A DNA stretch of 64,000 bases from Bdellovibrionales bacterium (GTDB lineage: Bacteria; Bdellovibrionota; Bdellovibrionia; Bdellovibrionales; UBA1609), in the NCBI GenBank assembly GCA_965219095.1, contig CBDCMT010000001.1, forward strand, positions 1,728,001-1,792,000. The letters run 5' to 3'. Of this stretch, positions 1-64,000 are shown one piece after another. The notes under the pieces were generated by a model. It ran no database searches, was not told where the DNA came from, and saw only the letters and a list, made by a program, of their open reading frames with translations. Position numbers and translations under genes: made by a program. The stretch's first letter is position 1. Every line of letters starts with the position of its first letter.

Positions 1-447
1 GTAACTTTAAGTGTATCTATGGGGACAGAGGCTGTTAAAAATCCTAAAATTTTAAATGAAGTCGTCCAATCTTTAACAGCTATCAGTGGTCAAAAAGCTG
101 TGATCACAAAAGCTAAAAAAGCAATTGCTGATTTTAAAATTAGAGAAGGAATGGCTTTAGGAGCTTGTGTGACTTTAAGGAAAGAAAAAATGTGGGCTTT
201 TATGGAAAGGTTTATACACTTTTCTTTGCCTAGGGTTAGGGACTTTAGAGGACTTGCTCCTAAGGGCTTTGATGGACGAGGTAATTATAATATGGGATTA
301 AAAGAGCAGTTGATTTTCCCTGAAGTGGATTATGATAAAGTGAGTAAAGTTCATGGTATGAATGTGACCTTTCACACTTCGGCAAAAACAGATGCTGAGG
401 GAAAAGCTCTTTTAGACGTGTTAGGGCTTCCTTTTAGGAAGAAGTAA
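1..447 (+). CDS. rplE: 50S ribosomal protein L5 (5'-partial)
   Basis: Frame open from base 1; [11 protein letters not shown] and LPRVRDFRG motifs. Confidence 0.97.
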
Positions 448-460
448 AAAAGGAGAAAGA

Positions 461-850
461 ATGGATACAATTGGAGATTTTTTAACACGCCTTCGCAATG
501 CTGCTATGGCAGGACATGAAAAAGTTGATTTACCTAGCTCTAATTTAAGAGTAGGTTTAGCTGAAACTCTTGAAAAAAACGGTTATATTAAAGCATTTAA
601 AGTTGTTGCTTATGGAGGACAAAAACTTATGCGTATTTATTTAAAATATAACAAAAAAGGACGTCCTGTCATCTCTCATATGGAAAGAGTGAGTCGATCA
701 AGTCGTCGTGTTTATAAGAAGGCAAGTCAGTTAAAGTCCATACGTTCTGGCTATGGTCTTGCCATAATCAGTACAAACCAAGGTATATTGAGTGATAAAC
801 AAGCCCGTGAAGAAAACGTAGGTGGTGAAGTTTTATGTTATATATGGTAA
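461..850 (+). CDS. rpsH: 30S ribosomal protein S8
   Basis: DTIGDFLTRLRNA start, GGEVLCYIW end, SD AGGAG. Confidence 0.97.
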   Translation: MDTIGDFLTRLRNAAMAGHEKVDLPSSNLRVGLAETLEKNGYIKAFKVVAYGGQKLMRIYLKYNKKGRPVISHMERVSRSSRRVYKKASQLKSIRSGYGLAIISTNQGILSDKQAREENVGGEVLCYIW

Positions 851-878
851 AAGAAAAAAGGTTAAGGAGCAATCAATT

Positions 879-1424
879 ATGTCAAGAGTAGGTAAAGAGG
901 CTATTGAGTTAAACGATAAAGTTATCGTTTCTATTGAAGGTAGCCAAGTAAAGCTCAAGAGCGGAAAGTATGAAAAGCATCTTTTTCTTAAGGGTGGCAT
1001 AACAGCTGAACAAAAAAACCAACAAATCATCGTTAAACGTACTGATGATGAAGCTCAGTCAAAAGCCTATCATGGTCTTTTTCGTTCTTTGATTCAAAAT
1101 TTTGTAATAGGTATATCTCAAGGCTGGCAAAAAACGTTAGAACTTAAAGGTGTAGGTTATAAAGCTCAAGTGTCTGGGAAGATATTGAAACTGAACTTAG
1201 GCTACAGCCATCCCATTGAATATAACATACCTCAAAATATAGAGATTAAAGTAAACAAACAAACTCAAGTTGTAATTCAAGGTCCTGACAAAGAACAAGT
1301 AGGCCAAGTAGCAGCACACATTCGTAGTTATAGAGTTCCTGAACCTTATTTAGGAAAAGGAGTAAGATACTCTGATGAAGTGATTCGTCGTAAAGCAGGT
1401 AAATCAGCTACAAAAGGAAAATAA
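879..1424 (+). CDS. rplF: 50S ribosomal protein L6 (start reassigned to ATG 879)
   Basis: MSRVGK start after SD AAGGAG; PEPYLGKGVRY motif. Confidence 0.97.
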   Translation: MSRVGKEAIELNDKVIVSIEGSQVKLKSGKYEKHLFLKGGITAEQKNQQIIVKRTDDEAQSKAYHGLFRSLIQNFVIGISQGWQKTLELKGVGYKAQVSGKILKLNLGYSHPIEYNIPQNIEIKVNKQTQVVIQGPDKEQVGQVAAHIRSYRVPEPYLGKGVRYSDEVIRRKAGKSATKGK

Positions 1425-1427
1425 AAG

Positions 1428-1796
1428 ATGAGAATTCATATAACTAAAAAATTATTTCCTAGAACGAAAGGACGCTTAAAAAGAAGAGCACGTCTTAGAA
1501 AAAAGATAACAGGAACAACTCGTAGACCTAGGTTAGCTGTTTTCAGAAGCCATCTTCACATTTACGTTCAAGCTATTGATGACGAAAATCATAGAACTCT
1601 TTATCAGTCCTCTAGTCTAAATATGAAAGAAAAAATCAAGCCTGTAGACAGGGCTAAGAAAATAGGTCATAAGATTGCTAAAAAACTTATAGAAGGCCAA
1701 ATTAAGAAAGTAGTTTTTGATCGTGGTGGATATATTTATCATGGACGTATAAAAGCAGTAGCAGAAGGTGCTAGAGAAGCGGGCTTAAAGTTTTGA
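1428..1796 (+). CDS. rplR: 50S ribosomal protein L18
   Basis: RPRLAVFRS and VVFDRGGYIYHGR motifs. Confidence 0.97.
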   Translation: MRIHITKKLFPRTKGRLKRRARLRKKITGTTRRPRLAVFRSHLHIYVQAIDDENHRTLYQSSSLNMKEKIKPVDRAKKIGHKIAKKLIEGQIKKVVFDRGGYIYHGRIKAVAEGAREAGLKF

Positions 1797-1811
1797 AAAA
1801 AGGAGTGTAAA

Positions 1812-2279
1812 GTGGAAAAAAGAAGAGACGAGGAGTTTAAAGAAAGAGTTGTTTCTATTCGACGTGTAGCTAAAGTTGTAAAAGGAGGTAGGAGATTTGC
1901 ATTTTCAGCTCTTGTTGTGGCAGGTGACGGAAAGGGCCGTGTAGGAATAGGAAAAGGAAAAGGACGTGAAGTTTCTGATGCTATTAATAAAGCATCTCAC
2001 TCAGCAAAAAAAGCAGTTCAACCTTTTTATTTAAAACAAGGACGCACCATATCTCATGAAGTCGTAGGTCAGTTTGGAGCAGCAAAAGTTTTACTTATTC
2101 CAGCTTCTGAGGGAACAGGGGTCATTGCAGGAGGTTCTGTGAGAGCTGTTTTAGAGTCTTTAGGAGTTAAGGATATTTTAACAAAATGTGTAGGGACAAA
2201 TACCCCTCATAATGTTGTTTTAGCAACTTTAAATGGTCTTTCAAAGCTAAAATATGTAAAAGAAGGTGATGATGTATGA
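1812..2279 (+). CDS. rpsE: 30S ribosomal protein S5
   Basis: [22 protein letters not shown] motif. Confidence 0.97.
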
Positions 2280-2476
2280 GTCAGGTTTTTAGAGTCAAAC
2301 GTATTTTAAGTACGAACAATTTAGAAAGATCGCAAAAGGAAGCTTTAAGATGTTTAGGTTTAAGGAAAATTGGCTCTGAAGTTGTTGTAAAAGACAACCC
2401 TGCTATGCGGGGCCAGATTTTAAAAGTACAGCATTTAGTCAAAGTTTCCTGCGATAAGAAAAGTAAGAGAAGTTAG
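2276..2476 (+). CDS. rpmD: 50S ribosomal protein L30
   Basis: LGLRKIG and [16 protein letters not shown]; position between rpsE and rplO. Confidence 0.93.
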
Positions 2477-2496
2477 AAATTAAGAGGAGTTAGAAA

Positions 2497-2946
2497 ATGT
2501 CTTTGTTATCTCAATTAAGTCCTGATCCTAAAAGTAAGAAAAAATCCATTCGTGTGGGAAGAGGTCGAAGCTCTAAGAGGGGATCTACTTCAGGCAAAGG
2601 TCATAAAGGACAAAAAGCTCGTTCAGGGTTTTCTTTAAAAAGAGGCTTTGAAGGAGGACAGATGCCTTTGTCTCGCAGGCTTCCTAAGTTTGGCTTTAAT
2701 AATAAGAATTTCAAAACATCTTATGAAATTGTAAACATAAAACAATTAGAAAAAGCTTTTAAAGATAAACAAGAGGTTAGCTCTGAAAGCTTAAAGAAAA
2801 AGGGTCTTATTCTCTCTACAAAAAGAGTTAAAATTTTAGGAAGTGGAGAGTTAAAAAAATCTTTAGAGATCAAAGTCCATAAGGTCAGTCGTTCGGCACA
2901 AAAAGCCATTGAAAGCTCTGGCGGAAAGGTACAGGTTATTTCATAA
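2497..2946 (+). CDS. rplO: 50S ribosomal protein L15
   Basis: GHKGQKARSG and GFEGGQMPLSRRLPK motifs. Confidence 0.97.
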   Translation: MSLLSQLSPDPKSKKKSIRVGRGRSSKRGSTSGKGHKGQKARSGFSLKRGFEGGQMPLSRRLPKFGFNNKNFKTSYEIVNIKQLEKAFKDKQEVSSESLKKKGLILSTKRVKILGSGELKKSLEIKVHKVSRSAQKAIESSGGKVQVIS

Positions 2947-4259
2947 TGGCACCAAAATTTATTCCTGCAGAGTTAAAAAAAAGAATCTTCTTCACTTTAA
3001 TGTGCCTTCTTATTTTTCGTTTTGGAGTAGCTCTTCCTACTCCAGGAGTTAACGGCCAAGAATTAATTGATTACTTTAACCAACAAGGAGGAAGTCTTTT
3101 TGGTGTTTTTAATACTTTTACAGGAGGAGCTTTTGAACGTTTTAGTGTGCTTTCTTTAGGGATTATGCCTTATATTTCTGCATCTATTATTTTCCAAATC
3201 TTACAAACAGCTATACCCACTTTAGAAGCTCTTAAAAAAGAGGGCGAGCAGGGGAGAAAAAAGCTCAACCAATACATTCGCTACTCAACAGTGCTTATTG
3301 CTTTTGTTCAAAGTTATGGTCTTACAAAGTTTCTACAAAACACACCAGGCCCTGCAGGTCCTATAGTACAAGTAGAATCCTTTGGTCCCATTCCTTTTGA
3401 ACTAATGACCATGCTGACTTTGACGGCAGGAACTTGTTTTCTTCTATGGCTTGGTGAATTAATGACAGAGAGAGGTGTGGGCAACGGAGTAAGTTTGATC
3501 ATTTTTGCTGGTATTGCAGCAGGGATTCCTTCAGGCACAGTGACTTTATGGGATCAGATTTCAAGAGGGGAGCTTAGCGGAATTTTAGGTCTTGGTTTGG
3601 TTTTATTTATGTTTGCAGTAGTTATGGCCATTGTTTTTATGGAAACAGGTCAAAGGCGCATTCCTGTTCAATATTCACAAAGAGCTGGTGCAAAACCAGG
3701 CCAAGCAAAACAAGTAAGCCACCTCCCTTTAAAGATTAATTTTGCAGGTGTGATTCCTCCTATTTTTGCAAGTAGCTTACTGCTCTTTCCTGCCACTTTA
3801 ACTCAATTTACTGACAATGAATCTGTTAAAAATTTTGCTGAAAACTTCTTACAGCCCACAGGTGCTTTATTCTCAGTTTTATTTGTAGCTTGTATTGCTT
3901 TCTTTTGTTTTTTTTACACAGAAATTGTTTTTAATGCAAAAGAAGTTTCTGACAATCTTAAAAAACATGGAGGCTTCATTCCTGGCATTCGTGCAGGGCA
4001 AAGTACTTCTCTTTATTTAAGGAAAGTGTTAGACCGTCTTACAGTTGTTGGTGCTATTTATCTTAGCTTGATTTGTATTTTACCCACCATTTTAATCAGT
4101 CAATTTAATTTACCTTTTTATTTTGGAGGGACAGGTTTGTTGATTTTAGTCGGTGTGATTCTGGATACTACACAACAGATTCAATCTCACTTGATCACAG
4201 CTCAGTATGATACGAGTTTTGGAGGGGTTAAGATGAAGACAAGACGAGTAAAGTACTAG
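2946..4259 (+). CDS. secY: Preprotein translocase subunit SecY
   Basis: LGIMPYISASII, GVIPPIFASS and FIPGIRAG motifs; multiple TM segments. Confidence 0.98.
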   Translation: MAPKFIPAELKKRIFFTLMCLLIFRFGVALPTPGVNGQELIDYFNQQGGSLFGVFNTFTGGAFERFSVLSLGIMPYISASIIFQILQTAIPTLEALKKEGEQGRKKLNQYIRYSTVLIAFVQSYGLTKFLQNTPGPAGPIVQVESFGPIPFELMTMLTLTAGTCFLLWLGELMTERGVGNGVSLIIFAGIAAGIPSGTVTLWDQISRGELSGILGLGLVLFMFAVVMAIVFMETGQRRIPVQYSQRAGAKPGQAKQVSHLPLKINFAGVIPPIFASSLLLFPATLTQFTDNESVKNFAENFLQPTGALFSVLFVACIAFFCFFYTEIVFNAKEVSDNLKKHGGFIPGIRAGQSTSLYLRKVLDRLTVVGAIYLSLICILPTILISQFNLPFYFGGTGLLILVGVILDTTQQIQSHLITAQYDTSFGGVKMKTRRVKY

Positions 4260-4315
4260 CTTTTTTTGTCATCACATAAAAGTGTTTTAAAAGATTTTTT
4301 AGAAAGAAAGATGTA

Positions 4316-4969
4316 TTGAAAGAGTCTGTTACAGTTTTACTTTTCGGCCCCCCTGGATCAGGTAAAGGAACTCAAGCTGTTTTTATGAAAGAAAAAAAAG
4401 GCTACTTTCACATTAGTACAGGAGACCTGATAAGAGGAGCTATGGAAGATAAGGAGTTTTCTAAGAAAGTGAGAGCTTATTCCGACAGAGGAGAGCTTGT
4501 CCCTGATGATATTATACTTTCTTTAATAGAAAAGGTGTTTGAGGGACTTTCAGAGACTGATTGTGTGGTTTTGGATGGTTTTCCTAGAACACTAAATCAA
4601 GCTTTAGCTCTTGATGAGCTTTTAAGTAAAAAGAAGCGTTCTCTGAAAGAGGTGTTTTTCCTTGATGTATCCTTAGATATCTTGAAGGAGAGGCTTTCAG
4701 GACGTAGGAGTTGTCCCAGTTGTGCTGCTGTATATCATATCAGTCAGTTTAAAAGGATGAAAAAAAAGGGCTTTTGTGACGTATGTGCTACTTTTCTTGT
4801 ACGAAGGCAGGATGATAGACCTCAGGTGATAGAAAAGAGATTTCAGGTCTATAGGAAAATTATAGCTCCCCTAGAGGATTTTTATTCTAAGAAGGGGATT
4901 TTGAGAAAAATTGATGGGGGGGGAGGTCCTGAGCACATTTTTGAGCAAATAAATAGCTTTCTAGCTTGA
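4316..4969 (+). CDS. adk: Adenylate kinase with Zn-lid (TTG start)
   Basis: GPPGSGKGTQA, LDGFPRT, two CxxC in lid. Confidence 0.96.
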   Translation: MKESVTVLLFGPPGSGKGTQAVFMKEKKGYFHISTGDLIRGAMEDKEFSKKVRAYSDRGELVPDDIILSLIEKVFEGLSETDCVVLDGFPRTLNQALALDELLSKKKRSLKEVFFLDVSLDILKERLSGRRSCPSCAAVYHISQFKRMKKKGFCDVCATFLVRRQDDRPQVIEKRFQVYRKIIAPLEDFYSKKGILRKIDGGGGPEHIFEQINSFLA

Positions 4970-5043
4970 AAAAATGGTCTTTTTAAGTTAAAAGAGTAGG
5001 AGTTAGTTTTTTATGTTTTTTGTAAAATTTTGGATTTAGAGGT

Positions 5044-5157
5044 ATGAAAGTAGGAGCATCGGTAAAGAAAATTTGTAATAAGTGTAAAATCATCAAACGG
5101 CGAGGTGTAGTTCGTGTTATTTGTGAAAATCCCCGCCATAAACAAAGGCAAGGTTAA
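5044..5157 (+). CDS. rpmJ: 50S ribosomal protein L36 (37 aa, below ORF-track cutoff)
   Basis: Hand translation [37 protein letters not shown]. Confidence 0.97.
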
Positions 5158-5159
5158 TA

Positions 5160-5531
5160 ATGCGTATTAGTGGTGTGGATTTACCAAAAGAAAAAAGAAT
5201 TGAAGTGGCTTTAACTTACATTTATGGCGTAGGTCGTTCTTTAGCCAAAGAAATCTGTAAGAAAGCTAATTTTCATGAAAAGCTAAGAACAAAAGACCTT
5301 ACTAATGAACAAGGTGTAACTTTAAGACAACTTCTTGATAAGGAGTATAGAGTTGAAGGAACCTTAAGACGTGAGATGGGTTTATCTATTAAGCGACTTA
5401 TGGACTTGAATTGTTATCGTGGTATTCGTCATAGAAAAGGACTTCCTGTAAGAGGCCAAAGTACAAGACAAAATGCACGTACACGTAAAGGTCCACGTAA
5501 AACAGTAGCAAATAAGAAGAAGGCGGTTTAA
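5160..5531 (+). CDS. rpsM: 30S ribosomal protein S13
   Basis: ALTYIYGVG and [11 protein letters not shown] motifs. Confidence 0.97.
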
Positions 5532-5535
5532 TTTT

Positions 5536-5961
5536 ATGGTAACAAAACAACAGACGACAAAAGGTTCTTCGCAAACTAAAACTAAAAGAGTGGCTAAGAA
5601 AAAAGCTCAAAGAGCAGCCCCTCAAGGACATTGTTATATTAAAGCAAGTTTTGGCAATACAATTATAACAATCACTAATGCATCAGGATCGACTGTTTGC
5701 TGGTCGACAGCAGGAACTATGGGTTTTAAAGGAAGCCGTAAGGGAACACCTTTTGCAGCTCAAACTGCTGCAGAATCGGTAGCAAAAACAGCTGTTGCAA
5801 GAGGAGTTAAGTCTGTGGATGTTTTTGTAAAAGGACCGGGAGCTGGCCGTGAGTCTTCCATTAGAGCTTTATCTTATAATGGTTTAAAAATAACTTCTCT
5901 TCGGGATACAACGCCTATTCCTCATAACGGATGCCGCCCCCCTAAACGCAGGAGAAAATAA
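5536..5961 (+). CDS. rpsK: 30S ribosomal protein S11
   Basis: [14 protein letters not shown] and [12 protein letters not shown] motifs. Confidence 0.97.
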
Positions 5962-5988
5962 AACTATTAATTGAAAAGGGAGATAGCT

Positions 5989-7476
5989 ATGGAAACAAAT
6001 AACAATTTACAGCCTCATTACCATAAGGTTTGGTCGGATTTAATACAACCTAAGGACTTTCGTGTTGATCAAGACACTTTCACCCGTAAATACGGTAAAT
6101 TTATTATACAACCTCTTGAAAGAGGTTTTGGACAAACTTTAGGAAATTCATTACGAAGAGTTCTTTTAAGTTCTATGATGGGATCTGCTCCTGTGGCTGT
6201 AAAGTTTGACAACGTTGTTCATGAATTTAGTACTTTACCTGGAGTTTTAGAAGATATTACTGATGTGATTCTTAATTTGAAGGAAGTACGTTTTCAGCAA
6301 TTTGTTCCTGAGTCTGTACATTTAAGATTTTCTAAAAAAGGTCCTGGTAAATTCTTGGCAAGTGATATTCAAACTACGGATAAAATCAGTATTATCAATC
6401 CAAATAAAGTTATAGCTAACTTAGATGAAACAGGAAGTATAGAAGGAGAATTGATTCTTAATTTTGGTCGTGGCTATGAACCTTCTGAAGCTCATAAAGA
6501 TAAAGATTTTCCTGCAGGTTTTATTGCTATGGATTCTGTATATAGCCCTGTTCGCCGTGTGAACTATTCTGTACAGAACACAAGAGTAGGACAAAGAACA
6601 GATTATGATTCTTTAACTTTAGAAATTTGGACTCATGGAAATATGATCCCTCAAGAGGCTATTGCTTTAGCATCAAAAATTCTTAAAGAGCAACTTCAGG
6701 TTTTTATCACCTTTAATGAGAACACGACTTTTGGAGAAACTGAACAAGATGATTCTGAATCCGATCCTATCAATCCTATTTTCTTCAAACTTGTCGATGA
6801 ACTAGAACTCTCAGTAAGAAGTACTAATTGTTTGAAAAATGCGGACATTCGTTTTATTGGTGAACTTGTTACTCGTACAGAGATAGACATGTTAAAGACA
6901 AAGAATTTTGGTCGTAAATCTTTAAATGAAATCAAAGAAGTTCTTCAACCTATGAATCTTTTCTTAGGAATGAAAGTTCTTGGTTGGCCACCTAAAAATT
7001 GGGATCGCAAAGGCCCTCCTCCTGGTTATGAAAATAAAGAGGAGTTAAACACTCCTTTAAAAGAAATAAAAGTACCACCTACTTATGAAGGACAAGACTA
7101 TGATGAGAACGTAATGTCACCTAATAAAACTTCTTCTTCTCCTCCTCCTACGCCTCCTACTCCTACTCCTATGCCTCCTCCTCCTACTCCTACTCCTACT
7201 CCTACTCCTACTCCTCCTCCTACTCCTACTCCTATGCCTCCTACTCCTACGCCTCCTACTCCTACTCCTACTCCTACTCCTACTCCTACTCCTACTACTC
7301 CTACTCCTCCTACTCCTACTCCTACTCCTACTCCTACTCCTACTCCTCCTACTCCTCCTCCTCCTCCTATGCCTCCTACTCCTCCTCCTACTCCTACTCC
7401 TACTCCTACTCCTACTCCTACTCCTACTCCTACTCATGAAAAACAGGAGGATTCAGAAGGGGAAAATAAAGAGTGA
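5989..7476 (+). CDS. rpoA: RNA polymerase alpha subunit with long C-terminal Pro/Thr-rich extension
   Basis: PLERGFGQTLGNSLRRVLLSS; alpha-CTD LELSVRSTNCL and KNFGRKSLNEI; ATG 5989 follows an SD. Confidence 0.96.
   Translation: METNNNLQPHYHKVWSDLIQPKDFRVDQDTFTRKYGKFIIQPLERGFGQTLGNSLRRVLLSSMMGSAPVAVKFDNVVHEFSTLPGVLEDITDVILNLKEVRFQQFVPESVHLRFSKKGPGKFLASDIQTTDKISIINPNKVIANLDETGSIEGELILNFGRGYEPSEAHKDKDFPAGFIAMDSVYSPVRRVNYSVQNTRVGQRTDYDSLTLEIWTHGNMIPQEAIALASKILKEQLQVFITFNENTTFGETEQDDSESDPINPIFFKLVDELELSVRSTNCLKNADIRFIGELVTRTEIDMLKTKNFGRKSLNEIKEVLQPMNLFLGMKVLGWPPKNWDRKGPPPGYENKEELNTPLKEIKVPPTYEGQDYDENVMSPNKTSSSPPPTPPTPTPMPPPPTPTPTPTPTPPPTPTPMPPTPTPPTPTPTPTPTPTPTTPTPPTPTPTPTPTPTPPTPPPPPMPPTPPPTPTPTPTPTPTPTPTHEKQEDSEGENKE
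7141..7434 (+). repeat. Coding microsatellite of CCT/ACT codons, mostly (CCTACT)n, in rpoA
   Basis: Directly visible; about 98 codons, almost all Pro/Thr. Confidence 0.95.
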
Positions 7477-7958
7477 GACATAGAATTCATAAAAAGGGCT
7501 TTCATAGAGATTCGGCACAAAGAAAGGCACTCATAAGAGGCTTAGTGTGTTCTTTAGTAGATCACAAACGTATAAAAACCACCTTAGCTAAGGCTAAAGA
7601 GCTTCGCCGTCATGTAGAAAAGGCAGTGACTTTAAGTCGCAAAGGAGGAGTTCATGTCCATCGAGTTCTTCTTTCAAAATATCCTCATAAACCCACAGTG
7701 AAATCTTTAGTTAATGAAATAGGACCGCAAATGAAAGATCGTCCAGGAGGCTACACCCGTATTTTAAAGTTAGGAAGAAGACAAGGAGATCAAGCTCCTA
7801 TGGCTATAATTGAATTTGTTAACTATAAACAAGAAAAGCCTGCAGAGCTTTCTCGTACAGAGAAAAAGAACCAAGAAAGGAAAAAAATCTTAAAGAAAAA
7901 GGAAAAAAGACGATCTGTGCGAGAAATGAAAGAGTTATCTCGCAAAATTAATAGATAA
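7473..7958 (+). CDS. rplQ: 50S ribosomal protein L17
   Basis: IKTTLAKAKELR and RPGGYTRILK; GTGA overlap with rpoA stop. Confidence 0.96.
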   Translation: MRHRIHKKGFHRDSAQRKALIRGLVCSLVDHKRIKTTLAKAKELRRHVEKAVTLSRKGGVHVHRVLLSKYPHKPTVKSLVNEIGPQMKDRPGGYTRILKLGRRQGDQAPMAIIEFVNYKQEKPAELSRTEKKNQERKKILKKKEKRRSVREMKELSRKINR

Positions 7959-8015
7959 CAACTTTTTTAAGTTTCTTTAAGGGATCTCTATTTCTATTAA
8001 AAACCGGAGGGTTGT

Positions 8016-8567
8016 TTGGTAAGTTTAAAGCAAGGGTTTAGTTTTTTCTTAGGCGTAGCTCTTATTTTTAGCTTTTATTTCTATAAGCAAACAGCTCTTT
8101 TTAAAAAAGAGTCCTTGGTTTCTATATGTCAAGATGTATCAAAGATTTTAAAGCCCCTTTCTTTTCCCCTAGTGGAAAATTCTCTTTCAAAAATAGGCTT
8201 TTCTCATTTTGAAGATCAAATGTATTTGATCCATTTTTGGAGATCTGACTGTGCTCCTTGCTTGGATGAATGGCCTGAGTTAATTAAATTTGTCAAAAAA
8301 AGCCACATTCCTTTGGTTAGTCTTACAAGTGATTCCAAAGAAAGTGTGATTAGTTTTTTTAAGTCTTTAAAATTACCCCTTCATGAAAATAAAGTCTATT
8401 TAGGCTTAGATCAAAGTGATCTGATTCGAAAGATGTTTTCCGTAAGGTTCCTTCCTCAAACTTACCTTATCGGCCCTAGAGGGAAACTTCTGAGAATTTT
8501 TATAGGAAAAGAGAACTGGAACAGAGAGAAAATGCTAAATTATTTTAAAAGTAAAGACTTTTGTTGA
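8016..8567 (+). CDS. TlpA/ResA-like thiol-disulfide oxidoreductase
   Basis: N-terminal TM; FWRSDCAPC (CxxC); LPQTYLIG cis-Pro motif. Confidence 0.8.
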   Translation: MVSLKQGFSFFLGVALIFSFYFYKQTALFKKESLVSICQDVSKILKPLSFPLVENSLSKIGFSHFEDQMYLIHFWRSDCAPCLDEWPELIKFVKKSHIPLVSLTSDSKESVISFFKSLKLPLHENKVYLGLDQSDLIRKMFSVRFLPQTYLIGPRGKLLRIFIGKENWNREKMLNYFKSKDFC

Positions 8568-8687
8568 CTGAAATGTATTTACAGGCTCTCTTTTAACGTT
8601 TTTTGATTTTCCAGAATCAACTTACTAACAGAATTCTATAAAATGGCCTGTGAACTTTTGTAAGTTCTTAGAATCATTAAAAAATTT

Positions 8688-10194
8688 GGCTCCTCCCGGG
8701 AATCTGTGGGTGAAAAGTAGTAGAAATCCCCCAAAAGAGCTCATATTAATCAAAGTAAGAGTAAGACATTCTATCTTGTATTTTTGAGTTCTTTGAGGCC
8801 TTTACTGGCCTCTATCACCTCCGGTGATTGAACTCAAAAACATTCATTTATTTGCTGTATTACATTAAAATTTTAAAAAAGAAGCACCTACTTCCCAGAT
8901 GCCTTAAAATGTTATTCAAAAAAAAAAAAAGGAGGGAAGAGATGCTTTTGAAGACTATACTAAATGATTGTTTAAGATGGAAGTCTTTTGTATACGGAGA
9001 CATTTATTTTTCAAAAGATAGAAAGTCAATTAATGTTCCTATTAAGGCTCGTAAAAATGGCCAAGCTTTTTGTAGTGTTTGTAAGAAGCCCTGTTCAGTG
9101 TATGACAGCAGTAAATCATCACGGGACTTTGAATCCCTTCCTATTTTAAGTTACAGGGTGTTTTTTGTTTATTTTGTAAGAAGAGTTAATTGTCCTTGCT
9201 GTGGGGTAAAAGTTGAGTATTTACCTTGGGCCGATGGTAAGAAGAGTTTAACGATCTTTTACATGAAGTACTTAGCAGACTGGTGTCGTCACCTGTCTTG
9301 GAAAGAGGTTTCTTGTAAGTTTCATGTCAGTTGGAATCAGGTCTATGCTTCGGTAGAATGGGTCGTAGAATATGGTTTAAAACAAAGGGTTTTAAAGGGA
9401 ATACAAGCTATAGGTGTAGATGAAATACAATGGAAAAAGAACCATCAGTATCTCACCTTAGTCTATGAAATAAGCAAAGAAAGTGTTCGTTTGCTATGGA
9501 TAGGAGAAAAAAAACAGAAAAGAGTTTTAGAAAATTCTTTGATTTACTAGGAGAGAAGTCAAAAGAGATACGGTTTGTGTGCTCTGATATGTGGAAGCCT
9601 TATTTAAAAGTCATAAAGGAGAGGGCAAGTCAAGCTTTGAATATATTAGATCGGTTTCATATCGTAGCAAGACTCAATAAGGCTTTAGACGAAGTGAGAG
9701 CTTCAGAACACAAAAAAATGAAAGAAGATGGGTATGAACCCCTTTTAACAAAAGCTAGATGGCCCTTGTTAAAAAATGCAGAAAATTTAAAATCTTATGA
9801 AAAAGTAAAATTAAGGCATTTAATACAGTACAATTTAAAAAGTATCCGCTGTTATCTTTTAAAAGAAGACTTCCGACAGTTATGGACCTATGTTTCACCA
9901 ACTTGGGCTGGTAAATTTATAGACAGTTGGACGAGACGAGTCATGCTTTCAAAAATTGAACCTATGAAAAGAGAAGCAAAAACCATACGAAGACATAAGC
10001 TACTTATTCTTAATTACTTCAAGGCTAAAAAAACCTTCTCCTCAGGGATTGTAGAGGGTTTAAACAACAAAGTAAAACTCACTATGAGAAAATCTTACGG
10101 CTTTAGAACCTCTAAAGCTATAAAAATCGCCTTATATCATAACCTTGGAAAACTGCCAGAACCTCCGGGAACCCACAGATTCTTTTGAGGAGGC
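8688..10194 (+). mobile_element. ISL3-family IS, full length; transposase 8942-10188 split at an A8 run
   Basis: Imperfect TIRs GGCTCCTCCCGGGAATCTGTGGGT / ACCCACAGATTCTTTTGAGGAGGC; IGVDE, SDMW, DRFH and EGLNNK..RKSYGFR motifs. Confidence 0.92.
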
Positions 10195-10528
10195 TAATAA
10201 AATTAACAACTTAGCCGTCACTGTCTATCTTAAAATTTCCTGAAAGTTCTCTAAGGTTCCTTCATTTTTTACTCTGAACTCACTCTAAACAAACTAAGTA
10301 TGTGACAAGTTACTTGTAGTTTTATAAGAGCTTAGCTTTTGTACTTACTTTTGAAAGCCAGGATTTAATTGTTGTATTATCTCTAGCGACATCCTTTCTG
10401 GTACTTTCTTATTTTCTTATTTTCTTGTTTTTACAGTAGATTAGCAAAGGATGTCGCAGTGAGGCCGTTTGAAAGAAATTCTCTTAAAATCACTTGAAAA
10501 GAAAGTTTTTTTATATTATTACAACCGT

Positions 10529-11228
10529 ATGCCTTTTAAAAAAACCCAATCATTCAATTCCTAAAGCTGTATGGGCTTCGATTCAAGCTGTTGCTAAAGA
10601 AACTCAAGAACTGGCAAAGTCTCAAAAAGAGAATGCCAAAGCTCAAAAAGAGACTGACCGCCAACTCAAAGAATCTCAACAAGAAATCGCTAAAGCCCAC
10701 AAAGAAACAGAGCGTTTGTTAAAAGAGTCAAAACTTGAGACCGATCTTCAGTTTAGAAAGTCTGATAAACGTATAGCAAAGTTAGACGAACTTTTCACAG
10801 GTCAATGGGGAAAGCTTATGGAGGCTCTGGCAAAAGGTGATTTAGTTAAACTTCTTCAAGAAAGAAATATTGAAGTACAGAGAATTCTTCCAGAGTCTTT
10901 TGGGACATGGAATGGGAAACCTTTTGAATTTGACATTATTGCAGTTAATGGCAGTGAAGTAGTTGTGACAGAAGTCAAAACCACCTTACGTATAAGAGAC
11001 TTAACTCATTTTTTAAAAAAGCTAGCAGATTTTAAAAAAATGTTTCCTGAATATAAAGACAAAAAAATCTACGGTGCTGTAGCTTATCTTAAATCCAATC
11101 AAAGTTCAGCTAGAAAGGCTGAGAAAGAAGGTCTTTTTGTGATTCGAGTTGTAGGGAACAGTGCTAGTATTATAAATCTCAAAGGCTTTAAACCAAAAAA
11201 CTTTAGTAATACCAATTCCAAAAAATAA
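10529..11228 (+). CDS. Coiled-coil plus PD-(D/E)XK nuclease-like protein (DUF3782-like), copy 1; ATG out of frame at an A-run
   Basis: KETDRQLKE-type coil; EFDIIAVN..EVK motif; FFPEYKDKKIYGAVA-like tail. Confidence 0.7.
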
Positions 11229-11800
11229 TTCGACATTCTTTTGTAGCATAGGTTCCGGAAGAGATCTCCAAAAGGCTTAAGCCCTCAAAATCCATAGGAC
11301 TTAAGTTAACAAATTGTTGGTTATTTTTTGCTTCTAACTTCTACTGTCTTTTTCCGATCGCTAAGTAAAAACTCTATCTTCTTCCATATTTTAAGTTGTT
11401 ACTTCTTATCTTCTTAGCTACTTTTATTTTCTTTCTTAGGCTAAAGCTACCACATTAAATCAATTGATTCTCACCCTCTAGCTTACCTTGTACTAAAACC
11501 TCCATAAGCTTTCCCTATTGACCGATCGTAAAGAGGGGAGGGACTCCCAATTTGAGAAGTTAAATGGAGCTTTTTTAAAAGATGTGAGCTGTGTCCACAA
11601 TAAAGGAAAAAGTGTGTCTAGAATTAGACAAAACAAAAGAGATGTCAAAGCTTAAAAGCACTTAAGATCATTTCATTTTTTCTTATTCAGAAAAAATATT
11701 AAGAAAGTGTCTGCCCCCCCTAAAAGCTTATCTTTCACTCTATCTTAAGATTTTCTTATTGGGGAGGACTATTTTCTACTTTTAACTACTTATAAAAAAC

Positions 11801-11820
11801 GCCTCCTCATTTGAGGAGGC
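11801..11820 (-). terminator. Hairpin GCCTCCTC-N4-GAGGAGGC followed by a U-tract on the minus strand
   Basis: 8-bp stem then GTTTTTT, about 40 nt past the stop at 11862; arms equal the ISL3 right terminus. Confidence 0.6.
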
Positions 11821-11861
11821 CTTAAAAGAAACTAAGGACAACTAAAAGGGGAAGAAAGAAA

Positions 11862-12856
11862 CTAAGGACAACTAATAGTTTCTTTTGAAGTTAGGGCATT
11901 CACAGCATCAATAACAATATAAGGTTCGTTTTGAAGTGATTTTGTAAAAAAAGTTATTTGCTGATTATTATTTTTTCTTGAACATAAATAATCAATAGCT
12001 CTGGCTGCTATTTCTAATTCAGAAATATATTCTCCTTCTAGAGTTACAAGAGAAGCCACATCTTTTGCATTTAAAATAGCTTGTTTTGCATTTAAAATAG
12101 CTTGTTTTGCTTCTTCATCGTTGTTTCCAAATAAATTTTGAGTACTACTGAACAGCCCTGCAGAAGGACCATTTTCACTACTTTCATGAAAAGAATCACC
12201 TACTCCTTCAACTCCTTCTTCTGCAACTTTTGCTGTTCTCTCACTTGTTGATTTGAATGTATTACCTACTCCTTCAACTCCTTCTTCTGCAACTTTTGCT
12301 GTTCTCTCACTTGTTGATTTGAATGTATTACCTACTCCTTCAACTCCTTCTTCTGCAACTTTTGCTGTTCTCTCACTTGTTGATTTGAATGTATTACCTA
12401 CTCCTTCAACTCCTTCTTCTGCAACTTTTGCTGTTCTCTCACTTGTTGATTTGAATGTATTACCTACTCCTTCAACTCCTTCTTCTGCAACTTTTGCTGT
12501 TCTCTCACTTGTTGATTTGAATGTATTACCTACTCCTTCAACTCCTTCTTCTGCAACTTTTGCTGTTCTCTCACTTGTTGATTTGAATGTATTACCTACT
12601 CCTTCAACTCCTTCTGCAACTTTTCTGCAACTTTTGCTGTTCTCTCACTTGTTGATTTGAATGTATTACCTACTCCTTCAACTCCTTCTTCTGCAACTTT
12701 TGCTGTTCTCTCACTTGTTGATTTGAATGTATTACTTACTCTTTTTGCTTGTACAGCTCCCATGCCTTCTCTTGTTCTTTTTTCTTCAGTTGTTGAACCT
12801 GCTTGAACATGAAATGACAAAAGCAAGCCAGTCACTAATACGATGGTTTTTTTCAT
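11862..12856 (-). pseudogene. Secreted protein with 22-aa tandem repeats, frameshifted in one repeat unit
   Basis: Signal peptide MKKTIVLVTGLLLSFHVQA; repeat NTFKSTSERTAKVAEEGVEGVG; C-terminus continues in ORF 11862-12059. Confidence 0.7.
12199..12734. repeat. 66-bp tandem repeat x8; unit at 12595-12668 is 74 bp
   Basis: Unit CCTACTCCTTCAACTCCTTCTTCTGCAACTTTTGCTGTTCTCTCACTTGTTGATTTGAATGTATTA, counted by hand. Confidence 0.95.
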
Positions 12857-13250
12857 TTTTTCCTCCTTTTGTTATTTTATTTGTTTTTTGTTTACCTTCT
12901 ATTCCTATCTTTATTACTTACTACTTATAATTATTTGAACTCTTAATTTTCATTAACTCCAAGGTTTTTCTTTCTATAAAAGATTATTTTTCAAATTGCA
13001 AGCAATATTTTGCAGTGCAAAAAAAATATAAAAAATAATGCAATAAATCATTTCCTAAGACGTAGCTTGTTACATTAAAACAGTCTCATACAGGGGGGGT
13101 CAGAGAGGATTAAAAAAGTTTAGTAATAACACGTTTAGTCATGCTTTTTCAGAGCTGTTTTTTCTCTTTTTTTGTCGTAATATGCCCTTTACTTAGACAC
13201 AAGAGCTTTAAATTTATGAACAAGCAGGCAAGTAAAAGTTTAGAAACTTT

Positions 13251-15113
13251 ATGAAAAAAACAAATCAATACTTTCTGCAAGTCTTTTTTTCTTTCCTTTC
13301 TATGCTTTTTTTATCATCTCTCATACGTGTAGTATTTTTCCTATGGAATCGAAACCACTATAATACCGATCTTACGCAACACAGTTTTTTTAGTCTATTT
13401 TTTAGCGGGTTCAATTACGATCTCTTAAGCCTTTTTATTATCAACACACCCTTTCTTCTTATAGCCTCAGGATTTTTGATAAAAAAACGGGGGGAGTTTT
13501 ATAAAAAAATAGGCTCTCTTTTTTTTATCATACCTAATGCTATTTATATTCTTTGGAATATTATTGATGTTAAAGCTTTTCACTACTCTTCCGAAAGAAT
13601 AACGTTTTCTGTTTTCTACAGCTTTCTCAAAGACATTATAGAGCAAAACTTTTACATTTATTACAGCATCCAGCACTGGCATTACTTTTTCCCTGTCACA
13701 GTTTTCTTTTTCGGGTTTTTATGGCTCTTTTATTGGTTAGGAGATGTTGATACAAAAGCCATCACCCCTTACAGAAATAAGCTCAAATTTCTCATACCCT
13801 TCACTATTTTGTTCTTTTCTGTAACCTTCTTTATTGGTTTAAAAAATTCAGAAAACATCAAAATTCCCTCTGCTTTTGTTCTCAATAGTTTTGCCTACAG
13901 TGTTTATGACAAATTTTTTAAAAAAGATATTTATTCAAAGATGAAACTTCTTAACCCTGCAGAAGCCATTTCAAACGTTCAATACAAAGGAACTAACTTT
14001 CAAGAAAAAAAAGTTCATGACAATATTATAATCATTGTATTAGAAAGTATGAACATTGAGTTTCTAAATACAGAATACACTCCTTTTTTAAGCTCCTTAT
14101 CCAAAAAATCTTTTTATTTTCCCAACCATTTCTCTAATGTAAGATCTAGCTTTAAAGCTTTAGCTAACATTCTTTTAGGAACCCCTTACATTGATTTTGA
14201 TGATATAGACAAAAAATGGGAAGGTTTAGGGACTTTACTTGCTAGAGAAGGTTATCATTCCTTCTTTTTTTCTCCTGGTTCTAAGAACTCTATGATGTGG
14301 GATAAAGTCAATGTAACGGCTGGAATTCAAAACCATATTGCCAAAGAAGACTTTCTTAAAAAATATCCTAAAAGCCCTATAAGCCAGTGGGGTGTTTACG
14401 ACGAAGCTTTCTTTCACTTTACAATAGACAAACTTTCAAATCATTTTAAAATATCAAATCAAAAACCTTTCCTCTCTCTTATCTTCACTATCCAGTCCCA
14501 TGCCCCTTATGACATCCCTGAAAAGGATAGAAAAAGATTACAATTTATTGAAAGCAAAATCTTAAGAAGTATACGTTATATCGATGACTCTCTTAAAAGC
14601 TTTTTTAAAAGTGCTCAAACAAAAAAATGGTACAAAAATACTTTATTTATTTTAACAGCTGATCACACCCAGCCTCCTGTTTTAAAAAACATTTATGAAA
14701 CAGCTTTAGGACGTCATAGAGTGCCTTTAATTCTTTTTCACCCCAACAAAAAAATCACACCTTATACATCCCAGAAACTCACTCAACACTCAGACATTTA
14801 TCCCACTATTTTAAGCTATCTAGGCTTAATTCAAAAAAACAAACAATACTTCGGACGATCGGTCCTAGATTCTATCTCCAAAGGAAGGGTTTTTTTAAAA
14901 GAAGACAATAGCTTTATTCTTGTAGAGGGAAAATATGCCTACTACTACTATATCAGTGAAGAAAAAGCACAACTCTTTCAATGGAAAGATTTTTTAAGAC
15001 AAAACCCTTTAAAAAACAAGTTGTTAACGAAAAAATATGAGAAATTGACAAAATCTTACATTAAATATTATGAACTCAAACATAAAGCCCTTAAAAAGAA
15101 TAATCCCCCCTAA
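13251..15113 (+). CDS. LTA synthase / sulfatase-family membrane protein
   Basis: N-terminal TMs; IIIVLES, SHAPY, TADH and HSDIYPT metal motifs. Confidence 0.88.
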   Translation: MKKTNQYFLQVFFSFLSMLFLSSLIRVVFFLWNRNHYNTDLTQHSFFSLFFSGFNYDLLSLFIINTPFLLIASGFLIKKRGEFYKKIGSLFFIIPNAIYILWNIIDVKAFHYSSERITFSVFYSFLKDIIEQNFYIYYSIQHWHYFFPVTVFFFGFLWLFYWLGDVDTKAITPYRNKLKFLIPFTILFFSVTFFIGLKNSENIKIPSAFVLNSFAYSVYDKFFKKDIYSKMKLLNPAEAISNVQYKGTNFQEKKVHDNIIIIVLESMNIEFLNTEYTPFLSSLSKKSFYFPNHFSNVRSSFKALANILLGTPYIDFDDIDKKWEGLGTLLAREGYHSFFFSPGSKNSMMWDKVNVTAGIQNHIAKEDFLKKYPKSPISQWGVYDEAFFHFTIDKLSNHFKISNQKPFLSLIFTIQSHAPYDIPEKDRKRLQFIESKILRSIRYIDDSLKSFFKSAQTKKWYKNTLFILTADHTQPPVLKNIYETALGRHRVPLILFHPNKKITPYTSQKLTQHSDIYPTILSYLGLIQKNKQYFGRSVLDSISKGRVFLKEDNSFILVEGKYAYYYYISEEKAQLFQWKDFLRQNPLKNKLLTKKYEKLTKSYIKYYELKHKALKKNNPP

Positions 15114-15187
15114 TACCTCTGATTTTCATTTCAATTTGAAATAAGCTAAGGAGTTTTATCATCTTGACAAATTTTACTTTCATTCCA

Positions 15188-15196
15188 TGTTATAAT
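15188..15196 (+). promoter_or_regulatory. Extended -10 promoter element upstream of clpA
   Basis: TG-T-TATAAT 20 nt before the ATG. Confidence 0.5.
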
Positions 15197-15216
15197 AGAT
15201 ATGAGAAGGACTTTTT

Positions 15217-17487
15217 ATGTTACACCCTAGAATTCAAAAAACCTTAGGCGAAGCTGTAAATATAGCAGTAAATAACTCTCACGAGTTTGTTGCCTTAGAA
15301 CACGTTCTTTTAGCTTTAACACATAACCACCATGCTAGAAGAATTTTAGAATCTTGTGGTGTGAGTATTGCAAATTTAAGAAAAGATATTTTAGATTTCT
15401 TAAGCAGTCACTATAAGGTAGAAGGAAGCTCTCAAATACTTAAGCAGCCTATGGAGCCACCCCAGACAACTCTCTCTTTACAAAGAACGTTGCAACAAGC
15501 CATCATACAAGTTCAAAGTTGTGACAAAAAAGAAGTGGAAGAATCACATCTCTTAGTCGCTTTTTTTAGTGAATCTGAATCTTATGCTGTATATTTTCTC
15601 AAAAAACATGGAGTAACAAGATATGAACTGGTCAAGCTCTCAACTATAGTACAAAGAGAGATGGAAAGCCATAAAGCCTCCCCTCAAGAACAAGAGTCTC
15701 TGAATCCCCTAGAAATAGACACTCAAGACCAAGATCAAGCTTTTCATGATCCTCTCAACCTTTTTTGTGAAAACTTAAACGAAACAGTTTTAAAAAAGAA
15801 TCACCACACTCTCATAGGAAGACAAAAAGAATTAGAAAGAGTCCTCCATATTATGTCGAGAAAAAACAAAAATAATCCCCTTTTTGTAGGAGAACCCGGG
15901 GTGGGAAAAACGGCTTTAGCTTATGGTCTAGCTGAAAAAATTGTAACCAAACAAGTCCCTCAAGCTTTACGAAAAGCCAAACTCTATGCTTTAAATCTCA
16001 ATACTCTTCTTGCAGGAACTAAATACCGAGGAGATTTTGAGGGACGTTTTAAAGCTATTATTGACAGCCTAAGAAAAAAACATAAACCTATCCTCTTTAT
16101 TGATGAGATCCAGGGTATCATGGGGGCAGGGAGTACTTCAGGAAGCCCCTTAGATATGGCAGGCCTTTTAAAACCTTTTTTGAATGAAGGTCATATAAGA
16201 TACCTAGGAGCCACCACTTATAAGGATTACAGAAAAAGCATTCAAAAAGATTTAGCTCTTTCGAGACAATTTCAAAAAGTAGAGATTAAAGAACCTTCTA
16301 AAAAAGAAACTTTAGAAATTCTAAAAGGCCTCAGGTCTCAGTACGAATCTTACCACAAAGTTAAATACTCTGATGAAGTTTTAAGTTCTATTCTTGAACT
16401 TTCCCATAAATATATAAGAGAGCAATTCTTCCCTGACAAAGCCTTAGATGTTCTCGATGAAGTAGGAGCAAAAGTACACCTTCAAAAAAGAAGAATAGTA
16501 AAAATTGAAGATATCGAAAAAACCATTTCTTTTATGACAAAAATTCCTCAGGAAACAGTATCACAAAATGAAGTGATTTTATTAAAGAACTTAGAAGAAA
16601 ACTTAAACCAAGTTATTTTCGGTCAAAAAGAGGCTGTAGGTAAACTTTCTACGTCTATTAAACTCTCACGTTCTGGCTTAAAATCTAAAAATCAACCTAT
16701 GGGATCCTACCTTTTTATAGGTCCTACAGGAGTAGGAAAAACAGAGCTTTCAAAACAATTAGCCGAAAAATTAGGTATCGATTTCTTACGTTTTGATATG
16801 AGTGAGTACATGGAAAAACATTCTATCTCTCGCCTTATAGGCTCTCCTCCGGGTTATGTCGGCTATGAAGAGGGAGGACTTTTAGTAGAAGAAGTTATCA
16901 AGAAACCTTACTGTGTTTTACTTCTAGATGAAATAGAAAAAGCTCATCCAGATGTTTTAAATCTTCTTCTTCAAGCTATGGACCGAGGTGAAATCACTGA
17001 TCCTAATGGCAAAATTGCTAGCTTCAAAAATTTAATTCTCATTATGACAAGCAACATAGGTGCTTTTGAAACTCATCGAGGTCTCTTAGGCATTCACAGA
17101 AGCAGAGAAGAATCCTCTAGTCTCTCCTTACAAACTGTTAAAAAAAGCTTTAGTCCTGAGTTTTTAAACCGCTTAAGCTCTATTATAGAGTTTAAACCTC
17201 TTCACAAAGAGATTTTGCTTTCTGTTATAGAAAAATTTCTTAATGAATTAAAGGTGCAGCTTTTAGAAAAAAACATTCACCTAATCTGGGATAAAAAAGC
17301 AAAGAATTTCATTTATAATAAAGGCTATGACTCCTCTTATGGGGCAAGGCCCTTTAGCCGTACAATTGATAAACATGTGAAAAAGCCTCTTGTAGATGAA
17401 ATTCTCTTCGGAAGTATCTGTCACGGCGGAAGTGTGAAAATCACAACAAAAAAGGGAGGTGAACTTGACTTTCTCTTCAAAAAATAA
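15217..17487 (+). CDS. clpA: ATP-dependent Clp protease ATP-binding subunit ClpA
   Basis: Two AAA+ modules (GEPGVGKT, GPTGVGKT); RFDMSEYMEKH; no middle domain. Confidence 0.93.
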   Translation: MLHPRIQKTLGEAVNIAVNNSHEFVALEHVLLALTHNHHARRILESCGVSIANLRKDILDFLSSHYKVEGSSQILKQPMEPPQTTLSLQRTLQQAIIQVQSCDKKEVEESHLLVAFFSESESYAVYFLKKHGVTRYELVKLSTIVQREMESHKASPQEQESLNPLEIDTQDQDQAFHDPLNLFCENLNETVLKKNHHTLIGRQKELERVLHIMSRKNKNNPLFVGEPGVGKTALAYGLAEKIVTKQVPQALRKAKLYALNLNTLLAGTKYRGDFEGRFKAIIDSLRKKHKPILFIDEIQGIMGAGSTSGSPLDMAGLLKPFLNEGHIRYLGATTYKDYRKSIQKDLALSRQFQKVEIKEPSKKETLEILKGLRSQYESYHKVKYSDEVLSSILELSHKYIREQFFPDKALDVLDEVGAKVHLQKRRIVKIEDIEKTISFMTKIPQETVSQNEVILLKNLEENLNQVIFGQKEAVGKLSTSIKLSRSGLKSKNQPMGSYLFIGPTGVGKTELSKQLAEKLGIDFLRFDMSEYMEKHSISRLIGSPPGYVGYEEGGLLVEEVIKKPYCVLLLDEIEKAHPDVLNLLLQAMDRGEITDPNGKIASFKNLILIMTSNIGAFETHRGLLGIHRSREESSSLSLQTVKKSFSPEFLNRLSSIIEFKPLHKEILLSVIEKFLNELKVQLLEKNIHLIWDKKAKNFIYNKGYDSSYGARPFSRTIDKHVKKPLVDEILFGSICHGGSVKITTKKGGELDFLFKK

Positions 17488-17528
17488 CATAATAGTTATG
17501 TTGAATGTAAGATGAAGGAGGTGTTTTT

Positions 17529-18473
17529 ATGAGATCAATGGTAACTTTTTTTACTCGCACGTCACTGTTTCTTGTGATCAATGCTCTTGTTTTCATTACA
17601 TTAATGGTAACAGTGAACTTAATTTTTTCCTTTTTTGACATTCAAGCACCAGACCATTTAACCTTTTATCTTATCTTTGCTATTTGTTTCGGTATGGGAG
17701 GGTCTGTCATATCTCTTTTCTTGTCAAAGTCCATGGCTAAAAGATTCATGAAGCTAAGTGTAATTGATGAAGAAAGCCTTCAACAAGATGAAAAACAAAA
17801 ATGGCTTTTAGAAAGAGTACATTATTTCAGCCGTAAGGGCGGTCTTAAAAAGATGCCTGAAGTAGCCATTTACCAGTCTCAAGAACTTAACGCTTTTGCA
17901 ACAGGACCTTCTAAGAATGACTCCCTTGTAGCCGTATCGTCAGGACTCCTTTCTAGTATGTCATCTTCAGAAGTAGAAGGTGTTTTAGCTCATGAAGTAA
18001 GTCATATTACTAATGGGGACATGGTCAGTATGGCCTTACTGCAAGGTGTTATCAACACATTGGCGATTTTTATCGGTCGTATACTAGCGAAAATGGTCAT
18101 GGAGCTTTTAAAAACAGATTCAATTCTGATTTACTTTGTACTTATTTCTGTTTTTGAAATCTTACTCACCCTTTTAGGATCCATAGGTGTTTACAAATTC
18201 TCACGTTGGAGGGAGTTCAGGGCCGATAAAGGAGGAGCAAGACTTGCGGGCAAAGAAAAAATGATCTCAGCTCTTCAAGCTTTACAAAGATACTCTGACA
18301 TCAACAATCTAGCTTTTCAACAAAATACAAGTGTTGAAAGTCGTAAACTTGACACCTTTAAAATCTCAGGAAAACAAAAAACATCTCTTGTAGCAAGGCT
18401 TTTTAGTTCTCACCCTCCTTTAGAAAAACGTATCCGTGCTCTTGAACGTTCAAGAATTGGTATAAGTAGGTAA
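17529..18473 (+). CDS. htpX: Membrane zinc protease HtpX
   Basis: NAFATG, AHEVSH, SRWREFRAD and SHPPL motifs. Confidence 0.94.
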   Translation: MRSMVTFFTRTSLFLVINALVFITLMVTVNLIFSFFDIQAPDHLTFYLIFAICFGMGGSVISLFLSKSMAKRFMKLSVIDEESLQQDEKQKWLLERVHYFSRKGGLKKMPEVAIYQSQELNAFATGPSKNDSLVAVSSGLLSSMSSSEVEGVLAHEVSHITNGDMVSMALLQGVINTLAIFIGRILAKMVMELLKTDSILIYFVLISVFEILLTLLGSIGVYKFSRWREFRADKGGARLAGKEKMISALQALQRYSDINNLAFQQNTSVESRKLDTFKISGKQKTSLVARLFSSHPPLEKRIRALERSRIGISR

Positions 18474-18541
18474 AAACAAATTGAGTTATTATGCAACAAT
18501 AGTGCTATGAGTCGAAAATAGTGGAGTTATTTTTAAGGTAA

Positions 18542-18710
18542 TACCAATTACAGAAATTAATTCGATATTTTTATATTCAAATTTAAAATTTTAAAATTGA
18601 CTTAAGGAAAAGCTTCAGTTAGGAGATTTTAAAAAAACTTCTTTTGAGGGGAGGTTGAATTTTCATAAGATATGTTTATTTCATGTATAGTGCTTCCGTT
18701 TAGGTTTTTA
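18542..18710 (-). mobile_element. Remnant right end of the resident IS630 abutting a MITE-type end
   Basis: Matches 24942-25090; followed by TATAGTGCTTCCGTTTAGG, whose reverse complement occurs at ~33680 and ~50040. Confidence 0.75.
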
Positions 18711-18793
18711 GGTTCCTAAGATGGAGAAGTTATCAGTTATCAAAGTTTCTAATTTTACAGGGGTTTTGTGCTTCCTTCATAAGGAGTCTATTT

Positions 18794-19930
18794 TTACTTT
18801 CGTTTTATGTACATTTCATACCAGAAAGAGGATACCTCAGGAGGTAAAGATTGATCTCTTTGGGCCATAAATAAAGCTATAGGGAAGGCGTTATTTTGTA
18901 AAATGATATTTAGTTTTTCTTTATTTGATTCATAAGCCTTTTTATTTTTAAGATCTTTCAGCATTTTTAAAGCTCTTATAATGAATTCTTGTTCGTATCT
19001 AAAAAGCCCTAATTCATCTCTCATCATTCTTATTAGCTTTTTCTCTTTTAGGGGGGCTTCAGGAGATTCTTGAAAGCACTCCCTTGTGATGGATAAAATA
19101 AAGCTAGAAAAAAGTTCTAAGGGGTTATCTTTGTCAATTTTAAAATCATGAAAAGATTTAAGAACTTTAGCTAGATGGCTTTCGGCATGATTGAACGCTC
19201 CTTTTAATATAGGGGCAATGACAGAGAGAACATGAAAGTTGTTAGCCTCAATGAAAGGTAAAGAAGGATCATTAAGCCTTAGTATTTTTATGAACTCCTC
19301 TCTTCTTCTATGAATAGAACTGTGAACTAACTCTCCGACAGATTTTGGAATGGCTTGTCTTAAACTTTCTTCTAAAACAAAATCCAGTTTATAGGAGAAA
19401 CGTATTGCCCGTAAAATACGTATGGGATCTTCCTTGAGTCTTATTTTAGGGTTTCCTATCATATGAATGGTTCTTTCTTTGATATGCTTTAAGCCATTAC
19501 AGTAATCAATAAGGCCTTCTTTAAAAGGATCGTAGAAAATAGAATTGAGGGTAAAATCTCTTCTAAAAGCATCTTCTTTAGGGGTACCAAAAACATTGTA
19601 ATTGATCTTTTTTTGAAAAGCTAAGGCATTGTCATTGAGGTCTTTATGTAAGCCACCTTCTTTTCTAAATGTAGAGACTTCAAAAAGTGCATTTCTTCTA
19701 CGCACTAAAATAAGTTTGAAACGTTTTCCAATAATATAGGATTGGGGAATAAGGGCTTTGATGTCTTTTGGAAGAGCAGACGTGGCAATATCAAAGTCTT
19801 TAGGCTTATAGCCTAAGAGGATATCCCTAATACAACCCCCTACCAAATAGGTTGTGTAGTTTTGAGATTGTAAAATACGTATGATATCAAGAGCTTGAGG
19901 ATCAATATTATTTTTATTAAAACCATTCAT
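18794..19930 (-). CDS. pcnB: Poly(A) polymerase I / CCA-family nucleotidyltransferase
   Basis: LVGGCIRDILLG, KDFDI, IIGKRF, RRDFT and EDPIRILRA motifs. Confidence 0.85.
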   Translation of the reverse strand: MNGFNKNNIDPQALDIIRILQSQNYTTYLVGGCIRDILLGYKPKDFDIATSALPKDIKALIPQSYIIGKRFKLILVRRRNALFEVSTFRKEGGLHKDLNDNALAFQKKINYNVFGTPKEDAFRRDFTLNSIFYDPFKEGLIDYCNGLKHIKERTIHMIGNPKIRLKEDPIRILRAIRFSYKLDFVLEESLRQAIPKSVGELVHSSIHRRREEFIKILRLNDPSLPFIEANNFHVLSVIAPILKGAFNHAESHLAKVLKSFHDFKIDKDNPLELFSSFILSITRECFQESPEAPLKEKKLIRMMRDELGLFRYEQEFIIRALKMLKDLKNKKAYESNKEKLNIILQNNAFPIALFMAQRDQSLPPEVSSFWYEMYIKRK

Positions 19931-20079
19931 GTTAATCTACTTATAAGGGCTTTTTTAGAATAAAGGACATTTGTGTGCTGTCGTCAAGAGGAATTTTTTA
20001 TCAGATGGAAGAACAAGAGGAAAAAGGTGTTTGAGCCTGTAAAGAGCCTGTAATACCAATTACAAAAATTAATTTCGAC

Positions 20080-21672
20080 GGTAAATCAAAAAGACAGGTC
20101 ACTGGTTTAAGCCATGATAGTGACCCTAAAGTACTTGCAGAAGGAGGTGAGCTTTTCGAGACAAATTCTAAACCCTTTAGCTGGCCTGGTTTTTAAGGCC
20201 TCAAAGGGAAAAGCAAAAAAAAGATGTAAAATAGGATTTCAAGACTTTATTTATAAACAAACCAACAAAGGAGGAAAATAAAATGTATGATCACTATATA
20301 GCCGTAGATTGGGCACAAAGTAACATGGCCATTTCAAGGATGACAGGCAAATCAAAAGATATTAAGACTATGGACACGATTTCAGATCTTGGGAATCTTC
20401 GTGCCTATTTAAAAACTCTGAAAGGTAAGAAGATATTGACTATCGAAGAGACTACAACTTCGATAGTGGTTGTATTCAGAATTAAAGGATAGTGTTGATG
20501 AGTTCATAGTCTGTGATCCTCTTCGGAACAAACTTTTAAGTGAAGGGGCTAAAACTGATAAAATTGATGCTGAAAAACTTGTTTTATTGTTACGCTCTGG
20601 CCTTTTGAAACCAGTTTTTCACTCAGGTGATGAATTCATTTACCTTCGTAAGATTGTCAGTGGGTATGAAGATGTGGTTAAAAGAGGAGTTCGTGTTAAA
20701 AACCAAAGATCAGCTCTGTTTCGAGCTTCCCATCTTGATGCTAAGAAGCAGACTCAATTAAAACGGGCAGAAGAGATATATTTGTTCTAGAAGGCTTAGA
20801 TAAAGCTATCAGTTCTTATGGGGAGGAGAAAGCACGTTATGAAGCAGAGTTTAAGAGGCTAAGTAAAAAACACAAAGATATTAGCAATCTTAGTAGCATT
20901 CCAGGAATTGGTTCTATCAAGGCTATCAAGATTGTAGCCAGGGTTGTAGTGCCTCACCGATTTAAACGTAATTCCTGGTGGAGTGGACTGCGGACTTGTA
21001 AAGCTACATAAAATGAGTAGTGGAAGGTCTTATGGAACTAAGAAGTCTAGGTTTTGCCCACAAATGAAAAGTGTTTTTAAGATAGCTGCACTCTCAGTTA
21101 TAGGAAATAACAATGAATTTAATGATTTTTATGAAGAATTGATCAAAAAAAATTTACCACCACACACTGCTAGAAATGCTACCAACTAGAAGAATTGCAG
21201 CTTTAACTTTAGGTGTTTTCAAGTCTGGGAAAAAATATAAACCTTATGGAGAACGTAAAAATGTAAATAATAATAAAACAACCTTATAAAATCATCTGTT
21301 TAAAGTTTCTTGCATAGTAAGTAACAATACAAATAATGACTTTATGAGGTGAGGATAGATAGCTTAATAAAAATGATATTTATAAAAAATTCATTTCGAC
21401 GAATAGCACATCCTCTATTCCTGAAATTTACTATAATCTAAGGTTTTAAATCTTTGGAATTCATGATTTAAAACTAAAAAAGGTTCAGATAGACGCATAA
21501 TAGGAATATGTTTGTTTTACAATGTGTAAAGGAAGAGTCATTAAAAAATGGAAAGGAAATGCAGGAAGTTTTTTCTTAGGTGATTAGAATATTCGTGACC
21601 GTATGCAAAAAAAATTTTTTATATTTTTTGTAAATGGAGAAGTGTTTTTTCTTGACATACTTTTTGATAGAC
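20080..21672 (+). mobile_element. IS110-family (IS1111-type) element; transposase pseudogene 20283-21289 with several frameshifts
   Basis: IAVD, E and KTDKIDA (DEDD); IPGIG and CGLV..SSG motifs; sub-terminal IRs ATCAAAAAG (20085-93) / CTTTTTGAT (21660-68); about 380-bp right non-coding end. Confidence 0.85.
21305..21570 (+). ncRNA. Putative bridge/seek RNA of the IS1111-type element
   Basis: Two stem-enclosed loops (21351-21415, 21416-21508) inside outer stems; loop segments match target and donor junctions. Confidence 0.65.
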
Positions 21673-21758
21673 ACTCTAAAAATTTAACAGAGTTTGATTA
21701 AAAAGCCAGGACGCTATGCGTTAAAAGAATGTCGAATTAATTTTTGGAAATGGTATAA

Positions 21759-21863
21759 CAAGGTAAGAATGCATTCCTCCTTGGAATACATGAGTCCAGA
21801 AGAATTTAAACAAAGGAGGGCTTTAAGAGTATAAAAACTGTCCACTTTTTTGGGGGAAGCTCA
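21759..21863 (+). mobile_element. IS3-family 3' end remnant
   Basis: RMHSSLEYMSPEEF; terminus ACTGTCCACTTTTTTGGGGGAAGCTCA. Confidence 0.75.
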
Positions 21864-21974
21864 CTTTATTTTCCACTTTTATGCACATTCGAAAAACTCC
21901 TCCCAGTTCTTCTAAAGCAATACCTCTTCTTGTAGAACAGTTAAGAGTAGCCTAAAAAAGTAGGCTATAGTTTG

Positions 21975-22007
21975 AAAAAGGCTGAGAACACAAATCCCAG
22001 CCTTTTT
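21975..22007 (-). terminator. Intrinsic terminator, possibly bidirectional
   Basis: AAAAAGGCTG..CAGCCTTTTT, 45 nt past the stop of 22052-22885. Confidence 0.65.
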
Positions 22008-22051
22008 AAGTTAACAGACAGAAGTTAAAAGATTATTATTTAATCTTCTTT

Positions 22052-22885
22052 TTAATGATCCCAAGATTTAATGCCATAAACATAAAAGGATTTATAATCT
22101 TTATCTATAAACCGAATCATATAAGTACCCCTAAAAACAGAAATAAAAGTCTCTTCTTTTTTATGGTCAGAGTCATGATCAACGAATTCGTGATAATAGG
22201 CATAGCCCCAGTTAACATCTGGTTTGTTGTGGTGGTTCATACCCAATTCTAATTGGTTCCAACCATTATCAGAAAATCTTAAAATTTTAGCATATTCATC
22301 AAGATTTTTTGATGTGAAATATTTACACTCAGTTTTTACATTATGATGATGTCCATATGAACCACAAAACGTATCAAACCATTTATTGTAAGGTTTAGTA
22401 TATACTTGTCTTACCTTCAAATCCTGCATTTCCTTATTAGTGAGATCCCATGCAAGATGGTAATTTTGCCCTTCAGGATTAATTTTAATTTTGTCGAGAT
22501 TGACACTGACTAGAGTTTTTTCTTCCACCTCAATAAATTGTCTTGTTTCACTATAAACTAATAAATAAACTCCTGCTTCAAGAGAAATCCCTTCGTTTAA
22601 TTTTTGTTTTGTTAAGTTATGGCAACTATATCTTTCAGGAAGTTCAAGATTTCCTCCACAGGCGAAGATCTCATAGTCAGAAGATTGACCGTCTCCTGGA
22701 GTTCCATTGACCTTTAATGTCCCTTTACTTTTAGGGGGAGATATACTGCTAATAATGAAGTTTCCATCATGCATTTCCCATGGAGTTTGTAAAAGTAAGC
22801 TCTGGCTTCCTTCTCCTACGACGTCCCCATAAGAAAGTCCTCCTAAAGACATCAAAAATAAAAATGTTAGTATTAATTTTTTCAT
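22052..22885 (-). CDS. Hypothetical secreted protein
   Basis: Signal peptide MKKLILTFLFLMSLGGLSYG; SD AGGAGG; own terminator. Confidence 0.75.
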   Translation of the reverse strand: MKKLILTFLFLMSLGGLSYGDVVGEGSQSLLLQTPWEMHDGNFIISSISPPKSKGTLKVNGTPGDGQSSDYEIFACGGNLELPERYSCHNLTKQKLNEGISLEAGVYLLVYSETRQFIEVEEKTLVSVNLDKIKINPEGQNYHLAWDLTNKEMQDLKVRQVYTKPYNKWFDTFCGSYGHHHNVKTECKYFTSKNLDEYAKILRFSDNGWNQLELGMNHHNKPDVNWGYAYYHEFVDHDSDHKKEETFISVFRGTYMIRFIDKDYKSFYVYGIKSWDH

Positions 22886-23198
22886 AACGTAAAATCCCTC
22901 CTTTTCTAAGTTTTTTGTTATGTTGGTTTCTTAAGTCTTATTTTTTAAACTCAAAGGAAAAGACTCTTATCCTTTATGAAAAAGAATAACTTCGTATGAA
23001 AAAAAAAAGAAGAGTTAACTTTCTGCATCATGATTCTGCTTATAAAATTAGAATCTGTTTGCTAAATTAAAAAACCTAGTAAAAACAAAAGCTTTTTGTT
23101 TTTAAAAGTATTTTTCTCTGAAAAGAACCTTTTAAGTGGACCTTATTTATGAATTAAGCTCTACTTAACTTTCATTTTAAGAATGATGTGATTTCAAG

Positions 23199-24095
23199 GT
23201 AAGTTGGTTTTTTAACAGCCCTTGACTCCTATAAGGAGGATATTTCTTAGATTTTAAAGGAGAAGTTTTTATTGATCTTGTTGTAAAAAAAGCCTGTAAA
23301 ACATTTCCCTAAGTCCTTCCCCGTTACAAAAGTATTAGAGAAGTTCTTAAAAGAATAATTCCTAGTTTTTTTTCGTAATTTTGATTTTTTTTGTGCTTTA
23401 TTCTTTAAGAACGAAGCTCACTTGTATACTCAAAAGGCGTTTTAATAGGTATCTTATCGAGGGAGTTTCCCACAACCATTAAAATATAGTCCTTAGGATC
23501 TAATTCCACCTTCTTACAACTTTCCACAATACTATAAAGTACTGATGCTGTTTCAGCTCCTCTCTGAGTCCTTGACCCATGAAAGTTCTTTCTTCCCATC
23601 ACAGAATGTCGAATCGTTCTTTCTGCTTTATTGTTTGTCATAGGAATTTTCTCATTTTCTAAGAATAAATTTAAGCCATCCCAGTGATTAAAGCTATAAT
23701 CAATAGCCTTTTTTAACCCACTCTCAGGACGAGCTTCTCCATAAAGTTTATAATACAGATCTTGCAGAGAAAGAACTAAATCCTTTGATTCTGTTTGTCT
23801 TAAATTTTTGAGTTCTTCATAAGTTTTTGCCTTTGATTCAACTTTAAAAATCTCCTCCATAAGCTTTAATACTTTTCCACACTCCTCAGGGTAATTCTGT
23901 TCTATGTCAATAAACTTTCTTCTCGCATGAGACCAACAAAAAGCAAGATCAATTCCCTTTTCACCCTCAAAGTGTGTTTTATAACTAGCGTAGCCATCTG
24001 TTAAAATAGGCCCCTTATAAGACCTCAAGAGTTCTTTAACAGAACAAGCTGAACGGCTCTCACTAAAGTAATAAAAACTTCCTCCCTGATGACTT
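23199..24095 (-). mobile_element. IS66-family fragment (TnpC C-terminus plus GTAAG terminus)
   Basis: TDGYASY, CWSHARRKF and NNKAERTIR; same end sequence recurs at 48418. Confidence 0.85.
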
Positions 24096-24099
24096 ATAA

Positions 24100-24779
24100 A
24101 CCTGAGTTTCGACTTTTATATGTTTTTCAGAAGCCCCTGTTCTTGAGTTTTAAGTTGAATGGAGGGTTTTTTAGGTTTTAAGCAAGTAAGAGATGAGAGT
24201 ACCTAAAAGATTGATGACAAAGTTTTGTGGGCTACGATGGCGAGAATGCTCAAGATGAAACTCTCCTTTTAACACTCCAATCACTGACCTCCACAACAGA
24301 ACATTTTTTCAACATCAACTTGTCAAATAAGGGAATCAATTTATTCTCCATATTTAATTTGACGTTTGTAATAAGCTTAACTCCCTTCTTTAAAAGCTTT
24401 TTGATTAGGAAAATAAGGTTTAAGATAGACTTTTGCAAACTGGTAAAAGGCTTTAAAATTCCTAAAGCCAGAACTTTGGAAAAGTAAGATAAAGAGTGAC
24501 AATTTCTCTGGGAGATAAGCAGAAGAAAAACCTCCTTTATTTTTGGCAAACCAGTTCTGGATTGTTGTACGAGAGGGGTTAAAAAATCATCGACAAGAAC
24601 ATAAATTGATATGATATAATTAGAATTAGAATTAAACATCTTAGACCTCCTTGTATGTTTTTTTATAACTCTCAAGTTGTTTTTCCTTGTAAGTTGCTTC
24701 TTCAAGACATCTTACAAAGAACTGAGATGTTTGTTTATATCAGCTAGCCTTTAGACCTGAAAAAAGTCGAAACTTGGGT
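24100..24779 (-). mobile_element. IS982-family element, internally deleted
   Basis: TIRs ACCTGAGTTTCGACTTT / AAAGTCGAAACTTGGGT; YVLVDDF N-terminus and HLEHSRHRSP..PKKPS C-terminus. Confidence 0.8.
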
Positions 24780-24780
24780 T

Positions 24781-27700
24781 AATAAACATTGGAAGTTTGA
24801 CAAAACAAAAAAGGGATTTGTTCTAGAAGAAGGGCGAAGGCCTGCAAGCTATATTGTGGCAAGCTCAGATACTCGATCTTATGATGACTATGGAAAGATT
24901 GTAGAAATTCCCCTAGTTAATAAAATAAGAAAGAGAATTAATACCAATTACAGAAATTAATTCGACATTTTCATGTTCAAATTTAAAATTTTAAAATTGA
25001 CTTAAGGAAAAGTTTCAGTTAGGAGGTTTTAAAAAAACTTCTTTTAAGGTGAGTTTAAGTTTTCATAAGATAAGTTTATTTCAGGTATATCTATTTGTTG
25101 TGTAAATCGATTGATGGGTTAAAATAAGTGTAAAAAAGTGAGGTTAAAATTTAAAATGACAAAAATCAGTTACACAATTTAATTTATAGGTTCAAATTAA
25201 TTTACAAGCTTGATTCATCTTGTTGTTTTGTCCAAGATCGAGTGCATAATTTTTTAATCCTGCCCTCCTGATCGCAAAAAGTATTCCAGGCCTCACAACA
25301 AGTATTCAGTATATGGTCATAGTTTTTAAAACATGCATTCGATAATTTGATCCTTCGTAATTGTTGCCAGACTTGTTCCATGGGATTTAATTCTGGACTA
25401 TAAGGAGGTAAAGGCATCAGGGATAAATTCTTAGGAACTATCAAAGTCTCTGTGGTATGCCAACTGGCTCTGTCCATTAAAACAATTCCATGATAGTTTT
25501 CTTGAATATTTTTAGATATCTCATCTAAGTGAATTTGCATCATCCCTGAATTACATTCCGGTAAAACCCAAGCACAGCCTTTATCTTTATCCGGACAAAC
25601 TGCTCCAAAAATATAAGTGGATAAAAATTGTCTTTGCCTCACAACTCTAGGCCGTGTGCCTTTTCTTGCCCAAATCCTACTCAAAGAACCTTGCTGGCTT
25701 ATTCTGCATTCATCCTGCCACCAAATCTCTATTTTATTAGTCTGAATCTTTTCCTTTATTTTCTCCACCTCTTCTGGAAAATGTTCCTTAAACTGTTCCA
25801 TAGCTTCTTAATGAACTTTTAGGATGAAGAGAACGACCACTGATCCATACAATATTAAGGCGGTCTAAAGAAACATAAACCCCAGAAAGAGAATAGCAAC
25901 AGTCAAATTCATCTGCTAAAAGTTTCTGTATTTCCTTTGCTCCTATGCTTCCTCCCTCTCTTTTGTCTTGAATTTCATCTAACTTGATTTTGAAGTTCTC
26001 TTCTTCTGTCACTGGCAAACGAGGCTTGCGTCCTCTGCCTTCTCGATCTATCAATCCCTCGTAATCAAAGTCTACAAAATACTGTAACCAAGATTTGATA
26101 CTGTGACGGTGATACAAAACCATACCTGCTGTTTCTTGAATCGATTTTCCTTCTTGCATATGCTGCAAAGCTTGGAGTTTTATCTTGATGTTGGCACTTC
26201 TTTCTACTTTGTAAGTAGCTAGAAAATTATACCCTTGAATCTGTGTAACTAAATCTTTTTTCGACATGACTCTAAAAATTTAACAGAGTTTTATCAAAAA
26301 GCCAGGACGCAATACGTTAAAAAAATGTCGAATTAATTTTTGGAAATGGTATAAGGACTGGGAAAATAACAATTATTCAGGAGTTACGGGAGTTACAAAA
26401 AGATTGCTAGATTTTTGGCATCAAGCCCCTGAAGATTGTGGAAGGCAGTTTTCTTTTTTCTTTTGTCAGCTAGAAGCCATTAAAACACTAATCTTTTTAG
26501 TAGAGGCACCTGAGCATTTAAAAACAGGATTAAAAATTCCAAAAGATGAGTCTTTAAATAGGCTTTGCTCTAAAATGGCCACAGGAACGGGAAAAACAGT
26601 TGTTATGGCTATGACCATCGCTTGGCAAATTCTAAATAAAGTGAATTATCCAAGGGATACTCGCTTTTCAAAGAATATTTTTGTTGTAGCTCCTGGCTCA
26701 ACGGTCTTAGATAGGTTAAAAGCGTTAGAGTTAGGGGGTGAAGAAAACTATTACCGTGAATTTAAAATTATTCCAAATGAGTTTATGGAGAAGATGACTC
26801 AAGGAAAAGTTTTAATTAAAAAGCGTCATCAACTTCAGTGGGAGACAGAAGAAAAACTATCTAAAAGAAAGTCAGTAGATAAAAGAGGGGCAAAGAGTGA
26901 TACAGCTTATGTAAGAGAAGTATTAGAAAATTTAGCTAACCAAAATATTGTCGTTATAAATGACGAAGCTCATCATGCTTGGAGAAGACGATCAGAGCTT
27001 AAAATAAAGAAAACCGATGAAATGACAAAGCAAGAAGCAGAACAAGCTACTAAATGGATTGAGGGGCTTGATCGTATCAATAAAACTCTAGGCATTATTA
27101 ATGTCTTTGATTTTTCTGCAACCCCTTATGCTCCAGCAGGTAAAAAAGCTGATGAGAAAGATTTATTTGAATGGATAGTGAGTGACTTTGGACTAACAGA
27201 TGCCATTGAAGCTGGTTTAGTTAAAACCCCTCGATTTGCTATTGGAGATGATGCTAGTATTGATGTAAAAAACAAAAAAACTAGGCTTTATCATATTTAC
27301 GATAGTGATGAAGTTCGCCCTGATTTAAACAGAAAGACAAAGGAAAATGAATCCTTACCCGATATTGTAAAAATTGCTTATACACACCTCTCTCATGACT
27401 GGGATAAAAAATTTAATCAATGGAAGAACAGTTGTAAAAATGATAGTGAGTTTAGACCGCCTGTTATGATTTCTATCGTAAATAGAAAAGAAACTGCTGA
27501 TAGAATTGAGTTTAGCTTTAAAGAGGAAAATATTCCTTTAGCTAATCAGTTTAACAACCCAAATAAAATGATTAAGATTTACTCTGACTTAGAAGAACGT
27601 AAAGATAAAGCGACAGGCTCAAATAAAGCCTATCAAGAAGAAGTATTTGAAAAGCTCCATACTGTTGGAAAACTTAAAGGTATCGGACAGGATATTCATC

Positions 27701-28908
27701 ATATCATTGCAGTGGCTATGCTTTCAGAGGGTTGGGATTGCAAAACAGTAACTCATATTATGGGTCTTAGGGCTTTTAGCAGTCAGCTTTTATGTGAACA
27801 GACCGTAGGCCGAGGTTTAAGAAGAACTTCTTATGAATTGAACGATAAAAAAATATTTGATCCTGAATATGTTAGTGTTTTAGGAATACCTTTTTCATAT
27901 TTGCCTCAAGAGGGAGATGATAAAGATCTAAAACCAGAAAACCCAAAAAGTGCTATTTTTCCAGAGCCTAAGAAAGTGGAGTATGAAATCTCTTGGCCGA
28001 ACGTTAAAAAAATTGAAAAAGAGTTAAAACCAGAGCTTAAGATCGATTTTAAGAAAATGGGAATATTTAGAGTAGATGTTTCAAATATTCCTCGCATCAA
28101 TGAAATAGCTCCTGTTATTGACAATAAACCTCGGTATGAAGATATTTCTGTTACAAGCTTACAAGAGTTTTTTGAAAAAAATTACGAGCCAGATCGTATG
28201 CAGACTCTGATATTAAAAATGACGGGAGAAGTATACGAAAAATTAAATTTAGATTGGCAAAGGAAAGTTTTAAAGAAGGAGGCTATAAAGCAAATTTTTC
28301 ACTTATTTGAACAGTTTATAGAATCTCATAAGTTTAAAATAACTCCTGAATATGAAAAGGAGAGAAAAGATTTAATGGTTATGATCAAAATGAATGAGAT
28401 TGTAAATAAAATTTTCCACTCCATTCAAAAAGACTCTGTCGAAAAGCTCACAGTTATTTATGGTCAACCTAAATTTTCTTCAACTAAAGACTGCTCAGAG
28501 TGGTGGACAAAAAAAGATACGGATATTTTCAAAAAAACTCATATGAATTTATGCGTCGTTGACAGTGGATGGGAACGAGCTCATGCTAGAGAGCTTGATA
28601 AAAATGAAAATGTTGAAGCTTGGGTTAAAAATGATCACTTGGGATTTGAGGTTGATTATATTGATGAAAAAGGAAAGCAAAGAGTTTATATTCCAGATTT
28701 TATCATTAGGCTTGTTAATGGAGTTCATATTGTTCTTGAAGTAAAAGGAATAAAGAAAAAGCGTGATATTCAAAAGTGGGATTTTATGGAAGATTGGTGT
28801 AATGCTATCACTCAAGACTTAGGGGCAAATTGGTGCTTTAGAAAGTCTCAAGATTCTACAGGAGGCATTGTTCATAAGATCATTGGTGAGATTCTGTCTG
28901 ATTCTTAA
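24781..28908 (+). pseudogene. Type III restriction enzyme Res subunit, 5'-truncated and interrupted by IS630
   Basis: Removing the IS and one TAA restores PLVNKIRKRIKDWENNNY; MATGTGKT, DEAHH, EQTVGRGLRR and PDF..EVKG motifs. Confidence 0.88.
24942..26351 (-). mobile_element. IS630-family IS, copy A (orfA 25788-26267, orfB 25202-25801)
   Basis: WWQDE, MDRASWH and LPPYSPELNPME motifs; TIR TACCAWTWCCA/ACA..ATTAATTCGACA; TAA duplicated. Confidence 0.93.
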
Positions 28909-29188
28909 TCTGTACTATTGACCTACAACTTCCATGTGCTATGACTCTTCCTAAAAAATTAATTATGGATTTTGCAGGGCTTTGTTGTACGCTGAGCCTC
29001 TGAGCTTAACTAAGGTCTAGTGTTCATTGATAAACAGAGATGCTTTCCTGTAATCTAAGACCGTTAGAAATACAAAACAAGGATGGTTTGGAGGTTTTAT
29101 GGGAAAAAGTAGTTTTGTTTTTACCTATGATTTGGATGTTAAAAATTGATTTTGAACTTAAAAGATGAAAATCTTAGAGATAACTTTT

Positions 29189-29218
29189 GGTCCAAGATGT
29201 CTTAAGTTGACTTGAACC
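29189..29218. promoter_or_regulatory. Palindromic operator-like motif; copies at 33560-33584 and 38734-38758
   Basis: GGTCCAAGATGTCTTAAGTTGACTTGAACC; contains a TTGACT -35-like box. Confidence 0.5.
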
Positions 29219-29640
29219 TAATGTTTTATTTGAGCTTTCTATGATAGGGGGCTGGCAGAGATTAAAGTTATATCAAATATGAGCAAAGTTAAAGAAACCA
29301 TATTTAAAAAAATCAAAGGAGATAAGTGAAAATGTGCATAAAAGGGAAAGAGTTTAAAAAGATTCTTTATAACTCAAACAATGGAACAAAAACAGAAAAA
29401 TTAACAACTTTCTTAAATGAATTGAAAGGTCCTATAACAATTCCTATAAATTGATTTGTAAACTTTTGTAAGTTTGCAGAATCACTAAAAAACAAAAAGA
29501 AAATAATAAATTAACTTACCCATCTATTCCCGAATGTTAAGACTTTTCCCCTACATTGAACCTAGTTGATCACGAAAAAATTCCGTACAAGAACGCATAT
29601 GAGAATCACGATAGTTTTGATTAAAAACAAACTTTAATTT

Positions 29641-30941
29641 CTTTTGTACTTACTTTTGAAAGTCAGGATTTAATTGTTGTATTATCTCTAGCGACATCCT
29701 TTCTGGTACTTTTTTATCTGGTACTTTCTTATTTTCCTGTTATAGTACAGTAAATTAGCAAGGGATGTCGCAGTGAGGCCATTTGAAAGAAATTCTCTTA
29801 AAATCACTTGAAAAGAAAGTTTTTTTATATTATTATAACCGTATGCTTTTAAAAAAAACCCAATCATTCAATTCCTAAAGCTGTATGGGCTTCGATTCAA
29901 GCTGTTGCTAAAGAAACTCAAGAACTGGCAAAGTCTCAAAAAGAGAATGCCAAAGCTCAAAAAGAGACTGACCGCCAACTCAAAGAATCTCAACAAGAAA
30001 TCGCTAAAGCCCACAAAGAAACAGAGCGTTTGTTAAAAGAGTCAAAACTTGAGACCGATCTTCAGTTTAGAAAGTCTGATAAACGTATAGCAAAGTTAGA
30101 CGAACTTTTCACAGGTCAATGGGGAAAGCTTATGGAGGCTCTGGCAAAAGGTGATTTAGTTAAACTTCTTCAAGAAAGAAACATTGAAGTACAGAGAATT
30201 CTTCCAGAGTCTTTTGGGACATGGAATGGGAAACCTTTTGAATTCGACATTATTGCATTTAATGGCAGTGAAGTGGTTGTGACAGAAGTCAAAACCACCT
30301 TACGTATAAGAGACTTAACTCATTTTTTAAAAAAGCTAGCAGATTTTAAAAAAATGTTTCCTGAATATAAAGACAAAAAAATCTACGGTGCTGTAGCTTA
30401 TCTTAAATCCAATCAAAGTTCAGCTAGAAAGGCTGAGAAAGAAGGTCTTTTTGTGATTCGAGTTGTAGGGAACAGTGCTAGTATTATAAATCCCAAAGGC
30501 TTTAAACCAAAAAACTTTAAGTAAAAACTCTATCTTCTTCTATGTTTTAAGTTGTTACTTCCTATCTTCTTAGCTACTTTTATTTTCTTTCTTAGGCTAA
30601 AGTTATCACATTAAATCAATTGATTCTCACCCTCTAGCTTACCTTGTACTAAAGCCTCCATAAGCTTTCTGACCGATCGTAAAAAGGAGAAGCTCCAATT
30701 TGAGAAGTTAAATGGAGCTTTTTTAAAAGATGTGAGCTGTGTTCACAATAAAGGAAAAAGTGTGTCTAGAATTAGACAAAACAAAAGAGATGCCAAAGCT
30801 TAAAAGCACTTAAGATCATTTCATTTTTTCTTATTCAGAAAAAATATTAAGAAAGTGTCTGACCCCTTAAAAGCTTATTTTTCACTCTATCTTAAGATTT
30901 TCTTATTGGGGAGGACTATTTTCCACTTTTAACTACTTATA
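29641..30941 (+). repeat. Near-identical duplicate of 10337-11794
   Basis: Direct comparison; copy 1 carries an extra ~160 bp starting with an IS630-type TIR at 11210. Confidence 0.9.
29843..30524 (+). CDS. PD-(D/E)XK nuclease-like protein, copy 2; ATG also out of frame at the A-run
   Basis: Near-identical to 10529-11228. Confidence 0.7.
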
Positions 30942-31322
30942 GTTTCTTTCATTCTAAGAAAGAAGGAAAACAAATCAAATAAAGTTTGATGACAAAAGGA
31001 AATTTGTATCAAAAAGACGAGAAAAAAGGTGCAAAATGAAAAAACAAGAATCCCATTTGAGGGTTCCTAGAAAGACCTTTTTTTAAATTAAAAGAGCTTT
31101 TAGTAAAATCCCATAAAATCCCTTATAGTAGAAAAATCAAAGCCAAAGATATTTTCAAAAAAGCCCCTTCTCTTATAACAGAAGATCCCCTATTTGAGCT
31201 TAAGAGATGAAACACTTTCTAATCAGGATCGTATCGAGATGAGGTTTAAGGAGTAGCAAAAAGAAAATCCAAAAGCAGCTTTAAAAGATGAGTTTTTAGG
31301 TCAGCTTCTTAAAAAAATCTAG

Positions 31323-31512
31323 GGCGTGTCCTCATTTACCTAGACCTTTTTCAAGACCTTAGGCGTGTTGAATATTTAGCCTCCTCAAAAGAACCTCCGG
31401 GAACCCACAGATTCTTTTGAGGAGGCGAAATTTCAAAGCTATGCTATCTATAGCATGTATGTTTATTTGGCTTAAACTTCAAAGTAAAGGTCCAGTCAAA
31501 TGAGGACACGCC
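31323..31512 (+). mobile_element. IS5-family shell with CTAG flanks and an internal ISL3 end-fusion (31379-31426)
   Basis: TIRs GGCGTGTCCTCATTT / AAATGAGGACACGCC; 3' part identical to ~46395-46480. Confidence 0.8.
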
Positions 31513-31572
31513 CTAGTCTCAGTTACTTTCAAGTAAAAAAAAAAGTGTGATTCAAATGGCCCTCTATGAGAC

Positions 31573-31836
31573 TTGACAGAACGAAAGATTTCCAAAAAAT
31601 TAAACATTTCCAGTTCAGAAGCTAAAAAACAAAAAAACCAAGCAATTCAATCACTTAGAAGGAATTTAACCCCCATGGGGGTTAGCACCTCCCCTATAGT
31701 GAGGGGGGAATTTTCCATGTCCGGTCAAGATCAGCTCTATTTGTTCGAAGAAATAGGAAAAAAGAATACCCATGCAAACCCCTTGAAGTTAAAAAAACCG
31801 CTTCATAAAAGAAAAGGAGGCCATATTCATGTATAG
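31573..31836 (+). pseudogene. Sigma-70 region-4-like HTH fragment
   Basis: TERKISKKLNIS..KNQAIQSLRR pattern; no upstream domain. Confidence 0.35.
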
Positions 31837-32575
31837 AGTACAAATGTAGCTACAGGTCAAAAAATCGTCTTCAAAGAGCTTTAAAAAGCTACTTTCAAAG
31901 CCTGAAATTTAGCTGTTTTGTACATTTTTTTTTAAAAAAGAAGAAGAAATAGCTTAATGGATGAAGAAAAAAGTCTTTTTTTTAATAGCCCTTCTAAGAT
32001 TTTTATACCTGTTTGAGGATTTCATGGATAAAAATTTAATGAGCTTAGCCCATTTTAGAGAAGAGAGATTGTAGTTTTTAAAAAACAAAAAAGGGAGTAA
32101 AAACAAGTGATGAATTGATGATGAGAACTCCACAGTGAAAAAATATTTTTAAGCGTTATAACTTATTGAAATTATTTATTTTTTAGCTATCTTCTGCAAA
32201 TTTAAAAAACCTGCCTGACCCCTATTTCAGCTTTTTTAAAAACTCTTAAGCTAAAGGGTTAAAAAAAAATAAAAAACTATCACTTAAGTTAGAAATTAAA
32301 AGAATAAAAAAGAAAGGTTTATTTATGAAAAGAAATAAATTAAATAAAGACATAAAAAGAAAAGGAATAAAAGTTAAGAAGAAAGTAGCACGTCTTATTC
32401 TTGAAAAACGTACTTTTTTAAAATCAAAAGATCTTTTAAAAAAAGCTAATCAAAGCCCTTACGATAAGAAAGTAAAACCAAAAGACCTTGTTCAAAAATC
32501 CATTTCTCTTATCACTGATGAACATTTTTTTGAACTCAAAAACGCAAAACACCTTCAAATCAAGATCATATAGAC

Positions 32576-32830
32576 ATGAAATTTAAACAGTACAAAAAAC
32601 AAAAAAAGAGTTTAAAGCTTCTTATGAAGATAGAAGGAGAATCTCAAGACCTTGTAAGCCTAAAAGCTCAAAGCCAAATTCTTCAAGGAAGTGCTATAAA
32701 AACAGACTTAAAGAATCTTTTTGAGACCAAAATGAAGATCGAACATGATGTTTTTAAGAGCTTAAAAGTAGGTCAGGCTGTACTCATTGATAAGATCAAA
32801 ACTTCACAAGATTTGTTTCAAATTTTGTAA
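32576..32830 (+). pseudogene. Possible C-terminal remnant of a conjugative coupling (TraD/VirD4-like) protein
   Basis: IEHDVFKSLKVGQAVL resembles the coupling-protein tail; stop overlaps the IS66 TIR. Confidence 0.3.
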
Positions 32831-33496
32831 CTGCTCACCTACATTGTTCATTTATCCCTAACTTTAGACCTGTTTTAAGATAAAAGTCTTGCTCTTACAG
32901 ATTTTCTTTTAAATACTTTTTTCAAATGACAATAAATAAGACCTCCATCAGAAATGAGATTGAAAATATAAGAAGTGACTTTGATAAGCTTGCAAAGAAA
33001 GGTTCTGTGCCTACTGAGATTTCTGTGATTGTTGAATCCCTCTTTAAGGTCATGAACATTCTGATTGTTGTGCTTTTAGAAAAACAGGTTCGAAAAAATT
33101 CCAGCAACAGCGGTCTTCCTTCTTCGCAAGATTTTAGTCGTCAAGGGAATCGTAAGGCTTAAAAGAGCTTCCAGAATTTCCTAAGAAAAATGGCAAGAAA
33201 GGACGACTAAAGCATACACAAGCTCAGAACCTTTGGCTGCGATTTAAAAAGTATGAAGCAGAAATACTGTGTTTTTCTAAAAGAAAGAACGTAGATCCTA
33301 CTAATAACAGAGTTGAAAGAGATCTAAGAATGACTAAGGTGAAAAAGAAAGTGTCAGGGTGTTTCAGAACAGAAGAAATGGCGAAATATTTTTGTCGTAT
33401 TACCAGCTATGTTAAAACAATGAGAAATAGAGGATATTCTTCTTTAGAAGCGATCTCTATGGCTTTAAATAAAAACTTACGAGAGTGAGCAGTTAC
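32827..33496 (+). mobile_element. IS66-family (single-ORF type) element, internally deleted
   Basis: TIRs GTAACTGCTCAC / GTGAGCAGTTAC; KNSSNSGLPSS and TNNRVERDLRMTKVKKKVSGCFR. Confidence 0.85.
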
Positions 33497-33710
33497 GATT
33501 CAAGATAATTTGAATTGATTTTTAGGAGGGTTAACTTAGGGCGTCATGAATTTAAAAAAGGTTCAAGATAACTTAAGTTGACTTAAAGATTTAAAATGAC
33601 TTAAAATTTATAGGATTTATGAATAATGACAAGGCTTAGATGTTCCATCTATTCCCCCTAGGAGAAGAGACTGAAAACTAAACGGAAGCACTATTATATA
33701 GAGTAGAAAA

Positions 33711-34925
33711 ATGTCAGTAAAAATATGCAAAGTAAAGCTTCAGAATATTAGGTGCTTTAAAGAGGCTGAATTGTCTTTTGAAGATGACAAACAGAACTCG
33801 AAAAATTGGACGCTCCTTATTGGAAACAATGGCCAAGGAAAAACCACTTTTTTGAGGAGCATTGCTATGGGTTTGTGTCCAGCAGGCGAAGCTTCGGGGC
33901 TTCTTGCAGAGCTTCATAATGGCATACTCAGATCCGGTGAGAAAAAAGGTTTAATTGAAATTGAGCTAAAAGATCCAAACAAAACTTATAAAATTAGAAA
34001 TGAATTAGAGCTAAAAGGAAGTGAAGAAGTTCTAAAACAGACAGTTGAAGGGGGAGATAGAAAAGATTTTGAAAATGCCCTTTTTGTGGTAGCCTATGGC
34101 TCAGGACGTAGCATTGAAGGAACAGAGTCTTATTTAGAGTATGCTATTGTGGATTCAGTTTATGGGCTTTTTAACTCCACTTATACCCTTCAAAATGCTG
34201 AGCTTTCGGCACGAAGACTTTCAACAGATGAAAAGGGAGAAGAAAAACTTTTTGAATTACTAAAAAAAGTTTTACGTCTAGAAGACAACGATAGAATCGT
34301 TTTGAAAACGAATGGTCTTTTTATTAAGAGTATTTGGGGGGAGATTCCTTTTCAAGCTTTAAGTGATGGGTACAAATCTGTTACAACAACTATTTTAGAT
34401 TTTTTAAGTTGGAAGCAACTTCAAGAGAAGCAAGGAATGAAGGAAGACATTTCAGGGATTTTTATCCTTGATGAAGTCGAGCAACACCTTCATCCAAGTT
34501 GGCAGAGAGAAATCATAAAAATTTTATCAAAGATATTTCCTAAAGTGCAATTTATAGGGGCCACCCATGCTCCTATATGTGCTTTGGGATCGGCTGATGT
34601 AGAAAGTACACAGATTGCAAAAACTTCTTATGTAAATGGATATAGTGAAATAGAACCTTTTGATCTTCTCAAAGATTATAAAGGTTACCGAGTTGATCAA
34701 ATACTTACATCTCAACTATTTGATTTAAAGAGTTCTAGAAATATTGAAACACAACAAAAGCTTGATGAATATGCAGATCTTTATCTAAAAGAGAAGCTTA
34801 GCAATGAAGACGATAAGAGAAAAAAAGAGTTACAAAAAGAGCTTAAAAAATTACCTCTCTGGGAAACTGAAAGGGACAAGCTTGTCTTAGAGAAACTTTC
34901 AAAATCCTTAGGCTCACAAAACTAG
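33711..34925 (+). CDS. ABC-type AAA ATPase, PtuA/Septu-like
   Basis: Walker A GNNGQGKT; signature LSDG; Walker B/D-loop ILDEVEQHLHP; H-switch ATH. Confidence 0.85.
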   Translation: MSVKICKVKLQNIRCFKEAELSFEDDKQNSKNWTLLIGNNGQGKTTFLRSIAMGLCPAGEASGLLAELHNGILRSGEKKGLIEIELKDPNKTYKIRNELELKGSEEVLKQTVEGGDRKDFENALFVVAYGSGRSIEGTESYLEYAIVDSVYGLFNSTYTLQNAELSARRLSTDEKGEEKLFELLKKVLRLEDNDRIVLKTNGLFIKSIWGEIPFQALSDGYKSVTTTILDFLSWKQLQEKQGMKEDISGIFILDEVEQHLHPSWQREIIKILSKIFPKVQFIGATHAPICALGSADVESTQIAKTSYVNGYSEIEPFDLLKDYKGYRVDQILTSQLFDLKSSRNIETQQKLDEYADLYLKEKLSNEDDKRKKELQKELKKLPLWETERDKLVLEKLSKSLGSQN

Positions 34926-34933
34926 GAAGCTAA

Positions 34934-35662
34934 ATGATAAAAATTGAAAAAGGTACCCCTCCAACAAACACAAAGCTAGAGCAAAGCACATTGAGTCGTG
35001 AAGGAGCCAAAAAACCAGAGGAAATTAAACCTCTTTGGAAAGACCCTAAGATCAAAGAATTTCTAAGCGAAAGACAGCATGGAAAATGTTGCTATTGTGA
35101 AAGAAGAAGAGATGTGAGAAGAGAATCTGACGTGGAGCATTTCCGTCCGAAAAATGCTGTGGAAGAAGATCCAAATCATAAAGGATACTGGTGGCTTGCT
35201 CATGATTGGGACAATCTTTTGGTTTCATGTAAAAGTTGCAATCAGGAACATAAAAAAACACAGTTTCCCTTAAAAGAAGGTTCTCCTCGTGCTGACAGTA
35301 AAAATCGTGATTTAACACAAGAGAAACCTCTTTTGATCAATCCCTTAGAAGAAGATCCAGAAAAGTCTATAGAATATGACCTTGATGATTGTACTATGGT
35401 TAAGGCTATTGGCAAAAATGAGAAGGGAGAAAGAACTATTGAAATAACAGACTTGAACTCAACAGAAAAAATGAGAGAAAGACTAGAATTCAAAGAAACA
35501 TTAAAACTGATTTATGACATTCTTAAGAAAGATCCAATTAACAGCTATCAGAATCCGAGATCAGATCCTCCGGAGTTAGAAATTTATAGTAACCCTAATA
35601 GTCGATTTTGTGGTTTAGCAAAGTTCTTTTTAAAAAGTAAAAGAATTATACACTTAATATAA
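34934..35662 (+). CDS. HNH endonuclease, PtuB/TIGR02646-like
   Basis: KCCYCE, VEHFRPK, WDNLLVSCKSCN and LINP motifs. Confidence 0.87.
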   Translation: MIKIEKGTPPTNTKLEQSTLSREGAKKPEEIKPLWKDPKIKEFLSERQHGKCCYCERRRDVRRESDVEHFRPKNAVEEDPNHKGYWWLAHDWDNLLVSCKSCNQEHKKTQFPLKEGSPRADSKNRDLTQEKPLLINPLEEDPEKSIEYDLDDCTMVKAIGKNEKGERTIEITDLNSTEKMRERLEFKETLKLIYDILKKDPINSYQNPRSDPPELEIYSNPNSRFCGLAKFFLKSKRIIHLI

Positions 35663-36810
35663 TGAAACCCTCCTTTCTTTCATTCAAAGAAGTTGTGAAA
35701 ACTCCCTGTTTTATTTTTAATAAAGAAAAATTAATAGAGAACCTTTCTTTTTACAAAATCTTTAAAAAAAAATCTTGCTTTAAACTTTTGTACTCGTTAA
35801 AGTCTCTCTCCCTTATTGAGGCTCTTGAGATTATCTCAGAGCATGTGGATGGCTTTTCTGTAAGCTCACTTTTTGAAGCTAAACTTGCTCAAAAGATAAA
35901 AAAGAAAGGCCAAACAATTCATTTTGTATCTCCTAGAATTAAAAAAGAAGAGCTAGATGAACTTACCTCTCTTTGTCATTTTATCTCCTTTAACTCGCTA
36001 GATCAATTTTTGAGATTTTCTAAAAGCACAAGTTCAAGCATAGGGCTAAGAATTAACCCTGATATTTCTTTTTTAAAAGACGAAAGATATGACTCTTGTA
36101 GAAAATTTTCGAAGTTAGGAGAAAGCTTTGAGAATTTGAAAGCAAATTTTACAAATTCAAATTTAAAAAATGTTCATGGGCTTCATTTCCATAATAACTG
36201 TGAAAGCGAAAATTTTTTAGAACTTACCGAAACTTTTTCAAAAATAGAGACTCAACTAAAAGATATGTTTATAAATTTAAAATGGCTTAATCTTGGAGGG
36301 GGATATTTTGTTAAAAATTTGAGAGCTTCTGCTCCTTTATTGGAACTTCTTAGTTATTTAAATAAAAATTATGAATTTAATATCATTCTAGAACCCGGCG
36401 CAGATATTGTAAGAAGCGCTGGTTTTCTTGTGGGATCTGTGATTGATCTTATAAAAAGAGACCGAAAAAGCATTGCTATCCTAGATACAACAGTAAATCA
36501 TCTTCCAGAAGTTTTTGAATATCAATACGAACCTGATGTTTTGGGACATAAAAAAGAAGCTCCTTATGAGTACATTCTAGCTGGTTGCAGTTGTCTTAGC
36601 GGAGACTTGTTTGGCTCTTATCAATTTGAAGAACCTCTAAAAATAGGCTCCCAAATCATCTTCCAAAATGTCGGGAGCTACTCTCTAGTGAAAGCTCATA
36701 TGTTTAATGGCATAAACCTCCCTGATATTTACTTAGTCGAGGGATCTAGTTTTAAACATGTGAAGAGCTTTGACTTTGAAGACTATTTAAGCCAGCATGG
36801 CAATAGATGA
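35662..36810 (+). CDS. PLP-dependent decarboxylase, carboxynorspermidine decarboxylase (NspC)-like
   Basis: YSLK (PLP lysine), GLRINP, GLHFHNNCE, NLGGG, EPG, CLSGD and VK..FNGINLP motifs. Confidence 0.85.
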   Translation: MKPSFLSFKEVVKTPCFIFNKEKLIENLSFYKIFKKKSCFKLLYSLKSLSLIEALEIISEHVDGFSVSSLFEAKLAQKIKKKGQTIHFVSPRIKKEELDELTSLCHFISFNSLDQFLRFSKSTSSSIGLRINPDISFLKDERYDSCRKFSKLGESFENLKANFTNSNLKNVHGLHFHNNCESENFLELTETFSKIETQLKDMFINLKWLNLGGGYFVKNLRASAPLLELLSYLNKNYEFNIILEPGADIVRSAGFLVGSVIDLIKRDRKSIAILDTTVNHLPEVFEYQYEPDVLGHKKEAPYEYILAGCSCLSGDLFGSYQFEEPLKIGSQIIFQNVGSYSLVKAHMFNGINLPDIYLVEGSSFKHVKSFDFEDYLSQHGNR

Positions 36811-38198
36811 GGCTTTTTGAAAAAGAAATCTTACTATCAGATAGAAAAAAAAATAAAAGTGATCTTTTTTATTTGAAAAAAGATTTGACAGAGAAACTAG
36901 AAAAAGACAGCCTTTTTCCCATACGAGTAGCTGTTACTTCTAGTAATGAAAATTTGCTTAAATGTGAGGTTGGTGTTGTTGAAAAAAGCGAAGATTTTTG
37001 TAAAACAAAAGACAGCTTATTTGATTTTGAAAGGAGGAAGTTTGAAAATACTGGAAAGTTTAATGTTGTTTTTCTAGTTCCCACAGGAATAGGAGCTGAA
37101 ATTGGAGGTCATGCAGGAGATGCAACTCCTGTGGCGAAGTTGCTATCTTCTGTTTGTGATAATTTGATCACTCATCCTAACGTTTTTAATGGCTCAGACA
37201 TCAATGAAATGACTGAAAACAGCTTGTATGTTGAGGGGAGTATTATTTGTAGGCTTTTAATGGGAACAGCGGGGTTACAACCTGTTCGTGCAAATAGAGT
37301 CTTAGCAGTGATAGGTCAAAATGAACACAGTATTTTTGAAAGTTCTGCCGTTAACTCTGTTAATGCTGCTAGAGCGACATTAGGTTTAGATTGCCCCAAA
37401 ATTTTAAAAAGCTCCTCTTTAACGAAGATGTCTTCTTTTTACTCTTCCTCTGAAAGAGCTGTAGGAGTCGTTGAGAATATAAACAGCTTGTTTTCTCTTC
37501 TTGAAAAGGAAACAAAAAATTTTGATGCAATTGCTATATCTTCAGTTATAAAAGTACCTAAAAACTATCATATTGATTACTTCAAAAGTTGGGGAAAAAT
37601 GATCAATCCTTGGGGGGGAGTTGAGGCCATGTTGACTCATGCACTCTCTTATAAATTTAATGTTCCTTCTGCTCATGCTCCTATGTTTGAATCTCCTGAA
37701 ATTGCCAATATGGACACAGGAATTGTTGATGTAAGAGCTGCCTCTGAGGCAGTTTCTACTACTTTTTTCCATTCTGTCCTTAAAGGACTTCATAAAAGCC
37801 CAAAAGTCATTACAGATAGAAAAGTTTTTAATTCTCATGATATTTTATCTGCAAAAGATATTTCTTGTCTTGTAATTCCTGATGGCTGTTTAGGTTTACC
37901 AACTTTAGCAGCACTGGAGCAAGGGATAAAAGTCATTGCTGTAAAAGAAAATCAAACTCTTATGAAAAACAATTTGGAAAAACTTTCTTGGAGAAAGGGA
38001 CAGTTTTTTCAAGCTGAAAATTATTTAGAGGCTGTCGGGCTATTGAACTCTATAAAAACTGGAATCAATGTGACTTCCGTTAGAAGACCTTTTAAGACTT
38101 TAAAGTTATTTAATTCTGAAAAGCAGATTAAAATAGATAAAGATAATAAAGGCGAAGAGGTTAGGGCATCTCCTTATTTCACTAGACCTTTATTTTGA
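36807..38198 (+). CDS. DUF3326-like protein with ~70-aa N-terminal extension
   Basis: LVPTGIGAEIGGHAGDA, LITHPNVFNG, LYVEG, GGVEA, AHAP and AVKEN motifs. Confidence 0.75.
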   Translation: MRLFEKEILLSDRKKNKSDLFYLKKDLTEKLEKDSLFPIRVAVTSSNENLLKCEVGVVEKSEDFCKTKDSLFDFERRKFENTGKFNVVFLVPTGIGAEIGGHAGDATPVAKLLSSVCDNLITHPNVFNGSDINEMTENSLYVEGSIICRLLMGTAGLQPVRANRVLAVIGQNEHSIFESSAVNSVNAARATLGLDCPKILKSSSLTKMSSFYSSSERAVGVVENINSLFSLLEKETKNFDAIAISSVIKVPKNYHIDYFKSWGKMINPWGGVEAMLTHALSYKFNVPSAHAPMFESPEIANMDTGIVDVRAASEAVSTTFFHSVLKGLHKSPKVITDRKVFNSHDILSAKDISCLVIPDGCLGLPTLAALEQGIKVIAVKENQTLMKNNLEKLSWRKGQFFQAENYLEAVGLLNSIKTGINVTSVRRPFKTLKLFNSEKQIKIDKDNKGEEVRASPYFTRPLF

Positions 38199-38221
38199 AA
38201 TTTAAGCCAAATAAATGTATA

Positions 38222-38322
38222 GCCCGAGTTTGAAATTAACAATAGACCTATGAAATATTTTGACTGGAGGACTCCTTATGAAATTATGATGGAGTAGGTT
38301 GCACTAGCAAATTGCAGTTAGG
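38222..38322 (+). mobile_element. IS30-family 3' end remnant; inverted copy of the terminus at 60691-60717
   Basis: INNRPMKYFDWRTPYE followed by GTTGCACTAGCAAATTGCAGTTAGG. Confidence 0.65.
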
Positions 38323-38842
38323 GAGTTTTAAATTATGCCAAAAAAGAAATTTTTGAAAAAAAAGGAAAAAACAACCCCTAAAGAAAATTAAAAAAAATAC
38401 CGAAGAGGATGGCAAGCAACAGTGATGATTTAGATCGTTCGGTTTATTAGGAGACTCAGATCCCTTATCGGTGAGCAGTTACTGCGAAACAAAGAAAGGT
38501 CGCTTAAACATGAAATCGCCCTCTAAAATTCCACCGAGAAATGAGACATCCTCCTAACCTTGGGGGGGAGCCCTGTGGTTTTCAGGCAAGCATGAATCTT
38601 CTTGAGCCTAGGCACAGGTATAATTTTCAATATAAAGTCATAGACTTTTTTACAAAAAATCGGCAATTTTTTCATCTTTATAAGCTCAACTGTTAAGTTA
38701 TTAAGTGATACTTCCGTAAAGTAATTATGGAAAGGTTCATGACACTTTAAGTTGACTTTAGTAAAGATTAACTTATTGTTATGAACCTATGGAAATAAAT
38801 AGATTTGAATAGCTTTAACTTTATTGACAGAAAAATTTAAAA

Positions 38843-40098
38843 ATGAAGAATGATAGAAAAAAGTCTGTAAAAGAACGAGTTGCAAATTTATTTACATATG
38901 TAAAAGAAATTAAGTCACGACTAGAACCGCCAACTTTAGATGAATCTAAATATGAATGGAGATTAAAGCTAACTGATCTTCCAGACCATCCATATATTTT
39001 TACAAAGCCCACAGAAGATTACTTTTTTAAGGTTAAGCGTCCTAAAGTCATCGACTGCCCGACTCCCCCACAAGAAATTCAACAATGGATAAAGCCTTCA
39101 TGGAAATATATAGATAAGGAGTTAGATTACTTAAAGTCTAGAAATATTCTTAATGAAGATGAGACATCGACAACAATATACATAGAAGACTTCCCAGAGA
39201 TAGAAGCTAAAATCGAAACATTTAAAAAGACTAGAGATGATTGGAAAAAAGCTGAGTTCCCCAGCGAAGAAGTGAGGAAAGTATTCTCTATTCTTCATGA
39301 GGCAAAAGCTCGAATTGAGAGAGATAGTGACGGGATTCAGCTTTATCTTACAGAAGGTGTTTTGATATTTAATTATCAAAATATGAAAGTAAATCACCCC
39401 CTGCTCTTTAAAGAAATTGCTATTGAATTAGATGGGGAAAAGGATGAGCCAGAAATTTCTATAACGAAGTCTTCTACAGATAGTGCTATGTTCATTTCAC
39501 TACTTCGAAAATTAGACGTAAGTGGAAGTATGCTGAATACATTAAAAGAAGAGTTTTCAAAGCTTGAAATAGATCCTGATGATGATAAAGAGAAGTTATT
39601 TTTAAAAAATTTGGTTCATAGATTATGGTCAGATGGAAAATTTTCAGAAAACAGAATCAGTCCAAGTGAGACACCGATTATTTTTTTAGAACAAAAACTG
39701 ATAATTGGACGCAAAGAAAGCTCTTTTTCAGAACAAATTGATAATTATATTAAAAAAATACATGAAATTGATGTGCTCCCTGTAGCGTATCAAAATATGG
39801 TTGGTTCTTTTGAAGAACCTAAAATGTCTTCTCTAAATGGAAATGGTTCTACTCCACAACTTCCTAAGAGTAAAAAAAGCTATTTTCTAACAAAAGAATA
39901 TAACATAGAACAAAAAAAAATAATTAATCTTTTGGAAGCTACAGGATGTGTAAGTGTTCAAGGGCCACCAGGGACAGGGAAGAGTCATACTATTGCAAAT
40001 CTTGTTGGACATCTTTTAGCAAAAGGTCAAAGTGTTTTAATTTCAGCACACAGATCAAAGGCTTTAGAGGTAATTAGAGATCAAGTTGTAGAAAGTAT
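38843..40098 (+). pseudogene. Superfamily I helicase-like defence protein, truncated by IS1634
   Basis: VQGPPGTGKSHTIANL; frame runs into the IS terminus at 40099. Confidence 0.78.
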
Positions 40099-41614
40099 CC
40101 TGAAATCTGTTAATTTTGGTACTAGGTTTTTATTCGGCCCTCGTAATGCTTCGCATTAGTCGGAGGGGATTTTACAACTTAAAGCTGTGTGGGATTTCTT
40201 GAGTCACATTAAAAGCTTTATAAAGGCTCTTTTGCTTACCGGACAACTCTCCTAATCTTGTTTGTCCTGTGGCCAATTTATAGAACTTTAATTTATCTAA
40301 AATTTTATAGACCTCTGTTTTTGAAAATTTCTTGTACAGATTCTTTTCTTTCATCACATTGTTTATGTGAGAGATTAAAATTAAAGCTATAAAGTTAATA
40401 AATAAACTTCCTCTCATGGTTTGTAGCGAATGAGTCCTCGCTCGCTTTTCATTTATATCATGCTTGAAAGACAAAAAAATCTTTTCAATGCTATCTTTGT
40501 TTCTATACAACCCTAAGATCTCATCTTTTGAAAGCTTTTGATCGCAATCGGTAAGTAAAATCAACACACCCATTTTTCGCATCTGCTTTTTAATATAATC
40601 CAAATCTTTCGAAATAAAAAAACTTCCCTTTTTCTTGACAACTGTAAAGCGCTTCTTGGCACTCTTTAAGGTTTCTGCTATGCACTCATCGCACTCTTTC
40701 TTTGTCCTAAATTTCTTCTTAGAAAATCTTCGCTCAAAACAATCCAACTTCAATAGCATTTCATTTTTTTTAGACACCCTTCTCTTTTCATCCAAATATA
40801 TATGAGCCATACAACGAGTCTTTCCAATTTTAATTTCTCGTCTGCAGTAAGAATAAACTTGACCACGGAATACAAACGAAGAGGGAATTGAATCAAGCTC
40901 CTTACTCACAGATCCCAATAAAGCATGGGATAGACTCGTACTAAAGCTCATAGGGACGATGTACGATGAAGCCTCCCTGTTTAAATCTTTTATGTTTTCT
41001 TGGCTGTAAAACCCTTTATCTAAAACAAAACACTTCAAATCTAAATCGTATTCCTTTTAAAAAAAGACAAATAAAGAACCTTCTCATATTCTTTCGGAAA
41101 AACTTTCTTTAACACCTTCACTAAATTTAATTGCTTGCTGATCTCTCGCAAAAGATGCACCCCCCCAACACCTACAGAACCTATAGGATGTTTGTTCAAC
41201 TTGGCTTCAAGCTTCCCCGTAGATTGATTCTTCTTGCCCAAATAAACTCTTCTCTGACGAGATTGTTTTTTTTCTTTGTCCCAGTAACTGCTTATCTCAT
41301 ACACATAGATGCTTCCATTTCTTTTCTCTTCATACCTATAAGACATAGTTCAAATTGAACTATGTTTTAGGGGCTTTGTCAACTCCCTGTTGATGGCTCA
41401 AAACTCTTAACGACAGGATCAAATTTCAATCCAAAAACAGAGCCTATGAAAAACATAGCTTTAAAAAGACCTATAAAAATAGTGTGTTATAAGTTCTCCA
41501 GAAAAACTCAATGAGACTAAATTAACTCGTTCTTATGATTTATCAGGAGTATTCTGTTGAAAAAAAACAGGCTCTTAGTCCTGAAACCTAGTACCAAAAT
41601 TAACAGATTTCAGG
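40099..41614 (-). mobile_element. IS1634-family element, internally deleted
   Basis: 31-bp perfect TIR CCTGAAATCTGTTAATTTTGGTACTAGGTTT; YWDKEKKQSR, DKGFYS and Y..KDSIEKIF motifs. Confidence 0.87.
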
Positions 41615-41775
41615 TAATGTAAGTCATGCGATTGAGAATTGAGGTTTTAATTTGTGCTCTAAGCTCATCTTACGAGTTAAAGCCAAAAACGATCTGAGTT
41701 TATATACACCACTCTGATTTTATACACCGCACTATTTATTGATTGTCTTATCAAACAAAAAAATTAAAAATCTAG

Positions 41776-42165
41776 GGCGTGTCCTCATTTGACTGGACCT
41801 TTGCTTTGAAGTTTAAGCCAAATAAACATACACGCTATAGATAGTATAGCTTTGAAATTTCTAGCAAGCTTTTCAAATCGAGTAGCAATGCCTCTAAAAT
41901 GTTTAAGACGAGCAAAAAGGTTTTCTATCTGATGTCGAGATTTATAAATATGACGATCAAAATCTTTATTTTTCTTTTTGCTATTTTTTCGTCTCGGTAT
42001 TACAGGCTTTATCTTCTTACTATGAGCTTTATCTCGTATCTCATCTGAATCATAGGCCTTATCAGCAATCAAATACTCACTATGAAACTCATCAATTAAA
42101 TCACCTGCAACTTGACTGTCGTGGACTTCACCCCCAGTGATTTTAAAACAGAGTGGGTGTCCATC
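41776..42165 (-). mobile_element. IS5-family 3' fragment
   Basis: ADKAYD and YKSRHQIENLFARLKHFRGIATRFEK; TIR plus CTAG. Confidence 0.85.
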
Positions 42166-42336
42166 GACGGAAGTTACGTATCGGTTCATCAGCATACTAG
42201 TGTTCTGACCAGTAAATTTTTTCACAATTTTCAAGACATGGTCATAGTTTTTAAAACATGCATTCGATAATTTGATCCTTCGTAATTGTTGCCAGACTTG
42301 TTCCATGGGATTTAATTCTGGACTATAAGGAGGTAA

Positions 42337-43750
42337 TACCATTTCCAAAAATTAATTCGACATTTTTTTAACGTATTGCGTCCTGGCTTTTTGATAAAAC
42401 TCTGTTAAATTTTTAGAGTCATGTCGAAAAAAGATTTAGTTACACAGATTCAAGGGTATAATTTTCTAGCTACTTACAAAGTAGAAAGAAGTGCCAACAT
42501 CAAGACAAAATTATTGGCTTTGCAGCATATGCAAGAAGGAAAATCGATTCAAGAAACAGCAGGTATGGTTTTGTATCACCGTCACAGTATCAAATCCTGG
42601 TTACAGTCTTTTTTTGTAGACTTTGATTACGAGGGATTGATAGATCGAGAAGGCAGAGGACGCAAGCCTCGTTTGCCAGTGACAGAAGAAGAGAACTTCA
42701 AAATCAAGTTAGATGAAATTCAAGACAAAAGAGAGGGAGGAAGCATAGGAGCAAAGGAAATACAGAAACTTTTAGCAGATGAATTTAACTGTTGCTATTC
42801 TCTTTCTGGGGTTTATGTTTCTTTAGACCGCCTTAATATTGTATGGATCAGTGGTCGTTCTCTTCATCCTAAAAGTTCATTAAGAAGCTATGGAACAGTT
42901 TAAGGAACATTTTCCAGAAGAGGTGGAGAAAATAAAAGAAAAGATTCAGACTCATAAAATAGAGATTTGGTGGCAGGATGAATGCAGAATAAGCTCAGCA
43001 AGGTTCTTTGAGCAGGATTTGGGCAAGAAAAGGCACACGGCCTAGAGTTGTGAGACAAAGACAATTTTTATCCACTTATATTTTTGGAGCAGTTTGTCCG
43101 GATAAAGATAAAGGCTGTGCTTGGATTTTACCGGAATGTAATTCAGGGATGATGCAAATTCACTTAGATGAGATATCTAAAAATATTCAAGAAAACTATC
43201 ATGGAATTGTTTTAATGGACAGAGCCAGTTGGCATACCACAGAGACTTTGATAGTTCCTAAGAATTTATCCCTGATGCCTTTACCTCCTTATAGTCCAGA
43301 ATTAAATCCCATGGAACAAGTCTGGCAACAATTACGAAGGATCAAATTATCGAATGCATGTTTTAAAAACTATGACCATATAGTGAATACTTGTTGTGAG
43401 GCCTGGAATACTTTTTGCGATCAGGAGGGCAGGATTAAAAAATTATGCACTCGATCTTGGACAAAACAACAAGATGAATCAAGCTTGTAAATTAATTTGA
43501 ACCTATAAATTAAATTGTGTAACTGATTTTTGTCATTTTAAATTTTACCCTCACTTTTTTACACTTATTTTAACCCATCAATCGATTTACACAACAAATA
43601 GATATACCTGAAATAAACTTATCTTATGAAAACTTAAACTCACCTTAAAAGAAGTTTTTTTAAAACCTCCTAACTGAAACTTTTCCTTAAGTCAATTTTA
43701 AAATTTTAAATTTGAACATGAAAATGTCGAATTAATTTCTGTAATTGGTA
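42337..43750 (+). mobile_element. IS630-family IS, copy B, inserted into an inverted fragment of itself
   Basis: TIRs and TAA duplication; flanks rejoin to GGAGG-TAA-AGGCATC as in copy A orfB. Confidence 0.92.
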
Positions 43751-43981
43751 TAAAGGCATCAGAGATAAATTCTTAGGAACTATTACAATTTAAACCCTGA
43801 TCAAAGAAATATCTATAAAAAATTAGGCCTGAAATCCATTTTAACCCCTAAAATCCTATAACGCACCGTTTAAAATGTAGTGATCACGGTTTTACGTAAC
43901 CACTTGAAATCATTAGATTCTTGAAAAGAAAACGTTGAAGTCGGGACAGCACAGCCTGAGTCTTCTAAAGGGGAACAATAA

Positions 43982-44569
43982 TTGAAGAAAATAATTTTTT
44001 TAGGTATTTTAATAATATCACAACTTGCATATGCTTCAAGAGAGCCTTTGCCTAACTTCGAACTCAACTCTGCAGATGGGCTTTTTAGAATTCGTCCAAC
44101 TAAAGATGGTTCGCATCTGGTGATTCATTTAAAAACCCCTTTTTATGAAGATAGTCTAGACAGACAACTAAGAAGACTTGGTTATCCAATATTGGTGGAT
44201 GAAACAGTTACGATTCGAATACCAACTAGTCTCCCCCCTGCGTTGCAATATGAAGAAGATAATTATTTAATTTCTTTTGATAGTTGGTATGCAGAAAATA
44301 AAAAACAAATGGCCCTTATGTTCCGTACTGAGAAAGGAGAAAATTATATAGGAGAAAAAAATAATCTCCAGATTGTTTTGTCGACCACTTACGTCACTAA
44401 AAAATACGCAGGTTTAATTAGCGATTTTGGACGACCTACACCAATAGAGCATTCAGTTAAAGTGGCCTTGAAAGTGGAATTTTATGATAAAGAAAATGAA
44501 AAAGATATAAGGCTTGTTTTAGGTAAATCATTTTTTCTTAGATATGAGTATGACAAGGTGCAACCATAA
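43982..44569 (+). CDS. Hypothetical secreted protein, paralog 1
   Basis: Signal peptide; first 26 aa same as 45223-45750. Confidence 0.72.
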   Translation: MKKIIFLGILIISQLAYASREPLPNFELNSADGLFRIRPTKDGSHLVIHLKTPFYEDSLDRQLRRLGYPILVDETVTIRIPTSLPPALQYEEDNYLISFDSWYAENKKQMALMFRTEKGENYIGEKNNLQIVLSTTYVTKKYAGLISDFGRPTPIEHSVKVALKVEFYDKENEKDIRLVLGKSFFLRYEYDKVQP

Positions 44570-44812
44570 GACTTTTTAGTGATTCTAACAGAGAGCATTC
44601 GGTGGGGTGCTCCCTGTATTGGAAGATAGCAGTCTAGGCTGGAAAGTAGTTGTGTGAAGCAGCCTTGTTGTACACAGGCGTTTTAGATCAAGTCACAACT
44701 ATACACATGTTGATTCATTTCATTATTCTATTTTATTGTACAATTTTATTGAAATTATATCATTTTAGAAAACAAATAGAGTGTGCTAGAAAGATTCTAG
44801 AGGAGAAAAAAC

Positions 44813-45097
44813 TTGAATTTTAATAAGAGACTAAAAGCTTTAAGACAAGGTCAAGGTTGGACGGTAAAAAGTACAGCTGAGAAACTCGGAGTTCCGGAAA
44901 CTACCTATCGAGAGTGGGAGTATGGGAGAGCGATTCAAGGAGAGGAGCCGTATCCAAAAATCGCCTCACTCTTTAATCTTAGTCTATTTGAGCTTATTAC
45001 AGGGAAAAAACCGGATCAGAATAAAATTTTTAGAGAGCTTGAACTCTTGGAAGAAAAGGTAAAAAACATAAAAAAAGACCTAATGTCGTTTTTTTAA
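44813..45097 (+). CDS. XRE-family HTH regulator
   Basis: LKALR..AEKLGV..TYREWEYG pattern; SD GAGGAG. Confidence 0.85.
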   Translation: MNFNKRLKALRQGQGWTVKSTAEKLGVPETTYREWEYGRAIQGEEPYPKIASLFNLSLFELITGKKPDQNKIFRELELLEEKVKNIKKDLMSFF

Positions 45098-45222
45098 AGT
45101 GAAAGGAGGATTTTTAATAGATAAGAATAGTTTTTTCAAGTAAAGAGTATCAAGCAAAGTAGGAGGAGAACAAAATAAACAAAATAAATATAAACAAAAT
45201 AACAAAATAGGAGGATAAAATA

Positions 45223-45750
45223 ATGAAAAAAATAATTTTTTTAGGTATTTTAATAATATCACAACTTGCATATGCTTCAAGAGAGCCTTTGCCTAACTTC
45301 GAATTCAGCTCTGTAGGGGAACTTCTTAGAGTTCGCCCAGCTGAAGATGATTCGAATCAATTGGTGATTGATTTACTAAGCCATTTTAATGAAAATAGTT
45401 TAGCCAGACGACTAAGAAGCATTGGTTTTCCAATAGGGCAGTATGAAACGATTACGATTCGAATACCAACCACTAAGTTGAGGTATAGAGGTGATTATTT
45501 ATTTTACTTTAATTCTGACCGCTTATTACCACATGAAAAAACACAGGTTGCACTTATGTTTCGTAGTGCTGAGAAAAGAGAAAATTATGTTTTAAGAGAA
45601 GAGATTGCTGATTTTTACTTGTGGACCTCTGAGGTCACTATAACAGACGCACGTTATGATGGTTTGGTAAAGAGTCAACTTAGAGTGTTCTTTCAAATTC
45701 GGTTTGAGGGTGAAGAAAATATTGGGGTTAATGTAGAAGAAAGATTTTAG
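45223..45750 (+). CDS. Hypothetical secreted protein, paralog 2
   Basis: Signal peptide; SD AGGAGG. Confidence 0.75.
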   Translation: MKKIIFLGILIISQLAYASREPLPNFEFSSVGELLRVRPAEDDSNQLVIDLLSHFNENSLARRLRSIGFPIGQYETITIRIPTTKLRYRGDYLFYFNSDRLLPHEKTQVALMFRSAEKRENYVLREEIADFYLWTSEVTITDARYDGLVKSQLRVFFQIRFEGEENIGVNVEERF

Positions 45751-46009
45751 TGGTTAGCAGAACCCACCCATAAGATCTTTTAGAGTCTAACAGGGAGCAT
45801 CCGGTGGGATGTTTCCTGTGTTGTGAAGATAGCAGTCTAGCTAGGCTGGAAAGTAACTGTAACTATCACACATTAAGTGCAAGAAGTTAAAAGCATCTTT
45901 AGTTGTAATAGACGTTATATGATCTGACAGTTACCCTTTAGCCAGTAAATTTTTTTCATAACTTCACCTTAGAAGAACTGTAAAAGAATTAACTGGTCAG
46001 AACACTAGT

Positions 46010-46480
46010 GGAGCTCGGCGTGGAGAAAGTCGTGCTGTGGGAAAATCTAGAGGTGGATCCACAACAAAAATACACATGGCCTCTGATGCACATGGAAATC
46101 CGCTCTGTTTTAAAATCACTGAGAGTGAAGTGCACGACAGTCAAGTTGCAGGTGATTTAATTGATGAGTTTCATAGTGAGTATTTGATTGCTGACAAGGC
46201 CTATGACTCGGATGAGATACGAGATAAGGCTCGTAGTAAGAAGGTAAAGCCTGTGATACCGAGACGAAAAAATAGCAAAAAGAAAAATAAAGATTTTGAT
46301 CGTCATATCTATAAATCTCGACATCAGATAGAAAACCTTTTTGCTCGTCTTAAGCATTTTAGAGGTATTGCCACTCGATTTGAAAAGCTTGCTAGAAATT
46401 TCAAAGCTATGCTATCTATAGCATGTATGTTTATTTGGCTTAAACTTCAAAGTAAAGGTCCAGTCAAATGAGGACACGCC
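46010..46480 (+). mobile_element. IS5-family 3' half
   Basis: GKSRGGSTTKIH and ADKAYD motifs; TIR AAATGAGGACACGCC. Confidence 0.88.
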
Positions 46481-46654
46481 TTAATTATATTAGGTAATTG
46501 CACTCGCTGTACTGCTCTGAAACACTGAACTCAGGATTTATTTTTTGGGGTTAGCAGATTTTAACTTGACATAATAAGGAAAAGTAATGTAAGGAGGGGT
46601 ACTAATAGAAAAATAGAAATTAAATAATATAAATAAAATAAGGAGGAAAAAGTA

Positions 46655-47188
46655 ATGAAAATAATTAATTTTATCATTTTTGGAGTAGCGACTTTACTGT
46701 TAGTGACAGCTTCTTCTGATTCTGAAAATCCAAGTGATCATTTTAAAGCGATAGCGTCCAAGAATGCAGTAAGTGTGGAGGGTTTTAAATACGACCATTG
46801 GCATCAAGAAAAGATAAGTGCAGAAGAATGTATATTTGAATCTGCATTTCGTAAATATCCTAATGGAACAGAAGTAGTTAAAGTTTATATTGAAAGCGAC
46901 AAAAACGCTGAGATTAGTGTTGGCATGGCTCTTCAAAGAGAGAAGTACCCATTGGTTGATGGATATGACGGTGGTGACGTTAAATATAAAAACGGAGTTC
47001 TTTCTTTTGAGTATATAGAAGATGGTAGCACGCTGTCCATTAAGGTGACTGTTGATAATCACTTAAAGTCTCCCCAAAAAGTTGAATTGAAAAAGACATA
47101 CACTGGATTGAGAAGAAAACCTTATCGACATTATGTAACAGACTTTGTATTGACACAGTTATCTTGTGATTTTTCATCAGAAGAGTAG
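46655..47188 (+). CDS. Hypothetical secreted protein
   Basis: Signal peptide-like N-terminus; SD AGGAGG. Confidence 0.7.
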   Translation: MKIINFIIFGVATLLLVTASSDSENPSDHFKAIASKNAVSVEGFKYDHWHQEKISAEECIFESAFRKYPNGTEVVKVYIESDKNAEISVGMALQREKYPLVDGYDGGDVKYKNGVLSFEYIEDGSTLSIKVTVDNHLKSPQKVELKKTYTGLRRKPYRHYVTDFVLTQLSCDFSSEE

Positions 47189-47542
47189 ATAATAAACAAG
47201 GGGGGTACCATCTATTTTTAAGTCTGTGTCCCTGGTTTTTAGTTTAAATGGCTCCTGACTTCGACACAATACATAGAGATAAATCAATAATTACAATAGG
47301 TTAAGAGATTCTGGGGTCACAGAATCAGGATCATTTATTTGGTGGGTGGAGTTTTGTGAAAGAAGCCTCATGGTAGAGTTTCTTTGAAGGTGAACGGCTT
47401 GATGGAGTCTGTGTTTCATCGTATAGGAGTGGCATAGGCTAAAAAACAGATTGCTATGTGAGCTTCTGTCTTTTCTTCCAATAATAAATAGGCCTCGAAT
47501 AATAGGAATAGATTTTATAGACAATCAATAAAGAAAGAGTTA

Positions 47543-48310
47543 GGCATTGTTAAAAAATAACTTAGATATTTCAGATTTTATGTCGTAAGATTTACATGTG
47601 CTATCAGAGAAAGATCGTCAATTAAGATTAAAGCTCACAACGACTTTTCATTTATTAAACGAAAAGCAAAGGAGGATTTTAGCTGCGGCAGAGTCGAAAG
47701 CCTATGGTCGTAGTGGCATAAGCAAGGATGATTTCTCAGATCCAGAAGTTCCAAGAGTGATACCTTACGGTGTTTATGATTTGTCTTTAAATGCATGGGT
47801 CAATGTAGGAGTAAGTGCTAATACAGCAGAATTTTCTGTTTCAAGCATTAAAAAGTAGTGGAGGTATATGGGAAAAATCTTATCCTAATGCTACACAAAT
47901 TTTAATTTGTGCAGACAGTGGGGGAAGTAATGGATATCGTCTTCATTTATGGAAGTATGAGTTACAGAAATGGTGTGATGTAGTAGGATTAAAGGTTCAT
48001 GTTTGTCACTTTCCTCCTGGAACAAGCAAATGGAATAAAATTGAACATCGTCTTTTTTCGTATATTTCAAAAAATTGGAGAGGACGTTCTTTGATTAATT
48101 ATATGACTGTAGTCAATTTAATATCTAAGACGAAACCAAAATCAGGCCTAAAAGTCAAAGCTTGTTTAGATAGAAGGAAATACAAAAAAGGAAAAACAGT
48201 GTCTAAAAAAGAGATGGAATCTATAAAAATTAGGAGAGAAGCATTTCATGGCGAGTGGAATTATAAAATACTACCCCACTAAAGTGTCTAAGTTATTTTT
48301 TAACAGTGCT
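47543..48310 (+). mobile_element. ISAzo13-family element, deleted and frameshifted
   Basis: ADSGGSNG, HFPPGTSKWNKIEHRLFS and FHGEWNY; TIRs GCATTGTTAAAAAATAACTTAGA / TCTAAGTTATTTTTAACAGTGC. Confidence 0.87.
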
Positions 48311-48570
48311 TAACGTAAGTGTTTTTTAAAAGCAACCTTGCTAAAAAAAGTGTCTTATTTTGAGTTTGAACTGCACTGAAAAAATGGAGTCACAATTAAC
48401 GTATACATTGTGTGAATGTAAGTCGGTTTCTTAACAGCCCTTGACTCCTACTAAGAAGGATGTTTCTTAGATTTTAAAGGAAAATTTTTTAAGGCAATTG
48501 ACATTGATTAGAGTTTAGACAATAAAAACTTATCATTTTACTCATTAATATCATATAGTTACAGAGCTTC

Positions 48571-48669
48571 TTGTCGCAAGTCTGTCGCAAGTTTGTCGCA
48601 AGTCTGTCGCAAGTTTGTCGCAAGTTTGTCGCAAGTTTGTCGCAAGTTTGTCGCAAGTTTGTCGCAAGT
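48571..48669. repeat. 11-bp tandem repeat (Y)TGTCGCAAGT x9 abutting the fic stop codon
   Basis: Counted directly. Confidence 0.95.
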
Positions 48670-49767
48670 TTAAAGATCGTTTTTAAGATAATAGACTCTC
48701 TGATTTGTAGCACCTTGAGAAACTATAATCTGTTTATCAATCAAATCTTTCAGAACTCTTTGTAGAGTTCTTCTTGTCACCTTAGATATTGTCTTATTTT
48801 TCATATTTTTATCTACTCGCCCCATCCTTATACAAATCTTGTCAAAGTCTTTAGAAGCAAGGCTTTCATGTTCTAAAATATGCTCAATAATTACTCTCTG
48901 TCGCTTCGACAGGCTGTATTTCTCTACAAGAGCATCTTTACGAATGACCTTTTTCCCTACAGCCATAACTTCGTTCATTTGAAATAAGAACCCTTCTATA
49001 AAGTACTCAAGCCAAACTGTCATGTCCATATCATTTTCTCTCACAGCTTGGATAGCGTTATAAAAGGACATACGATCTTTATCGTAATACTCACTAATAG
49101 AAAAAAGACGTTTAAAATCATAATCTGATTTATAAAGATATAAGGCACAAAGTAATCGAGAGGTGCGTCCATTTCCGTCAATAAATGGATGAATGTGTAC
49201 AAATTGAAATTGAATGATTCCGCTTTTTAATATAGAGTTGATTTTTGATTCTTCGTTAATCCAAGTAACGAATTCTCTCATAAGCCGAGGAATGTCTTCT
49301 GGTTTAGGGGGAGTATAAATAACTTTTTCAGTTAAAGAGTTGACAACATAATTTTGAACATCTCTATAAATTCCAGGTTTGGCACTGTCTCCACGCACTC
49401 CTTTTACAAGCTCTTTATGAATAGACTTAATAAGAATCTCTTCGATTCTTTCATTTGTCTTTAAATGATTTGAAATAAGATGAAAGGCATCCTTATAGTT
49501 CTTTAACTCTTTTACATCTTCTTTATCAACTCTAGAAATAGTTTTCCCTTGTAAGATTTTTTTTGATTGATCTAGAGTTAGCTGTGTTCCTTCTATATGA
49601 GTTGTATGATGAGTTTCTACAAGGAAAGCATTACGGCTCATCTTTTTAATCCATTTATCAGAAAGTTTAGCAGCCTCTAGAAAACCTCTAGCTTTTTCAA
49701 TTTCCATAAGATTGTTCAACATGGATTGAGTAATTATAAATTTGGGATTGAACTTTTTGTTGCTCAT
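48670..49767 (-). CDS. Fic-domain protein with C-terminal wHTH
   Basis: HPFIDGNGRTSR catalytic motif; TTHIEG inhibitory-helix-like motif; RRTLQRVLKDL. Confidence 0.92.
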   Translation of the reverse strand: MSNKKFNPKFIITQSMLNNLMEIEKARGFLEAAKLSDKWIKKMSRNAFLVETHHTTHIEGTQLTLDQSKKILQGKTISRVDKEDVKELKNYKDAFHLISNHLKTNERIEEILIKSIHKELVKGVRGDSAKPGIYRDVQNYVVNSLTEKVIYTPPKPEDIPRLMREFVTWINEESKINSILKSGIIQFQFVHIHPFIDGNGRTSRLLCALYLYKSDYDFKRLFSISEYYDKDRMSFYNAIQAVRENDMDMTVWLEYFIEGFLFQMNEVMAVGKKVIRKDALVEKYSLSKRQRVIIEHILEHESLASKDFDKICIRMGRVDKNMKNKTISKVTRRTLQRVLKDLIDKQIIVSQGATNQRVYYLKNDL

Positions 49768-49986
49768 TTCTTACTCAAAATAGAATCTATGATTTCATGA
49801 ACACTTTGCCCTGTTTCATCTTGAGAGACAGCGAAGTGCCAAGTGCCATTTTCCTCATCTCGACTGACAGCCTTTATCCAAGAGTTCATATAGTCCCATT
49901 TAGACTCATCTTTGTCTTTTTTTTGACCTTTGACTTCAAGTATTAGATGGGTCTTATCAGAAATTTTTACTATAAAGTCAGGTATA

Positions 49987-50056
49987 TAGTGAATACGCTT
50001 AGATTTTCCAGTCGATTCTCTAGAGAAAAAACCTGAAAACTTAAACGGAAGCACTA
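49987..50056. mobile_element. 70-bp TA-flanked MITE
   Basis: Imperfect TIRs TAGTGAATACGCTTAGATTTTC / GAAAACTTAAACGGAAGCACTA; TA duplicated. Confidence 0.7.
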
Positions 50057-50060
50057 TATA

Positions 50061-51206
50061 TACTGATTGCACTTCAAAACCCACACATTAATTTTTTAGG
50101 AAAAATCATATACATGGAAGTTGTAGGTCAAGAGGTTGCTTAATTCTTTGTTATATTTTCTTGAGGATCGAAAAAAAGAGGCGCAAGCAGTTTGAAATTC
50201 ATCAAATGTTTTATAGTATTTGTTGTAAAAAACCTTTTTCTTGAAAAACCTCCAATATCTCTCTATGGGATTAAGATTAGGGCTGTAAGATGGCAAAAAA
50301 ATTAACGTTATATTTAGCTTTTTAGCTGTTTTCTTCACTAAAGCTGACTGATGAGTTCGTGCTTGATCTAACACTACAACAAGCTCTTTGGAAGAACCAG
50401 ATTGAAGTCTCAGATCTTTTAAAAACCGAGACACCGTAAACTGATTAATCGTCTTATAACTCCTGATGATTTGTTTATGATTGTTAATATTGATTGCTCC
50501 TAAATAATTGATCCTGCGACCAGCTGAGTTAGTTAAAACTCCCTTCTCCTCACCCTTCTTGATCCATGCATAAGAGAGTACTGTGTTATGGGTTGGATGA
50601 GTCGCATCCAAAAAGTAAATATCGCTCTTTTTCTTTCTTCTTAGACAAAGCTTCTTAATGAACTTTAATTGATCTTCTTTTTTAGCTTTTCCTGGAACTC
50701 CTTTGGTCTTCTTATAAACAAAGTCCAGGCGGTTAAGTAAGGTGCCACTTTCTGAATATTCTACTCTGAAAGTTTTCTTTATATACACACCAATGTCCTG
50801 ACTTTATGATAAAGATTCTTACTCAAATGGGACGAAAGGGCTTTTTCCTCTTTAAAAAAAAGCTTAGAACGTTTAGTGCTATTCTCATAGGAATCTGCTA
50901 TTAAAAGGTCTATTCCTCCTTCTTTATACTTCTGAAGCCATCGGTTAATAGAACCAGGATCAAGAAAAAATAGCTCCGATATCTTATGCTGACTATAACC
51001 ATCATCCAATAGAAGAATGATATGGAGCCGATAAGCGTATCTTTTCTTATCTTCTCGCTTTAATGCTGACGAAAGTTCTTGACGCTTTTTTTTGATAACA
51101 AGGCTCCCATAAAAAATATTGTTTACATAAAACTCTGTGTTATCAAGACATTTTAACAAAAACTAGACCTCACTCTCTGTATGTGGATTTTGAAGTGCAA
51201 TCAGTA
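50061..51206 (-). mobile_element. Second IS630-family IS, frameshifted, TA target
   Basis: TIRs TACTGATTGCACTTCAAAA / TTTTGAAGTGCAATCAGTA; FLDATHP, LDQARTH and YSPNLNPIER. Confidence 0.9.
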
Positions 51207-51583
51207 TAGTTACGAAAAGTCCCATTATGCACATACTGTATTTCAAAGCCTAAATGATCATTTTTCCTCCACGCCTCAATACTTTTATTCTTATCTAACT
51301 CTCTTGCATGAGTTAGCTTCCAAGTGCTATCAGCGACACATCTATTCATATGTGCTTTTTTAAAAATATCAGTTTTCTTTTTTGTTCTCCATTCTAAGGC
51401 ATCTTTAATTGACCTGTATTTAGGGTTTCTATAGATAGGAGTAAGTTCTTCTGAGTTTTGGTGGGTAATAGCTGAAAAGACTTTTCTAACGATTTCCTCC
51501 ATTCCCATCATGATGGCTATTTTTGTCTTGTTCCCATCTTGATGAAAAGACTGAGGTTCAGTTTGAAATCTGTTAGAACTTAA

Positions 51584-52686
51584 GGCTCCTCCCGGGAATC
51601 TGTGGGTGAAAAGTAGTAGAAATCCCCCAAAAGAGCTCATATTAATCAAAGTAAGAGTAAGACATTCTATCTTGTATTTTTGAGTTCTTTGAGGCCCTTA
51701 CTGGCCTCTATCACCTCCGGTGATTGAACTCAAAAACATTCATTTTATTTGCTTTTATTTGCTGTGTTACATTAAAATTTTAAAAAAGAAGCACCTACTT
51801 CCCAGATGCCTTAAAATGTTATTCAAAAAAAAAAAAAAAGGAGGGAAGAGATGCTTTTGAAGACTATACTAAATGATTGTTTAAGATGGAAGTCTTTTGT
51901 ATACGGAGACATTTATTTTTCAAAAGATAGAAAGTCAATTAATGTTCCTATTAAGGCTCGTAAAAATGGCCAAGCTTTTTGTAGTGTTTGTAAGAAGCCC
52001 TGTTCAGTGTATGACAGCAGTAAATCATCACGGGACTTTGAATCCCTTCCTATTTTAAGTTACAGGGTGTTTTTTGTTTATTTTGTAAGAAGAGTTAATT
52101 GTTCTTGCTGTGGGGTAAAAGTTGAGTATTTACCTTGGGCCGATGGTAAGAAGAGTTTAACGATCTTTTACATGAAGTACTTAGCAGACTGGTGTCGTCA
52201 CCTGTCTTGGAAAGAGGTTTCTTGTAAGTTTCATGTCAGTTGGAATCAGGTCTATGCTTCGGTAGAATGGGTCGTAGAATATGGTTTAAAACAAAGGGTT
52301 TTAAAGGGGATATATGCTATAGGAGTCGACGAGATACAATGGAAAAAGAACCATCAGTATCTCACCTTAGTCTATGAAATAAGCAAAGAAAGTGTTCGTT
52401 TGCTATGGATAGGAGAAAAAAAACAGAAAAGAGTTTTAGAAAATTCTTTGATTTACTAGGAGAGAAGTCAAAAGAGATACGGTTTGTGTGCTCTGACATG
52501 TGGAAGCCTTATTTAAAAGTCATAAAGGAGAGGGCAAGTGGAGCTTTACACATATTAGATCGGTTTCATATCGTAGCAAGACTCAATAAGGCTTTAGACG
52601 AAGTGAGAGCTTCAGAACACAAAAAAATGAAAGAAGATGGGTATGAACCCCTTTTAACAAGGGCCATCTAGCTTTTGTTAAAAGGG
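51584..52686 (+). mobile_element. ISL3 copy 2, 3'-truncated
   Basis: Near-identical to 8688-9775, with the same A8 frameshift. Confidence 0.9.
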
Positions 52687-52746
52687 TGAACTTCCCCTGT
52701 TTTTGCGGACAGTCAATTTTCTCTTAAAGTCTCCATAAAATGGAGG
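52687..52746 (+). mobile_element. IS3-family left end remnant
   Basis: TGAACTTCCCCTGTTTTTGCGGACAGT is an imperfect inverse of the 21837-21863 terminus. Confidence 0.65.
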
Positions 52747-52749
52747 TAA

Positions 52750-54162
52750 TACCATTTCCAAAAATTAATTCGACATTTTTTTAACGCATTGCGTCCTGGC
52801 TTTTTGATAAAACTCTGTTAAATTTTTAGAGTCATGTCGAAAAAAGATTTAGTTACACAGATTCAAGGGTATGATTTTCTGGCTACTTACAAAGTAGAAA
52901 GAAGTGCCAACATCAAGACAAAATTATTGGCTTTGCAGCATATGCAAGAAGGAAAATCGATTCAAGAAACAGCAGGTATGGTTTTGTATCACCGTCACAG
53001 TATCAAATCCTGGTTACAGTCTTTTTTTGTAGACTTTGATTACGAGGGATTGATAGATCGAGAAGGCAGAGGACGCAAGCCTCGTTTGCCAGTGACAGAA
53101 GAAGAGAACTTCAAAATCAAGTTAGATGAAATTCAAGACAAAAGAGAGGGAGGAAGCATAGGAGCAAAGGAAATACAGAAACTTTTAGCAGATGAATTTG
53201 ACTGTTGCTATTCTCTTTCTGGGGTTTATGTTTCTTTAGACCGTCTTAATATTGTATGGATCAGTGGTCGTTCTCTTCATCCTAAAAGTTCATTAAGAAG
53301 CTATGGAACAGTTTAAGGAACATTTTCCAGAAGAGGTGGAGAAAATAAAGGAAAAGATTCAGACTCATAAAATAGAGATTTGGTGGCAGGATGAATGCAG
53401 AATAAGCTCAGCAAGGTTCTTTAAGCAGGATTTGGGCAAGAAAAGGCACACGGCCTAGAGTTGTGAGGCAAAGACAATTTTTATCCACTTATATTTTTGG
53501 AGCAGTTTGTCCGGATAAAGATAAAGGCTGTGCTTGGATTTTACCGGAATGTAATTCAGGGATGATGCAAATTCACTTAGATGAGATATCTAAAAATATT
53601 CAAGAAAACTATCATGGAATTGTTTTAATGGACAGAGCCAGTTGGCATACCACAGAGACTTTGATAGTTCCTAAGAATTTATCCCTGATGCCTTTACCTC
53701 CTTATAGTCCAGAATTAAATCCCATGGAACAAGTCTGGCAACAATTACGAAGGATCAAATTATCGAATGCATGTTTTAAAAACTATGACCATATACTGAA
53801 TACTTGTTGTGAGGCCTGGAATACTTTTTGCGATCAGGAGGGCAGGATTAAAAAATTATGCACTCGATCTTGGGCAAAACAACAAGATGAATCAAGCTTG
53901 TAAATTAATTTGAACCTATAAATTAAATTGCGTAACTGATTTTTTTCATTTTACATCTTAACCTCACTTTTTTACACTTATTTTAACCCATCAATCGATT
54001 CACACAACAATAGATATACATAAAATAAACATATCTTATGAAAACTCAACCTCCCTTCAAAAAAAACTTTTTTAAAGCCTCCTAATTGAAACTTTTCCTT
54101 AAGTCAATTTTAAAATTTTAAATTTGAACATAAAAATGTCGAATTAATTTCTGTAATTGGTA
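52750..54162 (+). mobile_element. IS630-family IS, copy C
   Basis: Near-identical to copy B; TAA on both flanks. Confidence 0.92.
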
Positions 54163-54394
54163 TAAGAGTAAAATTCTATTTGTTCAGATTTTTCAATTTA
54201 TTTCTTAAGGCCATACTCTTTCACTGACACCATAGTTACTCTCACAAGAGGAGGGTACTTGTAAAGGTGGTAAAACTAGAGCCTATAAGGGCTTCTAACC
54301 ACCATTGGGGTTACTATCATTGAAAGGGCTATGACGAAGTTTATAACAATTAGAGTCAAATAGTTGCCCTCCATTTGTAGGGTTTCGCCCCAAG

Positions 54395-54546
54395 GTTTGC
54401 AAGCTACAAAAAACCTATCAGCGGTTCAAGTTATTCTTGGACATACGGATCAAGCCATAACGCAAAGGTATGCAAAAGCTATTGCACTTTTAAATTCACA
54501 AACAACTCAAAAAACTGCGCAATTTATAAACCTCAAATTAAAATAA
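54395..54546 (+). pseudogene. Tyrosine recombinase (integrase) C-terminal remnant
   Basis: VQVILGHTDQAITQRYA box II motif; points toward the tRNA 3' end. Confidence 0.75.
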
Positions 54547-54627
54547 AAAAATTTATATAACAAAAATCACGCCAAAAACAGGAAAAAATGAAAATAATAC
54601 AATAATTTCAATAACTTACGACAAGTC

Positions 54628-54703
54628 TGGTGGAGACGACAGGCCTCGAACCTGCAACCTTCTGAATGCAAATCAGATGCTCTACCAATTGAGCTACGCC
54701 CCC
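54628..54703 (-). tRNA. tRNA-Ala(UGC)
   Basis: 76 nt; cloverleaf, anticodon TGC, G3:U70 pair, GTTCGA T-loop, encoded CCA. Confidence 0.96.
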
Positions 54704-54719
54704 TTTTTCCATATTTTTA

Positions 54720-55241
54720 CTAATATCTAAATTTAGGCTCTCGTTCAATTATTTTTTTAAAATACTGTCTTTCCCTTGTAAAATCAAAGCCTACTTGTTC
54801 TCCTCCCTCAAGCACTGCAAAAAATAAACCCTCAAGTAGATAAATCTCATGCTCATTATGAGCTTTATGGAAGGCTTTTTGTAGGTCTACTATTAGGTTT
54901 TTAAGATCTTTTGTGGTCACCACTTGAGAAATAAGTCCCTCTAAGTGATTAGAGTACATATGAGGAGGAAAACCAATCCATTGAGATGTGATGAGAATTT
55001 TACGAGACTCTCTTAAGTTAACTTGAAAGCTAAAGTTCTCAGTTGCCTCTAGATTAGCAGGGAACACCTCTAATATATCGTTAAAAAACAACTCATATCT
55101 TTTATCGTCTTCAAGTTGACATATAAGGAGGCTTTGAAGGCTATATTCTTCGACTTTCAAGTTTTTAGCCTGGTTTAAAGCCTGTATGATGAGCTGTTTT
55201 GGTGAAATATACTTTTGTCTCTGCAAATTCTTACCTTTCAA
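54720..55241 (-). CDS. Hypothetical protein (start uncertain)
   Basis: 173-codon ORF co-oriented with and just upstream of the tRNA. Confidence 0.6.
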   Translation of the reverse strand: MKGKNLQRQKYISPKQLIIQALNQAKNLKVEEYSLQSLLICQLEDDKRYELFFNDILEVFPANLEATENFSFQVNLRESRKILITSQWIGFPPHMYSNHLEGLISQVVTTKDLKNLIVDLQKAFHKAHNEHEIYLLEGLFFAVLEGGEQVGFDFTRERQYFKKIIEREPKFRY

Positions 55242-55311
55242 AACTTTTGCTTTCTTTATCGTACTTTGTTATAAAATATTTAGGGATTCTAATAAATTTA
55301 GGATAAAAGTT

Positions 55312-55617
55312 ATGATCATCACTCGTTGGCAAGCCTCAATTATACCTACTAAGGAACAAATTAAAGAAATTTTTTATGACGAAGGTCTTGATCCCCTAGA
55401 GGAGTTCATTCCTAAAGGAAAGTTCATAAGTGAGTTTCATAGTCCTTTTAATGAAGTACGCATGGTAGTGGAGGGAGAGCTTTTTATGACCATTAGTGGA
55501 AATCAGCTTCTTTTAAGGGCTGGAGATAAGATTCGTATTCCCTCGAACACAACACAATCCAAGAAAACCTCTGAAGACAAACATTGCCTTTGTGTTTACG
55601 CTTTTACAGCATCTTAA
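55312..55617 (+). CDS. Cupin-domain protein (start reassigned to ATG 55312)
   Basis: EVRMVVEGEL and LRAGDKIRIPSN cupin pattern. Confidence 0.75.
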   Translation: MIITRWQASIIPTKEQIKEIFYDEGLDPLEEFIPKGKFISEFHSPFNEVRMVVEGELFMTISGNQLLLRAGDKIRIPSNTTQSKKTSEDKHCLCVYAFTAS

Positions 55618-55743
55618 AGCCTTTCTTTCAAGTTCTTTTAACAAACTCACCTAGCTTTATAGCTAAAACTTTTTAAAATTAATTTTTTTTGAGTAGAACT
55701 CTATTTCTTCAAATACTTAAAAAATCAAGTTGTTTAGATCTTT

Positions 55744-57030
55744 TTAACTTTTCATCCATTTTAAGTATTCTGATATGATTTTTTCAAAACCTCGTAAAGA
55801 AGGTTTATAAAGTTTCAAGCCTTTTAGTTTTTCAGGTAGGAAATTTTGTGAAATATAACCTTTTTCACTATCGTGAGAATATTTGTAACTTTCTTTTGTG
55901 TTAAGATTTTTGACAAGAGAACTTGAGCTTAAAGCCTGAGGTATAGGAAGAGGACCTAAATCTTTTACAATCTTTTTAGCTTCTAGAAAGGCTTTGTATG
56001 AACGATTGGACTTAGGAGCACAGGCTAAGTAAGTGGTCACTTGAGCTAAATTAATACCACATTCAGGAAGTCCTACACTTTCTACAGCTTTGATCCCACT
56101 TGTAGCTATACTTAAAGCTCTAGGATCGCTGTTACCGATATCTTCTGAAGCAAAAATGATCAGACGTCTTGCTATAAAAAGAGGATCTTCTCCTCCTTCT
56201 AACATTCGAGCTAAATAATAAACAGCCGCATCAGGGTCACTACCTCTCATACTTTTAATAAACGCTGAGATACAGTTGTAGTGTTCCTCTTTAATCCCTC
56301 CGTAGTAGTTAGGACTAAACCATGTTTTTTCCAAAGTTTTAAGATCAATTTTGTGCGAATCAAAATGTCTTTGATTCACCAAAAACTCAATATGATTTAA
56401 AAGCTGTCTTGCATCTCCTTTACAGAGACAAATGAACTTTTCAAAAGCTTCCTTTTCAAAAACGTCCTGAGAAGCTAATTGATAAGTTTGTAAAGCTTTT
56501 TTAGCTAAAAGTTCTAAATCTTTTTTTTCAAGAGCTTCGAAAACAAAAAGTCTAAGTCGGCTTAAAAGAGCAGGGCTAAGTTGAAAGCTAGGGTTTTCTG
56601 TTGTAGCGCCTATTAAAATAAGATCATTTCTTTCCATGTAAGGTAAAAGCACATCTTGTTGAGTTCTATTTAAACGATGAATTTCATCAACAAATACACA
56701 AGTCATCTGAGAAAACTCTATTCGTTTTCTTCTTCCTTCTGTGCCTATTTCCTTGAGTTGTTTAGAACTTAAGTCTACAGCATTGAGAGACATCCAAAAA
56801 GTGTCGTTTAGGTATTGAGATAAAAGTCTTGCTAAACTTGTTTTCCCTGAGCCAGGAGGCCCCCAAAATACCATACTCGAAGGTTTCGTTTTAGAAAGAA
56901 AAACCCTTTTAAGCCAAGACGAAGCACCTATAATTTTGGTCTGCCCTAAAAAACTGTCAAGAATCTGAGGACGCATGGCCTCAGCCAAAGGAGCTATAGG
57001 GCAGATTTTATTCGTCTCAAATAAAGACAT
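55744..57030 (-). CDS. rarA: Replication-associated recombination protein A
   Basis: PLAEAMRP, WGPPGSGKT, DEIHR, GATTENP, KSMRGSD and ASEDIG motifs. Confidence 0.95.
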   Translation of the reverse strand: MSLFETNKICPIAPLAEAMRPQILDSFLGQTKIIGASSWLKRVFLSKTKPSSMVFWGPPGSGKTSLARLLSQYLNDTFWMSLNAVDLSSKQLKEIGTEGRRKRIEFSQMTCVFVDEIHRLNRTQQDVLLPYMERNDLILIGATTENPSFQLSPALLSRLRLFVFEALEKKDLELLAKKALQTYQLASQDVFEKEAFEKFICLCKGDARQLLNHIEFLVNQRHFDSHKIDLKTLEKTWFSPNYYGGIKEEHYNCISAFIKSMRGSDPDAAVYYLARMLEGGEDPLFIARRLIIFASEDIGNSDPRALSIATSGIKAVESVGLPECGINLAQVTTYLACAPKSNRSYKAFLEAKKIVKDLGPLPIPQALSSSSLVKNLNTKESYKYSHDSEKGYISQNFLPEKLKGLKLYKPSLRGFEKIISEYLKWMKS

Positions 57031-57121
57031 GTTATGAGTCTAGTTATAGTCTGTTTATAAAGTAAGGAAATTTTTTTTCTTGTGCATCACGAAAAAAGTC
57101 TTTAAACTAAAACTAGTAAGT

Positions 57122-57718
57122 ATGAAAACTCCTATAAAACTCACAAGAGTGTTTTGTATTTTAACGTTCATTTGGACCCTTTCAAGCTGTTCAGACAATA
57201 ACGATGCAGGGAATTTAAAAATTGATATAACACCTGAAAAACCACTTGTGATTACAGCCAAATCACCACCTCGCACAATCTGTTCCAATGATCAAGAACT
57301 GACAGCCCCTTGGATGCAGTTTATAATGCGTTTGGAAACCTATTCTGAACAGTACTTCATTTATATTACAAGTGTTGCTATTTTTGTTGAAAACATCTCT
57401 ACAGGTGAAAAAAGCAAACATGACGACTTTCAATTACCAAAAGATCGAAATTACTATTTCATATTTCCACCAAGATCTTCCGTTTCTAATTCTAATTCTC
57501 AACTCATTGGCATTTGTCTTCACGGTTTATCAAGAAACAATGAAAGTGATGGGGGTGAGGACGAGGATGAAGATAATGATGAGGATGATGATTTTGATGA
57601 GGATGAATCCTTATTTTACTCCGTAGAGGTAAAGTTTGCAGGCTGGTATTCTGAAGGACAAGACGGTGCACCTATAGCAAATTTCAAACAAGAATTTAGT
57701 TTTTTTGCAGAAAACTAA
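57122..57718 (+). CDS. Hypothetical lipoprotein with an acidic tract
   Basis: Lipobox LSSC after a hydrophobic stretch; D/E run near the C-terminus. Confidence 0.68.
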   Translation: MKTPIKLTRVFCILTFIWTLSSCSDNNDAGNLKIDITPEKPLVITAKSPPRTICSNDQELTAPWMQFIMRLETYSEQYFIYITSVAIFVENISTGEKSKHDDFQLPKDRNYYFIFPPRSSVSNSNSQLIGICLHGLSRNNESDGGEDEDEDNDEDDDFDEDESLFYSVEVKFAGWYSEGQDGAPIANFKQEFSFFAEN

Positions 57719-57835
57719 CTCAATCAAAACACACACATTAATTCTTAATAATCGGCCTAAAGTTTTTTCTTATATGACTATTATGATGGAGCCTTTATTT
57801 TGAAATAAAGGAGAGAAGAGTTTATAAAGTTAAGA

Positions 57836-58867
57836 TTAAAAAATTATTTTATTTAATGTCAAAGTTCTAAAATTTTTATCAACTTTATAGGCTATATTAG
57901 AATCACAATAATTGTGAAAATAAAACTCAAGAAGCTCAGGCTCAATATGAGTGGCTATGTTTTTAAAAGATTCTCTTCTTTCATATTCAGAAGAGTAAAT
58001 GATCTCACCTGCTTCTGCTCTGTCTTCAACTTCATTACTAGTACCTACAACTCGCTGTCCCTCATGAACAAAAAGAGCTTTCTTGTTATGACACTTAAGG
58101 TTTATAAAAGACCCTGAAATATCATCTAAAGTAGGACATCTATGGCCTAGCCTTCTTTTGATCACTCCTTCATTTCTTCGTATTTTCATCCAACTAAGAT
58201 TGTGGCAAGTATGGCTTTGTATGTAATCTTTTCTAGTTTTAGGTTCATTTTTTTTCATCTTTTTTAAATGAGGTTTTGTTAAAACTGAAGTAATTCTTGC
58301 TTGAAGATAGGGGTCTTTAAAGCAGGAATCTAAGTCTTCTTTGTTTGCTACCTTGTCTATATCGATCTCAAAAACAGGGATATTGCCTTTTTTGCGGTAT
58401 CGTATCGGCATAGGAATCAGGGCTTGATCCACTCCTGAATGATGAAATTCATCCTCCAGAACATAATCAGGACTCACAAGACAGTTGTGAGGCTTAAGAC
58501 ATTTTTCTTGAAGAGAGGAGATCTTCTTTCTTGGAATACGAAAAGTACCTTTATAATTAATAATCCTAATGAGCTTAAAATCCTTTTCAGGTGCCACACA
58601 ATGACCTGCTGTAAGAAGAAGAGGGTCTTTACACTTTTTTTCTCCTCTTTTAAGTCTTATCACAAGTCCTGAACAAGTGCCTGCTCCTATCACTCTTACA
58701 GTAGCCTTTCTGATGTTTTCATCAACAGGGGTGTTGAAAAAATGACAGGGCGGGTGAGGACAAAAAAGAGTTACTATGGGATTAAGTTTTGAGAAGGGAT
58801 TTTCTTCATCACAAGCCTCTAAGAGGATGGGAAGAAAGATAAGAAAAAAAAGAATCAAAAACCTCAT
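57836..58867 (-). CDS. Secreted trypsin-like serine protease (divergent)
   Basis: Signal peptide; CSG, LLTAGHC, DQAL and DISGS catalytic-triad contexts. Confidence 0.72.
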   Translation of the reverse strand: MRFLILFFLIFLPILLEACDEENPFSKLNPIVTLFCPHPPCHFFNTPVDENIRKATVRVIGAGTCSGLVIRLKRGEKKCKDPLLLTAGHCVAPEKDFKLIRIINYKGTFRIPRKKISSLQEKCLKPHNCLVSPDYVLEDEFHHSGVDQALIPMPIRYRKKGNIPVFEIDIDKVANKEDLDSCFKDPYLQARITSVLTKPHLKKMKKNEPKTRKDYIQSHTCHNLSWMKIRRNEGVIKRRLGHRCPTLDDISGSFINLKCHNKKALFVHEGQRVVGTSNEVEDRAEAGEIIYSSEYERRESFKNIATHIEPELLEFYFHNYCDSNIAYKVDKNFRTLTLNKIIF

Positions 58868-58915
58868 ACTTAAGTTCTATTTTAACATGTAAAGAGGGCT
58901 AAAAATAAAGATTTT

Positions 58916-60436
58916 TTAATGCTCATACTTACAATCAAAAAGTTGGCCTTTCAGACAGATAGTTCTTAAAACTTCATTGTTTTTTTCAATTAAGTCTATG
59001 TAGTAGGGAAGGTAATCGATCTTGCTCTTTGTTTGAGTTGCACTTCCTGAAAGGCCTCTGTCTTTATTCAATAAGGATCTAAGTTCCTCAGCTAAGTTTT
59101 TTTTCTTATCTCTTTTAAAGGAGGTGGTTTTTTTGATTTGAGAAGGAGGAATTTTAAAGCCTATGTAATTTTTACGAAATTCTGCTTGTTTATTAAAGCC
59201 CTTTCCTAAAACCCTGCTCTCTTCTTCTGAAAGATAGGAGTTTTGTTTTGTTTCAGGTGAGGTAGGTTTTGAGAAGGGCTGGGAGTTAAGAAGAGATCCG
59301 CTACTGTGGGCTTTTCCTTTGTTAAGGCCTGTGAGTGAGTTTTGAGAGGCTTTAGGTTGTAGATTTTTATCATTAGGTAAAGAAAGAAGAGGGGAATCAT
59401 AATCATAGGAAGACTTATGCTGAATATTTTTTACTCTTCTAGCTGTATCTGGAGGAAGAAGGCTAAAAGAGGGCTTTGGGTATTTTTTACCTTTGTGTCG
59501 AGCTTGATTTAACAAACCTTTAGATAAAGTAAGAGCACAGGCTATGTTTTTTGCAGAACTCTGATGGCTTGATTTTTCTTGCTTCACCAGTTTGTTTCGG
59601 GAAACTTCGTTATTGGCACATTCCGATAAATACTCCGTATCAACATTACCACAAACCTTTTGACACTCATTGATAGCTCTTGTGCAAGCTGTATGGTGTG
59701 AGTTTGTATCGTATCTTAGAACAGCAGAGTTCACAGCCCCTTGAGAGCAGGAAGCTAGAGTGCCCATGGTGCCTGCAGCAGAAAGAGTAGGGTCTTTGGA
59801 GAAGGTAAGCAACATAGCACCTAAGCTTCCTAGAGTGGGCATGATTTTAACTTCTGTGGCTTGGTTGAGAGCTTGAGTGAACTCTTCTCCGCATTGAGCA
59901 TCGGAAGAACAGCAGTTTTGAGTTTCTTGGATCTTTTTTAAGCAGAGTTGTTGAGTTTCTTGTATTGACATTTGCTTTTTGTCTTTTTTACAAACACCAT
60001 CAGCAAGCATTTGTTCTTCATTATCACAAACGCAAACCCCTTCTTTGCGTGAAGAATTTTCAGGACAAGAAAGAAAACAACTAATAGTCCCGTTATCAAA
60101 GTCGTCAGAACAAGCTTTATAACAACAATTACCTCTTTTTTTGTACCCTTCTTTACAAACAGATCCGCTTGAATCAGGTTTCGAAAATATCAAAACACCG
60201 TTAGGGTCATGATGATAACCTGGACTACTGGGATCATTCATGCACCTTGATATTACCATATTAAATCTTTCTCCCTCAGGACAGAAGTAGCATCCACTTT
60301 TTCCAAAACTTTCTTGAACTAAAAAAATACCCAAAAGAAAAAGAAGAAAACTTAAAATATTTATGAAAAAGTGCTGTTTTCTCTTTACTCTTCTATTTTT
60401 TGAAAAAATTCTATTATAAAACAAAATGAAGTTCAT
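58916..60436 (-). CDS. Cys-rich exported protein
   Basis: N-terminal hydrophobic segment; many Cys pairs (CPENSSRKEGVCVC); low-complexity C-terminal half. Confidence 0.68.
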   Translation of the reverse strand: MNFILFYNRIFSKNRRVKRKQHFFINILSFLLFLLGIFLVQESFGKSGCYFCPEGERFNMVISRCMNDPSSPGYHHDPNGVLIFSKPDSSGSVCKEGYKKRGNCCYKACSDDFDNGTISCFLSCPENSSRKEGVCVCDNEEQMLADGVCKKDKKQMSIQETQQLCLKKIQETQNCCSSDAQCGEEFTQALNQATEVKIMPTLGSLGAMLLTFSKDPTLSAAGTMGTLASCSQGAVNSAVLRYDTNSHHTACTRAINECQKVCGNVDTEYLSECANNEVSRNKLVKQEKSSHQSSAKNIACALTLSKGLLNQARHKGKKYPKPSFSLLPPDTARRVKNIQHKSSYDYDSPLLSLPNDKNLQPKASQNSLTGLNKGKAHSSGSLLNSQPFSKPTSPETKQNSYLSEEESRVLGKGFNKQAEFRKNYIGFKIPPSQIKKTTSFKRDKKKNLAEELRSLLNKDRGLSGSATQTKSKIDYLPYYIDLIEKNNEVLRTICLKGQLFDCKYEH

Positions 60437-60468
60437 ATAGTTTTTTCGACAAAAGTCTATAAAAACTT

Positions 60469-60503
60469 AAATGAAAGTGTTTCATTTTGAAACACTTTCA
60501 TTT
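60469..60503. promoter_or_regulatory. Perfect inverted repeat with 16-bp arms in a divergent intergenic region
   Basis: AAATGAAAGTGTTTCA-TTT-TGAAACACTTTCATTT. Confidence 0.55.
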
Positions 60504-60964
60504 TGAAGAACTCATTTCATTTTAAACGAATTTACGAACGTAGTTTACGATAAATGTTTTCTGTGAAACGCTCTCTATAACCAAAGTATTTTTCCCCTCT
60601 TTTACACTAAAAGAATACCAATATACCAATGAAAGTTTGTTTTTTTGCGACTAAAAAGTGAAAACTCTCCTTTTTCTTGTTTTAAAAAAACCTAACTGCA
60701 ATTTACTAATGCAACCTTTTTTTTCATCATTGATTTTATAAATTCACCCTTGATTCCTGATAAAAGGCTAAAAGTTTTAAAAAAATTAAGTTAAGTTTAT
60801 TTAAAAAACAAGCTTTTTAAAAGATTTCTTTTTGAAAGTAAAAAGACTGCCGCAATTGTCTCAAAATGAGTCTAGCCTTATGTCGTATTTTAAAAAAAAT
60901 TGATCTGTTTTTCTTTCTTTTTAAAAAAACTCGACCGATGAAGTTATAAACTAATGGAGGTTTT

Positions 60965-62008
60965 ATGCCAATTCAATTAGAAAGTGTGGTTAAAGAAATT
61001 GAAACTACAAACAAAATTTTACTTACAACCCACAAACAGTGTGATGGAGATGGCTTAGGATCTTGTATGGCTATGTACCATGCTTTGAAAAAAATCGGAA
61101 AAAACGTTGAAATTATGACCATAGATGATGTTCCTGAAAAATACGCTTTCCTAAACACTCGCCACATAGAGGTTTTTCAAAAACCACATAGACCTATAGA
61201 AGAGTTTGATTTGACTCTGATCTTTGATACAAACGATTCCAAACTTGTAGAACCTCTTTTCCAAGAATTAGAAAGAAAGTCAAAAAGTATTGTATTTATT
61301 GATCATCATCCTCCCCTTTCTTATGGAATCTTACACCCTCGATCTTTCATCGACACAGAAGCTACAAGTACAGGAGAGATTGTTTTTTCTATTCTCAATC
61401 TGATGAAAATTAGAATGGACAGAGACATTGCTAGAGCTATTTATACAAGCATTGTTTTTGATTCCATTATGTTTAAATATGTCAAAAACCCTTCTAAAAC
61501 CCATTCCATATGTGCTGAACTTTTAAAATATGAAACTCAACCTAAAGAAATTCATTCTCATCTTTTCGGTACTCAGTCGTTTAATAAAATCAATTTTCTA
61601 AGCCATGCTTTTTCTACTGTAGAGCTTCATTTTGACAACAAGCTTGCTCTTTTTTGTGTGAAAAGAGAAACTCTTAACGCTTACGGCTTAAGTTATAATG
61701 AAGTTTATGATATGTTAGAGTTGTTAATGAATGTCCAGGAGATACAGTGTGTTGTTATGATAAGAGAAGAAAGTCATAACAGCTACAAAATTAGTTTGAG
61801 AAGTAAAAATGATTTAGAAATCTTAAGTATTGCTGAGCATTTCAGAGGGGGAGGGCATTTTTTTGCTGCAGGTGCTACCATTCACGGTGATGAGAAAACC
61901 ATTAGAGATCAAATTTTAAACCTCTTGAAACCAAGGCTGAAAAATGGTTTATCAAATGATCAAAAAAAATACGGTAAAATAAAGACCACCAATGATAGTA
62001 AAACTTGA
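60965..62008 (+). CDS. DHH/DHHA1 phosphoesterase (NrnA-like)
   Basis: H..CDGDGLGS, IDHH, SLRS and GGGH..AAG motifs. Confidence 0.9.
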   Translation: MPIQLESVVKEIETTNKILLTTHKQCDGDGLGSCMAMYHALKKIGKNVEIMTIDDVPEKYAFLNTRHIEVFQKPHRPIEEFDLTLIFDTNDSKLVEPLFQELERKSKSIVFIDHHPPLSYGILHPRSFIDTEATSTGEIVFSILNLMKIRMDRDIARAIYTSIVFDSIMFKYVKNPSKTHSICAELLKYETQPKEIHSHLFGTQSFNKINFLSHAFSTVELHFDNKLALFCVKRETLNAYGLSYNEVYDMLELLMNVQEIQCVVMIREESHNSYKISLRSKNDLEILSIAEHFRGGGHFFAAGATIHGDEKTIRDQILNLLKPRLKNGLSNDQKKYGKIKTTNDSKT

Positions 62009-62036
62009 AAAACCGAGAAAAAGGCAGTATTAAGAG

Positions 62037-62285
62037 TTGAAAAAAAAGAAACGAAAACAAGTAATCTGTCTTTGCAATCATGTTAGAAAAGAAACTATTG
62101 AGCAAGCTATAAAAAAATACAATTTAAAGGAAATTAACGAAATCTTTGACAAAACAACAGCAGGAGTAGGAGCTTGTGGAGGTTCTTGTCAGCCTCTGTT
62201 AAAAAAGATTTTAGAGCATTATAAAAAAACAGAATCGTTTTTAGAAAAGATTCATGATCCTAGAGTGAGAAGAAAAAGTAAATGA
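62037..62285 (+). CDS. BFD-like [2Fe-2S]-binding protein
   Basis: ICLCNHV..AGVGACGGSC. Confidence 0.8.
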   Translation: MKKKKRKQVICLCNHVRKETIEQAIKKYNLKEINEIFDKTTAGVGACGGSCQPLLKKILEHYKKTESFLEKIHDPRVRRKSK

Positions 62286-63043
62286 AAGTGTTTCAAATAC
62301 CAGGTTTTGTGGACAATTATTTTTATATTTTAAATAGGGGCGGATTATGGGCTGTTGTAGATCCGGGAGACTTCCAGCCCATTTTTAATTTCTTAGAGGA
62401 TCACAGGGTTAAAAAACTGGACTTTATTTTCAACACTCATCATCACTTTGATCATATAGGAGCTAATTTAGCTCTTAAAAAAAAGTATAATTGTCAAATT
62501 CTATCCTCCCATTATGATAAAAAAAGAATCCCTCTTGTAGATAAAAGTCTTTGTGACAAGGACACCTTTTTCTTTTCAGACTTAGAAGTAAAGGTGATCT
62601 TTTGTCCTGGTCATACTTTAGGTCATATTGCTTATTGGTTTGAAAAAGAAAAAAAACTTTTTTGTGGTGATACACTTTTTGCTATGGGCTGTGGCAGACT
62701 TTTTGAAGGCTCCCCTGAGCAGATGTTACATAGCTTAAATCGATTCAAGACCCTCCCTTCTGAAACCTCTATTTACTGTGCCCATGAGTACACACAAAAA
62801 AACGCTCTTTTTTCTTTATCTGTGGACCCTAAAAACAAAGCCCTGAAAGAAAGACAACTTCATATCAAAGCTTTAAGAAAAGCCCATCAACCCACAGTTC
62901 CATTTTTTCTCAAAGAAGAATTAGCTACAAACCCTTTTCTGAGATCCAATAACAAACAACTGAAAAACACTTTAGGCTTTAAAGACAGTGAATCCGAACT
63001 TACAGTGTTCACAGAACTAAGAAAAAGACGAGATGTCTTTTGA
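62282..63043 (+). CDS. gloB: Hydroxyacylglutathione hydrolase (glyoxalase II)
   Basis: THHHFDHIG, PGHTLGH, GDTLF..GCGRLFEG, CAHEYT and NPFLR motifs. Confidence 0.94.
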   Translation: MKVFQIPGFVDNYFYILNRGGLWAVVDPGDFQPIFNFLEDHRVKKLDFIFNTHHHFDHIGANLALKKKYNCQILSSHYDKKRIPLVDKSLCDKDTFFFSDLEVKVIFCPGHTLGHIAYWFEKEKKLFCGDTLFAMGCGRLFEGSPEQMLHSLNRFKTLPSETSIYCAHEYTQKNALFSLSVDPKNKALKERQLHIKALRKAHQPTVPFFLKEELATNPFLRSNNKQLKNTLGFKDSESELTVFTELRKRRDVF

Positions 63044-63116
63044 TACATCTTGTAAGAGAAGGGAGAATCTTTGATAGAAAGAAGAACTTTAAAATCTGAT
63101 AAGCCTAACAAAAAAG

Positions 63117-63153
63117 GGCTCCTCCGGGAACCCACAGATTCTTTTGAGGAGGC
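63117..63153 (+). mobile_element. 37-bp ISL3 derivative with 8-bp target-site duplication
   Basis: Left end fused to right end; CAAAAAAG at 63109-16 and 63154-61. Confidence 0.85.
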
Positions 63154-63305
63154 CAAAAAAGAAAGAATAACCCTAAGGTTTTGAGCCTATAATAAATTGC
63201 GTAACTTAATTTTTTCATTTTTTAGATTTTTTATAATTTTCTAGCTGGTTTCTTATAAAATAACGCAGCACAAAATAATTTTCTTATCCTCTTCTAAGTA
63301 CAAAA

Positions 63306-63334
63306 TTGACAAAACTCTAAAAAACTTTTACATT
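63306..63334 (+). promoter_or_regulatory. Sigma-70-type promoter for rpmG
   Basis: TTGACA-N17-TACATT, 9 nt before the ATG. Confidence 0.55.
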
Positions 63335-63343
63335 TAAGTTCAT

Positions 63344-63526
63344 ATGGCTAGTAAAAAAGGCAAAGTCCGTATCATCACTTTAGAATGCACAGAGGCTCGC
63401 AAATTAGGTCGCCCTCCCTCTCGCTATACAACTAAAAAAAACATTCAAAAGCACCCTGAAAGACTTGAGAGAAAAAAATATAACCCCCACCTTCAAAAAC
63501 ATACTGTACATAAAGAGATTAAGTAA
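63344..63526 (+). CDS. rpmG: 50S ribosomal protein L33
   Basis: [24 protein letters not shown] and HTVHKEIK. Confidence 0.95.
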
Positions 63527-63546
63527 AAAATTGATTCAAGGTAATT

Positions 63547-64000
63547 TTAAAAAAGACATCCTATTTTCTTATTAAAGCCTTTTATTGTGATATCAATTTC
63601 AGAATTTTCCTTGATAAAACAACTTTCAGGTAACAAAACTTTCCAATAATCTCGGCTTAAGCCTTTTGTTTTATTTTTTAAAACTAAGACTTTCTTTACA
63701 CTTCCTATTTGCTGATAAGCAAGCTTCCGAAACCTCTCATAACTTAAAGCCCTTAAACGTCTTGCCCTATGGACTACAACTTTACGATCTAAGCCTTTTA
63801 GTTTTAAAGCGTAAGTATAAGGACGAGGGGAGTAGGGAAAAACGTGAATTTGAGACCAAAAGCTATTTTCTAAACTCTTGTATGTTTCTAAAAACTGAGT
63901 TTCGCTTTCTGTTGGAAAACCTGCAATAACGTCCATACCTACAAAAGCTTCTGAGAATTTTTTGTGAATTTTTTCAAAGGTCTTTAAAACTTCTTTTGCA
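63547..64000 (-). CDS. Radical-SAM tRNA methylthiotransferase, MtaB/MiaB family (C-terminal part; runs off window)
   Basis: DVIAGFPTE and HVFPYSPRP..T; frame open to the window edge. Confidence 0.85.
   Translation of the reverse strand, partial: AKEVLKTFEKIHKKFSEAFVGMDVIAGFPTESETQFLETYKSLENSFWSQIHVFPYSPRPYTYALKLKGLDRKVVVHRARRLRALSYERFRKLAYQQIGSVKKVLVLKNKTKGLSRDYWKVLLPESCFIKENSEIDITIKGFNKKIGCLF

Follow-up and report, generated by a model that had tools for sequence, protein, structure and literature searches.

A frameshifted IS1111-type element whose predicted bridge RNA very probably guided insertion into two fixed sites of an IS630 insertion sequence

Described RNA-guided insertion sequences and the present locus

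IS4321 and IS5075 reportedly insert in the terminal repeats of Tn21, and the element described here resembles them as an IS1111 member lying at a fixed position in the terminal repeat of another mobile element, but its host is an IS630 element, of whose two repeats it uses the 3' one alone, with a second guide that addresses the start codon of that same element. With ISEc11, ISKpn4 and ISPa11, as portrayed in parts of PMC11187229 and PMC11208160, it has in common a DEDD recombinase of ~334 aa (in intact relatives), sub-terminal repeats, a downstream non-coding region, the order of the RNA segments, a fixed site and orientation, and end extensions of 6 and 3 bp; in contrast to them, the shared core here is apparently one base at most, the copy is dead, and five guide versions are found in one genome. 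ISEc21, a member of the IS110 group, targets catalytic codons of IS3-family transposases, and natural redirection is reported for its relative ISMch6 (both in sections of PMC11187229). Both ISEc21 and our element represent RNA-guided insertion in the transposase gene of another IS (the RNA being predicted in our case), yet the same sections of PMC11187229 place the ISEc21 RNA at the left end with the reverse segment order, whereas the site here is a start codon and redirection falls within one genome.

The bridge-RNA mechanism and the targeting of mobile elements are already published and are not new here; the present locus is likely a good natural example of this known RNA-guided mechanism. 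A literature search by title and the beginning of abstracts gave no IS1111 element targeting IS630, most subscription journals and the supplementary target tables of PMC11187229 and PMC11208160 lying outside its scope. The value of the locus is that it presents natural bridge-RNA targeting with built-in controls, namely two guides that differ at three bases and two sites in one IS, together with unhit alleles that differ by one base or by a 3-bp insertion and so provide a ready test of mismatch tolerance. The guides within this genome also form a small data set on natural guide reprogramming, of which our literature search found no treatment in print. The family could moreover be a source of new programmable recombinases, being a divergent branch of IS1111 in which intact members are numerous, the right guide is 8 nt long and the core is apparently one base.

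The element was found in a 64,000-nucleotide stretch (hereafter the window) of a Bdellovibrionales bacterium assembly (GCA_965219095.1, contig CBDCMT010000001.1), and its features are listed in Table 1. Our reading, which we hold to be very probable, is that it is a frameshifted IS1111-type element whose right end specified a predicted two-loop bridge RNA that guided insertion into two fixed IS630 sites.

Table 1. Features of the IS1111-type element and its flanks (window coordinates)
Feature	Position	Strand	Remarks
TAA, 3-bp flank outside the IS630 repeat	20051..20053	+	same 3 bases after the other repeat at 21756-58
IS630 3' terminal inverted repeat, outer 25 bp, rare subtype (+1 T)	20054..20078	-	last bases are the left half of target site A
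IS1111-type element, 1593 bp	20079..21671	+	placement of ends inferred; 60 bp of leader seen in other copies absent
Left sub-terminal inverted repeat, 9 bp exact	20085..20093	+	6 bp from inferred end
DEDD recombinase pseudogene, four frameshifts	20283..21289	+	PF01548 above cut-off; pieces have 71-82% identity to P0002, an intact relative
Predicted bridge/seek RNA: target-binding loop, then donor-binding loop	21346..21508	+	fold and structure across relatives
Right-target guide, variant A	21368..21375	+	complementary to top strand of IS630 site A
Left-target guide (5 nt) and C matching the element's first base	21395..21400	+	common to variants A and B
Donor-loop segment complementary to the element's left end	21426..21432	+	nearly constant in relatives, pairing-compatible; predicted role
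Donor-loop segment identical to the element's right end	21488..21494	+	identity in 78/83 relatives, three sequence types
Perfect -35 hexamer	21652..21657	+	on a circle, 17 nt ahead of a weak -10 (3/6) at 20082-87; candidate promoter
Right sub-terminal inverted repeat	21660..21668	+	3 bp from inferred end
IS630 5' end, from target site B (the start-codon GTG) to the 5' terminal inverted repeat (21731-21755) inclusive	21672..21755	-	intact IS630 ORF begins at this GTG

Ends, recombinase and predicted bridge RNA

The initial annotation had proposed an IS1111-type element with a frameshifted transposase and a two-loop RNA at its right end, and this proposal is borne out by the sub-terminal repeats, the downstream non-coding region, the fold and a paired structure among relatives; the loop, stem and end motifs all lie where it had put them, although the ends of the element are likely one base further left than it had them, at 20079 and 21671. 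In relatives L027 and L120 the right junction is T while the left junction keeps a C and the guide ends in A, and the same T-right/C-left pattern occurs at 10 right ends in this genome that match a divergent RNA (see below), so that the junction C likely belongs to the element's left end. With C as first base the terminal extensions are 6 and 3 bp here and 7 and 3 bp in 71 of 98 relatives; parts of PMC11187229 and PMC11208160 give 7 and 3 bp, occasionally 6 and 3, for the IS1111 group, and put the length of its sub-terminal inverted repeats at 7-17 bp (PMC11208160) versus usually 11-13 bp (PMC11187229). Our element has an exact 9-bp sub-terminal repeat (20085-93 / 21660-68), as an IS1111 element should, and some 380 bp of non-coding DNA downstream of the recombinase gene versus 204 bp upstream (264 bp in copies without the deletion). 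Sub-terminal repeats combined with a longer downstream non-coding region constitute the IS1111 layout, and by the features tested the element belongs to the IS1111 group and would work like its members. Joining of the ends on a circle would create the candidate promoter of Table 1 (perfect -35, 17-nt spacer, -10 matching at 3 of 6 positions); no circle joint is listed in the contigs of four sequencing runs, which cannot show its absence, and an internal promoter scan of 21200-21700 returned 1 site versus 2.9 in shuffles.

The recombinase reading frame is broken near 20465, 20775, 20985 and 21185. A piece of the window gene scores 31.2 bits with PF01548, the RuvC-like DEDD domain of the N-terminus (cut-off 29), the intact relative P0002 scores 42.7 bits, and D12, E59, D95 and D98 are invariant in the alignment of relatives. 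P0002 also scores 52.9 bits with PF02371 (cut-off 21.3), the C-terminal domain that bears a conserved serine motif, and the profile aligns to the IS621 and ISCro4 transposase structures at E 1e-9 and 1e-7; the short pieces of the window itself are below the PF02371 model and do align to P0002. The NCBIfam model NF033542 (IS110 family) is the best family for each of three intact relatives (E 1e-28 to 1e-33), and since their 101-116 bits fall under its cut-off of 140, the sequences place the element in a divergent branch of IS1111. The closest recombinases, among the matches listed, are in Bdellovibrionales genomes. Contigs from four runs of one study, possibly on the source sample, list no indel at three of the four frameshifts; at 20772 one of the contigs has lost 2 bases. 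An assembly error is therefore an unlikely source of the frameshifts. The runs listed as carrying the sequence include none of RNA. No intact IS110 recombinase is present in the assembly (a 94% complete genome, longest piece 149 aa), viral contigs contained no relative of the element, and a DNA search of 40 related genomes gave no real copy, the matches being three of 28-48 nt.

The target loop of the predicted RNA is closed by GAGGAT (21351-56) and ATCCTC (21410-15) and the donor loop by TATTCCT (21416-22) and AGGAATA (21502-08), and both stems are present in the minimum-energy fold of 21290-21580 (single-sequence z-score -1.9). Inside the target loop, the reported complementarity of AAAAATG (21369-75) to the IS630 site was confirmed, its full length being 8 nt (TAAAAATG, 21368-75), and ATTTCGAC (21393-400) equals the left flank at 20072-79. 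The donor loop contains ATTTACT (21426-32) and GATAGAC (21488-94), the latter equal to 21666-72. Rough chances for the individual loop matches in a loop-sized region are 0.0014, 0.005, 0.005 and 0.06; the main support for the RNA is covariation across relatives, and not the match or fold of a single sequence.

Relatives were collected with a 143-residue natural fragment as query, the best 120 of 1477 longer relatives being 67-85% identical, and from an alignment of 40 of these 120 we retrieved 80 genome and 80 metagenome loci. Of the 160 loci, pattern searches located the target loop downstream of the gene in 112, a left end in 136 and a right end in 109; 86 loci had all three, and loci without a needed part were dropped from the matching of guides to flanks. 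The 3' segment of the target loop agrees with the left flank at 4.23 of 6 bases versus 1.81 in shuffles (88 loci, 60 distinct guides), with a left-end pattern that is biased toward C at the junction, and the 5' segment agrees with the complement of the right flank at 5.98 of 7 versus 2.88 (91 loci, 58 guides), the best of three guide lengths being used here and in the shuffles too; for neither guide did any of 5000 shuffles reach the observed value. The two tests that had been proposed for the guide reading, namely the flanks of other copies and loop-flank covariation in relatives, were both run, and both support it. Three of the four roles initially given to the loop segments hold up in this way, as the target segments covary with their flanks and the 3' donor segment equals the right end in 78 of 83 loci, in three sequence types; the 5' donor segment is complementary to the left end by Watson-Crick or G-U pairs but nearly constant, and its pairing is predicted.

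The comparison also trims the left guide. An 8-nt match to the left flank is present as first described, but its length was overstated, since position -7 does not covary (identity 0.20) and the extra T stems from an IS630 repeat subtype that is rare (4 copies); what works as left guide is TTCGA together with a C that probably belongs to the element. Similarly, the GAC ending common to both identical-strand segments is present but partly a coincidence, the base before the junction C varying among the 135 relatives in which it is readable (C 56, T 46, A 19, G 14). A 30-pair two-loop structure for 48 sequences has 91.7% paired cells, versus 37-48% in slid controls, and two-sided changes at 27 of its 30 pairs, figures that favour the model because it was partly built from the same alignment (the window and 47 of 67 distinct-guide loci, picked by eye). 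The complement of the top strand precedes the match to the bottom strand, which is the order given for IS1111 seekRNAs in a part of PMC11187229. Rfam contained no family at E up to 0.1 for 20000-22000. As a side observation, 95 of 97 loci show a handshake-like pairing in which the left guide is followed by the same two bases that open the left end; the window copy is mismatched at the second of them.

Guide variants and target sites in the genome

The 3.1-Mb genome (34% GC) is flooded with IS elements, and it contains 38 left ends and 34 right ends of the element family. A shorter pattern finds 40 left ends, 25 of them at the IS630 3' repeat (site A), 4 at the IS630 start-codon site (site B), 4 at an IS481 end, 2 at a third repeat and 5 at other sequence, which bears out the IS630 inverted repeat as a target. 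The element's left end adjoins 22 of 124 IS630 3' repeats versus none of 132 5' repeats, the two repeats having a common left half-site and different right halves. Left ends always lie on the same side of sites A and B, giving a single orientation, and with ends at 20079 and 21671 empty and filled sites differ by the element alone, with no target duplication; one empty and one filled site have at least 113 nt of outer flank in common. Two start-site junctions (C2:966174 and C2:1423839; C1 and C2 denote contigs) have three extra bases that repeat the junction GAC, and these could possibly be an excision footprint. The view of the element as an RNA-guided parasite of another IS is supported, but such parasites are already described for IS110/IS1111 elements and the targeting is not exclusive to IS630, as IS481 ends and other sites are used as well.

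Nineteen target loops in the genome are of five kinds, with 7 of variant A (including the window), 7 of B, 2 of B', 2 of C and 1 of D. The right guide of variant B departs from that of A at three bases, and the right flank of the window copy is its exact complement; in total, 9 of the 19 loops carry a sister guide matching that flank. Variant C is changed in both guides and in the inner stem. Perfect targets of guide A number 47 and those of guide B 25 in the genome, all in IS630 context, where chance predicts 0.47 and 0.12; guides B' and C have no perfect target in the genome. Site B is the IS630 sequence at the transposase start codon, on the other strand. The alleles of the two sites differ in occupancy: 21 right ends adjoin the guide-matching GTG allele versus none the 3-bp longer ATG allele (30 and 62 empty, respectively), and 8 adjoin the matching 3'-repeat allele versus none the allele with one mismatch (50 and 40 empty). 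Fisher tests gave 2e-8 (on an earlier count of 17 versus 0) and 0.02, values which overstate the effect because copies are non-independent, IS630 being able to carry or duplicate occupied ends and gene conversion to mix alleles.

A sixth RNA, 70% diverged (C1 10886-10733, L003), bears other guides, and the flanks that it predicts are present at 7 of 8 left ends of its type and at 10 right ends (0.03 expected), at unrelated sites. Its prediction of its own flanks is a second check of guide targeting within this genome. The right guide of this orphan RNA equals the left-end bases of the element family itself, and it is possibly the remnant of a lost helper. Variant D presents a different curiosity, in that element ends at C2:1617264 (-) and C2:625731 (-) lie within the target-loop DNA; the other strand of a target loop is always a perfect right half-site, and the left guide of D partly matches the adjoining stem, so these insertions may represent self-targeting.

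Junctions at IS481 (4 left, 9 right) fit guide C only with a one-base bulge. This IS481 has an intact transposase of 347 aa (L180 and ~40 other loci), with insertion ~10 bp inside its 5' end and 40 empty ends. One left end (C2:1821849 and L182) adjoins the terminal repeat of an ISAzo13-family element with a partial guide-A match, and the sole other full-length copy (C2:601327-602980 and L181) lies in the third repeat, for which we counted 5 empty sites and 3 right plus 2 left junctions. Two apparently identical copies with identical flanks, one on each contig (C1:222877-224137 and C2:2394665-2393405), likely reflect contig overlap or duplication, by which some counts are inflated by one. Elsewhere, many relatives of the element (L031, L043, L054, L056 and other loci) lie in GC-rich palindromic repeats that resemble REP sequences, and the element family may track the commonest repeat of each genome. 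Whereas IS630 elements duplicate a TA target, in the IS630 family here (~130 ends of each kind) the 3-bp flanks of most full-length copies match, as TTA/TTA or TAA/TAA.

Origin of the window copy and alternative explanations

In the window copy, the outermost 25 bp of an IS630 3' repeat are followed by the element and this by an IS630 5' end from the start codon outward, the body of the IS630 being gone. It is likely a chimera of a repeat-site and a start-codon insertion. The initial annotation had seen that the right flank does not match the right guide and had invoked a later deletion or recombination; the mismatch is indeed explained because sister guide B targets the second IS630 site and the IS630 body between the insertions was lost. 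One IS630 with insertions at both sites (C2 1421822 and 1423839) is the expected precursor form of such a chimera, a second composite with an A-type left and a B-type right flank lies at C2 1168783, and recombination between two direct copies would be the simplest route to the window copy. The left repeat of the window is of the rare subtype with the extra T, ~80% like the common 3' end. An empty copy of this subtype matches guide A at 7 of 8 positions on the right, the same as ~43 unoccupied 5' repeats, and therefore guide match alone does not fully explain the bias for 3' over 5' repeats. Movement of the composite as an IS630 unit is not supported, as matching outer flanks occur in the window copy only and roughly half of the flanks overall are TAA.

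If IS621 and ISEc11 are taken as models, the element would have been circularised, its donor loop would have paired with the joined element ends and its target loop with the IS630 site. Variant A would pair with a site just inside the IS630 3' inverted repeat, and variant B, which keeps the left guide of A but has another right guide, would pair with the start-codon site at GTG on that strand. The window copy likely came from a pair of insertions in direct orientation, one per kind of site, that recombined with deletion of the IS630 body. RNA and recombinase likely acted in trans, as copies often sit in the target of the sister guide and frameshifted copies are found at several target types. 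In fact, among 14 copies whose loop and right flank are readable, no more than 5 occupy the exact target of their own guide (read by eye), so trans action has to be assumed. Such movement in trans has been proposed for MITEPpu9 and ISPpu9 (part of PMC12288879), and IS621 can excise without a target match and insert at half-matched sites (part of bioRxiv 10.64898/2026.08.31.748434), whereas ISEc11 requires matching flanks (part of PMC11187229); these IS621 and MITEPpu9/ISPpu9 behaviours, the former shown and the latter proposed in those parts and both from the IS110 group, would explain copies in a sister guide's target or at stray sites. We infer a non-autonomous family with shared donor ends and interchangeable target loops that was moved by a helper; no helper recombinase is left in the assembly, so the helper would since have been lost, or not assembled, and the family is probably dead now.

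It could be argued that the target was read by a protein or reached through GAC microhomology, and that the loop matches are chance in AT-rich DNA, given a GC content of 34%, matches of only 6-8 nt, a GAC common to the junctions and the low own-guide agreement of 5 in 14. We find this very hard to credit, since it is largely refuted by covariation over ~60 different guides, and since the RNA scaffold has two-sided pair changes, GAC is not conserved in relatives, and a second RNA in the genome correctly predicts different flanks. A more serious contender, plausible without being our favoured account, is that the insertions go back to one or two founders, which IS630 transposition and gene conversion then multiplied, so that most junctions are passive and guided targeting took place a few times. 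An insertion at site A does not disrupt the repeat's outer 25 bp, a carrier exists, since in 19 of 52 full-length IS630 copies a frame of 357-368 codons is open, and three copies within 100 kb with the same rare repeat subtype differ at 0-2 of 795 bases. Four frameshifts are moreover common to 17 of 19, 12 of 15, 14 of 14 and 12 of 12 copies, but these span target types: the same frameshifted haplotypes have precise ends at non-IS630 flanks (the copy at C2 919972 is identical to that of the window over 795 bases), others adjoin IS481 ends and the third repeat, and the site-A copies comprise several haplotypes mixed with other target types. Among the composites examined, matching outer 3-bp flanks occur in the window copy only. 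Carriage by IS630 and gene conversion probably added copies, and multiplication of founders lowers the number of independent events without replacing RNA guidance.

Although speculative, it is tempting to read the guide-mismatched IS630 alleles (the 3-bp longer ATG start and the one-base change by the 3' repeat) as escape in an arms race, with guide B as the counter-move. Both polymorphisms fall within guide-paired bases, the 3-bp difference adjoins the insertion point, and no insertion is seen at the mismatched alleles. The 52 empty full-length IS630s fall into two clades, of 28 and 24 copies, and 19 of the 24 copies in the smaller one carry both mismatches; however, none of these 24 has a single long open frame, while all 19 such frames are in the 28-copy clade, whose alleles mostly match the guides. 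Since ATG is found in either clade and GTG is largely confined to one, ATG could moreover be the ancestral allele, with guide B simply tracking a new one. Guides that track the intact IS630 lineage fit this clade pattern at least as well as escape does, and we consider an arms race unlikely. Two outgroup IS630s (71% and 77% identical) cover neither the start codon nor site A, and among the matches listed there was no IS630 DNA in the two genomes with the closest recombinases. Equally doubtful is the broader proposition of a guide swarm, that is, a non-autonomous family, its donor ends shared and its target loops five or more in number, that was moved in trans, was retargeted over IS630 and IS481, and drove the IS630 escape alleles; if true, the genome would preserve, as a fossil record, how bridge RNAs are reprogrammed in nature and how insertion sequences engage in an RNA-guided arms race.

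Further IS material surrounds the composite in the window. An IS630 copy at 24942-26351 (-) has the ATG and one-mismatch alleles and no insertion, another, degenerate IS630 3' repeat lies at 18538-18575, and a short remnant beyond the composite (21759-21863) resembles an IS3-family 3' end.
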